Translations under genes and position numbers: made by a program | Assembly (NCBI GenBank): GCA_965197585.1 | Contig: OZ240215.1 | Location: forward strand, 1,792,001 to 1,856,000 | Length of the DNA stretch: 64,000 bases | Direction: 5' to 3' | Source: Dehalococcoidia bacterium | GTDB taxonomy: Bacteria; Chloroflexota; Dehalococcoidia; Plut-88900 | Notes under the pieces: generated by a model | Database searches by the model: none | What the model was told of the DNA's origin: nothing | The model's input: the letters and a program-made list of their open reading frames with translations, nothing else | Shown: positions 1 through 64,000 of the stretch, piece by piece | How the letters are laid out: the number at the start of each line of letters is the position of its first letter | How positions within the stretch are numbered: the stretch's first letter is position 1

Positions 1-293
1 TCGCAGGCGCTCAGACTCCGTGACACCTCGTAAGTGAAGTCCACGTGTCCCGGAGTGTCGATCAGGTTCAGCTCGTAGGCATTGCCATCCTCGTATCCGT
101 ACTGGAGCCGCACCGCCTTTGCCTTGATGGTGATCCCCCGCTCCCGCTCCAGGTCCATGTCATCCAGCAGCTGCTCCTTCATATCCCGCGCCGAGATCGT
201 GCCCGTGTACTCCAACATGCGGTCCGCCAACGTAGACTTTCCATGGTCTATGTGGGCGATGATGCAGAAGTTACGAATATATTCCAAGTCCAT
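1..293 (-). CDS. lepA: Elongation factor 4 (LepA), 5' part; truncated by window edge
   Basis: Manual minus-strand translation from ATG at 293: [27 protein letters not shown]...[14 protein letters not shown]...[20 protein letters not shown]. These are LepA G-domain motifs; absent from the ORF track because it is incomplete. Confidence 0.95.
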
Positions 294-302
294 GTATCTA
301 TC

Positions 303-686
303 TTACCTCTGTGCAGACCCGACCGCTTTTAGCCTTACCGCCGGTAGTCTCTTGAAACTCTGGTTGCGCGGGTCCACTTCTATGCCCACCGACTCTAGCG
401 CCGTAACCCCAAGCAGCGGTTCGGCATCCTGGTCACCGAATATAATAGTAGTTCCTGCAAAATCTCCCATGAACTCTATCTGACCAATCGTGACGTCCAT
501 GCGTATTTCACTGCCATCGGCCAGTTCGTAAATCCTCTGCCCCTTGGGTTCCAGACCTATGGACTCCAGGCATTGCCGTGGAACAAGGCAGTCGGTCGCG
601 CCTGTATCTACCAGAAACAAACCCTCCCATGTCCTATCCGGCTCAGCCGGGTTACGAACTACGGCTGTCACGTGCGCTACTCCCAT
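303..686 (-). CDS. Clan AA (retropepsin-like) aspartic protease
   Basis: LVDTGAT catalytic motif and C-terminal PLLGVTALE; 127 aa. Confidence 0.85.
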   Translation of the reverse strand: MGVAHVTAVVRNPAEPDRTWEGLFLVDTGATDCLVPRQCLESIGLEPKGQRIYELADGSEIRMDVTIGQIEFMGDFAGTTIIFGDQDAEPLLGVTALESVGIEVDPRNQSFKRLPAVRLKAVGSAQR

Positions 687-826
687 GTCAGATCAGTTCT
701 CCTCAACCCTTGGATTTTCGATCTCCGTGCTTCTACACTCACAATTCAACTGAATATAGTGACGTGTAAACTCTCCCTTACCTCCGTTATAACACATACG
801 CATTTACTATGAATCCCTGACCCTCC

Positions 827-1624
827 CTACGCCCCTCCCGTCACCTCTATCGTCGCCCCCGACACAAAGCTCGCCCCATCCGAGCACAAAAACCCGATAA
901 CCGACGCTACTTCCTCCGCCCTCCCCACCCTGCCTAGCGGTATCGAGCCCACCATTAGCTCCTTCTCCTCCTCCGAAAGAACCCTGAACCGCTCTGCTAC
1001 CCGTGTCCCTGGCTCTGTCACTATCACACCCGGCATCACTGCATTCACCGTTATCCCCCAGGGACCCAGGTCTTTAGCCAGCTGATTGGTCAGCCCGATG
1101 ATCCCCGCCTTGGCCCCGGCATACGGCAACCTCGCCGCCGACGGCCCTCTCGCCCCAAACGCTCCCTTCGCAGATATCGAAGACAAATTCACTACCCTCC
1201 CGTACCGACGTTCCTTCATCACTGGTGCAGCCGTCCTTGTGCACAGGAACGCGCTCTTCAGGTTTCCGTCCACCACCCTTTCGAAGATTTCATCCGTCAC
1301 ATCTTCTATGTGATCGATCCCGACGTGTCCGCTCCCACCCGCGTTATTCACCAATATATCGAGCCTCCCGAACCGCTCCAGTGTCCGGGCCAACATCTCT
1401 TCCACCTGCTCCGTAGAGGTCACATCCACTTCCATAGTCATTACCCAATCCCCACTTGCGTCCAATTCCGCCATCGACTCCCGCACCTTGTCCCCTTGCA
1501 GATCTACCGCGCACACCCGACACCCACGTCCCAACAGTTCCGCCACCGTAGCCCTCCCGATACCCTGTGCCCCGCCCGTCACGATTGCCACCCTTCCTTC
1601 CATCTCCCTTGGCTTTATTTCCAC
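827..1624 (-). CDS. SDR family oxidoreductase (FabG-like)
   Basis: TGGAQGIG, NNAG, YAGAK motifs. Confidence 0.92.
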   Translation of the reverse strand: MEIKPREMEGRVAIVTGGAQGIGRATVAELLGRGCRVCAVDLQGDKVRESMAELDASGDWVMTMEVDVTSTEQVEEMLARTLERFGRLDILVNNAGGSGHVGIDHIEDVTDEIFERVVDGNLKSAFLCTRTAAPVMKERRYGRVVNLSSISAKGAFGARGPSAARLPYAGAKAGIIGLTNQLAKDLGPWGITVNAVMPGVIVTEPGTRVAERFRVLSEEEKELMVGSIPLGRVGRAEEVASVIGFLCSDGASFVSGATIEVTGGA

Positions 1625-1696
1625 GGTTGTGTCCCCTCTCTATGCGTCCTGTTTCGGCGAGCCAACTATAATGTAACCCTAGCGAAGGGGGTAGCC

Positions 1697-2497
1697 TTGC
1701 GAGTAGATGTACACACCCACGTCTGGCCCGAGACCATAGCCAAGACCGTAGAACGTCACGCCACCAGCGCTCTCCACTTGGATATGCCCTTCGATAACAC
1801 CGTTCCGGGCCTTAAGTCCCACATGAATGATTCAGGCTGCGACAAGTCCGTTGTCATGGGCATCGCCGAACGCCCCGATCAGGTGGAAGGAGTCAACGAC
1901 TGGCTGATCGGCATCCAAGACCGGTCCATCGTATCCTTCGGGGCCATTCACCCCGCTCTCGAAGACAAGCCCGCCGAGATCCGGCGCATCCGCTCCCGAG
2001 GCCTGAAAGGGATCAAGCTCCACCCTATCCTCAACCGCTTCCACCCCGATGACCCCATCATGTTCCCTCTCTACGAGGAAATCGGAGACTCAATGGTCGT
2101 CGCCATTCACTGCGGCTCTATGCCGCACCTGAAGAACGAACGCCCCGACTTTGCCGCCCCACGCCGCATCGCCAATCTTGCCCGTCAATTCCCCAACCTA
2201 AAGATCATCGCTCTCCATCTTGGCGGCTTCTACATGCTCGACGAGGCCGAAGAGCAACTGGTAGGGCTCCCCAATCTCCTCATTGACACCGCTTGGCCCC
2301 CGACCGTAAAAGAGCTCGCCTCTGACACCCTCATGAATATCGTAAACAACCACGGCGCCGATAAAATCTGCTTCGGCACCGACTTCCCATTCGCCTCTCA
2401 GACCTCAGACACCGAACACCTCTCCTCCCTTCCCCTCTCATCCACCCAGCTCGATATGGTCCTCGGCAACAACGCTGCCGAATTTATCGGCCTCTAA
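1697..2497 (+). CDS. Amidohydrolase_2 family metallohydrolase
   Basis: DVHTH, GIKLHP, FGTDFP motifs. Start re-called to TTG at 1697 after a purine-rich RBS; the ORF-track start at 1310 overlaps the SDR gene. Confidence 0.85.
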   Translation: MRVDVHTHVWPETIAKTVERHATSALHLDMPFDNTVPGLKSHMNDSGCDKSVVMGIAERPDQVEGVNDWLIGIQDRSIVSFGAIHPALEDKPAEIRRIRSRGLKGIKLHPILNRFHPDDPIMFPLYEEIGDSMVVAIHCGSMPHLKNERPDFAAPRRIANLARQFPNLKIIALHLGGFYMLDEAEEQLVGLPNLLIDTAWPPTVKELASDTLMNIVNNHGADKICFGTDFPFASQTSDTEHLSSLPLSSTQLDMVLGNNAAEFIGL

Positions 2498-2521
2498 CCA
2501 CAGTCCCTTCTCTGCGAAAGC

Positions 2522-2555
2522 AAGAGGCCCGGCGCCAATTGGCGCCGGGCCTCTT
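2522..2555. terminator. GC-rich perfect palindrome, probable bidirectional terminator
   Basis: AAGAGGCCCGGCGCC-AATT-GGCGCCGGGCCTCTT between convergent genes. Confidence 0.8.
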
Positions 2556-2607
2556 CGAATCTTCTGTTTGTCTTCGTTCCGTCTAGCTTATCCGGTATAC
2601 CGGATTT

Positions 2608-3990
2608 CTAGCTGCCTACGCCCTGCTGGTATTCCAGCCAGAGGTCGGTCCACTCACTGTTCTTTTCACCGCTGTACTGCTCGCTCTCAATGATCGCGTA
2701 CGGCGCATTTGCCGGCGATGTTGGCAGCGCCGGTCGTACCGCGTCGAAGCTCGCATCATCCTGGAAGCCGGCAGCCCTTAGGTTCGTGGGCCCATAGGTG
2801 ATGAACTTGGAAATGTTGGCGTTAATTTCTGGATGCCCTGTCCAGGCTATGAACAGCTGTCCAAGGTCAAACGCCTCGGGGTTGGCGTCTCTCAGGCCTC
2901 TCGCCATCACGAAGGTGCCCGTGCCCACCAGGTGTCCGCACTCCCAGCAGATTGCAAGGGGAGCGTCCTCGACCTGGGCATTGTAGATCCTGCCATTCCA
3001 CGCAGTGCACATGTCGTTGTCGCCGGATATTAGCAGCTGCGGGCAGTCAGATCCCGTGTGCCAGAAGTGGTTGGGAGGGTTGGCTTCCCAGAGCGCCAGC
3101 GCCTCTTGTACGTCCTCATCCGTCGGTGCCCCGAGCCGCGTCCTCCACTCGGTGTTTTCCAGCCTGCTGGAGTCATTGGCTAGTAGAGCCGAGAACCAGC
3201 TGCCTCTGTAGGCATCCCTTACACTTCTCGTTCCAGGGTAGTTCTCTCGGTCGAAGAAAGCGCTCCAGCTGGTGATGCTGCCCTCGTCGTATACATCCGA
3301 GTTGTATGCCAGCACCGTTGACCAGGTGATTCCGCCACCGCCCGCGTACGGGGTGTTAACCGTCTCTAGGTGGTTGCGGTTGTCCACTACGCTTTGGTCC
3401 ATCGCTTCTAGTGCGCCGATCTTGATGTGGTTCCACAGTTCCCGTCCGCCCACGTCCATCACGTGCCACTTGTAGTTGCCCGTGTCCACCATCACCCGGA
3501 TTACTGCGTACTCCATCGGGCTCTCTTCAACGATATCAATCCCGAACTGCTCGCTGAAGGGCACTACGTAAGCCTGCCGTTGGGCAGCCTGGTAGGCGCC
3601 GCCCCAAGACGTGAACACAAAGCTCGCGCCTCGGTACTTCTCAATCTCCGCTTCCAACTCTTCCAGGGTGGCAGGGTTCTCGGGAGTCCACTCAGACCTG
3701 TCCCTCATACCCGTGTCATCCATGGCTTCTGGCGTCGCAGTGGCTTCCGGCATCGCATCATCAGGTTCGTCCGCCATCGCCGTGGGTTCCATCGCGTCAT
3801 CCGGCTCTTCGTCATCCGCCATCGCCGTGGGTTCCGGCATCGCCGTCGGTTCTTCCATTGCTTCCGGCGTCGCGGTGGCGGCTTCGCCACATGCCGCTAG
3901 CACCAATAGTGCTACTAGAAGAATGCCGACAGCAGCGAGTATTCCCCGCTGCTTCGTCAGCCTCTTCCGCCAATACTTTCCGTCTATCAT
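2608..3990 (-). CDS. ABC transporter substrate-binding lipoprotein, PotD/PotF-like (paralog 1)
   Basis: Lipobox LAAC, EPTAM repeat linker, TSWGGAYQ, TAWNGR, ITYGPTN motifs. Confidence 0.85.
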   Translation of the reverse strand: MIDGKYWRKRLTKQRGILAAVGILLVALLVLAACGEAATATPEAMEEPTAMPEPTAMADDEEPDDAMEPTAMADEPDDAMPEATATPEAMDDTGMRDRSEWTPENPATLEELEAEIEKYRGASFVFTSWGGAYQAAQRQAYVVPFSEQFGIDIVEESPMEYAVIRVMVDTGNYKWHVMDVGGRELWNHIKIGALEAMDQSVVDNRNHLETVNTPYAGGGGITWSTVLAYNSDVYDEGSITSWSAFFDRENYPGTRSVRDAYRGSWFSALLANDSSRLENTEWRTRLGAPTDEDVQEALALWEANPPNHFWHTGSDCPQLLISGDNDMCTAWNGRIYNAQVEDAPLAICWECGHLVGTGTFVMARGLRDANPEAFDLGQLFIAWTGHPEINANISKFITYGPTNLRAAGFQDDASFDAVRPALPTSPANAPYAIIESEQYSGEKNSEWTDLWLEYQQGVGS

Positions 3991-4260
3991 AGCTGCTCCT
4001 TGACTATTTCTTTGGGCCCAGTTTTTGCTCAGGCCTGATTTGTGGTTGCAGGCCTATCACATAGTTCCGATCCGATATACGAATAGACTCACCTCCAAAT
4101 TTCAGGCAATGCTCTTGGCTTTCTTGTGGAGAATTGCGGTCACCGTTAAAACGCCGACAGTGTTCCAAGTAAGGATGCAGTAAAAGTATAACGTCGCAGA
4201 TGCTCAAAGACCAACTGCGGCGTTAATCAGGTTACCAAACTTATGTGATTATTGAGGGGC

Positions 4261-4288
4261 ATTATATCTGAGCCAAACCCCTTGTCAA
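4261..4288 (-). promoter_or_regulatory. Sigma70-type promoter for SBP paralog 1
   Basis: Minus strand TTGACA-N16-TATAAT, about 270 bp upstream of the ATG. Confidence 0.75.
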
Positions 4289-4418
4289 GAGCCCCAAATT
4301 CTCCTTGCCTCCGAGCGAATACCGGGCAATCACTGGGAGATCTGCCTATGGCCGTACGCACTCCGTACTGGGTAATGGGCTTACAGCATGCGCGGTTAAA
4401 CGAAGCACCAAGAAAGTC

Positions 4419-4450
4419 AGAGGCCCGGCGCCAAATGGCGCCGGGCCTCT
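4419..4450 (-). terminator. Terminator hairpin downstream of SBP paralog 2 (copy of 2522-2555)
   Basis: AGAGGCCCGGCGCCA-AA-TGGCGCCGGGCCTCT followed by T-rich bases on the minus strand. Confidence 0.75.
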
Positions 4451-4503
4451 TCGATTCTTCCCCTTATCTTAGTTCCGTTTAGCTTATCCGGTAGACCGGC
4501 CTC

Positions 4504-5844
4504 TTAGCTATCTACATTCTGCAGGAATCCTAGCCAGAGCTCGGCCCACTGGTCGTTGTATTCGCCCGAATACCTCTCATTCTCGATTACTCCGTACGAT
4601 ACATTGGCTTCAGACAACGGGAGGGCGGGGCGCACCTCGTCAAATTCCGGCTCACTGAGGTACGGAATTGACCTTAGGTTGAGAGGGCCGTAGGAGATGA
4701 ACTTCGACTGCTGTGCATTGATCTGAGGCTGTCCCGTCCATGCAATGAACAGCTCCCCGTTTTCGAACGCCACCGGGTCCGCTTCATCCAGCCCCTTGGC
4801 CATTACGAAAGCTCCGGTCCCGATCAGGTGTCCACACTCCCAGCAGATGGCAAGGGGCGCGTCTTCCTGCTTCTGTGCATCGTAGATCCTGCCGTTCCAC
4901 GCCGTGCAGATATCCACCTCGCCGCTGATCAGCAGCTGCGGGCAGTCCGATCCTGTGTGCCAGAAGTGGTCGGGAGGATTAGCTTCCCAGTAAGCCAGCG
5001 CTTCCTGCACGTCTTCCTCGTTCGGCGCTCCCAGACGCTTCTTGAGTTCGGTATCATCGTACCAGTCTGGATGCAGCACTGAGAGGGCCACAAACCAGCT
5101 TGCCCTGTAGGCGTCTCTGACGCTCCGGCGGCCGGGGAAGTTCTCCCTGTCGAAGTAGTCCGCCCAGGTTGTGATGCTTCCTTCAGGGTAGCTGTCGGTG
5201 TTGTAGGCCAGCACGGTGGACCAGGTGATTCCGCCGCCACCACCATATGTCGGGCCCCCAACGTTCCTTACCGAGTCCACGTGGTTACTAGTGTCGACCA
5301 CGCTCGGGTCCAACTCTGCCAGGCTGCCAACTTTGATCTCTGCCCACAGTGCCCGTCCACCGACGTCCATGACGTTCCACTTGTAGTTCCCGGTCTCTAC
5401 CATGGCACGGATTATCGGGTACTCCATGGGGCTCTCTTCAACCACGTCGATTCCGAACTGCGCCTCGTAAGGTTCAATGTATGCCTGGCGCTGGGCCGAC
5501 TGGTAGGCGCCGCCCCAGGACGTGAACACAAAGCTCTCGCCTCGGTGCTTCTCAATTTCCGCCTCCAGCTCTTCGAACGTGACGGGCTCCTCCTCAGTCC
5601 ACTCTGACCGCGGTCTCAAGCCCGTTTCCGGCATCGCCGTCGGTTCGTCTGGCATCGCTGTCGGCTCATCCACCATCGCCGTCGGTTCCGGCATCGCGGT
5701 CGGTTCTTCCATCGCTTCCGGCGTAGCTGTAGCTGCCTCGCCACACGCCGCCAGAATCATCAGTGTTACCAGAAGAAGGCTTACAACAGCGATAATCCCC
5801 CGCTGCTTAGTCAGCCTCTTCCCCCTATATTTTCTGTCTATCAT
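4504..5844 (-). CDS. ABC transporter substrate-binding lipoprotein, PotD/PotF-like (paralog 2)
   Basis: Colinear with 2608-3990; same motifs. Confidence 0.85.
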   Translation of the reverse strand: MIDRKYRGKRLTKQRGIIAVVSLLLVTLMILAACGEAATATPEAMEEPTAMPEPTAMVDEPTAMPDEPTAMPETGLRPRSEWTEEEPVTFEELEAEIEKHRGESFVFTSWGGAYQSAQRQAYIEPYEAQFGIDVVEESPMEYPIIRAMVETGNYKWNVMDVGGRALWAEIKVGSLAELDPSVVDTSNHVDSVRNVGGPTYGGGGGITWSTVLAYNTDSYPEGSITTWADYFDRENFPGRRSVRDAYRASWFVALSVLHPDWYDDTELKKRLGAPNEEDVQEALAYWEANPPDHFWHTGSDCPQLLISGEVDICTAWNGRIYDAQKQEDAPLAICWECGHLIGTGAFVMAKGLDEADPVAFENGELFIAWTGQPQINAQQSKFISYGPLNLRSIPYLSEPEFDEVRPALPLSEANVSYGVIENERYSGEYNDQWAELWLGFLQNVDS

Positions 5845-6121
5845 AGCTACTCCTTGCTATTTCCTTGGACTTCTTCCTTGGATAGGCCTGGTCTCGCTTC
5901 ACAGGCCCTCTAGTAGTTTGTGTCCGCTTTGTTTATAGACTCACCTCCAAGAGTCCTGCGAAGCTCGTGGTTCCTTACAACCCAACGCAATTACTGCCTA
6001 AAATGCCGCGGCCCCCAGAGGGTAAATGGGGCTACAACAGATAACGTCGCAGTAATAAAAAGGTTACCTGCGGCGTTAAGGCAGAACGCACTGGGTTATC
6101 CGAGTAATAGCAGAATAGTAG

Positions 6122-6149
6122 GGTATAGCCGAGTCGAGCCCCTTGTCAA
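6122..6149 (-). promoter_or_regulatory. Sigma70-type promoter for SBP paralog 2
   Basis: Minus strand TTGACA-N16-TATACC at the position equivalent to 4261-4288. Confidence 0.65.
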
Positions 6150-6251
6150 GTCGGCACTACGCATTAGGCTTAGATAGCCCTGTGTTTGGCCACAGTCCTC
6201 ACCATATTCTTGCCCGCTTGCAAGGCCAGAGTTTATATTGGCGCCGAAAAT

Positions 6252-7523
6252 ATGACTCCTCCCTTCGAAAACGGTCGACCACCCCAGGCCCTCGGCTCGA
6301 TGAATGTCCTTGACCTCACCCAATACGTCGCCGGGCCTTTTTGCACCAAGCTCCTCGCCGACTATGGCGCCGAAGTCATCAAGGTCGAAAGGCCGGGTCA
6401 GGGAGACCCGGGGCGCAGGCTCGGGCCTTTCCCCAATGACTCCCCACATCCCAACGCCAGCGGCCTGTTCCGACACCTGAACGGCAACAAGCTGGGTGTC
6501 ACTCTGGACTTGAAGCACACGACGGGCGTCAAGATATTCGAGGAGTTAGTCCGGTGGGCCGACGTTGTCGTCGAGAGTTTCAGGCCCGGCGTGATGGCCG
6601 GTTTTGGCCTTCCCTACTCGCGCCTCTCGGAGGTTCACCCGGGCGTGGTTATGACTTCCATCTCCAATTTCGGTCAGACAGGGCCCTACAACCACAACAA
6701 GGCCACCGAGATAATAGAGTACGCCATCGGCGGCCCGATGCTCTTTACTGGCACCTCAGCCAAAGAACCTTTGAAGCTCGGGGGTCGCGTGGGAATGATC
6801 TTCGCTGGTCAAGAGGCTGCAACGGCAACCCTCATGGCCTTCTACAGAAGTATGGGACGTGAATGTGCCGGTGAACACGTCGATGTCTCGATAATGGAGA
6901 CCCAGGCCGGATCCATCGATAGGCAGACCGCGCTGTTGCTCAATTATCAATACACCGGAAACAGGTTCTCCCGACTTGATGCCTCAGAGGCGTACCTGGG
7001 GGGCGTATACCCTGCACATGACGGTAACCTGGACGTTCAGGTCATAGAGAGATTTACCCAGCTCTTAGCTGGCATCGGCCAGCCCGACACCATCACCCCA
7101 TCTGAAGCTGTCGTCTTGACCCAATTTCTCGACAAATGGGAAAACGCAGATGGCAACCCGCTGGAGAGTAAAGAGCTTATCCGTGAGCTCGGTGATATTT
7201 TGGAGGAGTGGGTCCTGGCCCGCCCCGTGGGCCCGGCCTTGGCCCAACTCCAGAGGCATGGTACTTTGTCGGCCCCCTTCTACGATGCCGCAGGTGTGCA
7301 TTCTGACCCTAGTTTCAGACTGCGAGGCCTGTGGACCGCGGTCGAGAGTGCCAACTCGAGCCAAAGCAGATTCCCCGGTCGCCATACCATAATGGAGCGT
7401 ACACCGTGGCAACTACGGAGGCCCGCGCCCGGACTCGGTGAGCATAATGCCCATGTCTATGGCGAGATGCTCGGATACAACCGACGAGACCTGGCGAGGC
7501 TACGGCAGATGGGGACAATCTAG
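6252..7523 (+). CDS. Class III (CaiB/BaiF) CoA-transferase subunit
   Basis: VLDLTQYVAGP, LADYGAEVIKVE, NGNK, VVESFRPG, APGLGEH. Start re-called to ATG at 6252. Confidence 0.9.
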   Translation: MTPPFENGRPPQALGSMNVLDLTQYVAGPFCTKLLADYGAEVIKVERPGQGDPGRRLGPFPNDSPHPNASGLFRHLNGNKLGVTLDLKHTTGVKIFEELVRWADVVVESFRPGVMAGFGLPYSRLSEVHPGVVMTSISNFGQTGPYNHNKATEIIEYAIGGPMLFTGTSAKEPLKLGGRVGMIFAGQEAATATLMAFYRSMGRECAGEHVDVSIMETQAGSIDRQTALLLNYQYTGNRFSRLDASEAYLGGVYPAHDGNLDVQVIERFTQLLAGIGQPDTITPSEAVVLTQFLDKWENADGNPLESKELIRELGDILEEWVLARPVGPALAQLQRHGTLSAPFYDAAGVHSDPSFRLRGLWTAVESANSSQSRFPGRHTIMERTPWQLRRPAPGLGEHNAHVYGEMLGYNRRDLARLRQMGTI

Positions 7524-7528
7524 CAGCC

Positions 7529-8851
7529 ATGACCTCTACCAAGCTTCCTCTTGATGGTGTGCGGATCGTGGACCAGACCCTTGCGTGGGCAGGGCCCTTC
7601 GGCACGCAGCTTCTGGCCGATTGGGGAGCCGAGGTGATTCGGGTCGAGCCTCTCCAATTCATGCAACGCGCAACCCGTGCCCCGAATATCAGGCCCTTCA
7701 AAAGGCCTACCTCCAACTGGGCAAACGATTATCCCGATGGCATACCGGGAGAGCGGCATTGGAACAGACACTTGATGTTCCAGGTCCATGGCCGGAATAA
7801 GCTAAGCATGACTTCCGATCTCCCAGATCCCGACTGCCTGGAGGCATACCTCAAACTCGTCGCCATCTCAGACGTTGTCATGGAGAACAACGTCCCTCAG
7901 ACCTATGCCAAGATCGGGGCCAGCTATGAGATGCTCCGTCAGGCCAGGCCCGACATCATCATGGTTAGGCTGCCCGCCTACGGCCTCCACGGGCCCTACG
8001 CCAAATTCCGAGCAGCTGGGCGTCAAATGGAGTCCATGGCTGGCCACAACTGGATTCGAGGGTACAGGGACGAGTCCCTATCCGATTCAAAGGACTTGAT
8101 ATCCATCAGAGGCACGACCTACCTCGCCGACGCCGTCGGCGGGGCTAGCGTAGCCTTTGCCACCCTCGCGGCCTTGTGCCACCGCAGGGAGACGGGGGAG
8201 GGTCAGTTAGTGGAGGTGGCGACAGCCGAGGCAGTGGTACATTATGTGCCTGAGTCGGTAATAGACTACGAACTAAATGGTCGTATCCAGGGTCCACTGG
8301 GTAACTCCAACCCTTCGAGGGTGCCCCAGGGCTGCTACCGATGCCAAGCCGACGACAACTGGCTGGTCATATCCATCGGAAGCGACGACGAGTGGTTGGG
8401 GTTGGTTCGGGTAATGGGCGACCCACCCTGGGCCCGAGAACGCCGCTTCGCTACTGTACTGGGCAGGTATCGTTTGCAGGAGGAGATTGATGAACACATC
8501 TCGGTCTGGACGCGGGACAAAGACCACGTCGAGCTGATGAACCTGCTGCAGTCCGAAGGTGTGCCCGCTGCCCCTGTCTACGACCAAAGAGAATTATTCG
8601 ACGATCCTCACATGAGGTCTCGAGAATTCTTCCAGGAGCTGCATCAACCATCAACAGGTACCCATCTGTATTCCGGCATGTCATGGAAAATGACTCAGAC
8701 CCCAAATGCCATCAGGCTGCCGGCCCCGATGTTGGGCGAACACAACGAGATGCTCTACAAGGAACTCTTGGGCCTCACCGAGCAGGAATACAAGAAGCTT
8801 GAGGACGCCGGCCACATCGGCAGGGACTACCCGCCCCACCTCTACACCTAA
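7529..8851 (+). CDS. Class III CoA-transferase subunit (catalytic Asp present)
   Basis: AWAGP, LADWGAEVIRVE, RNKLS, YLADAVGG, APMLGEHN. Confidence 0.9.
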   Translation: MTSTKLPLDGVRIVDQTLAWAGPFGTQLLADWGAEVIRVEPLQFMQRATRAPNIRPFKRPTSNWANDYPDGIPGERHWNRHLMFQVHGRNKLSMTSDLPDPDCLEAYLKLVAISDVVMENNVPQTYAKIGASYEMLRQARPDIIMVRLPAYGLHGPYAKFRAAGRQMESMAGHNWIRGYRDESLSDSKDLISIRGTTYLADAVGGASVAFATLAALCHRRETGEGQLVEVATAEAVVHYVPESVIDYELNGRIQGPLGNSNPSRVPQGCYRCQADDNWLVISIGSDDEWLGLVRVMGDPPWARERRFATVLGRYRLQEEIDEHISVWTRDKDHVELMNLLQSEGVPAAPVYDQRELFDDPHMRSREFFQELHQPSTGTHLYSGMSWKMTQTPNAIRLPAPMLGEHNEMLYKELLGLTEQEYKKLEDAGHIGRDYPPHLYT

Positions 8852-9045
8852 CCCTGCCACCCTTTCTCATTCCCCCGCTCACCCTATCACGGATGGAGCA
8901 TCCGCCTGTGGAGGATCCGCCGAGGCGGATGCGGAGTCGATGGGTCTAACGTGGGGAGACGTAGCGCACATGTCAACGGCAAAGAGAACTTGCCGCCAAA
9001 GATTTTAGCCCTGCCGCGAGCATATCTCCCGATAAAGTGAATGTG

Positions 9046-9978
9046 CTACCTAACCCGAGGCAGCACCTCTTTGGCAAAAGCCTCGTACATCTCCTCCAAC
9101 TGCTCGGCTGGGCATTTCATCGAAATCACGATGTGCGTCAACCCGACATCGATGTACCGCTGGATACCTTCTATACAGTCATCCACCGAGCCAAAAGCGT
9201 AGCAGCCCTCGTCCCCATCGGTTACCTCTCTTCCAGACCCTTGGCGGATTACGGAACTGAGAGTCTGCCACGCATCCTCTCTGGACGGCCCTATGCAGCC
9301 GTACATTAGACAACCCCACTCAATGGCCTCGAGGTCCCGACCGAAGGAGGCTGCATAGTCCGATATCTTATCCTTACACTCTTTGTATAAACGTGGAGGT
9401 GCCCTGTTCAGGAATCCATCGCCGAAACGCCCGGCCCGCCTCAACGGGCCCTCTAAGACTTTCCCGTCCCAATATGCTGAGGTCCAGATCGGCAGGCTGT
9501 CTTCTCGTACTGGCCTGGGTAAAATCGTCAAGCTATCAAAGTTAAAATATTCGCCCTGGTAGCTCACGTTCGTTTCATGCACCAGCAGACGAAGCACATC
9601 AAGAGCTTCATCGTTCAACTTTGCTCGAGAAATATGACCCACTTGGGCCGCCCTCAGGTCGGTCCGTAATATCCCCAGCCCCGTCCCCAGTATCAGCCTT
9701 CCGTTGGACATGGCGTCCAGGGACAACGCGGTTTTCGCCAGTTGCACAGGGGGTCTCGCCGGAAGAATCAGGACGCTGGTGCCGAGCCGAATGCGCTTCG
9801 TCCGGGTAGCCGCCCCCGACAGAATTACCAGGGGGTCCAGGTCCGGCGTCGTCAGCAGGTCGGGCACCCAGAACGAGTCATAGCCCCAGCCCTCAGCCTT
9901 CTCCGCTAGAGATGCAGGCTCGACTACGTCTAGCGCAGTGCTCCTGGGGTATGTGACCCCATACTTAACCCGAGCCAT
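9046..9978 (-). CDS. LLM class flavin/F420-dependent oxidoreductase
   Basis: GYDSFWVPD, TKRIRLGTSVLILP, SNGRLILGTGLG, FAKEVLP. Confidence 0.9.
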   Translation of the reverse strand: MARVKYGVTYPRSTALDVVEPASLAEKAEGWGYDSFWVPDLLTTPDLDPLVILSGAATRTKRIRLGTSVLILPARPPVQLAKTALSLDAMSNGRLILGTGLGILRTDLRAAQVGHISRAKLNDEALDVLRLLVHETNVSYQGEYFNFDSLTILPRPVREDSLPIWTSAYWDGKVLEGPLRRAGRFGDGFLNRAPPRLYKECKDKISDYAASFGRDLEAIEWGCLMYGCIGPSREDAWQTLSSVIRQGSGREVTDGDEGCYAFGSVDDCIEGIQRYIDVGLTHIVISMKCPAEQLEEMYEAFAKEVLPRVR

Positions 9979-10002
9979 GTCCGAATGCCGTGGCCCGCGT
10001 CC

Positions 10003-11697
10003 CTACCCGACCATATCACTGCTGCGCAGCAGCTTGCCGGGCAATGCCCCCGTGCAGTCATTCCCCTCGAAAGTGACGGTGCCGTTGACTATCGTGTAGC
10101 GCAGGCCCGTAGGCTTCTGGATTAGACGGCGCTCATCCCCCGGGAAATCGTTGGCGAAGATTGCCTTGTCATACATGAACCCCAATTCGTCGAGGTTGTA
10201 GATCATTATGTCGGCCCATGACCCTACTTTCAGGGTGCCACGGTCTTTGAAATCGGCGAACCAGGCGGGTAGGGCGCTCATCTTGTAGTGGGCCTGTTCC
10301 AGGCTCATGATCTCCCTGTCCCTGATCCAGAACTGTAGCCAGTACACGGGCCACGTGCTTCCTGTAGCGAACTTGGTGTGGGCGCCGCCGTCTGAGACGG
10401 AGATGTGGCCGTAGGGATCATTGAATCGCCTTGCCGCTTTCTGGATTACGTCTTCACCTCGCAGGGTGGGCAGGGCGAACGTCGTCTCTAAGTCCTCATC
10501 CAGCGCCAGGTCAATAAAAGCGTCTACGGGGTGCTTGCCCGTCATTTCGGCCACCTCGCTGATGGGCCTTCCTTCAAATTGGACATTCCGTTCGTGGGCT
10601 GTTTCCAACACCTTGAGGATGGTCCAGGTAGTCCGGAAGTGCGGCACTCTCTCTACATCTTCCTTCATGGCCTGTCGAGTCTCGGGCACCCTAAGCTTGG
10701 CGGCTCTCTCCTCGGCGCTGCCCACCAGGGGCTGCACCCAGTTGGGCATGTAGTCGTATAGATTGTACTCGGAAAGTTTGAATTCACTGTCGAAAGGCGT
10801 ACACACTAGCTGCGTCACCAACGGGAGCCCCTCGGCACGGCACGCCTTCAACCAGTCCCGACCCTCGCCCAGTTGGGCATCCAGTATATGAAGTGGACGT
10901 CCGCTCTTCCTCATCAACTGCGTAGTCATGTTTCGCACGGCAGTACGCTCGTCCAATTCCAGACCCGACCCAATAGTCACCCCTATGTGGCCAACTCCGA
11001 ACCCGCGCATGACATCCGCCATCGCCAGGAACTCTTCGTCAGAAGCAACCACAGTGGGCAGTACGCTCCCATCCTCTGCCCTGTCTTCCAGGTTCTTGTC
11101 CAGGGCAAAGCCAAAAGCCCCCGCCTCCATGCTCTCATGAAACATCCGTTTCATCTCGTTCAGCTCTACATCCGTTACGGAAGTCCTCTCCCGAGCTGCG
11201 TACATTCCCAGCACATAGCCCCTCATAGGCGAAAATGGGAACAGCGCCCCTACGTTCAGCCCGAGCCCCTGCCTGTCTAGGCTATCCAGATACTCTGGGA
11301 AAGTCTCCCAGTCCCAGCGCATTCCCAGTCTCATGGACTTCAGCGGTATGGCCTCGATTCGGTCCATCATCCGCATGTTCAGGTCCCGGTCTTCGGGCCT
11401 CGTAGGTGCGAAACCGAAGCCGCATTGGCCGATGGTAAGGGAAGTTACCCCGAACCACCCGGACAGAGAGGCGTACGGGTCCCAGTTGAGCTGGGCGTCA
11501 TAGTGGGTATGCAGATCGACTGCCCCGGGCGCTACAAAGCAGCCGGACGCATCGATCTCTTTGGCGGCGCCCACCGGAATGTTGCCGCTGATCATTGCCA
11601 CCCGGCCATCCTTCACCGCCACGTCAGCCTGACGACGGGGGACGCCTGTACCGTCTATGACCGTTCCGCCCCTTATTACCAGATCGTACTCTCTCAT
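10003..11697 (-). CDS. N-acyl-D-amino-acid deacylase-like amidohydrolase
   Basis: DLVIRGGTVIDGTG, APGAVDLHTHYD, SDGGAH motifs. Confidence 0.88.
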   Translation of the reverse strand: MREYDLVIRGGTVIDGTGVPRRQADVAVKDGRVAMISGNIPVGAAKEIDASGCFVAPGAVDLHTHYDAQLNWDPYASLSGWFGVTSLTIGQCGFGFAPTRPEDRDLNMRMMDRIEAIPLKSMRLGMRWDWETFPEYLDSLDRQGLGLNVGALFPFSPMRGYVLGMYAARERTSVTDVELNEMKRMFHESMEAGAFGFALDKNLEDRAEDGSVLPTVVASDEEFLAMADVMRGFGVGHIGVTIGSGLELDERTAVRNMTTQLMRKSGRPLHILDAQLGEGRDWLKACRAEGLPLVTQLVCTPFDSEFKLSEYNLYDYMPNWVQPLVGSAEERAAKLRVPETRQAMKEDVERVPHFRTTWTILKVLETAHERNVQFEGRPISEVAEMTGKHPVDAFIDLALDEDLETTFALPTLRGEDVIQKAARRFNDPYGHISVSDGGAHTKFATGSTWPVYWLQFWIRDREIMSLEQAHYKMSALPAWFADFKDRGTLKVGSWADIMIYNLDELGFMYDKAIFANDFPGDERRLIQKPTGLRYTIVNGTVTFEGNDCTGALPGKLLRSSDMVG

Positions 11698-11846
11698 CGC
11701 ATAACCCTTCGTTTACAGATTTGATTGCTTGCTATCTTTTGTATGCTATCGACTGGTCATCCTTACACAGATCAACCTTCCGCAAGTCGCTGAGGCACTA
11801 GAACTATGACTCAGGTCTGATGTTACATCATATGCAGTCGCAGACT

Positions 11847-12911
11847 CTACCAGGACTTCAATACCGGCAGGACTTCTTTCGCAAAGAGCCTCAAGCCTCG
11901 CTCCGCAACAGGAAGAGGCGTACCGCCGAAGCGGAAGGCGATGTTCAACTCGAAATCGCCAAGCAGGGCTCTGCGTTCCTCAAGCCCGCGTAGAATCTTG
12001 TCCGGCGTGCCCCAGCTAGCCGCCTTCATGAAACCCTTGACCGCCCCTTCAAGACCCGCCGAACGAGCGATTTCAGCTTTCTGCTGATACGCGTTGTATC
12101 CCTTCACCGACTTAAAGTGGTCGCTAAGAAACTCGTAGTGATAAAAGTTGCTCTCGACAAATTTGCCCTGGTATTGGAGCGCATCTTCTTCGGCCTCTGC
12201 CAGATCGGGGCCGCATATGGCGAATTCGGTGAGCAGCAAGGTTGGTGGCTCCGTACCGTGAAATTCACGGTGCAAGGCTCGGCCGCGCTCAATCCCCTCC
12301 ATCCGCATTTCCCAGGGACGATCAGCAAACATAATAATGTGTGCGCCAAGTTTGGCCGCCGAGAGAATAGAATCGTCGCTAGCGGCAACGGCGTAGATGC
12401 GCCCATCGAAGGAATGCTGCGGTCGAGGCCTGAGCTCCGTTCGAGGTTGTTTGAAGTAGGTCCCGTCTCCCTCAATGAACCCTGTCCGTAAGGCATCAAC
12501 GATCATGGGCGCCGCTTCGTCGAAACGGCCCCGAGACTCATCCATACTGATCCCAAAGGCCTGGAACTCCCGGCGCGCCAGACCTCGCCCAAGCCCCAGC
12601 CGTAGCCTGCCATTGCTCAACATGTCGAGAACGGCAGCGTTTTCCGCCACCCGCACCGGGTCATGCCAGGGAAGTATCACGGCGGCCGTGCCCACGTCGA
12701 TGTTGGGGTGCTTGGCAGCCAGATGGGTCATAAGCTGGAGATTGTCCGGTACGAAGGAATAATCGTTGAAATGGTGCTCCGTCGACCAGAGGCAGTCGAA
12801 CCCCAGGTCCGCAGCTATATCAGCAAGGTACAGGTCTTCTTTCCACATCTGACCGTCCGAGCCATCGTCCCAGCCGTAGCTGGAAAAGATCATCATCATT
12901 CCGACATCCAT
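11847..12911 (-). CDS. LLM class flavin-dependent oxidoreductase
   Basis: GFDCLWSTEHHF, LPWHDPVRVAE, GRLRLGLGRG. Confidence 0.92.
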   Translation of the reverse strand: MDVGMMMIFSSYGWDDGSDGQMWKEDLYLADIAADLGFDCLWSTEHHFNDYSFVPDNLQLMTHLAAKHPNIDVGTAAVILPWHDPVRVAENAAVLDMLSNGRLRLGLGRGLARREFQAFGISMDESRGRFDEAAPMIVDALRTGFIEGDGTYFKQPRTELRPRPQHSFDGRIYAVAASDDSILSAAKLGAHIIMFADRPWEMRMEGIERGRALHREFHGTEPPTLLLTEFAICGPDLAEAEEDALQYQGKFVESNFYHYEFLSDHFKSVKGYNAYQQKAEIARSAGLEGAVKGFMKAASWGTPDKILRGLEERRALLGDFELNIAFRFGGTPLPVAERGLRLFAKEVLPVLKSW

Positions 12912-12964
12912 CTGAGTTCTCCTTCAGATTCATTCAATTTGCTGACCCGCCCGAGTGATACGTG

Positions 12965-13807
12965 TCAAAAGCTCGGCTTGGTGGAAAAGGGGGTCAATTG
13001 GAGTTCGTGGCTCCAGCAGGACTTGTCCTGAGTGTACAGATAATAGAAGGCTTCGGCGATCTTAACTGGATTCATCAGCAATTCAGGCTGTTGCTGTGCC
13101 CGTGGCAGGGCTCGGGTGCCGGGAGAATCAATGAGGCCGTCGATCACCACATTGGCAACATGTACTCCATGCTCGGAATATTCCTCCGTCAACGCCTGCG
13201 CCAGCGTCCGCATCAACACCCTCGGATAGTATAGTGATTGTCCCGTGTACCGCTTTTTACCCCGCAACGACGCCGGATTGTTGGAAAACAGAATAGAGCC
13301 TTCGCCTCGCTCCCGCATGGCAAGCAGCACTTCCTTAACGACCAGGAACGGGCCGCTGCTGGATATGTGCTGTGCCGTTTCGAACATTTCGAAGGGAATG
13401 TGTTCCAACAATTCCTTTTCCGGCGGAAGGTCACGCCCCTCCAGATACCCCGCGTTATAGACCAAAACATGCGGGTCGCCGACCTTATCTCGGATCTGTG
13501 CGAACGCTTCCGTTATGGACTCCTGAGACGCGAGGTCCAGTTCCACGATCATGCTTTCGCCGCGCTGTTCCCGAATCGCTTCCTCCAATGCAGCCGCGTT
13601 GGCAGCCTTTCGGGTAGTCAACACGACGAAGAATCCCTCCCTTGCAAACTTTAGGGATATGGCTCCCCCAACCCCCCAGCGCACGTCAACGGGCAGCTCG
13701 CTGTCATCGATCGCCCCGCCGTGTACCAAATGGGTGTTCCGTCCGTCTGACTGCCACTTGGATGTCGCCCCCACCACTACGGCGACCGGCTTTCGGGTTG
13801 AGTTCAT
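12965..13807 (-). CDS. Atypical SDR family oxidoreductase
   Basis: Rossmann strand VAVVVGA, LVYNAG, VHVANVVIDGLID. Start re-called to ATG at 13807 after AAGGA. Confidence 0.8.
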   Translation of the reverse strand: MNSTRKPVAVVVGATSKWQSDGRNTHLVHGGAIDDSELPVDVRWGVGGAISLKFAREGFFVVLTTRKAANAAALEEAIREQRGESMIVELDLASQESITEAFAQIRDKVGDPHVLVYNAGYLEGRDLPPEKELLEHIPFEMFETAQHISSSGPFLVVKEVLLAMRERGEGSILFSNNPASLRGKKRYTGQSLYYPRVLMRTLAQALTEEYSEHGVHVANVVIDGLIDSPGTRALPRAQQQPELLMNPVKIAEAFYYLYTQDKSCWSHELQLTPFSTKPSF

Positions 13808-13963
13808 GTTGGATTCCTTTCGTGGAGATGTATGCTGCCGGTGATCATCGAAAGTCTTTCCTGCTGGCAATGATCACTCCGCCCACCTGCGCTATAAGCA
13901 ATTCCAAATATAGGAGGATTGTTTCAATAGAGCCCAAGGAGGGTTTAGCTCCTTGGCACGGGT

Positions 13964-15946
13964 CTAACCGGTCTTCAATCCTGTCAACTTGCCGTCGATA
14001 GTCTCCGCCTCCAACGACAACCTCGCCCACTCCTCCCAGAGGGAGTCCGTCTCCTCTTTGAGTATGCGGTACTGCTCTCCTGAGGCGGCTATCTGGTCCG
14101 GCTCGTCAAACAAGTCGGGATTGGAGAACTTTGCCTCCAACTCCGCCATGCGGGCCTCGTGGTTGGCTAGGGAACCGTTTATTTTATCAATCAGCCTCGC
14201 CAGTCTGCGGGCCTCTTTGCTAAGTGACCGGCGCTGCAGTTCCTCAGCGCTGGTCGCCCGACCATTGCGGTTCCCACTCAGCTCCTGTACCAAGGAATCA
14301 ACATCCGCTCCGTTGGCCGTTGAATTGGCGCTCCCCTTGTTGGTGTTAGTTTGCTTTTGATACAGATAGCTGTCGTAGTCCCCCGGGAAAACCGTGGGTT
14401 GGCCCCCATCTATTTCTACAATCTTGTTTGCGACCTGCCGCATTAGTGTCCGGTCGTGAGTTATGAAACAGATAGTGCCGTGATAGTCACCAAGTGCGTC
14501 CGCAAGAATCTCCCTGGAAGCGATGTCAAGGTGATTTGTCGGCTCGTCCATGAGGAGCAGATTGCTTGGCTGTAACAGCAGCTTGGCCAAGGCCACCCTG
14601 GCCTTTTCACCACCGGACAGTACGGAAATGGGCTTGAGGACATCGTCACCGCTGAACAGGAATCCCCCGAGAGTCGTGCGCAGGTTCTGCTCCGTTTCCG
14701 CTGGTGCCGACTTCTGCACCTCTTCAATCATCGTGTTGCCCGGGTCCAGAAGTTCAAGCACGTGCTGTGCGTAGTAAGTAGTGATTACGTTATGACCGGT
14801 CTTTCTCTCCCCACTGTCAAATTGAATCACGTTTGCGAGTATCTTCAGCATCGTTGTCTTGCCCGCGCCGTTGGGCCCGACCAACGCAACACGATCTCCC
14901 CGCGAAAGTGTCAGACTAATGCCTTGGTAGACCACGTTTTTACCGTAAGACTTGCTTAGGTTTCTCAGTGAAATAACCTCGGAACCGCTGCGCGGGGGCT
15001 CCGGGAATGAATAGCGGACCTTTTTGGTGGCCCTCGGCAACTCGATGATCTTAATTTTTTCCAGCTGCTTCACACGGCTCTGCACCTGGGTGGCCTTCCT
15101 GGCCTTGGATCGAAAACGATCGATAAAGCGCATTTGTTTCTGTATCTGGCGCTCCTGCCTCGCCGAGGCCGCCACCTTGACCTGGAGGTTGCGCTCCCGT
15201 GCAAACAGGTAATCGTCATAGTTGCCCTTGTGAAGCACGGCTTCGTCCGTCTCAATGGCAAGTACCTTTGTTGCGGTCTGGTTCAGAAAGGCACGGTCGT
15301 GAGATGTGACAAGCACACCACCCTGAAAAGAGGCTAGATACTTCTCAAACCAGAGGTTTGCATCCAGGTCAAGGTGATTGGTTGGCTCATCAAGGAGCAA
15401 CAGGTTGGGCTTCCTGAACAGTATTCTGGCTAGTCCAGCCCGCATGACCCATCCACCGCTGAACTCGCTCATAGGCCGGAGAAAGTCGGCCTGCTTGAAA
15501 CCAAGGCCCGATAGCACAGCCTTGGCTTCGTGTTCTCTGTCGTTTCCGCCGGCCGCCTCCAACTCCATGTCAAGCTTGCCGAGGCGCTCCAGCAGGTAGC
15601 CCTGCTGCACAGGGTCGGCTTCCGATGACAGGACCTCCTGTACGGCGGCAATTTCACTCACTAAAGCGTTCACTTCCGATCCGGCGTCCAACACCTCTTG
15701 GAGAAGAGGCTTGCCGGTAAACGAATCGGGCTCCTGCTTGAGATAGCCCACGGTAACGTTGCGCTGCCTGGATACGCTCCCTGTGTCCGGAGCCATTTCA
15801 CCCGCCAGGATATCCATGAGCGTGGTCTTACCGGAGCCGTTTGGGCCAATCAGCGCAATACGGTCCCCGGCGGTCAGGTTCAATGTGAGGCCACTGAACA
15901 GGGTCCTGTCTGAATAGGTCTTGCTGATGTCGGATCCAACTAGCAT
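13964..15946 (-). CDS. ABC-F family ATP-binding protein
   Basis: Two ABC domains ([25 protein letters not shown]; [14 protein letters not shown]), no TM segments, C-terminal coiled coil. Confidence 0.93.
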
Positions 15947-16159
15947 GTCGTTTTGCCTTGTCTATCATCCTATCCGCACGATGCAACTGCAAGGTGCGGG
16001 CACGGGTTTTCATAACAGTTTAAAATAAGTGCGCCTAACTTGACGGTATGCAATTGGAACAGCCGCTTGAGCGACTCCTAAAAGAGCCCTCCCGTCAGAC
16101 CTTGTTTAGACACCTACCGAATCCAAGGACACTTGAATGCCAACCGTGATAAGAAATCT

Positions 16160-19100
16160 ATGAGCGCGAAGTTGAAGTCAGCATTAGTCCTCACCTCTAT
16201 CACTCTGATGTTAGTTGTGTTAGTAGCTTGCGGCTCACAACCCTCCCCCACTGCAGGCCCTGGACCCGTGGCAACGCCCACTCTGGTGCCCACACCAACC
16301 GCTTCGCCGGCGGTACCCACCCCCACCACAACCCCCGAGCCCACGCCTACTCCTGTGCCGGCGGTACCCACCCCCACCCCAACTCCCGAGCCCACGCCTA
16401 CGCCAACTCCTATGCCCACCGAGCCGGTCGAGCCGGAAACTGAGGTAGAGGAACCCCTGGACTTCGACCCCCTGGTGGTCCGCGGTACTCTTTCCAACGG
16501 CCTGAGCTACTACATCAGACACAACGAAGAGCCGCGCGACCGCGCCCAGATAGCCCTGGCGATAAAGGCGGGTTCGGTGCTCGAGGAGGAGAATCAGCGC
16601 GGGCTGGCTCACTTCGTAGAGCACATGGCATTCAACGGCACCGAGCGCTTCGCCAAGCAAGAGATAATCGAATACATCGAGTCCATCGGCAGTACCTTTG
16701 GCCCCGACCTGAACGCCTACACCGGTTTCGACGAAACCCTGTATTTTCTGGAGATTCCGACAAACGATCCCGAAATCACCGAAAACGCTTTCCAGATCCT
16801 AAGTGACTGGGCTTATGCAATAAGCTTCGACCCGGAGGAGGTTGAGCTGGAGCGTGGCGTGGTGCTGGAAGAGTGGCGTTTGAGCCAGGGATTCAACTCC
16901 CGCCTCCAGGATAACTTGCTCTCACTGCTCTTCGGGTCCTCTCGCTACGCCGACCGGGCCCCTATTGGACTCACGGAAATCATTGAAAACGCGCCCGTAG
17001 AGCGCCTGATCGAATACTACCAGCGTTGGTACAGGCCCGACTTGATGGCCGTCGTCGCCGTGGGTGATTTCGATATTGTGGAGATGGAAGCCAAGGTGAA
17101 GCAGCACTTCGCCCCCCCTCCCGAAGGCGAGGCTTACCAGGAGCGCGCTGTCATCGCACCCTCCACCGAAAGGCCCACTTTCGATGTCCCCGGCTACGAC
17201 GAGACGCGTATCGAGGTCTTTACCGATGCAGAATCCCCCGGATCCCAGTTCATCCTCATCCGAAACCACACTCCCGACAAGGGTCAAGACTTGTTGGCAT
17301 TCCGGCGCTATGTCGTGGAAAGCCTTGCCTTCATGATGCTCAACGCACGACTCTTTGAGCGCACTCAATCCGCCGATCCACCCTACCTGTGGGCCGGAAG
17401 CGGACGTTCAGCATATGTAGAGTCCCTGGATATTTTGACGTTCCAGGCATGGGTGGAGCCCGATGGCATCGAAACTGGTCTGGGTGCGGTACTGGAGGAA
17501 ATGCAGCGCGTACGGCAGCACGGCTTCACTGAAGGCGAACTGGCCCGAGAAAAGAGCAACCTGCTCAGCTCGGTGGAAAGCGCGTACAAGCAACGGGAAC
17601 AGACATCGTCAGGTACCCTCGTCGACGAGTACGTAGACCACTTTTTCAGCGGAACGCCCGTTCCCGGCATAGAAGCTGAATGGGAGCTCTACCAGGAAGT
17701 GCTGGCGCAGATTTCCTTGGCAGAGTTCGGTGAAGTGGCGGAATCCTGGACTCAGTCCGGGAACACAGGGCTGCTGGTCGTACGCCCCGAAGAAACTGAA
17801 GCCAACTCGGATGCGGACTTGGCAGTAGCCACGCTGGCTCAAATCAAGGGAGCCCCAGCACTGACGGTAGATCCCTACGCAGATGACGTAGGAGATGTTC
17901 CCCTGCTGGCAACTATCCCGACCCCGGGAAGCATAACCGCAGAAGAGCAAATAGAGTCTATCGACACCGTAAAGTGGACGCTGTCCAACGGCATTACCGT
18001 AATAGCCAAACAGACCGACTTCAAAAACGACGAGGTCGTATTCAGGGCCTTCAGCCCAGGCGGGCACTCCCTCGTGTCCGATGATGACCACGTGTCCGCT
18101 ACCTACGCCGCACAATTGGTTTCCGGAAGCGGCGTAGGCCCGCACGACAATGTGACTCTGGACAAGCTGCTAGCCGGCCAGAGGGTCTCAGTATCTCCAT
18201 ATATAGAGGAGTTGTTTGAAGGCTTTAGTGGCAGTGGCTCACCGGAGGACATGGAGACCCTGTTCCAACTAATCACGTTGTATGCAACCGAACCTCGGCT
18301 GGATCCGGCTTTTTTCTCGAATTACGAATCGAGGCTGCGCAGCGTCGCCGAGATCAACGCCGCCGAGCCGGACTCAGTCCTTTTTGATACCGTAAACGCC
18401 CTGCTGGCCCAGAACCACTTCCGTGCCCGCCCTCTTTCAGTAGAACTGCTGGAAGAGCTGAGCATTGAACAGGCCGAGGCCGTCTACGCGGAACGGTTCG
18501 CAGACTTGAGCGATTCAACCTTCGTATTTGTGGGCGCGTTCGACTGGGATGAACTCCGCTCGTTGACTGCCACCTACCTGGCCAGCTTGCCAAGCACAGG
18601 TCGGTCCGAACAGTGGCAAGACCACGGGATTGACCCGCCGCCCGGTCTGGTAGACCACGCTGTTTACAGTGGGACTGAGCCCCGCAGCAACACATTAGTG
18701 CTTTTCGCCGGAGATATGGAGTGGAGCCACCAGGAGGCCCTCACTCTTAACGTGGTCGGCGAGGTGCTCGGGATTCGATTGCGGGAACGAGTCCGCGAAC
18801 AATTGGGCGGCACGTACAGCATTGGTGTAAGCGCGAGTGGCTCCAGCCTCCCAGACCAGGAGTACTTGGCCTACGTCATCTTTGGCAGCGATCCCACCCG
18901 CGTCGAAGAGCTTTTCGCCGAGGTGATTGCGGAAATTGACTGGCTGCGTGAGGGAGGTGAACAGAGCTACCTGGACACCGTCAAGGAGCTCATGCGAACC
19001 TCCCGAGAGGAACAGCTGCGGGACAACGGGTTCTGGCTTGGTCAGATCCAGGCCGCGGCCCAGCGGGTTGAACCTTTCACGGAAATCACCGGCTTCGACG

Positions 19101-19204
19101 AACGGCTGGAGGCATTAACGCTGGAGGAAGTCGCGTCCGCAGCTGAACGCTACCTGACCACGGACCGATACCTGCGGGTAGTGCTGTTCCCCGTAGAGGA
19201 ATAA
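16160..19204 (+). CDS. M16 (insulinase/PqqL-like) zinc protease lipoprotein
   Basis: Lipobox LVAC, PT-rich linker, GLAHFVEHMAFNG (HxxEH), four M16 domains. Confidence 0.92.
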   Translation: MSAKLKSALVLTSITLMLVVLVACGSQPSPTAGPGPVATPTLVPTPTASPAVPTPTTTPEPTPTPVPAVPTPTPTPEPTPTPTPMPTEPVEPETEVEEPLDFDPLVVRGTLSNGLSYYIRHNEEPRDRAQIALAIKAGSVLEEENQRGLAHFVEHMAFNGTERFAKQEIIEYIESIGSTFGPDLNAYTGFDETLYFLEIPTNDPEITENAFQILSDWAYAISFDPEEVELERGVVLEEWRLSQGFNSRLQDNLLSLLFGSSRYADRAPIGLTEIIENAPVERLIEYYQRWYRPDLMAVVAVGDFDIVEMEAKVKQHFAPPPEGEAYQERAVIAPSTERPTFDVPGYDETRIEVFTDAESPGSQFILIRNHTPDKGQDLLAFRRYVVESLAFMMLNARLFERTQSADPPYLWAGSGRSAYVESLDILTFQAWVEPDGIETGLGAVLEEMQRVRQHGFTEGELAREKSNLLSSVESAYKQREQTSSGTLVDEYVDHFFSGTPVPGIEAEWELYQEVLAQISLAEFGEVAESWTQSGNTGLLVVRPEETEANSDADLAVATLAQIKGAPALTVDPYADDVGDVPLLATIPTPGSITAEEQIESIDTVKWTLSNGITVIAKQTDFKNDEVVFRAFSPGGHSLVSDDDHVSATYAAQLVSGSGVGPHDNVTLDKLLAGQRVSVSPYIEELFEGFSGSGSPEDMETLFQLITLYATEPRLDPAFFSNYESRLRSVAEINAAEPDSVLFDTVNALLAQNHFRARPLSVELLEELSIEQAEAVYAERFADLSDSTFVFVGAFDWDELRSLTATYLASLPSTGRSEQWQDHGIDPPPGLVDHAVYSGTEPRSNTLVLFAGDMEWSHQEALTLNVVGEVLGIRLRERVREQLGGTYSIGVSASGSSLPDQEYLAYVIFGSDPTRVEELFAEVIAEIDWLREGGEQSYLDTVKELMRTSREEQLRDNGFWLGQIQAAAQRVEPFTEITGFDERLEALTLEEVASAAERYLTTDRYLRVVLFPVEE

Positions 19205-19393
19205 CAGTCCGGGTAATCCCCCAGACCACCCCCGACGCCTTTGCTCCCCCTGTTCAGCCAAGAGTTGAGCCCGAATGGAGGCGCATAAGGCCTTGGCACA
19301 ATGTCCCCCGCAACCAATGGGGCAACAAAGCATGGTGCTTAGTCCAATCAAGGTATATCCTCTTGGATACTATGTTGCCCGGAGGAGGCTGTT

Positions 19394-20431
19394 ATGAAGT
19401 TGGACTTTAGCGTCGGCCTGGGCCGTACCGAATCAGTCCACGAGATAGGGGAGTATGCAAGGTTTGCAGAGGACAGTGGGTTCAAGCAATTAACCCTTAT
19501 AGACATGCCCTTCGTCGGCCGCGACGTACATACTTTGATGGCCCTCTCCGCTCAGAGCACCAGATCAATCCTTATAGGCCATGGGGTAACCACCCCGATA
19601 ACCTTCCACCCGATGTCAATTGCCAACGCCACCGCCAGCATTAACGAGCTGTCCGGGGGTCGTGCCTTTGTCGGCCTGGGAGTCGGCGGGCCTTTCGAAA
19701 CTGTCCTGAAGCGGCCTGCTCCAGTCAAGGAAATGCGTGAAGCCGTGAATTTCATCCGAAATTTCATGTCTGGGGAGGAAGCGGAATACCGAGGAGCGAA
19801 AGCACACTCGGAGTGGATACGGGACCCGGTGCCCATCTACTTGGCTGCAGAGCGTCCGAGGATGTTGCAGCTTGCCGGCGAAATCGCCGACGGAGTGATC
19901 TCAATCGGGACCAATCCGGAGTGGGTCAGGTGGAAGATGGCGCAGGTTGAGAAGGGAGCGCTCAGGGTTGGCAGGGATCCTGCAGAGGTGGAGTTCTGGG
20001 TCCGCACCATGATATATGTCGCCGACAACAAAGAGGACGCCCGAGAGGAGGTTGCTCCTTATCCCCTTGCCTATGGCCACCTACATACGCTTTTCGAACA
20101 GGATACCCCCGAGGTAAACGAGCTACGCCGAGGACTGGAACGGGCAAATCCGGGACTGATCGAGGAACTTGCCTCCGATTCTAGACGGGTCGCCGACGCT
20201 TATGAGCCCTACGGTGTCGAGCGGCTCGATGCGCCCTGGGCGAAACATGTCACTGCTACCCTGATTGATTATTTTCATCTGACAGGTAAACCGGATGACA
20301 TCAACGAAAGAATCTCCCTTTTAGGGGAGATGGGAGTAAAGAACATCTCCACCGTGATGTTCACAATCCTGGACAAGAAAGGAATGATGCGGTCAATTAG
20401 AGACGAGATCATGCCCCACTTCCAAGCCTAG
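19394..20431 (+). CDS. LLM class (Mer-like, probably F420-dependent) oxidoreductase
   Basis: GGAGG RBS; ELSGGRAFVGLGVG, VPIYLAA, LAGEIADG. Confidence 0.88.
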   Translation: MKLDFSVGLGRTESVHEIGEYARFAEDSGFKQLTLIDMPFVGRDVHTLMALSAQSTRSILIGHGVTTPITFHPMSIANATASINELSGGRAFVGLGVGGPFETVLKRPAPVKEMREAVNFIRNFMSGEEAEYRGAKAHSEWIRDPVPIYLAAERPRMLQLAGEIADGVISIGTNPEWVRWKMAQVEKGALRVGRDPAEVEFWVRTMIYVADNKEDAREEVAPYPLAYGHLHTLFEQDTPEVNELRRGLERANPGLIEELASDSRRVADAYEPYGVERLDAPWAKHVTATLIDYFHLTGKPDDINERISLLGEMGVKNISTVMFTILDKKGMMRSIRDEIMPHFQA

Positions 20432-20526
20432 GATTATCCCTGGAGACATTTCCGGCCCGCCAACCAACGCGAACTGCATATAGAACTGCGCCACTCCAAC
20501 ATGCGCTGACTCTCAGGAGGAACACA

Positions 20527-21690
20527 ATGACAACAGTAACCAGCGGTTCAATTCCTATGACTGCCCCTCCCTTCTCTCAAGAGGAATACCAACGACGCCA
20601 GAGCGCGGTGATGGCAAAACTTGAGTCGCAGGGGATGGATGCGATTGCGGTGACGGCTTACAGCCGCCAGGAATATCTCTCCGGCTATGATGGTGCCGGC
20701 GGATACTTCGCCCCCTTCCCATTGATTCTGGCCCCCGGCCGCCCGCCGACATACGTGGTCCGCGAGTACGATGAAGACGCAGTCAGGACCGAAAGCTGCA
20801 TAACGGAAGTTGTCACCTACACTCAGGAGGGTGACCAGGCAAAAGCCGTGGCCGACGTGCTCCGAAGCTTCGGGCTGGAGCAATGTAGGCTTGGGATGGA
20901 GTTGGCTTGCTGGAACCTCGCCCCGAGGGACGTAGCCGCACTGCAGTCTGAACTGCCCAACCTAAAGATCGTCGATGCCACTGGGGTTGTCGCTTCCGTA
21001 GCCGCCGCAAAAAGCGATGTGGAAATTGCAACCATGCGCAAAGCCATGAGTTTCACACGAATAGCCGTCGAGACAATGAACGCATCACTTCGAGAAGGCA
21101 TCACCGAACACGAGGTTGCCCAGGCAATCACTGCCGCCGTGGAAAACGCCGGTGGTGAGATACGTCCCTTCACCCTGCTGTTTGGGCCCCGAACGGCCCT
21201 GCCCCACGGCCTCCCGACTTCCTACGCCCTTCAAAATGACCAGCCGATTTTTACAGAGATGGGCGGCTGGGCCAACGGTTACGCCGGCAGTATCTGCCGC
21301 TCGGCGTTACTGGGTAGCCACGCGGGTGCAGAGTCCCTCCACTCCCTTGCCGAGGAAGCGCTGCAGGCGGCCATCGATGCTATACGTCCCGGCGAGAAAA
21401 CGGGAGACGTCGACGCCGCCTGCCGAGGTGTCATCGAAAGATCAGGACGCCCCGAAGTCTTTCGGCATCGCACCGGGTACCAGAACGGAATCATGTGGTC
21501 CGATCGAGGAAACTTGAGCCTGGAACCCAACTCTGAAGATGTGCTCGCTCCTGGCATGACTTTCCACATGCCCATCATCCTCTTCGAATCAGGCCAGTAC
21601 GGAGTCGGATTGAGTGAGACCGTCCTGGTAACTGATCAGGGTTGCGAAGTGCTCAGCGGATTGCCCCGTGCGATTCATAAAGTGGAGTAG
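20527..21690 (+). CDS. M24 family amidohydrolase (ectoine hydrolase/creatinase-like)
   Basis: Creatinase_N plus M24 layout: KSDVEI, HRTGY, LAPGMTFH, LSETVLVT. Confidence 0.8.
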   Translation: MTTVTSGSIPMTAPPFSQEEYQRRQSAVMAKLESQGMDAIAVTAYSRQEYLSGYDGAGGYFAPFPLILAPGRPPTYVVREYDEDAVRTESCITEVVTYTQEGDQAKAVADVLRSFGLEQCRLGMELACWNLAPRDVAALQSELPNLKIVDATGVVASVAAAKSDVEIATMRKAMSFTRIAVETMNASLREGITEHEVAQAITAAVENAGGEIRPFTLLFGPRTALPHGLPTSYALQNDQPIFTEMGGWANGYAGSICRSALLGSHAGAESLHSLAEEALQAAIDAIRPGEKTGDVDAACRGVIERSGRPEVFRHRTGYQNGIMWSDRGNLSLEPNSEDVLAPGMTFHMPIILFESGQYGVGLSETVLVTDQGCEVLSGLPRAIHKVE

Positions 21691-21755
21691 ACAAGCCGAC
21701 CATAGGTCTCCGTACGCAATGATTTGCTACCGGCACTCTTCCTCCGACCATTCAG

Positions 21756-22571
21756 TCACGGGACCCGAGTCACGCGGACTGCGAAATTGCGGACATCCGG
21801 GGCACCGACGCGCGCTGCGTCAATCACGGTAGCTAGCGCCCACCCCACAGCGCTCGCCGTCCACTCAGGCAACATGACCGACACCCCGAGACCCGAGCGG
21901 GCAGGGGAGATGGGGCGCTCGGGCCAGTCGAACGACGCCTTGATCGAGTGCTGCTCAGGCACCGCTGCAACCGGTCCGAACTTGAATAGTCCAGTGTTCC
22001 TCCACTGGAGACCGGCGACCAACTCTTCCTCGGTTTGACCTCCGAGCAGCTCCTGGTTGAAGGCGATGAGCGCATCTGCTTTTCCCTTCAGGGTGGTGTT
22101 AAACCAATTGAGCGCAGAGACCAAGTCCCCTGCCGGGGATCGTATGCCGGGATCTAGGTCATATGCCGTCACCTGTATCCCAGACAACTCTACGTCTCCA
22201 AAGCGGCGGAGCGCATCATCGAAGCACTGTACCAACGCCGGCAACACCATTGCCGGCTCGGCAGGGCGTCGGCGAACCCCGAGCGCTGCATACCCCCAAC
22301 CTGTAACCGGTGCCGGAGGCGCCCTGGTTGGCTTGAGGTCACCAACGTTCAGTCCGACCTGCACCCACCCAATCCGGGATGCCTCAACGCCGACGGTTAG
22401 TTCCGCCTCGTTCATATCCCAGAGCATCGGGCGGCGACGATTCGACGTGGTTGACCAACCCATCAGTTCAGCACGCGCTCTAAAGACGCTATAGAGGTCC
22501 TCCTCCTCGGCATCAATCAGGTTCGTGCCCGGAGAAAGCTGTCCGAAAGCCTCAAGGAAAAGGGTCGACAT
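21756..22571 (-). CDS. Hypothetical protein
   Basis: 271-aa ORF with GAGGAG RBS; no recognised motif. Confidence 0.7.
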   Translation of the reverse strand: MSTLFLEAFGQLSPGTNLIDAEEEDLYSVFRARAELMGWSTTSNRRRPMLWDMNEAELTVGVEASRIGWVQVGLNVGDLKPTRAPPAPVTGWGYAALGVRRRPAEPAMVLPALVQCFDDALRRFGDVELSGIQVTAYDLDPGIRSPAGDLVSALNWFNTTLKGKADALIAFNQELLGGQTEEELVAGLQWRNTGLFKFGPVAAVPEQHSIKASFDWPERPISPARSGLGVSVMLPEWTASAVGWALATVIDAARVGAPDVRNFAVRVTRVP

Positions 22572-22580
22572 GGCAACTCC

Positions 22581-22901
22581 TCACCACCAACAAGTCCATA
22601 GACTGTCGCGGTGTACGTATCTGGACAATAGGCGGAACAATCTTCGAGACGTGACTTGGTAGACTGTTAACATCAGCAACCTCACGATGCGGTATGTACT
22701 ACGCCACCCATCAGGCTTTTTGGTCAAGTCGTTATACAGCCACTGGAACGGCCGGCCAACGTGCACGACAGGCACAATCGCGATCCCAAGCGCAACGGTC
22801 CACGCCATTTAGTCATCCAGGATGCCGAGCACTGCGGGAGGGATGGAAACGGTGGGTATGACAACGACCAAACCAGATATACACTTTCCTCTGCGCTTCA
22901 C
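22581..22901 (-). pseudogene. Possible small membrane-protein pseudogene
   Basis: Hydrophobic frame MKRRGKCISGLVVVIPTVSIPPAVLGILDD-TAA-MAWTVALGIAIVPVV... with one in-frame stop. Confidence 0.3.
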
Positions 22902-23108
22902 GGTAAAGTAGCTCCCGGCAAGATTTTAACAGCCGAAACGGGAGACTCGAGGTACGAGCGCTGCGTGGCACGAATGCAGGACCTGTAGAGCCAACTGCGT
23001 AGACCCGACACCTATGAGTCTAATTGGCTGACACGGCAAAGGAGGCACCCCGATCAAATCAGAGAGCCTCCCATGATCTCGTTCAGATAGAGGAGTGACA
23101 CCAACCCC

Positions 23109-23137
23109 TTGACCCGTATGAACATTAGTGCTATTAT
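23109..23137 (+). promoter_or_regulatory. Sigma70 promoter with LexA-box-like site in the spacer
   Basis: TTGACC-N17-TATTAT containing GAAC-ATTA-GTGC (one mismatch to GAAC-N4-GTTC); AAGGAGG at 23170. Confidence 0.55.
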
Positions 23138-23322
23138 CCCCACCGTTCGAACACCAACCTAACTATTTCAAGGAGGAACCAAAAACTAGGGAAGCCCACT
23201 AGACCCACCCGAGGACTCAACGTCCAAGCCCATCCCAACGGCCCGCGCGCAGGCCCGCGGCTCAAGCAAACGCCGCCATCTCCTCATCCCACCGGGTCCC
23301 GTGACCCCTTCCCTGACCCCCA

Positions 23323-23789
23323 GGCGATGGAAAGACGCCCTGGTTCGCTATCGTTCCATGTGTGCCCCCTCTAAGACGCCCTCAGCCTCTTACAGGGATT
23401 CCCTCCCCCGGGAGGGTTCCCGCTCTTTCGAGCGGGGCGGTTGGGTAAGCCCGGCGCCGAGGTCCTCTCGGCTCCTCGACCGCTTAACAAGTCGGGCGCC
23501 GGTGAACCGTGCGCTCCGGGTCACACCGGCAAACTCAAACATACTACGCCTGCATGAGCCCCGACGACCCACGCCGGACGCCGGGTCTCCTCCCCGCCCC
23601 TGCGGGGTGCAGCCGACCCTCGGGAGCAGGGCTCGGACTGTCGGCTCTGACGGTCCCTGCCTTGTCCGGCGTGTCAGGGCCTTAGGCCGCAGCAGCGGCA
23701 GGCGGGCCGGATGCCCTTGCCCCAGGGCCTCGTCGGAATACCCGCAACACAGGAACGGGGGCAGCGTCCAGCCAGCGTCTTCCATCGCC
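23323..23789. ncRNA. Putative large structured RNA or foldback element of unknown family
   Basis: Imperfect ~40-nt terminal inverted repeats enclosing many GC hairpins; no convincing protein. Confidence 0.45.
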
Positions 23790-24232
23790 AATCCCCTCCC
23801 AACAGACAGAACCGAAACCCACAAACCCCACAATCGAAGATGGAACACCCGCCGTGCTGAAAGTCCGCCTTTGGCGGAGAGGATCCGCCTCAGGAGGACT
23901 GAATAAAACCCCGGCGTGTCACGAATCTACCAAACGAGTACATCCCTTAGCATTCATCATCCAAAACTCTGTATTATTAGTCCCGAACCATGAATTCGAA
24001 GGGAATTTCCTTCTAGCAGCGTCATCTACAATGGTAGTCCGGCTCCGGGGTGACACTTAAGACCGCATCGTGTAAAGCTAGACAACTAAGACAAGAGTAC
24101 GGCGTATCAGCCAAATGGCTCCAACAACGAGTTATCACGCCGCCTATAATTAGGAACTCTATCAATGGAGACAGGCAGTTTTCCATTGTTGATATGATGC
24201 ACCCTATAGAGGGCAGACAGAGGGAGGAACGA

Positions 24233-25399
24233 ATGGATTACAAAGTGATATCGGCAGACACCCATCTGGACGTTGCATGGCTTCCGGGTGACCTCTTCAC
24301 GAACAACGCCCCGGCACATCTCAAGGACAAAATGCCATATGTGGCCGACCAGAAAAACGGCGGCAAGGCATGGGAAATCGAGGGAGAATATATGTGCGGC
24401 GCCGGTGTAGGAGGAAATCTGACGAAGGATTTCGCAGCCTACGTACCTGGTCAGTCTCACCATCTTGACCGTATGGCTGAAGTGGGTTTCTTTGACGGCA
24501 TAGCGAACGGCATCTACCACCCCTCGGATGCACAGCTGCGCATCAAAGACCAGGACATCGACGGTGTAGACGCCGAGGTGATGTACGGCATCCTGGGCAT
24601 AGGTGGAGGCGGATTTTCGGGGCCCGGATTCAAGGATGTTGAGGTTACAACCGCCATCTATAATGCCTACAACGAATGGGTGTCCGGCTTTGTTCGACCC
24701 CACTCCGATCGCATCGCCGCCCTCGGTTGCCTCAGCAGCCACGATCCCGAAGTAGCAGCCCGACAGGTGAGACGCTGCGCCGAATTGGGATTACGAGGCG
24801 CGGAAATCAATGCTGGCAAAATGCCTAACCCCGCATATCACAAAAACTGGGAGCCGTTGTGGGAAGCCGCATCGGAGACCCGTATGCCAGTATCTTTCCA
24901 TACGTTGGGCTATCCCCATAGAACTCCTTCACCTGCCGACCAGGACGATTACGGATGGCTGAGCATGGGCCTTGGATTCATCATGTTCCAGCTATCGGGC
25001 ATCGAGTTCCTTGTAAGCATGGTTCTCTCCGGGGCCTGCGAGCGAAATCCAGACTTCCAATTCGTCCTCGGCGAGTGTGGAATCGGATGGATCCCCTACG
25101 TAATCGAAAGGACCGATTCAAAATACGATGACCGTCTGTTCCACCTAGGGTTCAACATGAAGCCTAGCGAGTACTGGCAGAGACAGGGCTACTCAACCTT
25201 CCAGCAGGAATACGTCTCAACCGATGAGATTGAGCGGATCGGCATCAACAACATAATGTGGGGCTCGGACTATCCCCACCCCGACGGCGTGTTCCCCGAT
25301 TCTGCCAAGGCCATCGCAGAAGGCATGGGACACCTGGACGACGCGGTTCGGCAGAAGTTGATATGTGACAATGCTGCGAGAGTGTACCGATTCAACTAG
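24233..25399 (+). CDS. Amidohydrolase_2 family protein (paralog 1)
   Basis: ISADTH, DQDIDGVDAEVMY, FHTLG, GECGIGW, MWGSDYPH; GGAGG RBS before ATG at 24233. Confidence 0.92.
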   Translation: MDYKVISADTHLDVAWLPGDLFTNNAPAHLKDKMPYVADQKNGGKAWEIEGEYMCGAGVGGNLTKDFAAYVPGQSHHLDRMAEVGFFDGIANGIYHPSDAQLRIKDQDIDGVDAEVMYGILGIGGGGFSGPGFKDVEVTTAIYNAYNEWVSGFVRPHSDRIAALGCLSSHDPEVAARQVRRCAELGLRGAEINAGKMPNPAYHKNWEPLWEAASETRMPVSFHTLGYPHRTPSPADQDDYGWLSMGLGFIMFQLSGIEFLVSMVLSGACERNPDFQFVLGECGIGWIPYVIERTDSKYDDRLFHLGFNMKPSEYWQRQGYSTFQQEYVSTDEIERIGINNIMWGSDYPHPDGVFPDSAKAIAEGMGHLDDAVRQKLICDNAARVYRFN

Positions 25400-25434
25400 A
25401 TGATGACACGATTAGCAAACAGTAGGAGAAGCAC

Positions 25435-26589
25435 ATGAAATACAATCTGATTTCCGCCGACACCCACATGGATCTGGTCTATATGCCGCCAGAGATGTTC
25501 GTAGAGAATGCTCCCTCTGCGCTCAGGGATAAGATGCCCCGGGTGGAGGACACGGAAGAAGGTCCTTACTGGATGTTGGAAGGCAAGAAAGTTGTGCCCT
25601 CTGGCAGCGGTGGCCTGACCAGCGGCCACTATCAGGAAGGGGAAGCCAAACATCTGGACCGGATGGCCGAAGTCGGGTTCTTCGATAGTATGGCTCACGG
25701 AGTCTATCATCCCAGCGATCCCGACCTCCGCGTGAAAGACTTGGATATAGACGGCGTGGATGCCGAAATCATGTACGGCATCCTGGAGATCGGTGCCGGT
25801 GGCCGCCTTGGCCCCGAGGTCGAAGACGCAGCGATTCTTAACTCCACCTACCAAGTCTACAACCAGTGGGTCGCCGATTTCGTCGGTAAGAATCCCGCGC
25901 GGATGAACGCACTCGCTTGCCTGACTCACCGAGACCCTCAGACCGCCGCCGACCAGCTTCGCCAGGCAGCAGAGTTGGGCCTAAGAGGCGCGGAGATCCT
26001 CGTACCGCAGATGAACAAGCCCCTGTACCACAAAGACTGGGATATATTGTGGCAAACCTCTGGCGAGTGCCAAATACCGATCTCCTTTCACACCGTGGGT
26101 GGCACCTTCGCCAGGCCGCAGCCTAAGGAAGAAGCGGAATACCGGTACGTGGTCAGGGGGTTGGGGGAAGCCCTGTTCCAGATCACTGGTTCAGAGTTCC
26201 TGATCAGTGTCATACTTTCCGGGGCTTGCCAGAGATTCCCTGACTTCAACTGGGTGCTGGGCGAATGCGGTATCGGATGGATACCCTACATCGTCGAGAG
26301 GACGGACATCGAATACGCCGACAGGTTATTCCAACTCGGCCTCGAGATGAAACCGAGCGACTACTGGCGTCGACAGGGACACTCCACCTTCCAGGAGGAG
26401 TACGTCTCGATGGACGAGATTGAGAGAATTGGTATAGACAGCATTATGTGGGGCTCCGACTACCCTCACCCCGACGGCGTATTCCCCGATTCCAAGTCGG
26501 TCATCCAGACTAACCTGGGACACCTCCCCAAGGACGTGATACAGCAGATAACCTGCGAAAACGCCGCCAAGGTGTACCGGTTCAATTGA
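25435..26589 (+). CDS. Amidohydrolase_2 family protein (paralog 2, tandem duplicate)
   Basis: Same motifs, colinear with 24233-25399. Confidence 0.92.
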   Translation: MKYNLISADTHMDLVYMPPEMFVENAPSALRDKMPRVEDTEEGPYWMLEGKKVVPSGSGGLTSGHYQEGEAKHLDRMAEVGFFDSMAHGVYHPSDPDLRVKDLDIDGVDAEIMYGILEIGAGGRLGPEVEDAAILNSTYQVYNQWVADFVGKNPARMNALACLTHRDPQTAADQLRQAAELGLRGAEILVPQMNKPLYHKDWDILWQTSGECQIPISFHTVGGTFARPQPKEEAEYRYVVRGLGEALFQITGSEFLISVILSGACQRFPDFNWVLGECGIGWIPYIVERTDIEYADRLFQLGLEMKPSDYWRRQGHSTFQEEYVSMDEIERIGIDSIMWGSDYPHPDGVFPDSKSVIQTNLGHLPKDVIQQITCENAAKVYRFN

Positions 26590-26775
26590 TCTGATTGCGA
26601 TTGGCCTTTGCCCCTCTTGACCTGCACATGGACACGTAAGCGTCTCGGCATCTTAGATGAGGGCACAATTGGCGCTGAGGTCAACCGGTTTCGAATTTAC
26701 CCTACGAGAACGCGTGTGACACATCTATTGAGGGCAACGGGCACAAGCTGCTAGCGAAATGGAGAAGTTGACCAA

Positions 26776-27594
26776 ATGCTTAGCGAGTACAGTTTGGAAG
26801 GCAAATCCGCCCTCATTACCGGTGGGGGCCGGGGTATTGGCAAGGTTATCGCTTTGGTGTTGGCCGAGGCCGGCGCCGACATCGCAGTCGCTTCTCGCAC
26901 CCTGGACCAGGTTGAACAGGTTGCCAATGAAATACGGTCGCTAGGCCGAAACTCCGTCGCTGTGCAGTTAGACGTATCCGACTCGGCCCAGGCTGAGCAG
27001 GCGGTGTCCCAGGCCACCGCCGCCCTGGGGAAAATCGATATCCTGGTCAACAACGCTGGCATAAGCTACGGCGCCGTACCCCTAATACCAATTGAGAGGC
27101 TCCCCGAGGAAAAGATCTCCGGTGACCTTAAGGCCGGGCTCACCGATGACCAATGGAGCCGCCTCCTGAACATTAACCTCAGCGGAGCTTTCTACTGCTG
27201 CCGAGCCGTAGCCGGTCAGATGTTGGAACGGCGCAGCGGCAAGATCATCAACGTCTCATCGATGACTGGCATCCTCGCCGAGGCCTACTACACCGCCTAC
27301 GACAGCTCCAAGGCTGCCCTGAACATGCTTACCAAGTGCCTTGCCCTGGAGTGGGGCCGGTTCAACATCAACGTCAACGGCATCGGCCCCGGCTGGTTCA
27401 TGACCGAGATGACCAGGCCCGGTTTCATCGATCAGGCCGTCCACGAGGCCCGTGTTAAAGGCGTTCCCCTCCAACGCCTCACCGACGCCCGGGACATCGG
27501 GCTGTTGGCCGTCTACCTGGCCAGCCCGGCCTCGGACTGGATGACAGGTCAGGTGATCTATCTGGACGGTGGACAGTCGGCGATACATGCCTAG
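26776..27594 (+). CDS. SDR family oxidoreductase (gluconate 5-dehydrogenase-like)
   Basis: TGGGRGIG, NNAG, YDSSK, NGIGPGWF. Confidence 0.9.
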   Translation: MLSEYSLEGKSALITGGGRGIGKVIALVLAEAGADIAVASRTLDQVEQVANEIRSLGRNSVAVQLDVSDSAQAEQAVSQATAALGKIDILVNNAGISYGAVPLIPIERLPEEKISGDLKAGLTDDQWSRLLNINLSGAFYCCRAVAGQMLERRSGKIINVSSMTGILAEAYYTAYDSSKAALNMLTKCLALEWGRFNINVNGIGPGWFMTEMTRPGFIDQAVHEARVKGVPLQRLTDARDIGLLAVYLASPASDWMTGQVIYLDGGQSAIHA

Positions 27595-27684
27595 ACAGAC
27601 GTCGCCCTGAAGTTGCAATCAAGCCACCCGACTCCGGCGCTCTCCGTACCATCATTCCGGGGACCGAGTGCCGTGGCTCGTAGA

Positions 27685-29127
27685 TTAGCTAACAACCGGC
27701 CACCCGAGTCCCAGGTCAACCCCGAGCCGTCCCGCCCGAGCAACTACCGAGTCAGAGACTGTCCGGTAGACCTCCTGCTCGTCCACTCGGGTCGAGTGTC
27801 CTTCACTGAAGACCATCTCTCCGTTAACCAGGACAGTATTCACACTCCCGGTTCCCATAGTTAACGCCAGCAAGTGCAATGGGTTGTTTGAGGGATAGGC
27901 TTCGGCCGCGCCCGCAGACCTCACAACGACGTCCGCGCGCTTGCCGGATTCCAGGCTTCCCAGCTCCGCATCCATTCCGGCAGCCGAGGCCGCATTGATG
28001 GTCTGCATTTCGAGTAACGCTCCGGGGGAAAGAGGGTCCGCATAGGTTTGTGACGCGTAGTGTGCAGCGAGCATTATCCCACCCGGAGTGCATCCGATAG
28101 CGCCGTCGGTGCCTAGAGAGACACGGGTTCCTCGTTGGTACCGCTGCGCCATCTTGAAGTTCGCACTTCCTCCGAACCCGAGCGAGAAGAAGGCAGCCGG
28201 GCACCATACTATCTGGCAGCCCGATTCCTGGACCACTCTCTCCTCCTCTTCGTCCAGCACGTTTGCATGGACTATTACGGTGTGCTCGTCGAGTACACCG
28301 AGCTCTTTCAGGTGCATGATGTGGCTGGTGCCGTTTATGGCGCGATAGATCGCGGGCTCTCCTGGAACGTAACCGGCATGAAGCTGAAAGGGCACGTTAT
28401 TGTCGCGGGCACATGCGTGTGCCGCCTGCAACAGTTCGGGCGAGGCAGTCCCTGCGCCGTAGACGAATATGTAACCCCGGACCAACGCTTCGGGGTCTCT
28501 GTTCCGGTGAAGCTCCACGTCCAATTGCCCCAGTGAATGGTCTAGATCGATGGGCGCACGAGCCATCAGGCTCGGACTTATTAGCGAGGGTACAGCATCA
28601 AAGCACTCGCTCCTGTCCCACAGATAGAGCGGGGCGAAAAGGGCCCTCATGCCCACACGCTCTACCGCCTCAGCCCCAGCCTCGGTCGAGAACAGTGAGC
28701 CCGGTTCTATAAACATCGTAAAGCCGCTTCGAAGCATTTCGAGACTGGCCGTGGCAGTGGCAGCAGCCTCGTCCTCATCGGTAACTCCGGCTTTCCAATC
28801 TGCGAAGTTGACGGGCCCTGGATTTGCATCGCGGATATTTCCAACCCCCCGACATGAAGTGTGGACGATATGATTGTGAGCATCGATGAAGCCAGGATGC
28901 ACGATGCCGCCTTCGGCATCTATCGTCTCCTTTGCATCAAAGCGTTGTCTCATATCGGCATCGGTGCCTACCTCTACAATGCGCGAACCCGTAATCGCCA
29001 CCGCGCCCGTGCGATAGATTCTGCGCTCCGAGTCCATGGTGATGATCTGACCGTTGTGAATGAGAACGTCACACGTGCTCTTGTTCATCTGATTGTGCTC
29101 CAAGTTAATACGTGGGTTGAGACTCAT
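27685..29127 (-). CDS. Amidohydrolase (MTA/SAH deaminase or chlorohydrolase-like)
   Basis: PGFIDAHNH, SLGTDG, GSLESGKRAD; true start may be 29088. Confidence 0.85.
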   Translation of the reverse strand: MSLNPRINLEHNQMNKSTCDVLIHNGQIITMDSERRIYRTGAVAITGSRIVEVGTDADMRQRFDAKETIDAEGGIVHPGFIDAHNHIVHTSCRGVGNIRDANPGPVNFADWKAGVTDEDEAAATATASLEMLRSGFTMFIEPGSLFSTEAGAEAVERVGMRALFAPLYLWDRSECFDAVPSLISPSLMARAPIDLDHSLGQLDVELHRNRDPEALVRGYIFVYGAGTASPELLQAAHACARDNNVPFQLHAGYVPGEPAIYRAINGTSHIMHLKELGVLDEHTVIVHANVLDEEEERVVQESGCQIVWCPAAFFSLGFGGSANFKMAQRYQRGTRVSLGTDGAIGCTPGGIMLAAHYASQTYADPLSPGALLEMQTINAASAAGMDAELGSLESGKRADVVVRSAGAAEAYPSNNPLHLLALTMGTGSVNTVLVNGEMVFSEGHSTRVDEQEVYRTVSDSVVARAGRLGVDLGLGWPVVS

Positions 29128-29320
29128 AGTGATACGGCAATAGACTGTGCCGCCTCCATCGAATGTATCAGGACGCGCATCCCATGGCCCGGATTAGACC
29201 ATCTTTAGACCGCAACGTTCTGACTGGCCATGGGATTGCCAATCCGTAGAAGATCCCCCGGCCTTCACCTGATTCAGCGCTCTTAATCACACTCGGCAGG
29301 TAAGTATCTCGAAGGCGTAG

Positions 29321-31777
29321 CTAGTCCTTTATCTTCTCGCTTTTCGGGTCGTAGGGCGGGCTGAGCCGTACACTGGCCGAAAAACGCTCGGTAGCAACCT
29401 CTATTGCATAGGAGCCTGAGCGTATCCAGCCGGGAGTCGACCCTTCTTCATTTTCCAGGTAGCCCATAGCCACGGACCGACCCAGTGCGTGACCATAATT
29501 CCCTGAAGTTGTGCGGCCCACAATAACCCCATCTCGATAGATGGGCTCATCGCCCAGCAGGAGCGGCTCCGGGTCTTCCAGTACGAATATGGCCAGCCGC
29601 TTTTCCAGTCCCTTCTCCCTTTGGCGCAGTAGAGCATCTCTCCCGATGAAATCGACCCCCTTGTCGAAAGCCACCGCAAATCTAAGCCCGGCCTCCAGTG
29701 GAGTATCGACGCTCGTGATGTCGTGACCCCAGCTTCGGTACGCCTTTTCTAAACGCAGCGAGTCCAGCGCATGGTAGCCGGCATGCTTCAACCCAAATTC
29801 TCCGCCTTCTTCGACTATGGAATCGTACACGTTGCAGGCGTACTCACTAGGGACGTAGAGCTCCCAGCCCAGCTCGCCCACATAGGTAATCCGCGAGGCC
29901 CGCACCGGCGCATAACCGAGATAGATCTCCTTCGAAGTTAGAAACGGAAAAGCCTCGTTTGAAAGGTCGGCGTCGGTAAGGCGGGATAACAGGTCCCGGG
30001 ACCGAGGCCCCATCACACTCAACACAGCGTAGGATGACGAGACGTCTGTAAGCGTCGCTCTCGCATCATCGGGAATGTGCCTTCTCATCCAGGTGTAGTC
30101 CCGGGTCACCGACCCCGCTGACGTGACAATCATATACGTGTCTTCCGATATACGGTTTACCGTCAAGTCCGACACTATTCCGCCCTTCGCATTCAGCATG
30201 GCGGTGTAGACCAGACTGCCTGGTGCCACGGCTACGTCGTTGGCCATCAGGCGTTGCAGGACAGATTCGGCGTCGGCTCCTTGAAGCAGGAACTTGGCAA
30301 AGGAGGTCTGGTCGAACAAGCCTACGGCTTGCCGCACTGCCAAGTGCTCCTTGGCAGAATGGTCAAACCAATTCTGTCGCCCCCAGGAGTACTCGTAAAC
30401 GGGGTCAACTCCCTCTGGGGCGTACCAGTTGGGCCGCTCCCATCCGGCAACAACACCAAAGCACGCTCCCCGCGAAACGAGTCGTTCGTGCAGAGGAGAT
30501 TGTCGTACGTTTCGGGCCGATTCCGGCTGCCTGTGAGGCCAGTGCATGGCGTAGAGCAGACCCAGGGCCTCCCCGGTTCGGTCCCGCAGGTAGGCGGGAT
30601 TGTTTGCCCAACTCTGGAAGCGACCGATGTCCACCTCCGAGAGGTCCTCGGTCATTTCCCCCTCCGTGATCCATTCCGCCATAGCCTTCCCCGCCCCTGC
30701 CGCCGATGCTACGCCGCTGGAGTTGAAACCGGCTGCCACGAAGAAGTTGCGCAGTTCGGGAGCCTCACCCATGATGTAGCGGGTGTCAGGCGTAAAGCTT
30801 TCTGGCCCGACAAGTTTGATGCGCACTCCTGCATCGGCTATGGCCGGGACGCGGTCCATGGCATTTTCCATCAAGATGTCGTAGTGGCTCCAGTCACGGT
30901 TGAGCATGTGGAGGGAAAAGTCGTCTGGTATGCCGTCCATCCCCCACGGTACCCCCTCGGGCTCAAAGCCGCCTATTAGTATTCCACCAGCTTCGAAGGG
31001 GTATCGCCGTACGTAGATGTAACCATCGGGGTCGCGAAGTGAGGGCATGTCCTCCGAGGCCCCAGGCACCGGTTCGGTGACAAAGTAGGCGTGATCGGCA
31101 GCGTGCAGAGGAATGGATACTCCACACGACAGCCCGATCTCCCGTGCCCACATACCTGCGCAGTTCACCACTACTTCACATCTAATGTCTCCCCGTGATG
31201 TGGCCACGCCCGACACCGCTCCACCGCTGGTCAAAATGTTGTTCACAGGGGTGTTCTCGATGATTTGCGCGCCACGTCTCGTGGCCCCTGTCGCCAGTGC
31301 GTTAGCCGTGCTGTCCGGCACCGTTTCACCATCGTAGGGCAGGTGTACCGCTCCCACTAGCCCTTCGATGCTCATCAGGGGCCAGAGCTCTTTCGCCTCG
31401 TCCAGGCCAATCTCGTTCATCTCCACGCCGAAGCTCTTGGCCATGGATATCATTCGCCGAAGCTCGTCCATGCGGCCCTGGGTCCGGGCTACGCTTATGC
31501 TTCCCGTCTGTCGAAAACCGGTGTCCAGGCCGGTCTCATCCTTGAGCTCCTGGTAAAGCTGCACGCCATAGCGAGAGATATCCGTCAATGCGCGGGTATG
31601 GCGCAGCTGGGTTACCAGTCCCGCCGAGTGAGCGGTGGTTCCGCTGATAATGGCGCTTCGTTCCAGTACCACCACGTCTTTCCACCCCATTTTGGCAAGG
31701 TGATAGGCGACGCTGCACCCCACGATACCCGCGCCAATGACTACGACTTCGGCGTGTTGTGGTAAGTTCTTAGCCAT
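29321..31777 (-). CDS. Dimethylglycine/sarcosine dehydrogenase-like FAD oxidoreductase with GcvT domain
   Basis: IGAGIVG, GTTAHSAG, GPESFTPD, GWERPNW, TYVGELGWELY, SLRLEKAY. Confidence 0.92.
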   Translation of the reverse strand: MAKNLPQHAEVVVIGAGIVGCSVAYHLAKMGWKDVVVLERSAIISGTTAHSAGLVTQLRHTRALTDISRYGVQLYQELKDETGLDTGFRQTGSISVARTQGRMDELRRMISMAKSFGVEMNEIGLDEAKELWPLMSIEGLVGAVHLPYDGETVPDSTANALATGATRRGAQIIENTPVNNILTSGGAVSGVATSRGDIRCEVVVNCAGMWAREIGLSCGVSIPLHAADHAYFVTEPVPGASEDMPSLRDPDGYIYVRRYPFEAGGILIGGFEPEGVPWGMDGIPDDFSLHMLNRDWSHYDILMENAMDRVPAIADAGVRIKLVGPESFTPDTRYIMGEAPELRNFFVAAGFNSSGVASAAGAGKAMAEWITEGEMTEDLSEVDIGRFQSWANNPAYLRDRTGEALGLLYAMHWPHRQPESARNVRQSPLHERLVSRGACFGVVAGWERPNWYAPEGVDPVYEYSWGRQNWFDHSAKEHLAVRQAVGLFDQTSFAKFLLQGADAESVLQRLMANDVAVAPGSLVYTAMLNAKGGIVSDLTVNRISEDTYMIVTSAGSVTRDYTWMRRHIPDDARATLTDVSSSYAVLSVMGPRSRDLLSRLTDADLSNEAFPFLTSKEIYLGYAPVRASRITYVGELGWELYVPSEYACNVYDSIVEEGGEFGLKHAGYHALDSLRLEKAYRSWGHDITSVDTPLEAGLRFAVAFDKGVDFIGRDALLRQREKGLEKRLAIFVLEDPEPLLLGDEPIYRDGVIVGRTTSGNYGHALGRSVAMGYLENEEGSTPGWIRSGSYAIEVATERFSASVRLSPPYDPKSEKIKD

Positions 31778-32014
31778 GATTTAGCTGCGTAGGCTAGCAT
31801 TACCCTTCTGAGTGGTCAAACTTGACTGGTCTATCAACACCATAACAAGGAAGGTGTTTCACAAAGCCGCTTTCCTGTCTTGGAGACTGCGCAGATTGCT
31901 TGAACCATCCGATCGAGGTTGCCAAGTCCAGCTCCCCATAGACTGCATCACCCAGAAAGATATCGACTTTGAGGATTCCCGTGATCCACTCTATGGTTCC
32001 GACAAGCTAGCGGC

Positions 32015-32878
32015 ATGATTGCTGATAGCGTGAGCATGGGCCTGTTGGCGGCCCTGGGCTTCGGACTGGCCGAGTTCGCTAGCGCGCTGCTTGCCCGCAG
32101 GACCAGCCACTTCAGGCTGATCTTCGGAGTAAACGTAGCTTCCGTGCTGGCCGCCACTGCCTATCTGCCCCTCGATGGGGGCATCATCCACACATCGAGC
32201 CGGGAGTGGCTCACCTTCATCGGTCTCGGAGCCCTCTATAGCATGACCTACGTCCTGTATTACGCGTCCCTTCAACGTGGGCCCGTAGCCATCGTCAGCC
32301 CGATCATGTCCGTCTACAAGGGAGTCGTCGTAATCCTGGCCGTCCTGATCCTTGCCGAGTCTCTGTCCCCGGGCCAGTCCTCAGGCACTGCCGCGGCCCT
32401 GCTTGGCGTTTTCCTCGCATCGATAAACATCTCGGAACTGAAGGGCGGACGCATCGTCGTTGGAAGGGGCGTCTTCTTTGGATTCTTAGCCATGATCGCC
32501 TTCGGGGTCTTCTACTACTCGGTCGCTGCCCTTTCAAAAGACCTCGGCTGGTTCCTGCCAATCTACATGATCAGGATGTTCACAGCTGTTCTAGTGACGC
32601 CCCTCGCCATAAGGCAACGCCCCGAGCCCCACCAACGCCTAACCACCAGAATCACTTTGGCAATCCTCGCGATCGGCGCCATCGAGATCGGCGGAATGTT
32701 CGCTTTCGCTAGGGGCGCTCAAGTGGGGAATGTGGCCATCGTCGCCGCCGTCTCGTCCGCCTACACCCTCGTCCCGATCGCTGGCGGCATCACCGTACTC
32801 CGCGAGCGTCTGCACCCTATCCAGATTCTGGGGGTCGCATCGGTCGTGGTGGGAGTGCTTCTACTGAGCACAACTTGA
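32015..32878 (+). CDS. EamA/DMT family transporter
   Basis: About 10 hydrophobic segments; GPVAIVSPI, LRERL. Confidence 0.85.
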   Translation: MIADSVSMGLLAALGFGLAEFASALLARRTSHFRLIFGVNVASVLAATAYLPLDGGIIHTSSREWLTFIGLGALYSMTYVLYYASLQRGPVAIVSPIMSVYKGVVVILAVLILAESLSPGQSSGTAAALLGVFLASINISELKGGRIVVGRGVFFGFLAMIAFGVFYYSVAALSKDLGWFLPIYMIRMFTAVLVTPLAIRQRPEPHQRLTTRITLAILAIGAIEIGGMFAFARGAQVGNVAIVAAVSSAYTLVPIAGGITVLRERLHPIQILGVASVVVGVLLLSTT

Positions 32879-33081
32879 CTGCCTACAGAGCCTCCTAAAA
32901 CTGACCGCGTCAGCACAGACACATCTCCACCCATGCCACTGAGATACGTCGGTTTCCACAAAACAACGATCTCACCGAGCCCCGCGCCAACTCTGCATTG
33001 TCCTTTAAGGACATTTAGGCAGCCCCAGGTTAAGCACTTGCCGACTGCCCTCGGAGTAATGCCGTAACCCGGGCCCCTTTG

Positions 33082-34317
33082 CTACCTTATGGCCCGAGCC
33101 ATACGCAATCGGCCCACAGGTTTGTCATTGATTGGGAAGTGCACAATAGCAGCGAACACCCCGAAGCCGACTCCCGCCCACCACATAGCGTCATAGGAAC
33201 CTGTGCGGTCGTAGAGCAACCCGCCCATCCACACTCCAATAAAGCTCCCGACCTGATGACTCAGGAAAACAAGACCAAACAGGGTGGCCATGAACTTGAG
33301 CCCAAATATCTGCGCCACTATCCCCGTGGTCAAAGGCACGGTTGACAGCCAAAGTAGTCCCATTGACGCCGCAAATAGATAAATTGTCAGCCCGTTGGCC
33401 GGGGCCATCAGAAGTCCCAGGATGATCAGTGCCCGGGTGAAATAGATGAAGGACAGCCCCATCTTCTTGGAGTATCGTTGCCCGAACGCTCCTGACGCCA
33501 GAGAACCAATAATGTTGAACAGGCCTACTAATGAAAGCGCATATGCGCCTGTCTGAGGAGAGAGACCGAGATCAGTGACGTACGTCGGGAAATGCACGGT
33601 GATAAATGCAACGTGGAACCCGCATACGAAGAAGCCCGCCGTTAGGAGCAGGTAGCTCCGATGATTTACCGCCTCGCCCAAGGCATTGGTCAGGCCCTGG
33701 TCCGATGCTGGTTCCCCTCTCGATTCCGAGCTGCCTCGAAGGCTGAACGCCAGGGGTATCAAGACCAATGAGACCACCGACATCACCAATAGGGAGTCGT
33801 ACCAGCCGTAGCGGGATATCAAGGCCTGATTGATCGGAGAAAAGATAACTTGGCCTAGAGATCCTGCGGCTGTCCCAAGCCCCAACGCCAGGGACCGCCG
33901 TGCAGGCCCGATAAGGCGAGCAATGGCCGCCAGCACCAGGGAGAACGAGCAGAAGGCTACTCCCAACCCGACTAGAATCCCTCCGGTCAGGTGTAGCGCA
34001 AGCCCGCTGTCCGACATCGCCATCCCGGCAATGCCAACAGAGTAAACCGCCGCCCCTAGGGCGACTACCTTGGCTGTCCCGAACCTGTCCGCAATCGCCC
34101 CGGCCACCGGTACGCCAATGCCCCACAACAAGTTCTGGATCGCCATCGCCAACGAAAAGGTCTCCCGAGACCATCCGTTGGCAACCGTCATTGGCTCCAG
34201 ATATATGCCGAAGCTGGCCCGGATTCCGAACCCGATAAGAGAGATCAGGCATGCCGTCGCGATCACCGCCACTACGGCAAAGCGTCCGGGATTAGTGCTG
34301 ATGTAGGCGTAGTTCAA
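33082..34317 (-). CDS. MFS transporter
   Basis: About 12 TM; GAIADRFG, GFFVCGFHV, SHQVGSFIGVWMGG. Confidence 0.9.
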   Translation of the reverse strand: MNYAYISTNPGRFAVVAVIATACLISLIGFGIRASFGIYLEPMTVANGWSRETFSLAMAIQNLLWGIGVPVAGAIADRFGTAKVVALGAAVYSVGIAGMAMSDSGLALHLTGGILVGLGVAFCSFSLVLAAIARLIGPARRSLALGLGTAAGSLGQVIFSPINQALISRYGWYDSLLVMSVVSLVLIPLAFSLRGSSESRGEPASDQGLTNALGEAVNHRSYLLLTAGFFVCGFHVAFITVHFPTYVTDLGLSPQTGAYALSLVGLFNIIGSLASGAFGQRYSKKMGLSFIYFTRALIILGLLMAPANGLTIYLFAASMGLLWLSTVPLTTGIVAQIFGLKFMATLFGLVFLSHQVGSFIGVWMGGLLYDRTGSYDAMWWAGVGFGVFAAIVHFPINDKPVGRLRMARAIR

Positions 34318-34473
34318 GAGGGTTAATTTTGCAACAACTTAACGTCGTAGCGGGTGCGAAAGCCGATAGTTTTCTGTCGTAATTTCGCACGGCTTCTAAC
34401 TATACACGAGTGGAATAGGATGGCTTCAAGTCCACCGCCCACGAGTAGCGGACATCTAAATGTCTATGTCCTA

Positions 34474-35412
34474 CTACGAACCTTCGAGTTCGCCGTGCGA
34501 TTGTAGGGCGCGATGGGTGGCGATTCGCTGGGCGAGGTCGGGGAATGCAAGGTCAATCTCGTAACGGTAATCATCCCAGTAGCCATCCCGGCTGGGGTCG
34601 AAGTGCCGAGGTGGCGTGTCGCTGGCAAGAGCCAACTGTTTCATGCTCTGCTCGATCGTTCCTCGCTGTGCAGCGACTTCTTCAGGCGGGACAGGTGGAA
34701 GAACGGTGAGGCTCATGGACTGGTTGGTGCGAAGTGTGGGTGTAAATGGGTGCTCCCAGACACGGTGCCCACCCGTAACGACTACCGGGAGGATCGGACG
34801 CCCGAGGCGCTCCGCGAGATTGAAGGCTCCAGGCTGAAACGCGACTTCAATCCCGAGGATAGAACCTTGGGGGAATAGGAGGACGCTTTCTCCGGACTCG
34901 ATCGCAGCGCGGGCGTCGCGAAGGAGCGAACGCGTTGTCGATACCGGGCGCTCGGGCCGGATCAAAAGGTGCCGCCCGCGCTCCAGATGGCCGCCGAGAA
35001 CCGGGAACGCGGCAAGCTCGTCTCGGGCGACAACTGTGAACGAGAGTGGTAGATGTAGGAGCGCGAGGCCGTCGGCGAAGCCCTCGTGAAGTGCTACAAC
35101 CACGTACTGTTCGTCCGGGTCGATGTGTTCGAGGCCATTAATTCGGATGCGCAGACCAAGTAGGCGGGCGGCGAGCCGAGCCCACCAACGCTCCGCGGCC
35201 CGGCAGGCAGCCCGGCCTCGTATGGGCAACAGGTTTGGCAGCGCCGTAGCGAGTCGAAGTACGAGCCTTGCAGGACCGAGCAGTATGAGGACGGCTGCCC
35301 ACGCCCTAAGCCATTCCCGAGTGGAGCCGACAGCGAGATAGCCGCCGAGAAGGATGCGTGAAGCGCCGTCCGAGGCGACGGCGGCGACGGAAGCAGTATC
35401 GTCAGGCGTCAT
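34474..35412 (-). CDS. Lysophospholipid acyltransferase (PlsC family)
   Basis: HEGFAD (HX4D), LLFPQGS, ILPVVV. Start re-called to ATG at 35412, overlapping the upstream stop. Confidence 0.8.
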   Translation of the reverse strand: MTPDDTASVAAVASDGASRILLGGYLAVGSTREWLRAWAAVLILLGPARLVLRLATALPNLLPIRGRAACRAAERWWARLAARLLGLRIRINGLEHIDPDEQYVVVALHEGFADGLALLHLPLSFTVVARDELAAFPVLGGHLERGRHLLIRPERPVSTTRSLLRDARAAIESGESVLLFPQGSILGIEVAFQPGAFNLAERLGRPILPVVVTGGHRVWEHPFTPTLRTNQSMSLTVLPPVPPEEVAAQRGTIEQSMKQLALASDTPPRHFDPSRDGYWDDYRYEIDLAFPDLAQRIATHRALQSHGELEGS

Positions 35413-35740
35413 CGGCGACGGCGGTTCGGGCGTCCCCCACGAGGGCGAAGCGGAGCCCATCTTCATCGGGGACGACACCCTGGGTGCTGACCTTCCCGTT
35501 GATCGTAACTACAGGCGGGTGCCATCCGCCGCGGCGCAGGGCATCAATAATGTGGTTGAACCACGGCTTGATGCGAACTTCGATGTGGGGTAGGTCAGAA
35601 GCAATGCGCTGGACCAAGCGAACGGTTAAGTCGCACTCCTCGCAGACGGCGTGAGGCACGTTGAAGAACAGTTGCCGGCCGGTCATCGGATACACGGTCA
35701 CGACGGTCGGGGCTTGGGCGTCACTCGATGAGTCAATCAT
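35402..35740 (-). CDS. Small thioredoxin-fold protein
   Basis: CEEC motif and HPPVVTINGK (cis-Pro strand). Confidence 0.7.
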   Translation of the reverse strand: MIDSSSDAQAPTVVTVYPMTGRQLFFNVPHAVCEECDLTVRLVQRIASDLPHIEVRIKPWFNHIIDALRRGGWHPPVVTINGKVSTQGVVPDEDGLRFALVGDARTAVADDA

Positions 35741-35754
35741 TCAGTCGAAGTACT

Positions 35755-36903
35755 TTAGGAATCGAGCCCGTACAGATTTACAGCGTTCTCCCCTATGATC
35801 TGTCTCTGCTCCTCCTCGGGAAGATGGCGAATGCTCTCCTTCAACTCCGTCAGCGGCTCGGCGTGGCCTTCTGCGTGTGGGTAATCGGAACCCCAGACCA
35901 GCTTATCGGCGCCCAGCATCTGCGCGGTAAACGAAAATGCCTTTTCGTCCGGCTCGCCCGATATCCAGCACTGCCGCTTGAAGTAGTCGCTGGGCATCAT
36001 CGCTGCTCCCGGGTTGTTCCTCATGGCCGAGTCCATGGCATCCAGCCACGCGGGCATCCAACCGCAATGGGCCTCCACTACACCCAGCTTCAGGCGTGGA
36101 AAACGGTCAAACACGCCTCCCTGGAAGAAGGTAGTGAACCCTAGCTGGCAGTCCAGCTTTTGCATCAGGTCGAACCACCACCCGTTGCTGGTGAAGGTAG
36201 CCTTGTACAGATCGTTGCCCACGAACCTGGGGGTGCTGCTGACGTGGATGCCGATGGGCAAGCCTGCTTCCTCCACCTCGGCCCAGAACGGATCGTAGTA
36301 AGTCTCTCCGTATGGGATTCCGTTTACCGGCGGGTTCGGAAACATGTACACCCCCTTCGCCCCGAGCCTCGCCGTCCGTTTGACCTCCTCGACTCCGTTC
36401 TCCACTTCCATGAGCGAGACCATTGCGATGGGAATTAGCCTGTCCGGGTAGGGTCGGCAAAAATCTATGATCCAGTCGTTGTACACTCGGCAGTAAGCTG
36501 CTGCGAGACCGGCATCTCCGCACTCCGTCTGCCAGTTCAACCCCAGCGAGGGATAGAGGAAGGCGAGATCGATGCCCTGTTCGGTCATCCACTCTATTCG
36601 AGCATGAGGGTCCCTGGACCCGGGGGTCCTGCAATCCTCCCAGTTTAGGAGCTCCGGCTTATGCTCTTTCAATCTCCAGGCCGCCCCTTCGTCCAAAGTT
36701 CCGAGCCCTCCCAGGGCTCCGTTAAGGACCTCGGACCCCCTGCCGTCTATCTCCAGGTAGTCGAGTCCATCCTCACCGCTTACCACCTGCATAGCCCTAT
36801 CCCGATATCGAGGTTCCAGGTTCTCCTTCCACAGGTCTCCGGGCTCCATGATGTGCCCGTCGGCATCCGCTACCACCCCGTTATGTCTACCATTGGCACC
36901 CAT
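35755..36903 (-). CDS. Amidohydrolase_2 family protein
   Basis: DADGHIMEP, LYPS, GIHV, VWGSDYPH; start re-called to 36903. Confidence 0.9.
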   Translation of the reverse strand: MGANGRHNGVVADADGHIMEPGDLWKENLEPRYRDRAMQVVSGEDGLDYLEIDGRGSEVLNGALGGLGTLDEGAAWRLKEHKPELLNWEDCRTPGSRDPHARIEWMTEQGIDLAFLYPSLGLNWQTECGDAGLAAAYCRVYNDWIIDFCRPYPDRLIPIAMVSLMEVENGVEEVKRTARLGAKGVYMFPNPPVNGIPYGETYYDPFWAEVEEAGLPIGIHVSSTPRFVGNDLYKATFTSNGWWFDLMQKLDCQLGFTTFFQGGVFDRFPRLKLGVVEAHCGWMPAWLDAMDSAMRNNPGAAMMPSDYFKRQCWISGEPDEKAFSFTAQMLGADKLVWGSDYPHAEGHAEPLTELKESIRHLPEEEQRQIIGENAVNLYGLDS

Positions 36904-37161
36904 ATTTCTGATCTCCCTTCTAACACCCCTCGAACTCGGCAAGCGGCCCTGGATCAATTAGGTTTTCTCAATCTCCTCGGATTCTTGGCGTAAGCATGAT
37001 AACGGGCTTGTCGTATGAACGCCAATTCACTTCCTCTGACCATACCGGCAAAATTCTGGTGTAACTAGGTTATATGCAGCGTCAGAGGGGATCGCCAATC
37101 CGAAGCCTCCTTCCCGCCGGAGCACCGGTGTTAAAATCGACGGTCTAGGAGGCTGATCATT

Positions 37162-37584
37162 ATGCAAACGCTTTCAGTCGAAGAGGCAATTCAAAAGCCG
37201 GCCCCTCAAGTGTGGGAGGCCCTCACCGATTGGACGAACGCCCACAGGTGGATGCCCGGAATCGAAGGGATGACTGCAGGGGGAGAAACCGCCATAGGTA
37301 CGAAACTGACTTTCCGAGCCCGTGGCGCGGATCGCTCAAGCACCATCATCCACTGTGACATTGGTCGATCAATAGTCCTGCGTTCGATCCAGGGCGGTGT
37401 GACTGCGGATTACACATACGAAGTGCACGAGATAGACGAGCGTTCCTCCCGAGTCACCTTGGTCGCCAATTGTCAGATCACGGGGCTATGGTGGAAACTG
37501 GCGTCACCCCTGCTTCGTCTGGCAATCCGATTCTCCGACGGCAAGCAGCTAAGACTGTTAAAGGCCATGGTTGAGGAAAGCTAA
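37162..37584 (+). CDS. SRPBCC/polyketide cyclase (START-like) protein
   Basis: IQKPAPQVWEALTDW...WMPG pattern; AGGAGG RBS. Confidence 0.8.
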   Translation: MQTLSVEEAIQKPAPQVWEALTDWTNAHRWMPGIEGMTAGGETAIGTKLTFRARGADRSSTIIHCDIGRSIVLRSIQGGVTADYTYEVHEIDERSSRVTLVANCQITGLWWKLASPLLRLAIRFSDGKQLRLLKAMVEES

Positions 37585-37674
37585 TTCGGGTCATTCTCGC
37601 TGAAGTTTAGCCTGCCATTCTGGCCGATAGCGCCAATAGACAATCGATACCTTTCGAATACAACTCCGCGGCGG

Positions 37675-39480
37675 CTATGCAAAAGTTCCCTGCATGGGGT
37701 GCACTCCTTTGCTATCCTTCCAGTTCTTGGCCTGTTTCAGCATCTCTAGAGCGTTGGCGCGGGTTGCGCCGCTATCGGAGCCCAGCATCTGACTGAGTTC
37801 CGACACCCTGTCCTCGCCGTCCAGCGCCTCCACCGATGTCACGGTCCTATCATGTGAGGCAAGTTTTGTAACCTTAGCGTGGTGGTCTGCGTAGCACGCT
37901 ATTTGCGGGAGGTGAGTTACGCAAAGCACCTGGTGGCTCTTGGACAGACCCCATAGCTTCTGGCCCAGTACGCTCCCGACTCGACCCCCTATACCCGCAT
38001 CGATTTCGTCGAACACCAGTATTGGTATTTGGTCAGCCGTGGAAAGGATGGTCTTTATGGCAAGCATAAGCCGAGACGCTTCTCCCCCGGAGGCGACCCT
38101 GGCCAGGGGCCGGGGCGGCTCGCCCAGGTTCAGCGAGATCAAGAATTCCACGGAGTCTATACCTGTCCCGTTGTACGCTAGGTGCCTGATCGACTCCCCA
38201 CCCAAAGAAGATGTTGCGTTCGGGCCCGGACCCGCGGTCCCAACCGGCACCCCGTCCTCCGACTCTGATTGACGAATATCAACCAACACTTGGGCATGTC
38301 CCAAGGCCAACCCGGCCACCTCTTCCTGTATGGCATCAGCCAGGCGCTTGGCTGCGTGTTGCCGAGCTTCGGAGAGCTGACCCGCCAGCCTGCCCACCTG
38401 CCTTCGAATATCGATCTCTCGGGACTTCAACTCCTCCACACGCTCTTCGCTGTAATCTAGCTTTTCCAGCTCCTGCGAGGCCCGCTCGCCGAAGGCCAGG
38501 ATTTCTTCGATCGTACCGCCGTACTTCCTTTTGAGATTGTTGATTAAGTCCAACCGCTCCTCAAGCTCTTGAAGACGCGCCGGGCTGTATTCGATGCCAT
38601 CGCGATAGTTTCTCAGTCCATGCGCCAAATCCTCCACCTGGTGCGTCAAGGCGTCTACCAACTCAACAGTCTGGCTCAATGAGGGGTCCAGCCGCTCCAG
38701 TTGGGAAAGGTCCTTGGATACCTGCCCCATAAGGTCAATGACCGATTCGTGCCGGTCGAAACTATCGTATAGCGCTCGGTAGGCGTGGTCGGACAATGTG
38801 ATAATTTGCTCTGCATTGGCGACCCGGTCCCTCTCTATAGTGAGGTCATCATCTTCAGCTGGGCGTAGATTTGCCGTGCTGATCTCTCCTGCCTGATACC
38901 TCAGAAAATCAACCCGTTGAGCAAGCTCCTTTTCATCCTTCCGAAGCTGTTCTAGCTCTTGGCGAACTTCAGTTAGTTGGCGGACCACCCCTGCCACTTC
39001 GGTGCGAAGCTGCCCTAGCCCCCCGTACTTGTCCAGGATATCCATGTGCTCACGTACTCGGAGAAGGGATAGGTGTTGATTTTGGCCGTGAATGTCCACC
39101 AGGTGTTGGGCCAATGTGCTTAACAGCCTGAGAGGTACGATTCGCCCGTTCACGCGGCAGGTGTTGCGCCCATCCACGTTGACCTCCCGAGCGAGAATCA
39201 TCTCCTCTTCTCCGACGTGAATTTCGTACTCAGCCAGAGCAGCATCGATTTTCTGAGAGATGTCGCCGCCAAGCAGAAAAATGCCCTCTACCCTGGACCG
39301 GCGAGCCCCGGAACGTACCATGCCGACATCGGCGCGCCCTCCGAGTAGAAGACTCAGCGCATCCACGATGATCGACTTGCCCGCTCCCGTCTCCCCGGTC
39401 AGCACACCAAAACCGGGCGCCAACTCTATTTCGAGCTGTTCTATGGTGGCGAAGTTGGTGACACTGAGGAGTCTGAGCAT
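37675..39480 (-). CDS. recN: DNA repair protein RecN
   Basis: LTGETGAGKSI, DIHGQNQH, VASGGEASR, FDEIDAGIGG, VTHLPQIA. Confidence 0.96.
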   Translation of the reverse strand: MLRLLSVTNFATIEQLEIELAPGFGVLTGETGAGKSIIVDALSLLLGGRADVGMVRSGARRSRVEGIFLLGGDISQKIDAALAEYEIHVGEEEMILAREVNVDGRNTCRVNGRIVPLRLLSTLAQHLVDIHGQNQHLSLLRVREHMDILDKYGGLGQLRTEVAGVVRQLTEVRQELEQLRKDEKELAQRVDFLRYQAGEISTANLRPAEDDDLTIERDRVANAEQIITLSDHAYRALYDSFDRHESVIDLMGQVSKDLSQLERLDPSLSQTVELVDALTHQVEDLAHGLRNYRDGIEYSPARLQELEERLDLINNLKRKYGGTIEEILAFGERASQELEKLDYSEERVEELKSREIDIRRQVGRLAGQLSEARQHAAKRLADAIQEEVAGLALGHAQVLVDIRQSESEDGVPVGTAGPGPNATSSLGGESIRHLAYNGTGIDSVEFLISLNLGEPPRPLARVASGGEASRLMLAIKTILSTADQIPILVFDEIDAGIGGRVGSVLGQKLWGLSKSHQVLCVTHLPQIACYADHHAKVTKLASHDRTVTSVEALDGEDRVSELSQMLGSDSGATRANALEMLKQAKNWKDSKGVHPMQGTFA

Positions 39481-39691
39481 GGCTATGTCCGAAACTCAAC
39501 CCTTCCGGGCAATGCCCTTTGGCCTACCGGGGTGGAATCGAACCGGAGATTGGCCAACCAGCGGCTATGGCACTTGGCTTAACCGTTGGAAAAACCTTCA
39601 TCCCTTACGCAGATGCGGCAAGCACATAGGAGAGTGACATCAAATTCCAAAGCTACATTCAAGACGAAGGTTCTTGATTTTGACCAAACTC

Positions 39692-39766
39692 TGGTGAGCC
39701 GTGTGGGATTCGAACCCACGACACCCGGATTAAAAGTCCGGTGCTCTTCCGCTGAGCTAACGGCTC
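39692..39766 (-). tRNA. tRNA-Lys(UUU)
   Basis: GAGCCGT/ACGGCTC acceptor stem, CCGGA-CT-TTT-AA-TCCGG anticodon arm, GGTTCGAATCC, encoded CCA. Confidence 0.97.
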
Positions 39767-39881
39767 CCGAGCCCAATATTGGCACCCGTCCATCCCAGTG
39801 TCAATTTACCCTTGCACCTTCTCCTCCATCATCCCCGTGTTCGACCCAGGCATCCAGTGCTTAGGCGAGATGTAGGAAACC

Positions 39882-40466
39882 CTACCCACCCCCCGGACGC
39901 GCGATGGGTGTCCCTTTCTGGCACTCCGGGCACTCCTCAGGTTGATATACCGGGACTTCCACCTGATGACAGCTGTAAAGTGGCGCTCCCACCTCCACCC
40001 CTCCCCCCGAGCGATCAATCAGCACCCCCACCCCTACAACCTCCCCTCCACAATCTCCAACGGCATTGACCACGTCTACCACCGACCCTCCGGTAGTGAG
40101 AATATCGTCCACAATAAGCGTCTTCTCCCCAGACCCTACACTCAACCCCCGACGAAAGCCCCTGCCTTCTCCCACTCTCTCCGCATAGACGGCCCTCACT
40201 CCCATTAGTCTAGCCACCTCATACGCCAGTATCACCCCACCCAACGCCGGCCCCGCCACTACCTCCACTCCCGACCCCTCGAAGTGTTCGGCCACCATCC
40301 GGCACAAGCGGCCGGTGTATTCCGGGTATTGCAGCAGCCGGAACTTCTCCAGATATCTCGGCGAATGTAGTCCCGAGGTTAGAACAAAGTGTCCGTCCAG
40401 CACTACACTGGTCCTCGCCAACATATCGGCTACGCTGTCCCTGTCCACTGGATTGTCTTTGCTCAT
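39882..40466 (-). CDS. pyrE: Orotate phosphoribosyltransferase
   Basis: GHFVLTSGLHS, LIVDDILTTGGS; start re-called to 40466 (ATGA overlap with lepB). Confidence 0.93.
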   Translation of the reverse strand: MSKDNPVDRDSVADMLARTSVVLDGHFVLTSGLHSPRYLEKFRLLQYPEYTGRLCRMVAEHFEGSGVEVVAGPALGGVILAYEVARLMGVRAVYAERVGEGRGFRRGLSVGSGEKTLIVDDILTTGGSVVDVVNAVGDCGGEVVGVGVLIDRSGGGVEVGAPLYSCHQVEVPVYQPEECPECQKGTPIARPGGG

Positions 40467-41065
40467 TCCTCTGACTCCGGTTCGATTTGAAAGCTGTCCA
40501 CGGTCCCAAAATCTCCTGGCGGCCAGTAGGCCAGCCACGCCTTCCCAACAATCTGGCTCTTATAAATGGGCCCAAAAGTGTTCGAATCGTTGCTCCGGGG
40601 TCGGTTGTCTCCCAGTACAAAGTAGTGGTCCTCAGGAATCGTGCTCTCATCACGGTCCCTGGTATTCCCCAGCACGTACGGCTCGGAAATCGAGTGTCCG
40701 TTAATCTTGACAATCCCGTCCTCTATCTCCAGCGAGTCCCCCGGCAGCGCCACTATCCGTTTCACCAGTCTCTTCTCCATTTCTTGTGGAGATCTGATAA
40801 CCACCACGTCTCCCCTCTCTGGCTCTCCGAACAAGTGAAACTCCGACCCCTCGTCAACTTCGTAGAATGGGATAAACTTGGAGAGCCCTTCTACGTCCAG
40901 GGACATGTACGCAGCCTTGTTAACTATCACGTGCTGTCCGGAATGCAGGTTTGGCTCCATACTCTGCCCCAGCACTTGGTAGTTCTGTAACACGGCCTGC
41001 ACCACGAAGAAGAATACGGCAGCCAGCGCCAGTGCCTTAACAACATCGAGCAGCGATCTTTTCAT
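40463..41065 (-). CDS. lepB: Signal peptidase I
   Basis: N-terminal TM, SMEPNL, VKRIVALPGD, LGDNRPRSNDS. Confidence 0.94.
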   Translation of the reverse strand: MKRSLLDVVKALALAAVFFFVVQAVLQNYQVLGQSMEPNLHSGQHVIVNKAAYMSLDVEGLSKFIPFYEVDEGSEFHLFGEPERGDVVVIRSPQEMEKRLVKRIVALPGDSLEIEDGIVKINGHSISEPYVLGNTRDRDESTIPEDHYFVLGDNRPRSNDSNTFGPIYKSQIVGKAWLAYWPPGDFGTVDSFQIEPESEE

Positions 41066-41243
41066 CTCATTGGAAGCCTTGGACCCGAAGCATGATACTT
41101 GGAGTCCAATTATATCCGAGCCACCTGACCCCTGCCCCCGACCCTGTGGAACAAATCTGATGGCTAATTCGTCTTAGCAATGAATACGGGAAGCTAAATT
41201 GCCCGTCTCGGGCAAACCAAAATCCAACGCCCGTGGAGGAAAA

Positions 41244-42005
41244 ATGAGAAATCTCAAAAATGTCCTGGTCATCGTCGCCGTGCTGGCCATCGCCCTTGTC
41301 GCTGCTATCGCTTGTGGCGCGACAACGGAAGACCCCCCAACCCCTACCCCCGAGTCCAGTTCCGCTAATGCTCCCCAGGGCGGAATCTCCGTATCCGGGA
41401 CTGCGTCTATCTCCCTTGCCCCGGACACAGCCACTATCGTACTTGGCGTCGAGGCTCTGCATGAAACCGTAGCCCAAGCCCGCGCCGACGCCGCTGCCGC
41501 GATGACCAATATCGTAGACGTCCTCGCCGCTGCCGGCGTTGCAGATGAGGACATACAGACCCAACACCTTTCCATTCAGCCCCAATACGACTATAGCGGC
41601 GAGACCCGGGAGCTGAAGGGTTTCACCGTAGTTAACATCGTCAACGTCACTATCCGGGACATCGAGTCCGTTGGCGCCGTCATCGACCAAACCGTCGACG
41701 CTGGCGGCGACCTCACCCGCATCCAGTCTATCTACTTCTCCGTCGACGACACTTCCTCTTACGAAGATCAGCTCATCGAGGAGGCCGTACAGGACGCCAC
41801 GGCCAAGGCCCAACGCCTCGCCGATCTCACCGGCGTTACCCTCGGCAAACCTCTCTCCATCAACTACGGAGGCGGCGTCCCTTATCCCGTATTCGATCGC
41901 TCCTTTGGCATCGCAATGGCCGAATCCGCCGCCTTTGACACCCCCATCAGCGCCGGAGAAGTCGAGACCTCCGTCACCGTAAGCATCATCTTCGCCATCA
42001 ATTAA
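41244..42005 (+). CDS. SIMPL (DUF541) domain lipoprotein
   Basis: Lipobox AIAC, ISVSGTASISLAPD, DIQT, AVQDATAKAQRLA. Confidence 0.88.
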   Translation: MRNLKNVLVIVAVLAIALVAAIACGATTEDPPTPTPESSSANAPQGGISVSGTASISLAPDTATIVLGVEALHETVAQARADAAAAMTNIVDVLAAAGVADEDIQTQHLSIQPQYDYSGETRELKGFTVVNIVNVTIRDIESVGAVIDQTVDAGGDLTRIQSIYFSVDDTSSYEDQLIEEAVQDATAKAQRLADLTGVTLGKPLSINYGGGVPYPVFDRSFGIAMAESAAFDTPISAGEVETSVTVSIIFAIN

Positions 42006-42026
42006 CCCCCCACCACCCACCTGTTA

Positions 42027-42067
42027 AAGAAAACGGGGCGATTGCTAAGCAATCGCCCCGTTTTCTT
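42027..42067 (+). terminator. Rho-independent terminator
   Basis: AAGAAAACGGGGCGATTGC-TAA-GCAATCGCCCCGTTTTCTT. Confidence 0.9.
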
Positions 42068-42187
42068 ATCCAAGTCCCTTTAAGAATCAAATCCCCCTTC
42101 TCAGACGATACCTTTGCACATTCGTCATCCCCGCCCCTGACCCGGCTCACAAAGTATGGCCTTTCCATTCCTAGGAGGCGGGGTATT

Positions 42188-42247
42188 CCGCTCGCCCTGT
42201 CGTAGATCAGCTGAGGGGGAAGCCGAGTCGAAGGGTCTCAAGAGCGG
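42188..42247. repeat. REP-like palindrome with inserted module
   Basis: CCGCTCGCCCTG...GTCGAAGGGT...GAGCGG; same family as 54738, 54912, 58386/59534 and 62164. Confidence 0.65.
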
Positions 42248-42462
42248 AATGGGTGGGGCTTCTCCGCCCCAACACCATGAGTTACGCAAACCTCCCTCGA
42301 TGGGCCGTAGGTGCGCCTCTGGCGTGAGAAAGCTAGAGCCTGCCCTGTGATGAGTCGAAGGGGTGAGGGTATTCCCCTCCCCCTAGACCACCCACCCGCG
42401 TATTGCTAATATATCCCATCCGCACCATAACTCACCTTGTCGGACACCCATCGGAGTTTAGA

Positions 42463-43053
42463 GTGGTACTCAGCGATAGAACAATAAGAGAAGAGATCAG
42501 CGGGGGCCGTATCGTCATCGATCCCCTCGACCCCGCCGACATCCAGCCCGCCAGCATCGACGTCCACCTCGACGACAAGGTCCTTGTCTTCCGCAATTCC
42601 CGTAAACCCTTCATCGACGTCCGACAGGACACCACCGACCTCACCGAAATGGAACAGATCTCCGAAGATAATCCATTCATCCTTCATCCGGGTGAGTTCG
42701 TCCTTGCCAGCACCACCGAGCACATTGAAATCCCCGACGACATCGTCGCCCGCCTCGAAGGAAAGAGCTCCCTAGGCCGCATCGGCCTCCTTATCCACTC
42801 CACTGCCGGTTACGTAGACCCTGGCTGGAAGGGCCATCTCACCTTGGAGCTCAGCAACGTCGCCAACCTCCCCGTCACCCTCTACTCAGGCATGAAAATC
42901 GGACAGATATCCTTCTTGCGACTCACCAGCCCCGCCGAGAATCTCTATGGCTCCAAGAATCTCGGCAGCAAGTATCAAGGCCAGACCCAACCGACCGCTA
43001 GCAGGATCCATGTAGACTTCAAACCTGGCTCCTCCGGAGACCGGAGCGGTTGA
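42463..43053 (+). CDS. dcd: dCTP deaminase
   Basis: VLSDRTI, IQPASID, ARLEGKSSLGR, TAGYVDPGW, SKYQGQ; start GTG at 42463. Confidence 0.95.
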   Translation: MVLSDRTIREEISGGRIVIDPLDPADIQPASIDVHLDDKVLVFRNSRKPFIDVRQDTTDLTEMEQISEDNPFILHPGEFVLASTTEHIEIPDDIVARLEGKSSLGRIGLLIHSTAGYVDPGWKGHLTLELSNVANLPVTLYSGMKIGQISFLRLTSPAENLYGSKNLGSKYQGQTQPTASRIHVDFKPGSSGDRSG

Positions 43054-44162
43054 ACCTCCTGTCCCGTCCACCCCTCCCCGCCACGGACTACATGGAGTAC
43101 TGCATCTCCCTGGCGCGGCGCTCCCTTGGCATCTCCTCACCTAATCCCGCCGTCGGTGCCGTAGTGGTGAGAGATGGCGAAGTCGTCGGAGAGGGCAATA
43201 CCCGGCCCCCAGGCCAGTCCCACGCCGAGATCGTAGCCCTGAATCAAGCCGGCTCTGCTGCCCGTGGCTCGGAGATATACGTCACTCTCGAACCGTGCTG
43301 CTTCGCCGGACGCACCCCTCCCTGCACCACCGCCATCATCGAACGCGGTGTCTCCCGAGTCCATGTCGCCGCCGTTGACCCCAACCCCCGAGTCTCAGGA
43401 AAAGGCGTCCGGGAACTGGAGAGGGCCGGCATAGACGTAGTGCTCGGGGAGTCCCGCAGATCAGCGGAGCGCGTAGTGGAGGGCTACTCCAAGTACATAA
43501 CCACCGGCAGGCCCTTCGTCACTGCCAAGTTCGCCGCTAGCCTGGATGGAAAGATAGCCACCCGATCAGGTGAGTCCCAATGGATCACGGGCCCCGAGGC
43601 CCGCGCCCGCGCCCACGAAATACGCCGCAGCGTCGACGCAATACTCGTCGGCGCAGGTACAGTCAATGCCGACAATCCCAGGCTCACAGCCCGGGACTCC
43701 AAGGGTAACCCTCTCGACCGACAACCCACTCGCATAATAATTGCAGGCAAGTCCCGTATCTCCCCTGATGCCCTTATCTTCAATCAACCGGGAAGCGCCA
43801 TCCTCGCTACACCCGAACTATCCCCCGACCTCCGTTCACGCCTCGAAGGAAAGGGAGTAGAGGTTATTATCGTCCCCCAAGCTGGTACAGGCGTCGATCT
43901 GAACGCATTGCTGGACCTGTTCGGCCAAAAGGAAATGACCAACGTTCTCGTCGAGGGCGGCGGCGCCCTCCTCGGATCATTCTTCGATAATCGACTCGTA
44001 GAAAAAGTTGTTGCTTTCCTTGCGCCGGTTATAATAGGCGGAGACAATAGCCCCGGGGCCATTGGCGGTATCGGTGCCGAGGCTATGGCCGATGTGCTTA
44101 GACTCACCAATATCGAGATAGAGACCCTCGGCCCTGACATAGTGCTAACGGGATACGCCTAG
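43050..44162 (+). CDS. ribD: Bifunctional riboflavin deaminase/reductase RibD
   Basis: PNPAVG, HAE, TLEPCC..GRTPPC, SLDGKIA, VEGGG. Confidence 0.96.
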   Translation: MNLLSRPPLPATDYMEYCISLARRSLGISSPNPAVGAVVVRDGEVVGEGNTRPPGQSHAEIVALNQAGSAARGSEIYVTLEPCCFAGRTPPCTTAIIERGVSRVHVAAVDPNPRVSGKGVRELERAGIDVVLGESRRSAERVVEGYSKYITTGRPFVTAKFAASLDGKIATRSGESQWITGPEARARAHEIRRSVDAILVGAGTVNADNPRLTARDSKGNPLDRQPTRIIIAGKSRISPDALIFNQPGSAILATPELSPDLRSRLEGKGVEVIIVPQAGTGVDLNALLDLFGQKEMTNVLVEGGGALLGSFFDNRLVEKVVAFLAPVIIGGDNSPGAIGGIGAEAMADVLRLTNIEIETLGPDIVLTGYA

Positions 44163-44176
44163 AAACAGCGGACATA

Positions 44177-44800
44177 TTGTTTACTGGCATAGTCGAAGAG
44201 CTTGGCCGGGCCCTTTCAATGGATAGTTCCCGGTTGTCCATCTCCGCTTCTACCGTATTGGACGACTCCCGAATTGGCGATAGTATCGCCGTCAACGGCA
44301 CCTGCCTGACCATAACCGACATCTGCGAAGACTGCCTCTCCTTTGACGTCATGCCCGAGACCCTGCGTCGCACCAACCTCGGAGCCCTCGAACCCGGCGC
44401 CCCTGTCAACCTGGAGAGGCCCTTGACGCTCAACTCCAGGCTCGGTGGCCACATAATGCAGGGCCATGTGGACGGTTCTGGCACAGTCGTCTCCATCACC
44501 CCCGACAAAGGCGCTTGGATCATGGAGATCAGGCCCCCGGCGGAGCTTCTGCCCTACATTGTTGACAAAGGCTTCATCGGCGTAGACGGTGCAAGCCTGA
44601 CTGTCATGGACCGCCTCCCCGAGACCTTCACTATCTCCCTGGTCACCTACACCTGGGAGCACACTACTCTCAGCCAACGCTCCATCGGAAAATCCGTCAA
44701 CCTGGAAGTCGATATACTGGCCAAATACGTAGAGCAGCTCGTCAAAGGTGGCGATCTGTCAGGGTCCCCTCTATCTACCCTCGCAAGCCCTCAGTCCTAG
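44177..44800 (+). CDS. ribE: Riboflavin synthase
   Basis: MFTGIVEELG, GDSIAVNGTCLT, GGHIMQGHVD. Confidence 0.96.
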   Translation: MFTGIVEELGRALSMDSSRLSISASTVLDDSRIGDSIAVNGTCLTITDICEDCLSFDVMPETLRRTNLGALEPGAPVNLERPLTLNSRLGGHIMQGHVDGSGTVVSITPDKGAWIMEIRPPAELLPYIVDKGFIGVDGASLTVMDRLPETFTISLVTYTWEHTTLSQRSIGKSVNLEVDILAKYVEQLVKGGDLSGSPLSTLASPQS

Positions 44801-44826
44801 CAGTCCTGGAAACCGGAGGATACCGG

Positions 44827-46020
44827 ATGCCATTTGCCACCATCCCCGAGGCCATTCAAGATTTCCAAGCCGGGAAGATGGTCATCATTGTCGATGACGA
44901 GGACCGGGAGAACGAGGGCGATCTCGCCATCGCCGCCGACAAGTGCAACCCTGAAATCATCAATTTCATGGCCGGGCACGGGCGCGGTCTCATCTGCATT
45001 TCCATGACCGGGGAACGCCTCGAAGAGCTCCGGATCCCCATGATGGTCCAGGACAACACCGCACCCTTCAGCACCGCATTTACTGTCACTGTCGAGGGCC
45101 GGCGCGAGGTCACCACCGGCATCTCCGCCTTTGACCGGGCCCGCACCGTCGCCACCCTCATAGACCCCGACGCTCGGCCCGAAGACCTCTCCCGCCCTGG
45201 GCACATGTTCCCCCTCCGTGCTCGCGAGGGTGGCGTACTCGTCCGTGCCGGCCAGACCGAGGCCGTCGTTGATCTCGCTAAGCTCTCCGGTCTCTACCCC
45301 GCCGGCGTGATTTGCGAAATCATGAACGAAGACGGCTCCATGGCCCGGCTTACTCACCTCACCAAGTTCGCCAATGAGCACTCCCTCAAGATAATAACAG
45401 TCGCCGATCTCATCTCGTTCCGCATGCGCAACGACAAGCTCGTCAAGCGCATCGCTGAGTCCCATCTCCCAACCTCCTACGGGGAGTTCCAGGCTATCGC
45501 CTACACCACCTCTATTAACCAGGACGAGCACATGGCCCTAGTCAAGGGTGATATCTCCGACGGCGACCCCGTCCTGGTACGTGTCCACAGTCAGTGCCTC
45601 ACCGGAGACGTCTTCACCAGCTCCCGCTGCGACTGCGGTGAGCAGATGGGCCTCGCCCTCAATGCAATCGAAAAAGAGGGCCGAGGCGTATTCCTCTACA
45701 TGCGCCAGGAGGGCCGAGGCATCGGCCTCCACAACAAGATCAAAGCCTACGCCCTCCAGGACCACGGCATGGACACCGTCGAAGCCAACGAAGCTTTAGG
45801 CTTCCCCGCAGACCGCCGGGACTACGGCATCGGCATGCAGATCCTCGTTGACCTCGGCATCCGGGAGATGCGCCTCCTGACCAACAATCCAGCCAAGCGT
45901 GCGGGATTGGAAGGCTACAACCTCCAGGTCGTTGAGAGGGTTCCCATTAAACCCACGGTCAACCAGCACAACAGGCATTACCTGGAGACCAAAAAACAAA
46001 AACTCGGGCACCTTATCTAG
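44827..46020 (+). CDS. ribBA: Bifunctional DHBP synthase/GTP cyclohydrolase II
   Basis: DDEDRENEGD, RPGHMFPL, RVHSQCLTGD, RCDCG, QEGRGIGL. Confidence 0.97.
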   Translation: MPFATIPEAIQDFQAGKMVIIVDDEDRENEGDLAIAADKCNPEIINFMAGHGRGLICISMTGERLEELRIPMMVQDNTAPFSTAFTVTVEGRREVTTGISAFDRARTVATLIDPDARPEDLSRPGHMFPLRAREGGVLVRAGQTEAVVDLAKLSGLYPAGVICEIMNEDGSMARLTHLTKFANEHSLKIITVADLISFRMRNDKLVKRIAESHLPTSYGEFQAIAYTTSINQDEHMALVKGDISDGDPVLVRVHSQCLTGDVFTSSRCDCGEQMGLALNAIEKEGRGVFLYMRQEGRGIGLHNKIKAYALQDHGMDTVEANEALGFPADRRDYGIGMQILVDLGIREMRLLTNNPAKRAGLEGYNLQVVERVPIKPTVNQHNRHYLETKKQKLGHLI

Positions 46021-46039
46021 CCGGAGTTCTGCACGTCTA

Positions 46040-46519
46040 ATGGGTAAAACATTCAAGGGCGACACCCTCGGCAAGGGCCTCCGAATCGGCATCGCCGTAT
46101 CCCGGTTCAACGAGCCCGTAACTACCCGGCTCCTTGATGGCGCACTGGAAGGGCTGAATGCCAACGGCGTCTCCCAATACGCCGTCGACGTAGCCTGGAC
46201 CCCCGGCGCCCTGGAACTGCCCATCGTGGCCAAACAGATGGCGGGCAGCGGCCGCTACGATGCCATAATCTGCCTCGGCGCTGTCATAAGGGGCGAGACC
46301 GCTCACTTTGACTACGTTTCCGCAGGCGCACAGCAAGGTGTCGTCAAAGCATCCCTGGACACAGGGGTTCCCATCCTCTTTGGAGTCCTCACCACCGACG
46401 ACACAGCCCAGGCCATGGAACGCTCCGGCGGCAAGAAGGGCAACAAGGGCTTCGACGCAGCCGCCGGTGCCATCGAGATGGCCAACCTCCTAAAGTCCCT
46501 CCCCGGAAGCTACACATAG
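46040..46519 (+). CDS. ribH: 6,7-dimethyl-8-ribityllumazine synthase
   Basis: SRFNE, PGALELP, GAVIRGETAHFDYV; start re-called to ATG at 46040. Confidence 0.96.
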   Translation: MGKTFKGDTLGKGLRIGIAVSRFNEPVTTRLLDGALEGLNANGVSQYAVDVAWTPGALELPIVAKQMAGSGRYDAIICLGAVIRGETAHFDYVSAGAQQGVVKASLDTGVPILFGVLTTDDTAQAMERSGGKKGNKGFDAAAGAIEMANLLKSLPGSYT

Positions 46520-46659
46520 CAGACTGCTAAAGTATGGGGTGTGCAGAGAGGCTCCACCCCTCGCCGGGAGTCTGAGGGTGTCCCTCAGATATCACTTTCT
46601 CTCCCTTCCAGGTCAGGAAGGGGCTGCGGGAAAACTCCAAAATGTTTTTCCGCAGCCTG
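46520..46659. mobile_element. Probable MITE
   Basis: Imperfect TIRs CAGACTGCTAAA / TTCCGCAGCCTG flanked by ATAG and CTAG; internal hairpins TCTGAGGG-TGT-CCCTCAGA and CCCTTCC...GGAAGGG. Confidence 0.5.
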
Positions 46660-46698
46660 CTAGCGCTTGCCGTTTCGAATCAAAGGCATTTAGGACTG

Positions 46699-47514
46699 CT
46701 ATGCCCTGGATGCGTCCCAGCTGCCTTTCCACCTTGGGCGCCAATCTGTCCACTTCGTAAACTCCTTTGGAGTAATGCCTGTTTCATAGATTTCAACGGC
46801 GATTGGGAGCTTACTAAAAGTTTCCGGAATCAAGCTGCTATCTCCGTCTGGGCAGACTGAGACCGAAATTAGCAGGTCGATTTCCGCGTAAAACTCTATG
46901 TAGTCACCTTTCTTGGCGTCGGTCTTGGTGAAGTATCGACGCCCGGTCAGCCCATCGATGCGCATCTTCTGAAAGAGGTTGACGTTGTCGCCAATTACAT
47001 CCTGTTCGGTCAGGCCCAGAGACTCCGCACCTTGCAACAGGTTGAGGTGACACCCGTTTAAACCAGCCTCACCGAAGGTCAATTCCCAGATTTCTGAAGA
47101 ACAGTGACTCCCCGGGAAGTGGGCATGCCACCCCTCATCCGCCGGTCCTGTTACTACCGTGTCCTCGATACAGGTCGCAATCGGGCGATATCTGGGGACG
47201 TCGGACCAAAGTCTAAAATTTGTCGTGATAAATAGTCCTTCAGCAAGAAGGGTCTGATTAAGACTAAGCGATTCCCGCTGAGGACAATCGGCGTTCCACA
47301 GACATACGTCTACAACTTGGGGTCCTTCCTCCTCTATTACCCTGAAAGTTTGCCCCTTGCTTACCCGGAATCCTCTTCCGTTGTCGGGTGGAATTATTGT
47401 CCTCTGCAATAAGGTTCGCTTGGAAGCCCTTGCTCGGATATTATCGTAGAACTCGATATCCATCCTGTATAGTTCGGGATTGGCATCGATCAAACTTTTC
47501 TCAGTGGATTTCAT
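46699..47514 (-). CDS. DUF1989 / urea carboxylase-associated family protein
   Basis: GQTFRVIEEEGPQVVD, GCHLNL, NVNLFQ, GDYIEFYAEIDL..VSVCP. Confidence 0.85.
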   Translation of the reverse strand: MKSTEKSLIDANPELYRMDIEFYDNIRARASKRTLLQRTIIPPDNGRGFRVSKGQTFRVIEEEGPQVVDVCLWNADCPQRESLSLNQTLLAEGLFITTNFRLWSDVPRYRPIATCIEDTVVTGPADEGWHAHFPGSHCSSEIWELTFGEAGLNGCHLNLLQGAESLGLTEQDVIGDNVNLFQKMRIDGLTGRRYFTKTDAKKGDYIEFYAEIDLLISVSVCPDGDSSLIPETFSKLPIAVEIYETGITPKEFTKWTDWRPRWKGSWDASRA

Positions 47515-47621
47515 AAGTGTCTCTCCTCTCGAGTATTGCCGAACCTGTGTAAGGAATCATGCGCGGGAGCATGTACTCATATTCACTCCCTGGAGAACAG
47601 TGACAAGGCGAAACCTTTCAA

Positions 47622-48101
47622 CTACCTCACCGCAAACACCTGGTACCCGATGCACGGCGATGGCAGGTCTTCTGGTATAAACCCCCGAGCCACACCCAGC
47701 GTGCCATTCAACCACCGGTAACTTTCCGAGGCTGTCTCGAACAGCACCGACACGTAGAAGTAGTTCTCGTCCTGCGAGGCCAGCTCTCCACTATTCTGCG
47801 CCTCGGTGAACTCCTCGCTGTACCGCACGACTCCTTTATAGCTCATCATTATCACGTCTCCGCCCTCCGACTGGATCGTGATCCTCGCATCCACCTCTCC
47901 AACCCCGTCGTGGCGCATCAGAAACGGGTCGCCACCCCCCTCCAACACCTCCCCGTTCAACCGAGGTCCCCACACCTTCGCCCCAGCCTTCGGATACGTA
48001 ATCCTCCGAAGTCCCAGCGGCCCATCACCTATCAAATGATGCGGCCCCTGCGGAATCCGCACCTCGAACAAAAACTCAGTCTCTATATTTTTCGGCTCCA
48101 T
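47622..48101 (-). CDS. DUF3237 family protein
   Basis: GPLGLRRI, GPRLNGEVLEGGGD, YF...FET...YRWLN. Confidence 0.82.
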   Translation of the reverse strand: MEPKNIETEFLFEVRIPQGPHHLIGDGPLGLRRITYPKAGAKVWGPRLNGEVLEGGGDPFLMRHDGVGEVDARITIQSEGGDVIMMSYKGVVRYSEEFTEAQNSGELASQDENYFYVSVLFETASESYRWLNGTLGVARGFIPEDLPSPCIGYQVFAVR

Positions 48102-48163
48102 CTCCTCCTCCTTTGAGAAAGGTTACAACCACCCCATTCTACCCTCCATGCCCACCCTTTTTG

Positions 48164-48194
48164 ACTGTCATTCCGAGGCTCCGCGAGGAATCTA
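48164..48194. repeat. Second REP-like family, copy 1
   Basis: ACTGTCATTCCGAGGCTCCGCGAGGAATCTA; near-identical copy at 55809-55839. Confidence 0.7.
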
Positions 48195-48410
48195 AGGCGC
48201 ATTTCTCCCCAAACTAGTCATTTCATTAGCCCTTCCACATGACGCTGAGTCCTACTTCTCTCCCACTTCCTCCCCGTAGGGACAGGTCTCGGCCTGCCCT
48301 GCCCCCTCCCCCCATTCCGGCCCCAAGTCATACCCCTCAACCCCCTTGCCTCCCCACCCCCCTCCCCGATACCATCACCCTACCATAACCCTTCTCCCGG
48401 AGAACCTCAC

Positions 48411-49286
48411 ATGCCTAAAGCCAATGTCAACGGCCTAAACATTCACTACGAGACCCGTGGCCAGGGATTTCCCATCGTCTTCGTCCACGAATACGCGGGC
48501 AGCTGGGAGAGCTGGAACTCCCAGGTCGACTTCTTCTCCCGAACCCACCTCACCGTCGCCTACAACGCCCGAGGCTATCCCCCCTCAGACGCCCCCACGG
48601 ACCCAGACGCCTACTCTCAGCAGCACGCCGTCGACGACCTCCATGGCATCCTCAAACACTTGGAAATCGAGCAGGCCTACATCTGCGGCCTCTCCATGGG
48701 AGGTAACGTCGCACTCCACTTCGCCTTCCAGCACCCGGATATGACCCGCGGCATCGTCGTCGCCGGCACAGGGTCCGGCAGCACCGACTCTTCCCGATGG
48801 GGCCGCCAAATCGACGACCTCGCTACCAGGATGGAGACCCAGGGTATGGAGTCTATGGCCTTCTATACGAAAACACCCACCCGAGTCCAGCTCCTCCGCA
48901 AAGACTCTGACGCCTGGGAGGAGTTCAACCGGCTCTTCCTTTCCCACTCCGCCATCGGCTCCGCCCTAACCTTCAGGGGTGTCCAGGGCAAGAGACCCTC
49001 GATATTCGACCTCACTGATCAGTGCCGCCAACTCTCCGTACCGACCCTCATCATGGTCGGCGACGAAGACGCCCCCTGCATCGAGACCTCCATCTTCCTA
49101 AAGCGCAACATCCCCACTTCTGGGCTTCTGGTCTTCCCCCAGACCGGCCACACCATGAACCTCGAAGAGCCCGCCCTCTTCAGCCACTCAATCCAGATGT
49201 TCATCAAGGCCGTCGAAGAGGACCGCTGGGCCACCTCCGACATCGAAGAGTCCCCCAATTTCCTCATCACCCCAGACTCACCTTGA
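48411..49286 (+). CDS. Alpha/beta hydrolase
   Basis: GLSMGG nucleophile elbow, GDED, GHTMNLEEP. Confidence 0.92.
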   Translation: MPKANVNGLNIHYETRGQGFPIVFVHEYAGSWESWNSQVDFFSRTHLTVAYNARGYPPSDAPTDPDAYSQQHAVDDLHGILKHLEIEQAYICGLSMGGNVALHFAFQHPDMTRGIVVAGTGSGSTDSSRWGRQIDDLATRMETQGMESMAFYTKTPTRVQLLRKDSDAWEEFNRLFLSHSAIGSALTFRGVQGKRPSIFDLTDQCRQLSVPTLIMVGDEDAPCIETSIFLKRNIPTSGLLVFPQTGHTMNLEEPALFSHSIQMFIKAVEEDRWATSDIEESPNFLITPDSP

Positions 49287-49290
49287 ACTC

Positions 49291-49935
49291 CTAAAGTCCA
49301 GTCTCTTGGCCTTGGCGGCTGACTCTGGTCTGGAATCCTAGGGCGTAAGATGCATAGTACTGGTAGTGCCTTCCCGCGACACAAACGAACGAGAGCAGGT
49401 TCAGACCCTCGGCGCTGAATATTGACGCCCGATGTTTAGCAGTTTCCAAGTCTATGGAGCTTGGTTCGTGATAGGAGAAATTTGCTGGGTCGGATGCGGG
49501 ATGATTGTGGAAAGTGAGGATTGTTGAATATCCTCCTTGCTTAGCGATCCTGACAATGGCCTCATTCGACAGATACGTCGATGCTTGAGTTCCGTCGGGG
49601 CCTTTGTTTAGCCAGGCCTTTGTAACCCTTTTGTTCTTCTCGAATCCCACAATGACCCATTCGTGTCTCTTGTATTTCAAAAGACCCGCCGCAAGTGCCG
49701 GAAACTCGGACAGGCTCTCATCCAAGTTGTAGAACTCCCCCTCAGCATTCATAGTCGACTTTAGGAAGCTGTTTACGTTGAACTTACGTTCGTCGAAAGA
49801 AAAATACCTTTCCAAGGGGGTCTTTGGCCTCTGCTCGGCTTTGCGTTTCTTTGCGGCGTTATCCCCGAAAAAAACGACTATGAATAGACCAAAGATAATT
49901 AGGCCACCAATTATCGTTACTGCCAGTCCTTCCAT
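49291..49935 (-). CDS. Membrane-anchored JAB/MPN-domain protein
   Basis: N-terminal TM; E (RHEW) ... HNHP ... PSSID, i.e. a JAMM-like motif. Confidence 0.65.
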   Translation of the reverse strand: MEGLAVTIIGGLIIFGLFIVVFFGDNAAKKRKAEQRPKTPLERYFSFDERKFNVNSFLKSTMNAEGEFYNLDESLSEFPALAAGLLKYKRHEWVIVGFEKNKRVTKAWLNKGPDGTQASTYLSNEAIVRIAKQGGYSTILTFHNHPASDPANFSYHEPSSIDLETAKHRASIFSAEGLNLLSFVCVAGRHYQYYASYALGFQTRVSRQGQETGL

Positions 49936-49980
49936 CCCGACCTCTAACTTCCTAACCGCCTCAAACTCATCTTAGCCCCC

Positions 49981-51066
49981 CTACAGCGAATAATGCTCCC
50001 GCGCCGCCAGGTGCGCCGGATCATCCAGCCGGAAAGTATCCGGGTTCCGACCCCTGTCCAGCGCCAGCCAATACGTGAACAACTGCAGCGGAATCAGGTA
50101 CACAATCGGAGACAGCGCCTCCGATACCTTAGGCAATGTGACTACAACATCCGCCACCGACGACATCTCCCCATCACCCTCCTCCACTAACGCCGCCAAC
50201 CCTCCGCCCGTGGCCTTAACCGCCTTGCCGATCTCCACTGCCCGACCATTCCCGGGTCCCGGCGGCGCAATCAGCGTCACAACACATCTCTGGTCTGTAG
50301 CCACGTACGGGCCGTGCAGGAATTGCTCCAATTGGAATGCCGTGGTAACGTCGTAAGCTGCCTCGTTGATTTTCAGTGCGGCCTCGTAGGCCGTGGATGC
50401 GTTCGGCCCCCAGCCCGCAAAGCAGTACCACCCGTAGTCCCGCACCTTCGCCACCATCGACTTCACACCCTGCTCGGTCTTCAACGCCTCAGCCACGGCA
50501 TCGGGCAGTCTCTTGAGTTCCTCAGCCAAAGCCTCGCCTCCCGGGACCTTCGAGGCCACCATCGCCAGCGCGGTCATCGCCCCCGTGTGACTGATCGTGA
50601 ACGCCGACGACCGGTCCCGATATGTCGTCCTCAGCACCACGTCCGCCTGGTCCACCTTGGCCTCCGACGTAAGACAAGTCACCAACGCCGTTGAAGCCCC
50701 CGACGCCTTAGCCAACGCTAGCGCCTCCCCTGAGTAGTGCTTCGTGCCACTGTGCGCCATCACTATCACCAGGTCATCCCCCGAAAGTGGTGGCGGATAA
50801 GACACAAACTCGAAAGAGTGCCACGCTCGCGCCTCCGCCAACCCTACCGACCTGAACAGATGCTCCCCGACCAGCGCCGCATGCCATGACGTCCCGATCC
50901 CGCACACATACACCCTCCTCGCCCTCGATGCCAACCCCGCCAGTTCTTCTGCGGCGGCTCCTTGGCTGTCCAATATCTGGGCAATCGCCTCGGGCTGGTC
51001 TTGAATGCAATCGTGCATATAGTAGGGGTGCTCTTGCCGTGGCGGCGGTCTCTTGGCCATTTCCAT
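49981..51066 (-). CDS. SIS-domain sugar-amine isomerase/deglycase (GlmS C-terminal-like)
   Basis: IQDQP, GIGTSWHA, EAALKINE, FLHGP, LALDRGRNPD; no glutaminase domain. Confidence 0.87.
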   Translation of the reverse strand: MEMAKRPPPRQEHPYYMHDCIQDQPEAIAQILDSQGAAAEELAGLASRARRVYVCGIGTSWHAALVGEHLFRSVGLAEARAWHSFEFVSYPPPLSGDDLVIVMAHSGTKHYSGEALALAKASGASTALVTCLTSEAKVDQADVVLRTTYRDRSSAFTISHTGAMTALAMVASKVPGGEALAEELKRLPDAVAEALKTEQGVKSMVAKVRDYGWYCFAGWGPNASTAYEAALKINEAAYDVTTAFQLEQFLHGPYVATDQRCVVTLIAPPGPGNGRAVEIGKAVKATGGGLAALVEEGDGEMSSVADVVVTLPKVSEALSPIVYLIPLQLFTYWLALDRGRNPDTFRLDDPAHLAAREHYSL

Positions 51067-51364
51067 ACTCCTGTCTGAATTGAAGAGTCGGGAGTATAGC
51101 CTTCACCCCTCCATTAGGCAACGCTACCTTCCCCTATAAGAGACCTAAAAAAGGGTGGGTGGGCTGCAAGTCCGCCTCTGGAGGCCGGCACCCGATTCAC
51201 TCTGTCGATAGACTGGAGCGACCAGCCCTCCTCCTATGTGCCACCGCCCCCTTGCCCCGCACACCCATTTCTACCTATCCTATACTTGCAATCACCTCCG
51301 GCCCTGCATCTCTCCTCATGCCAATGAAACAATCAACAATCAGTTTCATCCTTACCCTCCACAC

Positions 51365-52096
51365 ATGTTCAACAAACCGGTAACAATTGCCGATGGCATT
51401 TTCCAGATTCGCGCCGTCGGGGCCCGAGTCACCGTCATAACCGAGCCCGGTGACGCCATACTCGTCGACGCAGGCTTCCCCGGAAGCTACCGAGCGATTA
51501 CCCGCGGCCTTTCGGAATGCGGACTCTCACTCGACCGGATCAGCCGTGTTGTAATTACCCACGCCCACCCCGACCACTCCGGCGGCCTTGCCGAGCTCGC
51601 TGCCGATGCTGATTTCTCCGTAGCTGTACACTATACTGAGGCGGACATCATCGAGGGCATAACCCCCGCCCCCAACCCCTTGCAAATCCCCCTGCTCGCC
51701 TCCGTGGCCCAGCCCGCCCTTGACAGGCTCACCGGCAACCCCGTCCCCGTCGCCCTACGACTACACGACGGTGACCTCATCCCCTTCCCAACCGAACTCC
51801 GAGTCGTCCATCTCCCCGGTCACACCCCCGGCAGCATCGCCCTTTACATGCCACAAAAGGGCATAGTCATCGTCGGCGATGCCCTCCAGTACAAGTTTGG
51901 CTGGAGACTCTATCCCCCGGCCCCCGGCGTCACCCACTCTCCTGGGCAGGCTATGCAATCCCTGGAGAAACTCCTCGAGCTTGACTTCCACACCATCTGC
52001 TTTAGCCACTTTCCTCCTCTCCAGAAAGACGCCCGAGACTCCCTCCGGCGCCTCATTGAACGTTACTCCGGCCGGTCCACCATCACCCCGTGCTAA
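51365..52096 (+). CDS. MBL-fold metallo-hydrolase
   Basis: LVDAG, THAHPDHSGG, PGHTPGS, GDAL; start re-called to 51365. Confidence 0.9.
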   Translation: MFNKPVTIADGIFQIRAVGARVTVITEPGDAILVDAGFPGSYRAITRGLSECGLSLDRISRVVITHAHPDHSGGLAELAADADFSVAVHYTEADIIEGITPAPNPLQIPLLASVAQPALDRLTGNPVPVALRLHDGDLIPFPTELRVVHLPGHTPGSIALYMPQKGIVIVGDALQYKFGWRLYPPAPGVTHSPGQAMQSLEKLLELDFHTICFSHFPPLQKDARDSLRRLIERYSGRSTITPC

Positions 52097-52116
52097 ACTC
52101 CCTCTCATAAAATGGC

Positions 52117-54609
52117 ATGCCTACAACCTCGGTACCCGACACCATAGTCGACTTCCTGCGCGAAGCCGCAGCACGCCACGGGCCCCGCGACGCCCTCCTC
52201 ATTAAACCCGCCTTCCGCTACATCCGCTGGACTTACGACAAGCTCTGGGAAGATTCAGGCCGTGTCGCCACTCTCCTCCAGCGCCGTGGCTTGAGTAAGG
52301 GAGACCAGGCCATCCTCTGGGGCCCCAATTCTCCCCACTGGGTACTCGCATTCTTCGGATGTCTACGGGCAGGGGTTGTTCTGATCCCCCTTGACCTTCG
52401 CAGCGCTCCCGACTACGTCTCCCGCGTCATATCCCGCACCGAGCCCAAGCTCGCCTTCACCTCCCGCTTCACATCCAAGGGAGATGTCGAGCTCGGCGTC
52501 CCGGAAATCACCTTCGAAGAGCTGGAGTTGGCCATAGCCGACCTCCCCACCCCCAACCCTGTACCCATCCAACCCGACGATCTCGCCGAAATTATGTTCA
52601 CCTCCGGCACCACCGGAGATCCCAAGGGTGTTATGCTCACCCACCGCAATCTCACCGCCAACATCGAAGGCATCTCCCAATACATCTCCGTCGACTCTTC
52701 CAGCAGGCTCCTGTCCATCCTCCCTCTCAGCCACATGTATGAGCAGATGGGCGGCCTCTTTTTCACTCTACACTCCGGCGCCAGCGTCACCTATCCCACC
52801 AGCCGACAGCCCACCGTCCTCTCCCGAACCATGCGCGAACGCAAAATCACCACCATGCTAATGGTGCCCCAGGCCCTGGAACTGCTGATGAATGGCATTG
52901 AGCGTGAGGTGATCAGACAAGGCAAGGAGCGGCTCTGGAAAAAGCTCCTCAAGGTAGCCGGGCGTACCCCCTTCGGCCTCCGCCGACACCTCTTCCGCAC
53001 GGTCCATAAGCAGTTTGGTGGCAAGCTTGACCTCATCGTGTCCGGCGGTGCGCCCCTTGACCGGGATTTGGGCCGCAAGTGGGAAATGCTTGGTATCAAG
53101 GTCCTCCAGGGCTATGGCGCCACCGAGGCTTCACCCGTGATCAGCAATCACACTATGGATGAACGCCGCCCCGACTCTACTGGCCGACCCTTGCCCAACG
53201 TACAGGTGAAAATCAGCGAGCAGGGCGAAATCCTGGTAAAAGGCGATAACATCACCCCCGGCTATTACAACGCCCCCGAAGAAACCGCCAAGGCCTTCGA
53301 AGATGGGTGGTACAAGACCGGCGACCTTGGCTACTTCGACGAGGATGGCTTCCTTCACATCCAGGGCCGGGTCAAGGACATGATCGTCCTCTCCAGCGGC
53401 CAGAACGTATTCCCCCAGGACATTCAAACCGTGCTGGTCAAACACCCGAGCGTCAAGGACGCAGTAGTTGTAGGTCTCCCTAAAGGCACGTCGGTAGAAG
53501 TTCACGCCGCCCTCATCCTTGACGACCTCAACACCGCCCGAGAGGCCGTAGACTGGACAAACTCCCAGCTCGCCGAGCAGCAGCGGGTCCGTAGCTTCAC
53601 CGTCTGGCCCGACGAAGACTTCCCCCGTACCCACACCCTGAAAGTCAAGAACCAGGTCGTCATAGATACAATCCTCCGTGGCGCCGAGCAGTCGACCCCC
53701 TCGTCTCCCCGCCCCTCCTCCACCCCTCCAACCGGCGCCCGAGACCTGATGAGCATCATCGCCGAACTAAGCCGCCGTGACCTCGAACTCGTCAACGATA
53801 CCGCTAACCTGGGAGACGACCTGGACCTCGACTCCCTCGGCCGTATCGAACTCCTCTCCGCCGTAGAATCCGAGCTCGGCGTATACCTCGATGAGTCCCA
53901 AATCTCCCCCGAAACGACCGTCCGCCAGCTATCCTCCATGGTCGAAGAAGGCTCCAGGCGCCCGCCTATGGTTAAGTTTCCCGCCTGGGGAATGCGAATG
54001 TGGGCTCGCATGGCGCGCGGATTCCTACAGCAAGGCCTTGTCTTTCCCTTAATGACCCTTATATACGGCCTGAAGGTGTCGGGCAAAGAGAACCTTGCTG
54101 GACTGACCGGCCCCGTGCTCTTCGCTTCCAACCACCATCTGGGCCTGGACAACCCACTCATTTTCAAAGCCGTGACCCGACGCTGGAGAAGTCGCTTGGC
54201 CGTCGCCGCCGCCGCCGAGCTGTGGCAGAACCCCATCTGGTGGGTGCTGAACCCGCTCTTGGGCAACGGATTCCCCATCGCGAAAACGGGCCCAATCAGG
54301 CCCAGTCTCGAAAACCTGGGAAGCATCATGGACCGCGGATGGTCGGTCCTGATCTACCCGGAAGGCGTACTTACCGTCGGAGGCCCGATGAAGCCCTTTA
54401 TGCAAGGTGCTGGATTAGTGGCCGTTGAAGGCCGAGTCCCCGTCGTGCCCATGCGGCTGGACGTCACAAGGTTCGGCTCACCCTCCCGCCTCCCCTTCCT
54501 GCGCCGGGGCCGAGTCGAAATCCGATTCGGCCCTCCCCTCACCTTCCCCCCCGGCACCGACTACCAGGACGCAACCTCAACCATAGAGGAAGCCGTCAAA
54601 GCCCTCTAA
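52117..54609 (+). CDS. Fused AMP-binding (acyl-CoA synthetase)-ACP-PlsC acyltransferase
   Basis: FTSGTTGDPKG, GYGATE, TGDLG; LDSL (phosphopantetheine Ser); NHHLGLD, YPEG. Confidence 0.9.
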   Translation: MPTTSVPDTIVDFLREAAARHGPRDALLIKPAFRYIRWTYDKLWEDSGRVATLLQRRGLSKGDQAILWGPNSPHWVLAFFGCLRAGVVLIPLDLRSAPDYVSRVISRTEPKLAFTSRFTSKGDVELGVPEITFEELELAIADLPTPNPVPIQPDDLAEIMFTSGTTGDPKGVMLTHRNLTANIEGISQYISVDSSSRLLSILPLSHMYEQMGGLFFTLHSGASVTYPTSRQPTVLSRTMRERKITTMLMVPQALELLMNGIEREVIRQGKERLWKKLLKVAGRTPFGLRRHLFRTVHKQFGGKLDLIVSGGAPLDRDLGRKWEMLGIKVLQGYGATEASPVISNHTMDERRPDSTGRPLPNVQVKISEQGEILVKGDNITPGYYNAPEETAKAFEDGWYKTGDLGYFDEDGFLHIQGRVKDMIVLSSGQNVFPQDIQTVLVKHPSVKDAVVVGLPKGTSVEVHAALILDDLNTAREAVDWTNSQLAEQQRVRSFTVWPDEDFPRTHTLKVKNQVVIDTILRGAEQSTPSSPRPSSTPPTGARDLMSIIAELSRRDLELVNDTANLGDDLDLDSLGRIELLSAVESELGVYLDESQISPETTVRQLSSMVEEGSRRPPMVKFPAWGMRMWARMARGFLQQGLVFPLMTLIYGLKVSGKENLAGLTGPVLFASNHHLGLDNPLIFKAVTRRWRSRLAVAAAAELWQNPIWWVLNPLLGNGFPIAKTGPIRPSLENLGSIMDRGWSVLIYPEGVLTVGGPMKPFMQGAGLVAVEGRVPVVPMRLDVTRFGSPSRLPFLRRGRVEIRFGPPLTFPPGTDYQDATSTIEEAVKAL

Positions 54610-54701
54610 CCCCCTATCCAAATCCCCCCTCCCTCAACGAGACCTTCGCATAACCGTCATTCCAGGCGGCGGCGGAGAGGTCCAGTCCCCTCTCCCTCGA
54701 T

Positions 54702-54832
54702 GAGACCTTTGCGTAACCACTGCTGGAGGGGCTGGGGCCGCTCGTGCTGAGTCCCGTCGAAGTATGCGCGGGGGAGGGGTTTGGCGATCAGAATGGTAAA
54801 AGGGGCCTGTTCTGCAGTTACGCAAAGGGCTC
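54702..54832. mobile_element. MITE copy 1
   Basis: TIRs GAGACCTTTGCGTAAC / GTTACGCAAAGGGCTC with an internal REP-like palindrome. Confidence 0.7.
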
Positions 54833-54875
54833 GCGATGGGTCGAACATACACCGTAGCCTGAACCCCCCCTCGAC

Positions 54876-55005
54876 GAGACCTTTGCGTAATCACTGCTGG
54901 AGGGGCTGGGGCCGCTCGTGCTGAGCCCCGTCGAAGTATGCGCGGGGAGGGGTTTGGCGATCAGAATGGTAAAAGGGGCCTGTTCTGCAGTTACGCAAAG
55001 GGCTC
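54876..55005. mobile_element. MITE copy 2 (174-bp tandem duplicate)
   Basis: Near-identical to 54702-54832, including the downstream spacer; a lone TIR-like end also sits at 54639. Confidence 0.7.
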
Positions 55006-55080
55006 GCGATGGGTCGAACATACGCCGTAGCCTGAACCCCTCCCCCGTAGGTATGACTCTCGCGGTCGCCCTTCTCTCGC

Positions 55081-55632
55081 CTAAATAGGCAGCAAAGGCG
55101 TAGCCCCCGCATCCACCTCCACCTCGAACGTGTTCAGCGCCCCGGCTAAGAGAGCATAGTACCCGGTCGTCACCGTAAGGTCCGCCACCCCCTGCGCCCC
55201 AAACCTGGCGTAAGCCGCTTCATAGACACCCTGTGACACGTTGTGCTGGCGCATCGTCTCAAGCACATAGTTGCAGACCACAGCCTCCTCATCACTCAAC
55301 CCCGAGGGCGCCCTCCGGTCCCGCACGGCCATAATGGCCTCTTCACGCACCCCGGCCTTTCGAGCCTCCGGCTCGTGATAGGTCCATTCGTACTGGCAGT
55401 CCCACTCCCGAGCCGTCACCAGAATCGTCAGCTCCTTGACATCCGCCGGGAGACTGGACTCGAATCTGATGTAAGCCCCCAAGTGCGCAGCGCGGCGCGA
55501 CATCTCCGGGCTGTTGAGCAGCACAGAAAACGGCCCCGACACCTCCCCCCGGCTCCCCCTAATCTCATCGTAGGCAACCTGCCCACCTTCGGGCGCGTCT
55601 TCCCTGTTCCTGATCCTGGGAATCCTGGTCAT
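55081..55632 (-). CDS. Carboxymuconolactone decarboxylase (CMD/AhpD-like) family protein
   Basis: GPFSVLLNSPE, ELTILVTAREW, YEWTYH, GYYALLA. Confidence 0.87.
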   Translation of the reverse strand: MTRIPRIRNREDAPEGGQVAYDEIRGSRGEVSGPFSVLLNSPEMSRRAAHLGAYIRFESSLPADVKELTILVTAREWDCQYEWTYHEPEARKAGVREEAIMAVRDRRAPSGLSDEEAVVCNYVLETMRQHNVSQGVYEAAYARFGAQGVADLTVTTGYYALLAGALNTFEVEVDAGATPLLPI

Positions 55633-55808
55633 AAGATGCTTTCCTCCTGCTATTACTACCCCAAAAACCCTGTTCCTTGCTCAGCCCCCCTTGCCATGCC
55701 GACACCATTCGCATTGACATTCCAAAGTCCCGTGATCCTCTCATACCGAGGCCTTGCTTTACTTTTATTCCAAGGTGCTGCCTTTCTCTCATTCCAACGC
55801 CTCGTTTT

Positions 55809-55839
55809 ACTGTCATTCCGAGGCTCCGCGAGTAATCTA
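55809..55839. repeat. Second REP-like family, copy 2
   Basis: ACTGTCATTCCGAGGCTCCGCGAGTAATCTA. Confidence 0.7.
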
Positions 55840-55882
55840 GGACTTGCCCGCTCACTTTGTTGCCTCGATAGCCCTTTCCCTA

Positions 55883-57253
55883 TTACGCCGGACTCCTCTT
55901 CAGCAACGATGCTATTACCAACGCCCCACCTATCATCATAATCACAATCGTGGGTACTATCAGGCTGCCGGTGACATCCGTGAGCATCGATGTACCCACA
56001 TCAATACCTAGCTGGCACAAAGCCGGCTCCACGTCCGATGCCCTGCCCGCCAGTCCGTCGCACCCCGCATGCCCCACCTCAAGGAAAGATGCGAACATGT
56101 TGGGAAGTTGCGCTCGCAAAGCCAGGGCAATGCCCATAAACGCGCCGCCGGAAAGCAGGATCGCCAGGCCCGGCCAGCCCATGAAGGATTTGAGGCCCGG
56201 CAGATGCACAAGACCCAGCAGCACGCTGAACACGACAATCGCCAATATGCCCCCCCAGGAACCCGCTGTCTTCCCGCGGGTCAGCCACTCCCGGACTTGA
56301 TCCACGTCCGCCAGCACCTCTCCTTTGCTCACACCCCGGTTCTTCGCGATCTTCCTCAGTGGATCGAACCGGTCCTGGTCGTCCAACTGGTTCTCCCGGA
56401 ACTCCTCTAACGCGCTGTCGATGAGCGGCCCAGCCAACGGTTCCACCGCTATGACCAGGACCCGAGTGAGCGCCTCCCGAGAATCGGGCAATAGGAGAGC
56501 CTCGTTGACCTCGCTATCAAATTGGTCCAGCAAGGCAAGCAAATCCAGCGAAAACCCCTTCTCTCTTGCCTCGACCTTCGCCTGAGCATAGGCCGCGGGC
56601 CTGATCTCCGGTGGCACTCCCACAAGAGACGGTGCCGTTATCGGAAACTGCGGGTCTTCCAGTTGGATAAGCGTATCCGCCAATTGAAGGCTAAAGGTGT
56701 CTACCCGGTCTTGAAGGGTGCCTTCCGGCGGAGGCAGTATTACCAGGTTGTTCTCTACCGCCTTCGCCAGGAATCGAAGCAAGGCAGGCTTGGCGGTCCC
56801 CTCTACAGGCTCGACCCCTTCAGGGGTTGGCACGCCCGTGCCGATTATTGGCCTAAAATGAATGTAGACGTCTGGTACGGCTATCGGCTCATCGGTCGCC
56901 GGATCGATCTCTTCGTTGAGATACTCCACCGCTCCACTCACCGCACCCTCCACCTGACGCCGAAGCTGAGGTGGCGACAGAATGCCCTTGATCAGCGGCT
57001 CCACGTCTTCTTCCTCAATCCGGATGCCACCCAGGAAGTTGGCCCTTTCATCCTCCTGGATCTGCCTCGTCACCTCGGGGACCAACACCGCATCATATAG
57101 ACGGTTGTAGACGTCATTCTCCGAAAAATGCTTCAGGTAGAAGTCTTCGGATATAAAATGGGAGCGCAGCGAGTCTGTAGTCAGATAGCTCAGCACGCCG
57201 AGGAAAATCACTACCCCCAGCGCCAAGCTTATGATGACTTTGAAGAGGCCCAT
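55883..57253 (-). CDS. Hypothetical membrane protein
   Basis: N-terminal TM, large soluble domain, about 3 C-terminal TMs. Confidence 0.75.
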   Translation of the reverse strand: MGLFKVIISLALGVVIFLGVLSYLTTDSLRSHFISEDFYLKHFSENDVYNRLYDAVLVPEVTRQIQEDERANFLGGIRIEEEDVEPLIKGILSPPQLRRQVEGAVSGAVEYLNEEIDPATDEPIAVPDVYIHFRPIIGTGVPTPEGVEPVEGTAKPALLRFLAKAVENNLVILPPPEGTLQDRVDTFSLQLADTLIQLEDPQFPITAPSLVGVPPEIRPAAYAQAKVEAREKGFSLDLLALLDQFDSEVNEALLLPDSREALTRVLVIAVEPLAGPLIDSALEEFRENQLDDQDRFDPLRKIAKNRGVSKGEVLADVDQVREWLTRGKTAGSWGGILAIVVFSVLLGLVHLPGLKSFMGWPGLAILLSGGAFMGIALALRAQLPNMFASFLEVGHAGCDGLAGRASDVEPALCQLGIDVGTSMLTDVTGSLIVPTIVIMMIGGALVIASLLKRSPA

Positions 57254-57296
57254 GCTTCAGATCAACGGCAGCGCTAAGCGCCGGGGAGGCCGACCG

Positions 57297-58238
57297 TTAA
57301 CTCCTGGCTGCCTTGGCGGTGTGGCCTTTCTCGTTGTCCCGAAATTCCCGTGGCAGAACAAAGGTTATGTCCTCCTCGGCCCCGTCCAGGGTAGTCACCT
57401 TCTCAGGGTGTAGCGCCTCTACCACCTGCCGCACCAGCAGCTCGGGCGTCGAGGCACCGGAGATGATCCCTATCCTATTCACGTCCCCGCCGATCTCAAG
57501 TCCGTCCAGGTCCTGTGCCCCACTGATCAGATAGGACGGGACGCCCAGTGCCTCGGCCACGTCCCTGAGCCGGTTGCAGTTCGAGCTCTGCTGCGCCCCG
57601 ATCACGAGTACCAGGTCGGATGTTGCCGCTAGCTGCTGTACTGCCTCCTGACGATTGGTCGTCGCATAGCAGATGTCATTCCTCACCAGCGAGTTCGGGA
57701 AACGGGACTTTACCTCATCCACCGCCTTGGACGTGTCCAGTACGGAAAGCGTTGTCTGCGTGAGCACCACAAGCGGGCTTTCAGAGTCCCACTCGGGCAG
57801 TTTTATCTCCTCCCGTTCGTCGATGAGCTCCATTGAGGTCTGCCCCATGGTCCCGATCACCTCTTGATGGCCCGGATGCCCGATAAGCACCACCTTGCGG
57901 CCCTCTCTGGCGTACTTCCGGGCCTCGTTATGCACCTTGGTGACTAGCGGGCACGTGGCGTCGATCACCTTGTGCCCGCGCTGGCGCGCTAGTTCGAAGT
58001 CCTCGGGCGGAGACCCATGCGCCGAGAATACAACCACCGAGTCCTCCGGGACCTCCTCGACGTCCTCTACAGTTATCGCGCCTTTCGCCTCCAGGGATGC
58101 CACCACGTATGGGTTGTGGACTATTTCGTGCTTGACGTATACCGGAGGGCCATACGTCTCCAGCGCCAGTTCCACTATATCTATGGCGCGCACAACTCCG
58201 GCGCAGAATCCCCTGGGGGTGGCAAGAAATACCTCCAA
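57297..58238 (-). CDS. ispH: 4-hydroxy-3-methylbut-2-enyl diphosphate reductase
   Basis: PRGFCAGV, IVHN, DATCPLV, QTTLS, ICYATTNRQ, SSN, GASTP. Confidence 0.97.
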   Translation of the reverse strand: MEVFLATPRGFCAGVVRAIDIVELALETYGPPVYVKHEIVHNPYVVASLEAKGAITVEDVEEVPEDSVVVFSAHGSPPEDFELARQRGHKVIDATCPLVTKVHNEARKYAREGRKVVLIGHPGHQEVIGTMGQTSMELIDEREEIKLPEWDSESPLVVLTQTTLSVLDTSKAVDEVKSRFPNSLVRNDICYATTNRQEAVQQLAATSDLVLVIGAQQSSNCNRLRDVAEALGVPSYLISGAQDLDGLEIGGDVNRIGIISGASTPELLVRQVVEALHPEKVTTLDGAEEDITFVLPREFRDNEKGHTAKAARS

Positions 58239-58326
58239 GATCGCATCTCCTTTTCTGGATCAGTCTCTTCAGCCATAATCATTATACATCCGTTCACCCA
58301 CCCCCCGCCCTGACACCCCTCATTAG

Positions 58327-59495
<1,169 letters not shown>

Positions 59496-59641
59496 ATCAA
59501 CACAGTTGCTGAGCAGAGTCGAAGGGTCGAGCGGAGGGGGCTCACGAAATACCAACTGGCTGCCTCCCACCCTCCAAACCCTTAATGGACACTCCATGAC
59601 CTATAGGTTAGATTACGCTCGAACCTACCCCCCGCTCACCC

Positions 59642-60829
59642 ATGCACCAACTCCTCGAAAACGTCAAAGTCCTCGACCTTACTCACTACGTTGCAGGGCC
59701 ATACTGCACCAAGCTCCTAGCCGACTACGGAGCCGACGTCATTAAGGTCGAAAGGCCCGGTATCGGCGATTGCGCCCGACGCATCGGCCCCTTCCTTAAG
59801 GACCTCCCCCACCCCGAAAACAGCGGCCTGTTTCTACACCTCAACGGCAACAAGCGTAGCGTCACCCTGAACTTGAAATCCGCGCGCGGCCGACGCCTGT
59901 TAGAGGCTCTCGCCCAATGGGCCGACATCCTGGTCGAGAGCTTCCGGCCTGGCGTCATGGCCCGGCTTGGACTCTCCTATGAAGCGCTGAGCAATCTCAA
60001 CCCGTCCCTCGTTATGGTCTCCCTGTCTAACTTCGGTCAGACCGGCCCCTACAAGAACTATGCCCTCGACGAGATAACCGGCTACGGTATGGGAGGCATG
60101 ATGCACGCCAACGGCCTCCCGGACCGCGAGCCCCTTAAACTGGGCGGACGGGTCGGGCTCTACCAGGCCGGGACCGTGGCCGCAGGTGCCACGATTACTT
60201 CCCTATACGGCGCCCGAGCCGCTGGCATCGGAGACCATCTCGACATTTCAATCTTCGAAACCCAGGCCGGAAGCATCGATAGGCGGGCCAACTGGGTCCT
60301 CGCATACCAGTACACCGGCGAAAACGCCTTGAGGCTCGGCCCCAACATCTATTCCGGCCTGAGACCCGCCGGTGACGGCTACATAGATATGTGGACCGTA
60401 GGAAAAATGCTTCCACGGCTCGCCACGGCCCTCGGCCCGAGCCCCGACCCGGCCTTGGACGATCCCGCAGACCTATCCGACGCCGTTCAGGACTTGGAGG
60501 CCCGGATACTCGACTGGAGCCTGAGTCACACCAAGCAGGAGCTGTGGTTCAAGGCCCAGGAGCAGAGAATACCCTCGGGGCCCCTCAACTACGTCGACGA
60601 GGTGATGGCCGACCCCCAGTTCCGGGCCACGGGATTCTGGAACAAGGTCGAACTACCCCACACAGGCTTGGTCGAGCAGCCCGGCAGCCCCTTCGCCCCC
60701 CACACCGCCCCGAGACAACTCCGCCGCCCCGCTCCTACCCTGGGACAGCACTACCAGGAAGTCTTCTGCGGCCTTCTAGGCTTCTCCAAGCCCGAGCTCT
60801 CGCGCATGGCCCAGATGGGGGTCGTCTAA
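59642..60829 (+). CDS. Class III CoA-transferase subunit
   Basis: VLDLTHYVAGP, NGNKRS, VESFRPG; paralog of 6252-7523. Confidence 0.9.
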   Translation: MHQLLENVKVLDLTHYVAGPYCTKLLADYGADVIKVERPGIGDCARRIGPFLKDLPHPENSGLFLHLNGNKRSVTLNLKSARGRRLLEALAQWADILVESFRPGVMARLGLSYEALSNLNPSLVMVSLSNFGQTGPYKNYALDEITGYGMGGMMHANGLPDREPLKLGGRVGLYQAGTVAAGATITSLYGARAAGIGDHLDISIFETQAGSIDRRANWVLAYQYTGENALRLGPNIYSGLRPAGDGYIDMWTVGKMLPRLATALGPSPDPALDDPADLSDAVQDLEARILDWSLSHTKQELWFKAQEQRIPSGPLNYVDEVMADPQFRATGFWNKVELPHTGLVEQPGSPFAPHTAPRQLRRPAPTLGQHYQEVFCGLLGFSKPELSRMAQMGVV

Positions 60830-60832
60830 GGA

Positions 60833-62137
60833 ATGCCGGACTTGAGCTATAAAGCCCTCCCCCTCTCCGGCACCCGAGTCCTTGACCTCTCCATCGTCTG
60901 GGCAGGCCCCTACGCCACTCAACTGCTCGCCGACTGGGGCGCCGAGGTCATCCGAGTAGAACCTCTCACCGTTTTTCAGCCCGTGACCCGTGGCGTAGTC
61001 CCTCGTCCCAAGAAGGGCCAGTTCCTGTCCGCCCACAAGTTCCCCGACAACGACCCCGGACTCCGCCCCTGGAATCGCGATTCCGCTTTCAACACCCATG
61101 CCCACAACAAGCTCAGCATGACCCTCAACCTGGACGCCAAGGATGGACGCACGGTTTTCCAAGACCTGGTCGCCATAAGCGATGTGCTCGTCGAAAATAA
61201 CCCCGTCTCCACCTTGACCAAGCTGGGCATCGACTATCCTTGGCTCAGAAACATCCGCCCCGACCTCATTGTCGTTCGAATGCCGCCCTACGGCCTCCAG
61301 GGCCCCTATCGCAACTTCCGCTCCGTCGGATCATCCTTGGAAGCAGTCATGGGCCACACGAGCATTCGCGGATACTGTGACACTGACCCCTCAATGACCA
61401 GCTCCGTCTACACCGCCGATGCCTCTGCCGGAGCTAATGCCGCATTCGCCGTGGTCTCCGCATTGCTCTTCCGTCGCGAGTCGGGTTCCGGAGGCTTGAT
61501 CGACGCCAGCCAGGCCCAGGCCATGCTCCCCTACCTCGGCGAGGCCCTCATGGACTACTCCATGAACTCCCGAGTCCAGACCACCCTCGGAAATGCCGAC
61601 CCCTCAAAAGCGCCCCACGGCTGCTATCCCTGCCTCGGGGGCGACCGATGGATCACAATCTCCGTGGACAGCGATGATCAATGGAAAGCCTTGAAAGGTG
61701 TGATGGGCAATCCCCCCTGGTCCTGCGACTCTCGATTTGCCACCTGTTCCAGCCGGTGGACATGGCAGGAAGAGTTGGACTCCCTAATCTCTCGTTGGAC
61801 CCGGGACCGGGACTCTAACGAACTAATGGCCGAACTCCAGCTTTCCGGTATAGCCGCCGGTCCGGTAAACAAAGACGCCGACCTCCTGGCAGACCCCCAC
61901 CTAGCCGACCGGGGCTTCTTCGAACCGTTGGACCATTCCGATACTGGACACTACCTCTATCCCGGTCCAATGTGGCGCTCCCGCTCATTCCCCAACCAGC
62001 TCCGAACACCGCCCTGCAACCTGGGCCAACACAACGAATACGCCTACCGAGACCTGCTTGGATACAACGACAACAGGTATTCCGAACTGGAGGCCGCCGG
62101 CCACATCGGCACCGAGTTCCACCCAAACGTCACCTAG
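60833..62137 (+). CDS. Class III CoA-transferase subunit (catalytic Asp present)
   Basis: VWAGP, HNKLS, YTADASAG; paralog of 7529-8851. Confidence 0.9.
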   Translation: MPDLSYKALPLSGTRVLDLSIVWAGPYATQLLADWGAEVIRVEPLTVFQPVTRGVVPRPKKGQFLSAHKFPDNDPGLRPWNRDSAFNTHAHNKLSMTLNLDAKDGRTVFQDLVAISDVLVENNPVSTLTKLGIDYPWLRNIRPDLIVVRMPPYGLQGPYRNFRSVGSSLEAVMGHTSIRGYCDTDPSMTSSVYTADASAGANAAFAVVSALLFRRESGSGGLIDASQAQAMLPYLGEALMDYSMNSRVQTTLGNADPSKAPHGCYPCLGGDRWITISVDSDDQWKALKGVMGNPPWSCDSRFATCSSRWTWQEELDSLISRWTRDRDSNELMAELQLSGIAAGPVNKDADLLADPHLADRGFFEPLDHSDTGHYLYPGPMWRSRSFPNQLRTPPCNLGQHNEYAYRDLLGYNDNRYSELEAAGHIGTEFHPNVT

Positions 62138-62163
62138 ACTTACTGGGCCCGCCACAATCTCAC

Positions 62164-62219
62164 CCGCTCGTGCTGTCGGAGATCCGCCTGAGGCGGGGGC
62201 CCCGTCGAAGTATGAGCGG
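62164..62219. repeat. REP-like palindrome with inserted module
   Basis: CCGCTCGTGCTG-TCGGAGATCCGCCTGAGGCGGGG-GCCCCGTCGAAGTATGAGCGG between convergent genes. Confidence 0.7.
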
Positions 62220-62243
62220 CCGATGCACCCACCCCCAGACCCC

Positions 62244-63839
62244 CTACCACCCGATAGCGCACCCATCCTTCCGAGGCTCCGACCCACCCTTCAGCACACC
62301 CGTCTCGGCATCTCGCTCGATGATCTGCCCACCCCCGAACAGGCTTCGGTTCTCGTCCCCGTAGGTCACTATGTGGTGACCCCTTCTGATTAGCTCCTCC
62401 CGAGTTCCCCCGTTAACCTCTTCTTCCAACGCCACTCCGTCCCCGATCAGCGCGCTGAACCTTAGAGCGTCCAGTGCCTCCTGAGGCTCGAGATCGAAGT
62501 CGACCATGTTCGCCATCACCTGCAGCTGCCCCTGCGGCTGCTGGAATCCACCCATCACCCCGAAGGAGAGCCACATCTGATCGCCGCGTGTGGCCATTGC
62601 CGGGATTATCGTGTGGTAGGGCCTCTTGTCCGGCGCCAGGGCATTCGGGTGCTCGGGGTCCAGCGAGAAGAGAGCGCCCCTATTGTGCAGCGCAATCCCC
62701 GTACCCGGCACCACCAGCCCTGTCCCGAAGCTCTCGTAAAGGCTGTTGATGAACGAGCAGGCGTTCCCGTCCCCATCAACCACCGTCAGGTAGGCCGTAT
62801 TGGCAGTCGCATACACGTTTCCGGGACGCGGCTGCTGGATGACTCCATCACAGGCGATCTGACTCCGGCGTTCCGCCGCGTATCCCTTGTCCAGCAGCAC
62901 TTTGAGCGGCACATCCACCTTGGCTGGATCTCCGATGTATCTGAGCGCATCGGCATACGCCAGGCGCATCGACTCGATCAGGTGGTGGTACGTGTCCGCC
63001 GACTGGAAACCCATCCCCCTAATGTCGAATCCCTCGGCGATGTTCATCGCCATCAGTGCTGCAAGCCCGTGTCCATTGGGTGGGCATTCCCAGACCCGAA
63101 CTCCTCTGTAGTCCGAGGAAATTGGCTCGTCCCAGGTGGACTGGTGGCTTTCCAGGTCTTCCTTTTCCAGCCAACCACCCATCTTCTGAACGTAGTTCGC
63201 TATCTTCTCCGCCAGCTTACCCTTGTAAAATGCCTTCGGTCCCCGCCTCGCGATGGACTTGAGCACCTCAGCCAACTCCGGGAACCTCATTACTTCACCC
63301 GCCCGCGGGGCCCGGCCATTGAGCAGCATTTCACTCCCCGACGGATATCGCGCCAGCTTGTCAGCGTTATATGCCCAGGACTTCCCCAGCACCTTCTGCA
63401 CTACAAACCCATCGGCAGCATAGCTGATGGCAGGTTTCAGCAGCTTTGACAGAGGCATGCTCCCGTGCCTCTTCAACAGCGTCTGCCACCCATCCACGAT
63501 CCCCGGAACCGTCACCGAATGTGCGCCCAGATGGGGCATCTCTTTGTACCCTTCCCCCACCAACTCTTCCAACGATGCCCTTCTCCCCGCACGCCCGCTC
63601 CCGTTCAGCGCCGTGACCTTCCGGTCCTTCGCCGACCATGTCAACGCAAACATGTCCCCCCCGAGCCCCGTGGACATCGGCTCCGTTACGCACAACGCCG
63701 CGGAGGTAGCCACCGCCGCATCTGCTGCGTTGCCTCCGTCTTGAAGCACCCTGAGTCCGGCCATCGCCGCTTGAGTCTCGCTGGTCGCCACCATGCCGCG
63801 CCGGGCCTCGACACTCGGCCTTCGGGTCAAGAAGCTCAT
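62244..63839 (-). CDS. ggt: Gamma-glutamyltransferase
   Basis: GGNAADAAVA, GLGGD, NTAY (nucleophile Thr), NRG, KRPYHTIIP, GVMGGFQQPQG, PRKDG. Confidence 0.93.
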   Translation of the reverse strand: MSFLTRRPSVEARRGMVATSETQAAMAGLRVLQDGGNAADAAVATSAALCVTEPMSTGLGGDMFALTWSAKDRKVTALNGSGRAGRRASLEELVGEGYKEMPHLGAHSVTVPGIVDGWQTLLKRHGSMPLSKLLKPAISYAADGFVVQKVLGKSWAYNADKLARYPSGSEMLLNGRAPRAGEVMRFPELAEVLKSIARRGPKAFYKGKLAEKIANYVQKMGGWLEKEDLESHQSTWDEPISSDYRGVRVWECPPNGHGLAALMAMNIAEGFDIRGMGFQSADTYHHLIESMRLAYADALRYIGDPAKVDVPLKVLLDKGYAAERRSQIACDGVIQQPRPGNVYATANTAYLTVVDGDGNACSFINSLYESFGTGLVVPGTGIALHNRGALFSLDPEHPNALAPDKRPYHTIIPAMATRGDQMWLSFGVMGGFQQPQGQLQVMANMVDFDLEPQEALDALRFSALIGDGVALEEEVNGGTREELIRRGHHIVTYGDENRSLFGGGQIIERDAETGVLKGGSEPRKDGCAIGW

Positions 63840-64000
63840 CTCTTCCTCCTGATTCGTTCTCTAATTGATCAGCTTGCGGAGTCCCGCTCGTCGAATACCT
63901 CTTTGGCCACACCCAGTGCATTTAGGCAGGCGGGCAACCCACAATAGAATACAAGGTGCAGGAACAGCTCGCCTATTTCTTCTCGACTCCACCCAAGGTT

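Follow-up and report, generated by a model that had tools for sequence, protein, structure and literature searches.

A folded sequence in a Dehalococcoidia bacterium is the exchangeable core of a multicopy element found at host promoters

Does the densely structured sequence at positions 23,323–23,789 of a 64,000-nt stretch of a Dehalococcoidia genome (contig OZ240215.1, positions 1,792,001 to 1,856,000; hereafter, the window) constitute a genetic unit and, if so, of which kind? The original prediction, made from the sequence alone, considered these 467 nt as a candidate large non-coding RNA (ncRNA) or RNA-like mobile element. Both "ncRNA" and "mobile" pointed in the right direction, but the 467 nt are not a unit. 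They are the variable middle of an 869-bp element (23,074–23,942) and correspond to the exchangeable core of a probable RNA of about 0.7 kb.

Pairing and folding of the core

The two ends of the core are indeed complementary, with GGCGATGGAAAGACGCCCTGG... on the 5' side pairing with ...CCAGCCAGCGTCTTCCATCGCC on the 3' side, and in the minimum-energy fold this end helix encloses the entire 467 nt. The + strand folds better than dinucleotide shuffles (−243.9 kcal/mol vs. −210.2 ± 7.0, n = 100; z = −4.80), none of the 100 shuffles being equal to it. The − strand has a z of −5.37. Most of the inner hairpins proposed from the sequence are present in the fold, including CCCTCC/GGAGGG, CCCGCTC-TTTC-GAGCGGG, CCGGCGCC/GGCGCCGG, ACGCCGGAC/GTCCGGCGT and GGACTGTC/GACGGTCC, and most of them are also kept across an alignment of 37 related cores, but CCGACGA/TCGTCGG is lost in this alignment. 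The linker AAACTCAAACATACTA, described as unpaired, is both conserved and unpaired among the same 37 copies.

These 37 cores, which are of the same type as the core in the window, come from its own genome and from five others, and 98.5% of the cells of the alignment pair. Fourteen cells display a double change, a number reached by none of 500 shuffles; only 7 of 101 pairs are concerned, which 37 of 500 shuffles also reach. The covariation inside this core type is weak, and the structure tested came from the same alignment. The polarity of the wobble pairs had been judged as mixed and the strand as unresolved. The alignment corrects this point, as 388 G-U cells vs. 21 A-C cells were counted on the + strand, which argues for an RNA rather than a DNA structure, and for an RNA read from the + strand.

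The long-range closing helix (15–22 bp; arms at about 23,323–23,345 and 23,767–23,789 in the copy of the window) pairs in all 57 copies of the element found in the genome, with energies of −27 to −39 kcal/mol. Its inner half alternates between GACGC/GCGTC and GGTCC/GGACC from one copy to another. In addition, all of the 53 cores for which folding was computed have a z below −2 (median −4.9).

The assertion that no known RNA family could be recognised also holds. In a cmscan search of the whole window, the sole match at the gathering level is a tRNA (39,695–39,766), and no Rfam match was obtained for OLE, ROOL, GOLLD, HEARO, RNase P, tmRNA, SRP, 6S, group II introns or riboswitches. With E-values up to 10, the region 22,800–24,300 gives only two matches, both at chance level (E = 1 and 2.7; 18.5 and 14 bits).

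The element, its copies and its insertion sites

The left end of the element is a terminal inverted repeat, TGATCTCGTTCAGATAGAGGAGTGACA (23,074–23,100, + strand), common to about 15 copies, and its right end, GTGTCACGAATCTACCAAACGAGTACA (23,916–23,942, + strand), was found by pattern search with two mismatches to the consensus. These repeats, of the TG..CA type, are 27 bp long and are imperfect inverses of each other (about 18 of 27 positions between TGATCCCGTTCACATAGAGGGGTGACA and the reverse complement of GTGTCACTAATCTACCGAACGAGTACA, by manual comparison). On both sides, a copy of the target-site duplication is found, TCCCA on the left (23,069–23,073; empty site of genome G002 and comparison of the flanking 5-mers) and TCCCT on the right (23,943–23,947; comparison of the flanks). 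Among the 14 copies with both tips, the two 5-mers are identical in seven, share 4 of 5 positions in four, and 3 or fewer in three. From left to right, the interior contains a promoter (23,109–23,137), a conserved C-rich leader (23,145–23,322), the multi-helix core (23,323–23,789; delimited by folding, by the 37-copy alignment and by the closing helix) and a conserved C/A-rich, G-poor tail, predicted as unpaired and ending with ...CAATCGAAGATGGAACA (23,790–23,847; alignment, composition and fold), all on the + strand. Two small hairpin repeats of the TCCGCC..GGCGGA type are inserted in the tail of this copy (23,850–23,899, + strand). Mini-repeats of this type also occur at at least 10 other sites of the genome.

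The conserved 5' block of the element is present in 57 copies in the 3.43-Mb genome, and a recognisable 3' block in 46. The distance between the two blocks ranges from 277 to 497 nt, the length of the core, arm to arm, from 325 to 553 nt, and that of the element from 734 to 885 bp. The element was found in nine of nine genomes of one Dehalococcoidia genus (including its own) and in none of 32 genomes outside it. Moreover, a database search with a 28-nt leader motif detected only eight assemblies named "MAG: Dehalococcoidia bacterium" (at least 92 sites) and five contigs of one metagenome.

The mobility suspected from the sequence is borne out by the inverted ends, by the target duplications and by two precise empty sites, found at two loci only. 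Genome G002 is empty at the locus of the window, where GAGAGCC-TCCC-TTAGCATTC is read with no interruption, and genome G001 is empty at the locus of another copy (c05). At the same site as in the window, genome G005 carries a copy with 95% identity. Inverted repeats, 5-bp duplications and empty sites are the marks of an ordinary cut- or copy-and-paste DNA transposon, and the element is not an "RNA-like mobile element". Only about 15 of the 57 copies have kept the left end and 27 the right end, the remainder having other modules upstream, and many copies may no longer be mobile. By pattern search, the right end was not detected in genomes G004 and G006, yet at least G004 has the RNA.

The interior of the core exists in about eight interchangeable versions (classified by eye), and orthologous loci of sister species sometimes contain different ones. 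At the sites orthologous to copies c05 and c27 in genomes G002 and G005, the ends of the element match and the middle differs. The same pattern of matching ends and different middle was observed in genome G007 at the site orthologous to the copy of the window.

Then, we investigated the insertion targets. In the window, a host promoter (TAGCAT, 18 nt, TATTAT; 23,948–23,977, + strand) starts 5 bp past the end of the element and is uninterrupted in the empty site of G002. More generally, both empty sites (G002 and G001) already contain the host promoter. The downstream host gene, outside the element, encodes an Amidohydro_2 protein (24,233–25,399, + strand; Pfam PF04909, E = 1.7e-31). The right end could be recognised in 27 copies. 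In 16 of them, it precedes a host −35 hexamer by exactly 5 bp (offset +5; TTG required, with 4 or more of the 6 positions of TTGACA), and at any other offset from 0 to 24 at most one copy has a −35 match. A −10-like hexamer is found 16–18 nt further in most of these 27 copies. The element is always in one orientation relative to the host promoter, so that its own promoter fires towards the host promoter and gene. According to crude ORF calls, the downstream gene is co-oriented with the element in 44 of 57 copies. A regulon or a riboswitch controlling the downstream gene was rejected, because most of the genes that follow the 57 copies have no relationship to each other: 40 are singletons, and the others form four clusters (8, 4, 3 and 2 members).

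Finally, we looked for the source of the transposase. The genome contains 29 genes with an rve domain; no transposase was found inside the element, where no reading frame is conserved and the rve gene of IS481 members is missing. The element can only be a derivative or a passenger of this family. The ends of a resident IS481-like element, IS-Z, match the right end of the element at 19 of 27 positions; IS-Z itself inserts into ATTCC within a small hairpin repeat and not at promoters. Two other resident elements, IS-Y and IS-X, have the geometry of the element, i.e. their end, 4–5 bp, then TTGAC. Searches for an autonomous partner sharing the ends of the element were negative in G000 (BLAST-short) and in G001, G002 and G005 (coordinates compared by eye). 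A 423-aa rve gene near copy c04 was rejected as the transposase of the element, since it belongs to a nested IS-X with its own ends; this IS-X unit (about 1.34–1.36 kb, repeated at 99% identity in G005) lies between GTGACAcgAA and the TTGAC of the promoter of the element. Altogether, the element is very probably an IS481-type DNA transposon, non-autonomous and devoid of transposase, whose interior forms one transcription unit. A resident IS481-like (rve) transposase would mobilise it in trans.

The predicted RNA and its possible roles

The promoter of the element (TTGACC, 17 nt, TATTAT, with a TG before the −10 hexamer) matches 10 of 12 consensus positions in a promoter scan. At least 90% of the 57 copies retain its CCcCTTGAC and CTAt..T motifs, with a variable spacer. 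It is probably a strong sigma-70-type promoter driving an untranslated RNA of about 0.7 kb from a predicted start. The AAGGAGG box of the leader (23,170–23,176) occurs in all 57 copies, none of which has an ATG, GTG or TTG 4–14 nt downstream of it. The mean composition of the leader is rich in C (0.46) with 0.20 of G, it folds like shuffles when taken alone (z = −0.45), and no period-3 pattern was detected in it. The tail, unpaired in the fold, has a mean composition of 0.39 C, 0.09 G and 0.44 A.

The core was found within contigs of sponge metatranscriptomes in four of four RNA-library runs. These are assembled contigs from one study, which indicate presence only, give no ends, strand or level, and may include DNA carry-over. 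For example, a contig of 475 nt spans 23,317–23,791 with nine differences. No contig covers 22,656–23,023 or 23,944–24,311 or joins the element to the downstream gene; such uncovered stretches are uninformative. The positions 23,212, 23,317 and 23,791, at which contigs end, are repeat borders and may be assembly breaks.

From these features, the RNA would be a stable cargo transcript. The box without start codon, located near the 5' end as in a STAB-SD, could hold a 30S subunit and act as a putative 5' stabiliser, and the folded core would resist nucleases. The sequence traits of rut sites are also found, namely C-rich, G-poor, unstructured and untranslated stretches together with a rho gene in the genome (Rho_RNA_bind match, 103 bits). 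Both the leader and the tail resemble Rho loading sites, and in this putative role Rho would terminate the untranslated RNA no further than the host promoter. Taken jointly, a promoter-homing element of the IS481 type, encoding a folded untranslated RNA and following this proposed mechanism, is the best explanation of our observations and a likely one. As for function, we tentatively prefer a role in cis to that of a guide RNA: lying in front of host promoters, the RNA unit could work as an insulator or an upstream transcription unit. This possibility is held with limited confidence.

Rather unlikely is that the RNA is a free-standing large ncRNA acting in trans as a protein scaffold, a sponge or a ribozyme (cf. 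OLE, ROOL and GOLLD), with the transposon ends as a vehicle and the core types as functional variants. Such an RNA would fit with the presence of promoter, leader, closing helix and tail in all 57 copies, even those with decayed ends, with core types that are old and common to several species, with the strong structure of 53 of 53 computed cores and with the detection of the core in RNA-library contigs. However, the neighbouring genes of the 57 copies include no conserved protein partner and the downstream genes are mostly unrelated. Moreover, the most conserved parts, leader and tail, are predicted as unstructured and the structured part is freely exchanged, 57 copies would be unusual for a housekeeping RNA, and a purely trans role would not account for the fixed position and orientation relative to host promoters.

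We also considered that the fold might be a by-product, the element being a selfish miniature transposon made of nested palindromic repeats and the RNA being a functionless product of the promoter that the element happens to carry. This is unlikely, given that the G-U bias is strand-specific, that the promoter hexamers and AAGGAGG are invariant amid varying surroundings, that the closing helix covaries across core types and that the RNA unit is kept in copies devoid of transposon ends. It nevertheless agrees with several observations: small hairpin repeats abound in the genome and insert into these elements, both strands fold equally well, covariation is modest inside the core type of the window, and bacterial miniature transposons generally fold as long hairpins, according to excerpts of PMC3184786.

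The coding status of the element was analysed in the same way. The overlapping ORFs of the core had been dismissed as noise, and rightly so: the long + strand frame of the copy in the window (238 codons from stop to stop, 23,190–23,906) is not conserved in the other copies, and the statement that this family is not a protein gene therefore stands. Upstream of the 3' arm, the frame that passes through it extends over at least 150 open codons in no more than 4 of the 57 copies. A protein gene was rejected for this family since no frame is conserved, none of the 57 AAGGAGG boxes is followed by a start codon and the leader has no period-3 signal.

A sister family (family 2) has the same promoter module, part of the leader, the arms of the closing helix and the tail. 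Thirteen of its 14 copies have 220 stop-free codons after a conserved AAAGGAGTCCC-ATG, and the other two frames contain 74 and 52 stops in total. The pN/pS of this frame (0.78–1.08) is similar to that of the other frames, i.e. there is no constraint on amino acids, and no Pfam domain was found in it. In the databases, 473 "proteins" match family 2, none of which has a domain or a name among the 120 matches listed; gene callers are likely to mis-call such GC-rich elements as hypothetical proteins. The cores of family 2 are equally structured although the reading frame is kept open, and a strong fold is thus not peculiar to the non-coding family.

The long frame kept by family 2 on the same chassis might suggest that the family of the window is a decayed protein gene descended from it, the 238-codon frame being a remnant. 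The longest open frames of the 57 copies are indeed slightly long (median of 132 codons vs. 118 in shuffles), and 8 copies exceed their own 95% limit, with about 3 expected. We regard this descent as quite improbable, because the box is followed by no start codon in any copy, no frame is conserved, close copies differ by 1-nt indels, the frame of the G005 ortholog has different limits (192 codons), and even family 2 lacks amino-acid constraint and a Pfam domain.

Returning to the role in cis, family 2 allows a more speculative version of it, which we consider improbable as a whole. The element would be a mobile "plug-in leader" homing to promoters, which it might recognise as DNA occupied by RNA polymerase, and would use a translation/Rho switch to rewire host genes. 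Without translation, as in the family of the window, termination by Rho would insulate the host promoter. In the sister version, the frame would be kept open irrespective of the amino acids encoded: translating ribosomes would keep Rho off the RNA, and the host gene would be driven from the strong promoter of the element. The role of the swappable core would be either to tune this switch or to participate directly in target choice.

Lastly, a guide-type RNA for transposition (such as the omega RNA of IS200/IS605 or the bridge RNA of IS110), whose variable core would specify the target, is highly improbable: the RNA is carried by a mobile element, reads towards its end and the target, and has a variable segment in a constant scaffold, and insertion is specific for site and orientation, but a generic −35 hexamer is the only trait common to the targets whatever the core type (flanks compared by eye), classic inverted ends and 5-bp duplications point to a DDE transposase, the insertion geometry is found again with IS-Y and IS-X, which lack such an RNA, the Rfam models of HEARO and its relatives are unmatched, and the element has no protein gene and has unrelated neighbours (not TnpB, IscB or an IS110 recombinase).

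If our interpretation is true, a DNA transposon unites a conserved unit encoding a large folded RNA as its only cargo, core exchange, and a fixed spacing and orientation relative to the −35 hexamer. It would provide a natural system to study how a DDE transposase finds promoters. The 57 extra strong promoters placed before host genes may shape expression in this uncultured sponge-associated bacterium, and a compact cassette combining a promoter and a stable RNA could be derived from the element.

Comparison with known systems

The element shares with the IS481 family TG..CA ends of about 27 bp, resembling those of the resident IS-Z, and a 5-bp duplication, and the resident IS481-like IS-Y and IS-X occupy an equal position relative to TTGAC. 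It differs from this family by the absence of a transposase gene, no autonomous copy with identical ends having been found. To our knowledge, promoter targeting is not among the properties of the IS481 family, and a limited literature search gave no account of the element or of promoter targeting by IS481-type or other bacterial insertion sequences. Promoter-directed integration is known for the yeast retrotransposons Ty1, Ty3 and Tf1.

Like OLE, ROOL, GOLLD, raiA and HEARO/omega RNAs, the RNA of the element is several hundred nucleotides long, structured and non-coding, and some of these RNAs are also tied to mobile elements. Unlike these orphan large ncRNAs, it is present in 57 copies per genome, its structured part is its variable part, it has no match in Rfam, and it lies inside a DDE-type transposon and not beside TnpB, IscB or phage genes. 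STAB-SD is a 5' mRNA stabiliser of cry3A in Bacillus thuringiensis. As a sequence feature alone, the box of the element is similar to it, a perfect SD-like motif being located close to the beginning of a long untranslated RNA and followed by no start codon; the difference is that it heads a non-coding RNA and not an mRNA leader.

The most general comparison is with bacterial MITEs and mobile insertion cassettes, some of which carry promoters or fold as RNA (Correia elements of Neisseria, ERIC, Nezha). MITEs are usually shorter than about 600 bp and have an autonomous partner sharing their ends. The element resembles them by its lack of transposase, its terminal inverted repeats, its short duplications and its many dispersed intergenic copies. 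Further common features are a variable presence among close relatives, extensive pairing with itself and an actual or potential influence on the expression of nearby genes. It differs from them by its much larger size (734–885 bp) and its exchangeable core types, by an interior which forms a complete conserved unit (promoter, start-less SD-like box, leader, closed core and tail), and by its fixed position 5 bp upstream of the −35 hexamer, in one orientation.

The folded core and the repeated unit around it

The original prediction pointed to a densely structured element with paired ends at 23323-23789, either a new large non-coding RNA or an RNA-like mobile element. The sequence is as described there, and both termini form the outermost helix of the predicted fold. 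This region has a G+C content of 66-71% vs. about 45-58% in its flanks, and a strongly C-rich stretch lies directly upstream. The + strand folds at -243.9 kcal/mol vs. -210.2 ± 7.0 for dinucleotide shuffles (n = 100; z = -4.80), none of the 100 shuffles being as good, and the - strand gives z = -5.37. No Rfam family matches the region: the sole gathering-level match of the window is a tRNA (39695-39766), and a permissive scan of 22800-24300 returned two matches, both at chance level.

Queried with 23200-23900, the window's own genome (one contig of 3.43 Mb) returned 66 matches. BLAST coverage over 22600-24300 reaches 57 matches in a 5' block (about 23080-23340) and 38 in a 3' block (about 23770-23940), with only 6 for the stretch between them, i.e. 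the flagged region. Pairing of the blocks yields 57 copies, 46 of which have a recognisable 3' block at most 1.2 kb away. The distance between blocks is 277-497 nt and the arm-to-arm core length 325-553 nt. Both guesses of the prediction, a large RNA and a mobile element, pointed the right way, but the 467 nt form the central part of a longer repeat and not the whole of it.

In the alignments, the copies have in common the 5' order GTGACAcgAA-CCCC-TTGAC, 17-18 nt, TAtaaT. In the window, a promoter scan placed this promoter at 23109-23137 on the + strand (TTGACC-17-TATTAT, with TG before the -10). Over the 57 copies, its hexamers are conserved in 90% or more, with a variable spacer. Downstream follow AAGGAGG, which is invariant, a leader of about 150 nt that is rich in C, the core between two helix arms (5' cAGGCGATGGAAGA..., 3' ...TCTTCCATCGCC) and a C/A-rich tail terminating in CAAyyGAAkAw. 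By eye, the cores fall into about eight sequence types. A mini hairpin repeat of the GGAACATCCGCCTCTGGAGGA type (about 25-50 nt) occupies 23850-23899 and at least 10 other genome sites; repeats of this type are inserted at several points in leaders and tails of the element, and also elsewhere in the genome. Upstream of 13 copies (e.g. G000:C1, the window's own contig, near 937056 and 851967), a module of ~230 nt with three near-perfect hairpins sits between the left-end position and GTGACACGAA; copy c09 retains its left end upstream of this module.

The closing helix, which pairs in all 57 copies (-27 to -39 kcal/mol), has an inner half that alternates between GACGC/GCGTC and GGTCC/GGACC, compensated variants such as GACAC/GTGTC being found too. 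Every core for which z could be computed (53 of 57) shows z < -2, and 48 show z < -3 (median -4.9; 15 shuffles each). We then aligned 37 sequences of the window copy's core type, from its own genome and from five relatives of the same genus (G001, G002, G004, G005 and G007). Standard pairs make up 98.5% of the cells over 101 predicted pairs, and pairing falls to 34-43% once partners are slid. Both-sided changes affect 7 pairs and 14 cells, counts that shuffles reach in 37/500 and 0/500. As divergence among the copies is only 5-28% and this very alignment supplied the structure, covariation support within this core type is modest. The G-U polarity had been read as mixed, leaving the strand undecided; the alignment holds 388 G-U vs. 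21 A-C cells, a clear signal for the + strand.

At the sites in G002 and G005 orthologous to copies c05 and c27, the flanks, the 5' block and the tail align, but the middle does not and differs in length. The same pattern is seen in G007 at the ortholog of the window copy's site. From these alignments we infer that cores would be exchanged by recombination between copies; alternatively, repeated insertion at one site may be the source of the differing cores.

A promoter-homing, transposase-less transposon

At the site of the window copy, G002 is empty and reads GAGAGCC-TCCC-TTAGCATTC uninterrupted, whereas the window reads GAGAGCC-TCCCA-, then TGATCTCG ... CGAGTACA, then -TCCCT-TAGCATTC. The element therefore extends over 23074-23942 (869 bp). 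G005 carries it at the same site with 95% identity, and a second precise empty site was found in G001 at the c05 locus. The ends are imperfect inverted repeats: compared by eye, TGATCCCGTTCACATAGAGGGGTGACA and reverse-complemented GTGTCACTAATCTACCGAACGAGTACA agree at about 18 of 27 positions. Elements with both tips (n = 14) measure 734-885 bp, and their flanking 5-mers are identical in 7, match at four of five positions in 4 and at three or fewer in 3. Allowing at most 3 mismatches, the right end occurs 21 times in each of G000 (the window's own genome), G002 and G005, 10 times in G001, 4 times in G003, once in G007 and once in G008; it is absent from G004 and G006, and the reversed pattern used as control gave 0 occurrences. 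Therefore, the mobilisable form is frequent in only some members of the genus.

The 271-aa ORF upstream of the window copy (21756-22571, - strand) has no Pfam match; that locus is rearranged in G002, and part of it (22024-22936) has no alignment there. A solitary left end, identical to the consensus over 38/38 nt, lies at G000:C1:3404961-3404998 (L032:462-499). It abuts the -35 (TTGCGA) of a groES-groEL promoter with a CIRCE operator (TTAGCACTC-N9-GAGTGCTAA), and is probably a deletion remnant.

Where the element adjoins a host promoter, it is always the right end that faces it. Of the 27 copies whose right end is recognisable, 16 have TTG with at least 4/6 matches to TTGACA 5 nt past this end, whereas every other offset from 0 to 24 has at most one such -35 match. 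Additional copies show TTT or TAG variants at the same +5 offset, and a -10-like hexamer follows 16-18 nt further on in most of the 27. Next to the window copy, the host promoter reads TAGCAT, 18 nt, TATTAT at the +5 offset, and the downstream gene encodes an Amidohydro_2 protein. Both empty sites (G002 and G001) already hold the promoter; it is therefore the host's, and the element inserted exactly at its upstream edge. Such insertion fits the same-direction bias of the downstream genes, co-oriented in 44 of the 57 copies by crude ORF calls. The literature reached by full-text searching contained neither a description of this element nor an account of IS481-type elements that target promoters.

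The element is of the DDE type. Its genome has 29 rve-domain genes, and only a nested one is flanked by the element's left and right ends. This gene, within copy c04, encodes 423 aa (Pfam rve, E = 8.7e-9; NCBIfam IS481, 50 bits vs. a cut-off of 224). We rejected it as the element's own transposase, as it is part of a separate insertion sequence with its own ends, IS-X (about 1.34-1.36 kb; G000:C1:659325-660685, L031/L035). In G005, IS-X occurs as 11 intact copies of 99% identity (including L039 and L041-L049), and G000 and G001 have one copy each; it was not found in the remaining 6 genus genomes. In the 10 G005 copies examined, it sits between GTGACAcgAA (GTGACAnnAA) and TTGAC of element-type promoters, with CCCC duplicated.

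IS-Y, a second such element of about 950 bp with three copies (G000:C1 near 2228107, 492166 and 1740128; L036-L038), codes for an rve/rve_3 protein of 296 aa. Its layout is end, 5 bp, TTGACA-17-TAAAAT, all three copies having a TTGACA-like -35 ~5 nt past the end and a -10 ~17 nt beyond; two show clean 5-bp duplications (CACTG and GAGCG). One copy stands in front of a CIRCE-like operator. IS-Z (1056 bp) occupies 19 sites (e.g. G000:C1 1223547, 111945 and 3178640), 17 of 18 further copies having at least 96.6% and mostly >99% identity. Its ends (TGTAAGTGTTAGGTAATTCGTTGACA...) share 19 of 27 positions with the right end of the element. IS-Z inserts, in either orientation, into the ATTCC of a small hairpin repeat (GTCATTCC-GAGGCnCCGCGAGGAATC) and not at promoters, and this ATTCC is duplicated; for several copies, an RNA element follows directly downstream. 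From this survey, the mobilising enzyme is probably one of these IS481-like proteins.

The 5' block is present in 9/9 genomes of the genus, in 0/3 genomes of other genera of the family and in 0/29 genomes of other families of the class. Among the matches listed for a 28-nt leader motif in a species-representative collection, only 8 assemblies named "MAG: Dehalococcoidia bacterium" appear, with at least 92 sites; a metagenome collection gave 5 contigs from one record set. Public runs holding the locus are, where clearly labelled, "sponge metagenome". In G004, the window copy's core type lies behind a shorter leader (L025, L030 and L066-L070), and the promoter is preceded by ...CCGTACA-TTTGC-TTGACA, which looks like what remains of a right end, placed 5 bp ahead of the -35 that belongs to the RNA gene.

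An untranslated RNA and its putative role

The cargo of the element is an untranslated, strongly folded RNA read from the + strand and present in RNA libraries. Leader and core are found in contigs assembled from sponge metatranscriptomes (four runs, one study), which attests presence in RNA libraries only; one contig of 475 nt spans 23317-23791 with 9 differences. The overlapping ORFs, already dismissed as noise in the original prediction, are not protein genes. The stop-to-stop frame of the window copy (23190-23906) has 238 codons, and its G005 ortholog has other limits and 192 codons. Upstream of the 3' arm, the frame that runs through it stays open over at least 150 codons in 4 of the 57 copies, compared with 0 and 6 copies for the two alternative frames. 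The longest open frames hardly exceed those of shuffles (median 132 vs. 118 codons), 8 of the 57 copies passing their own 95% limit. Moreover, the leader has no period-3 pattern, and no copy (0/57) has a start codon 4-14 nt after AAGGAGG.

A sister family, family 2, has 14 copies (G000:C1 62997, 505516, 684425, 728884, 964048, 1445775, 1577778, 1590952, 1673555, 2280292, 3022200, 3035117, 3062815 and 3386676; L072-L077 cover family 2 loci). They have the promoter module in common with the flagged family, and resemble it in their tails and, partly, in the leader; closing-helix arms were recognised in 5, and the cores of both families are equally structured (median z -4.2 in family 2). Family 2 has a conserved AAAGGAGTCCC-ATG, after which 13 of the 14 copies show no stop over 220 codons; stops in the two alternative frames total 74 and 52. 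The in-frame pN/pS (0.78-1.08) is not below out-of-frame values, no Pfam domain was found in this frame, and 473 unnamed database ORFs match family 2. The frame seems to be kept open regardless of amino acids.

The AAGGAGG is invariant and start-less, the leader is invariably C-rich (C 0.46, G 0.20) and unstructured (z = -0.45), the tail has 9% G and is predicted to be unpaired, and the genome has a rho gene. Together, these features suggest a 30S-protected, Rho-ended transcript. Tentatively, the element might act in cis as a plug-in transcription unit or insulator: folding would protect the RNA body, and Rho would terminate the transcript ahead of the host promoter. Family 2, with its open, unconstrained frame, would be the translated, Rho-resistant, read-through version. 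It is doubtful that the RNA acts purely in trans, and rather unlikely that this transcript is a functionless by-product. We consider it improbable that the open frames are what is left of a decayed gene, and a guide RNA highly improbable. In the cis model, a bound 30S subunit would protect the 5' end of the transcript, by analogy with a STAB-SD-like 5' stabiliser, a possible parallel for the start-less AAGGAGG.
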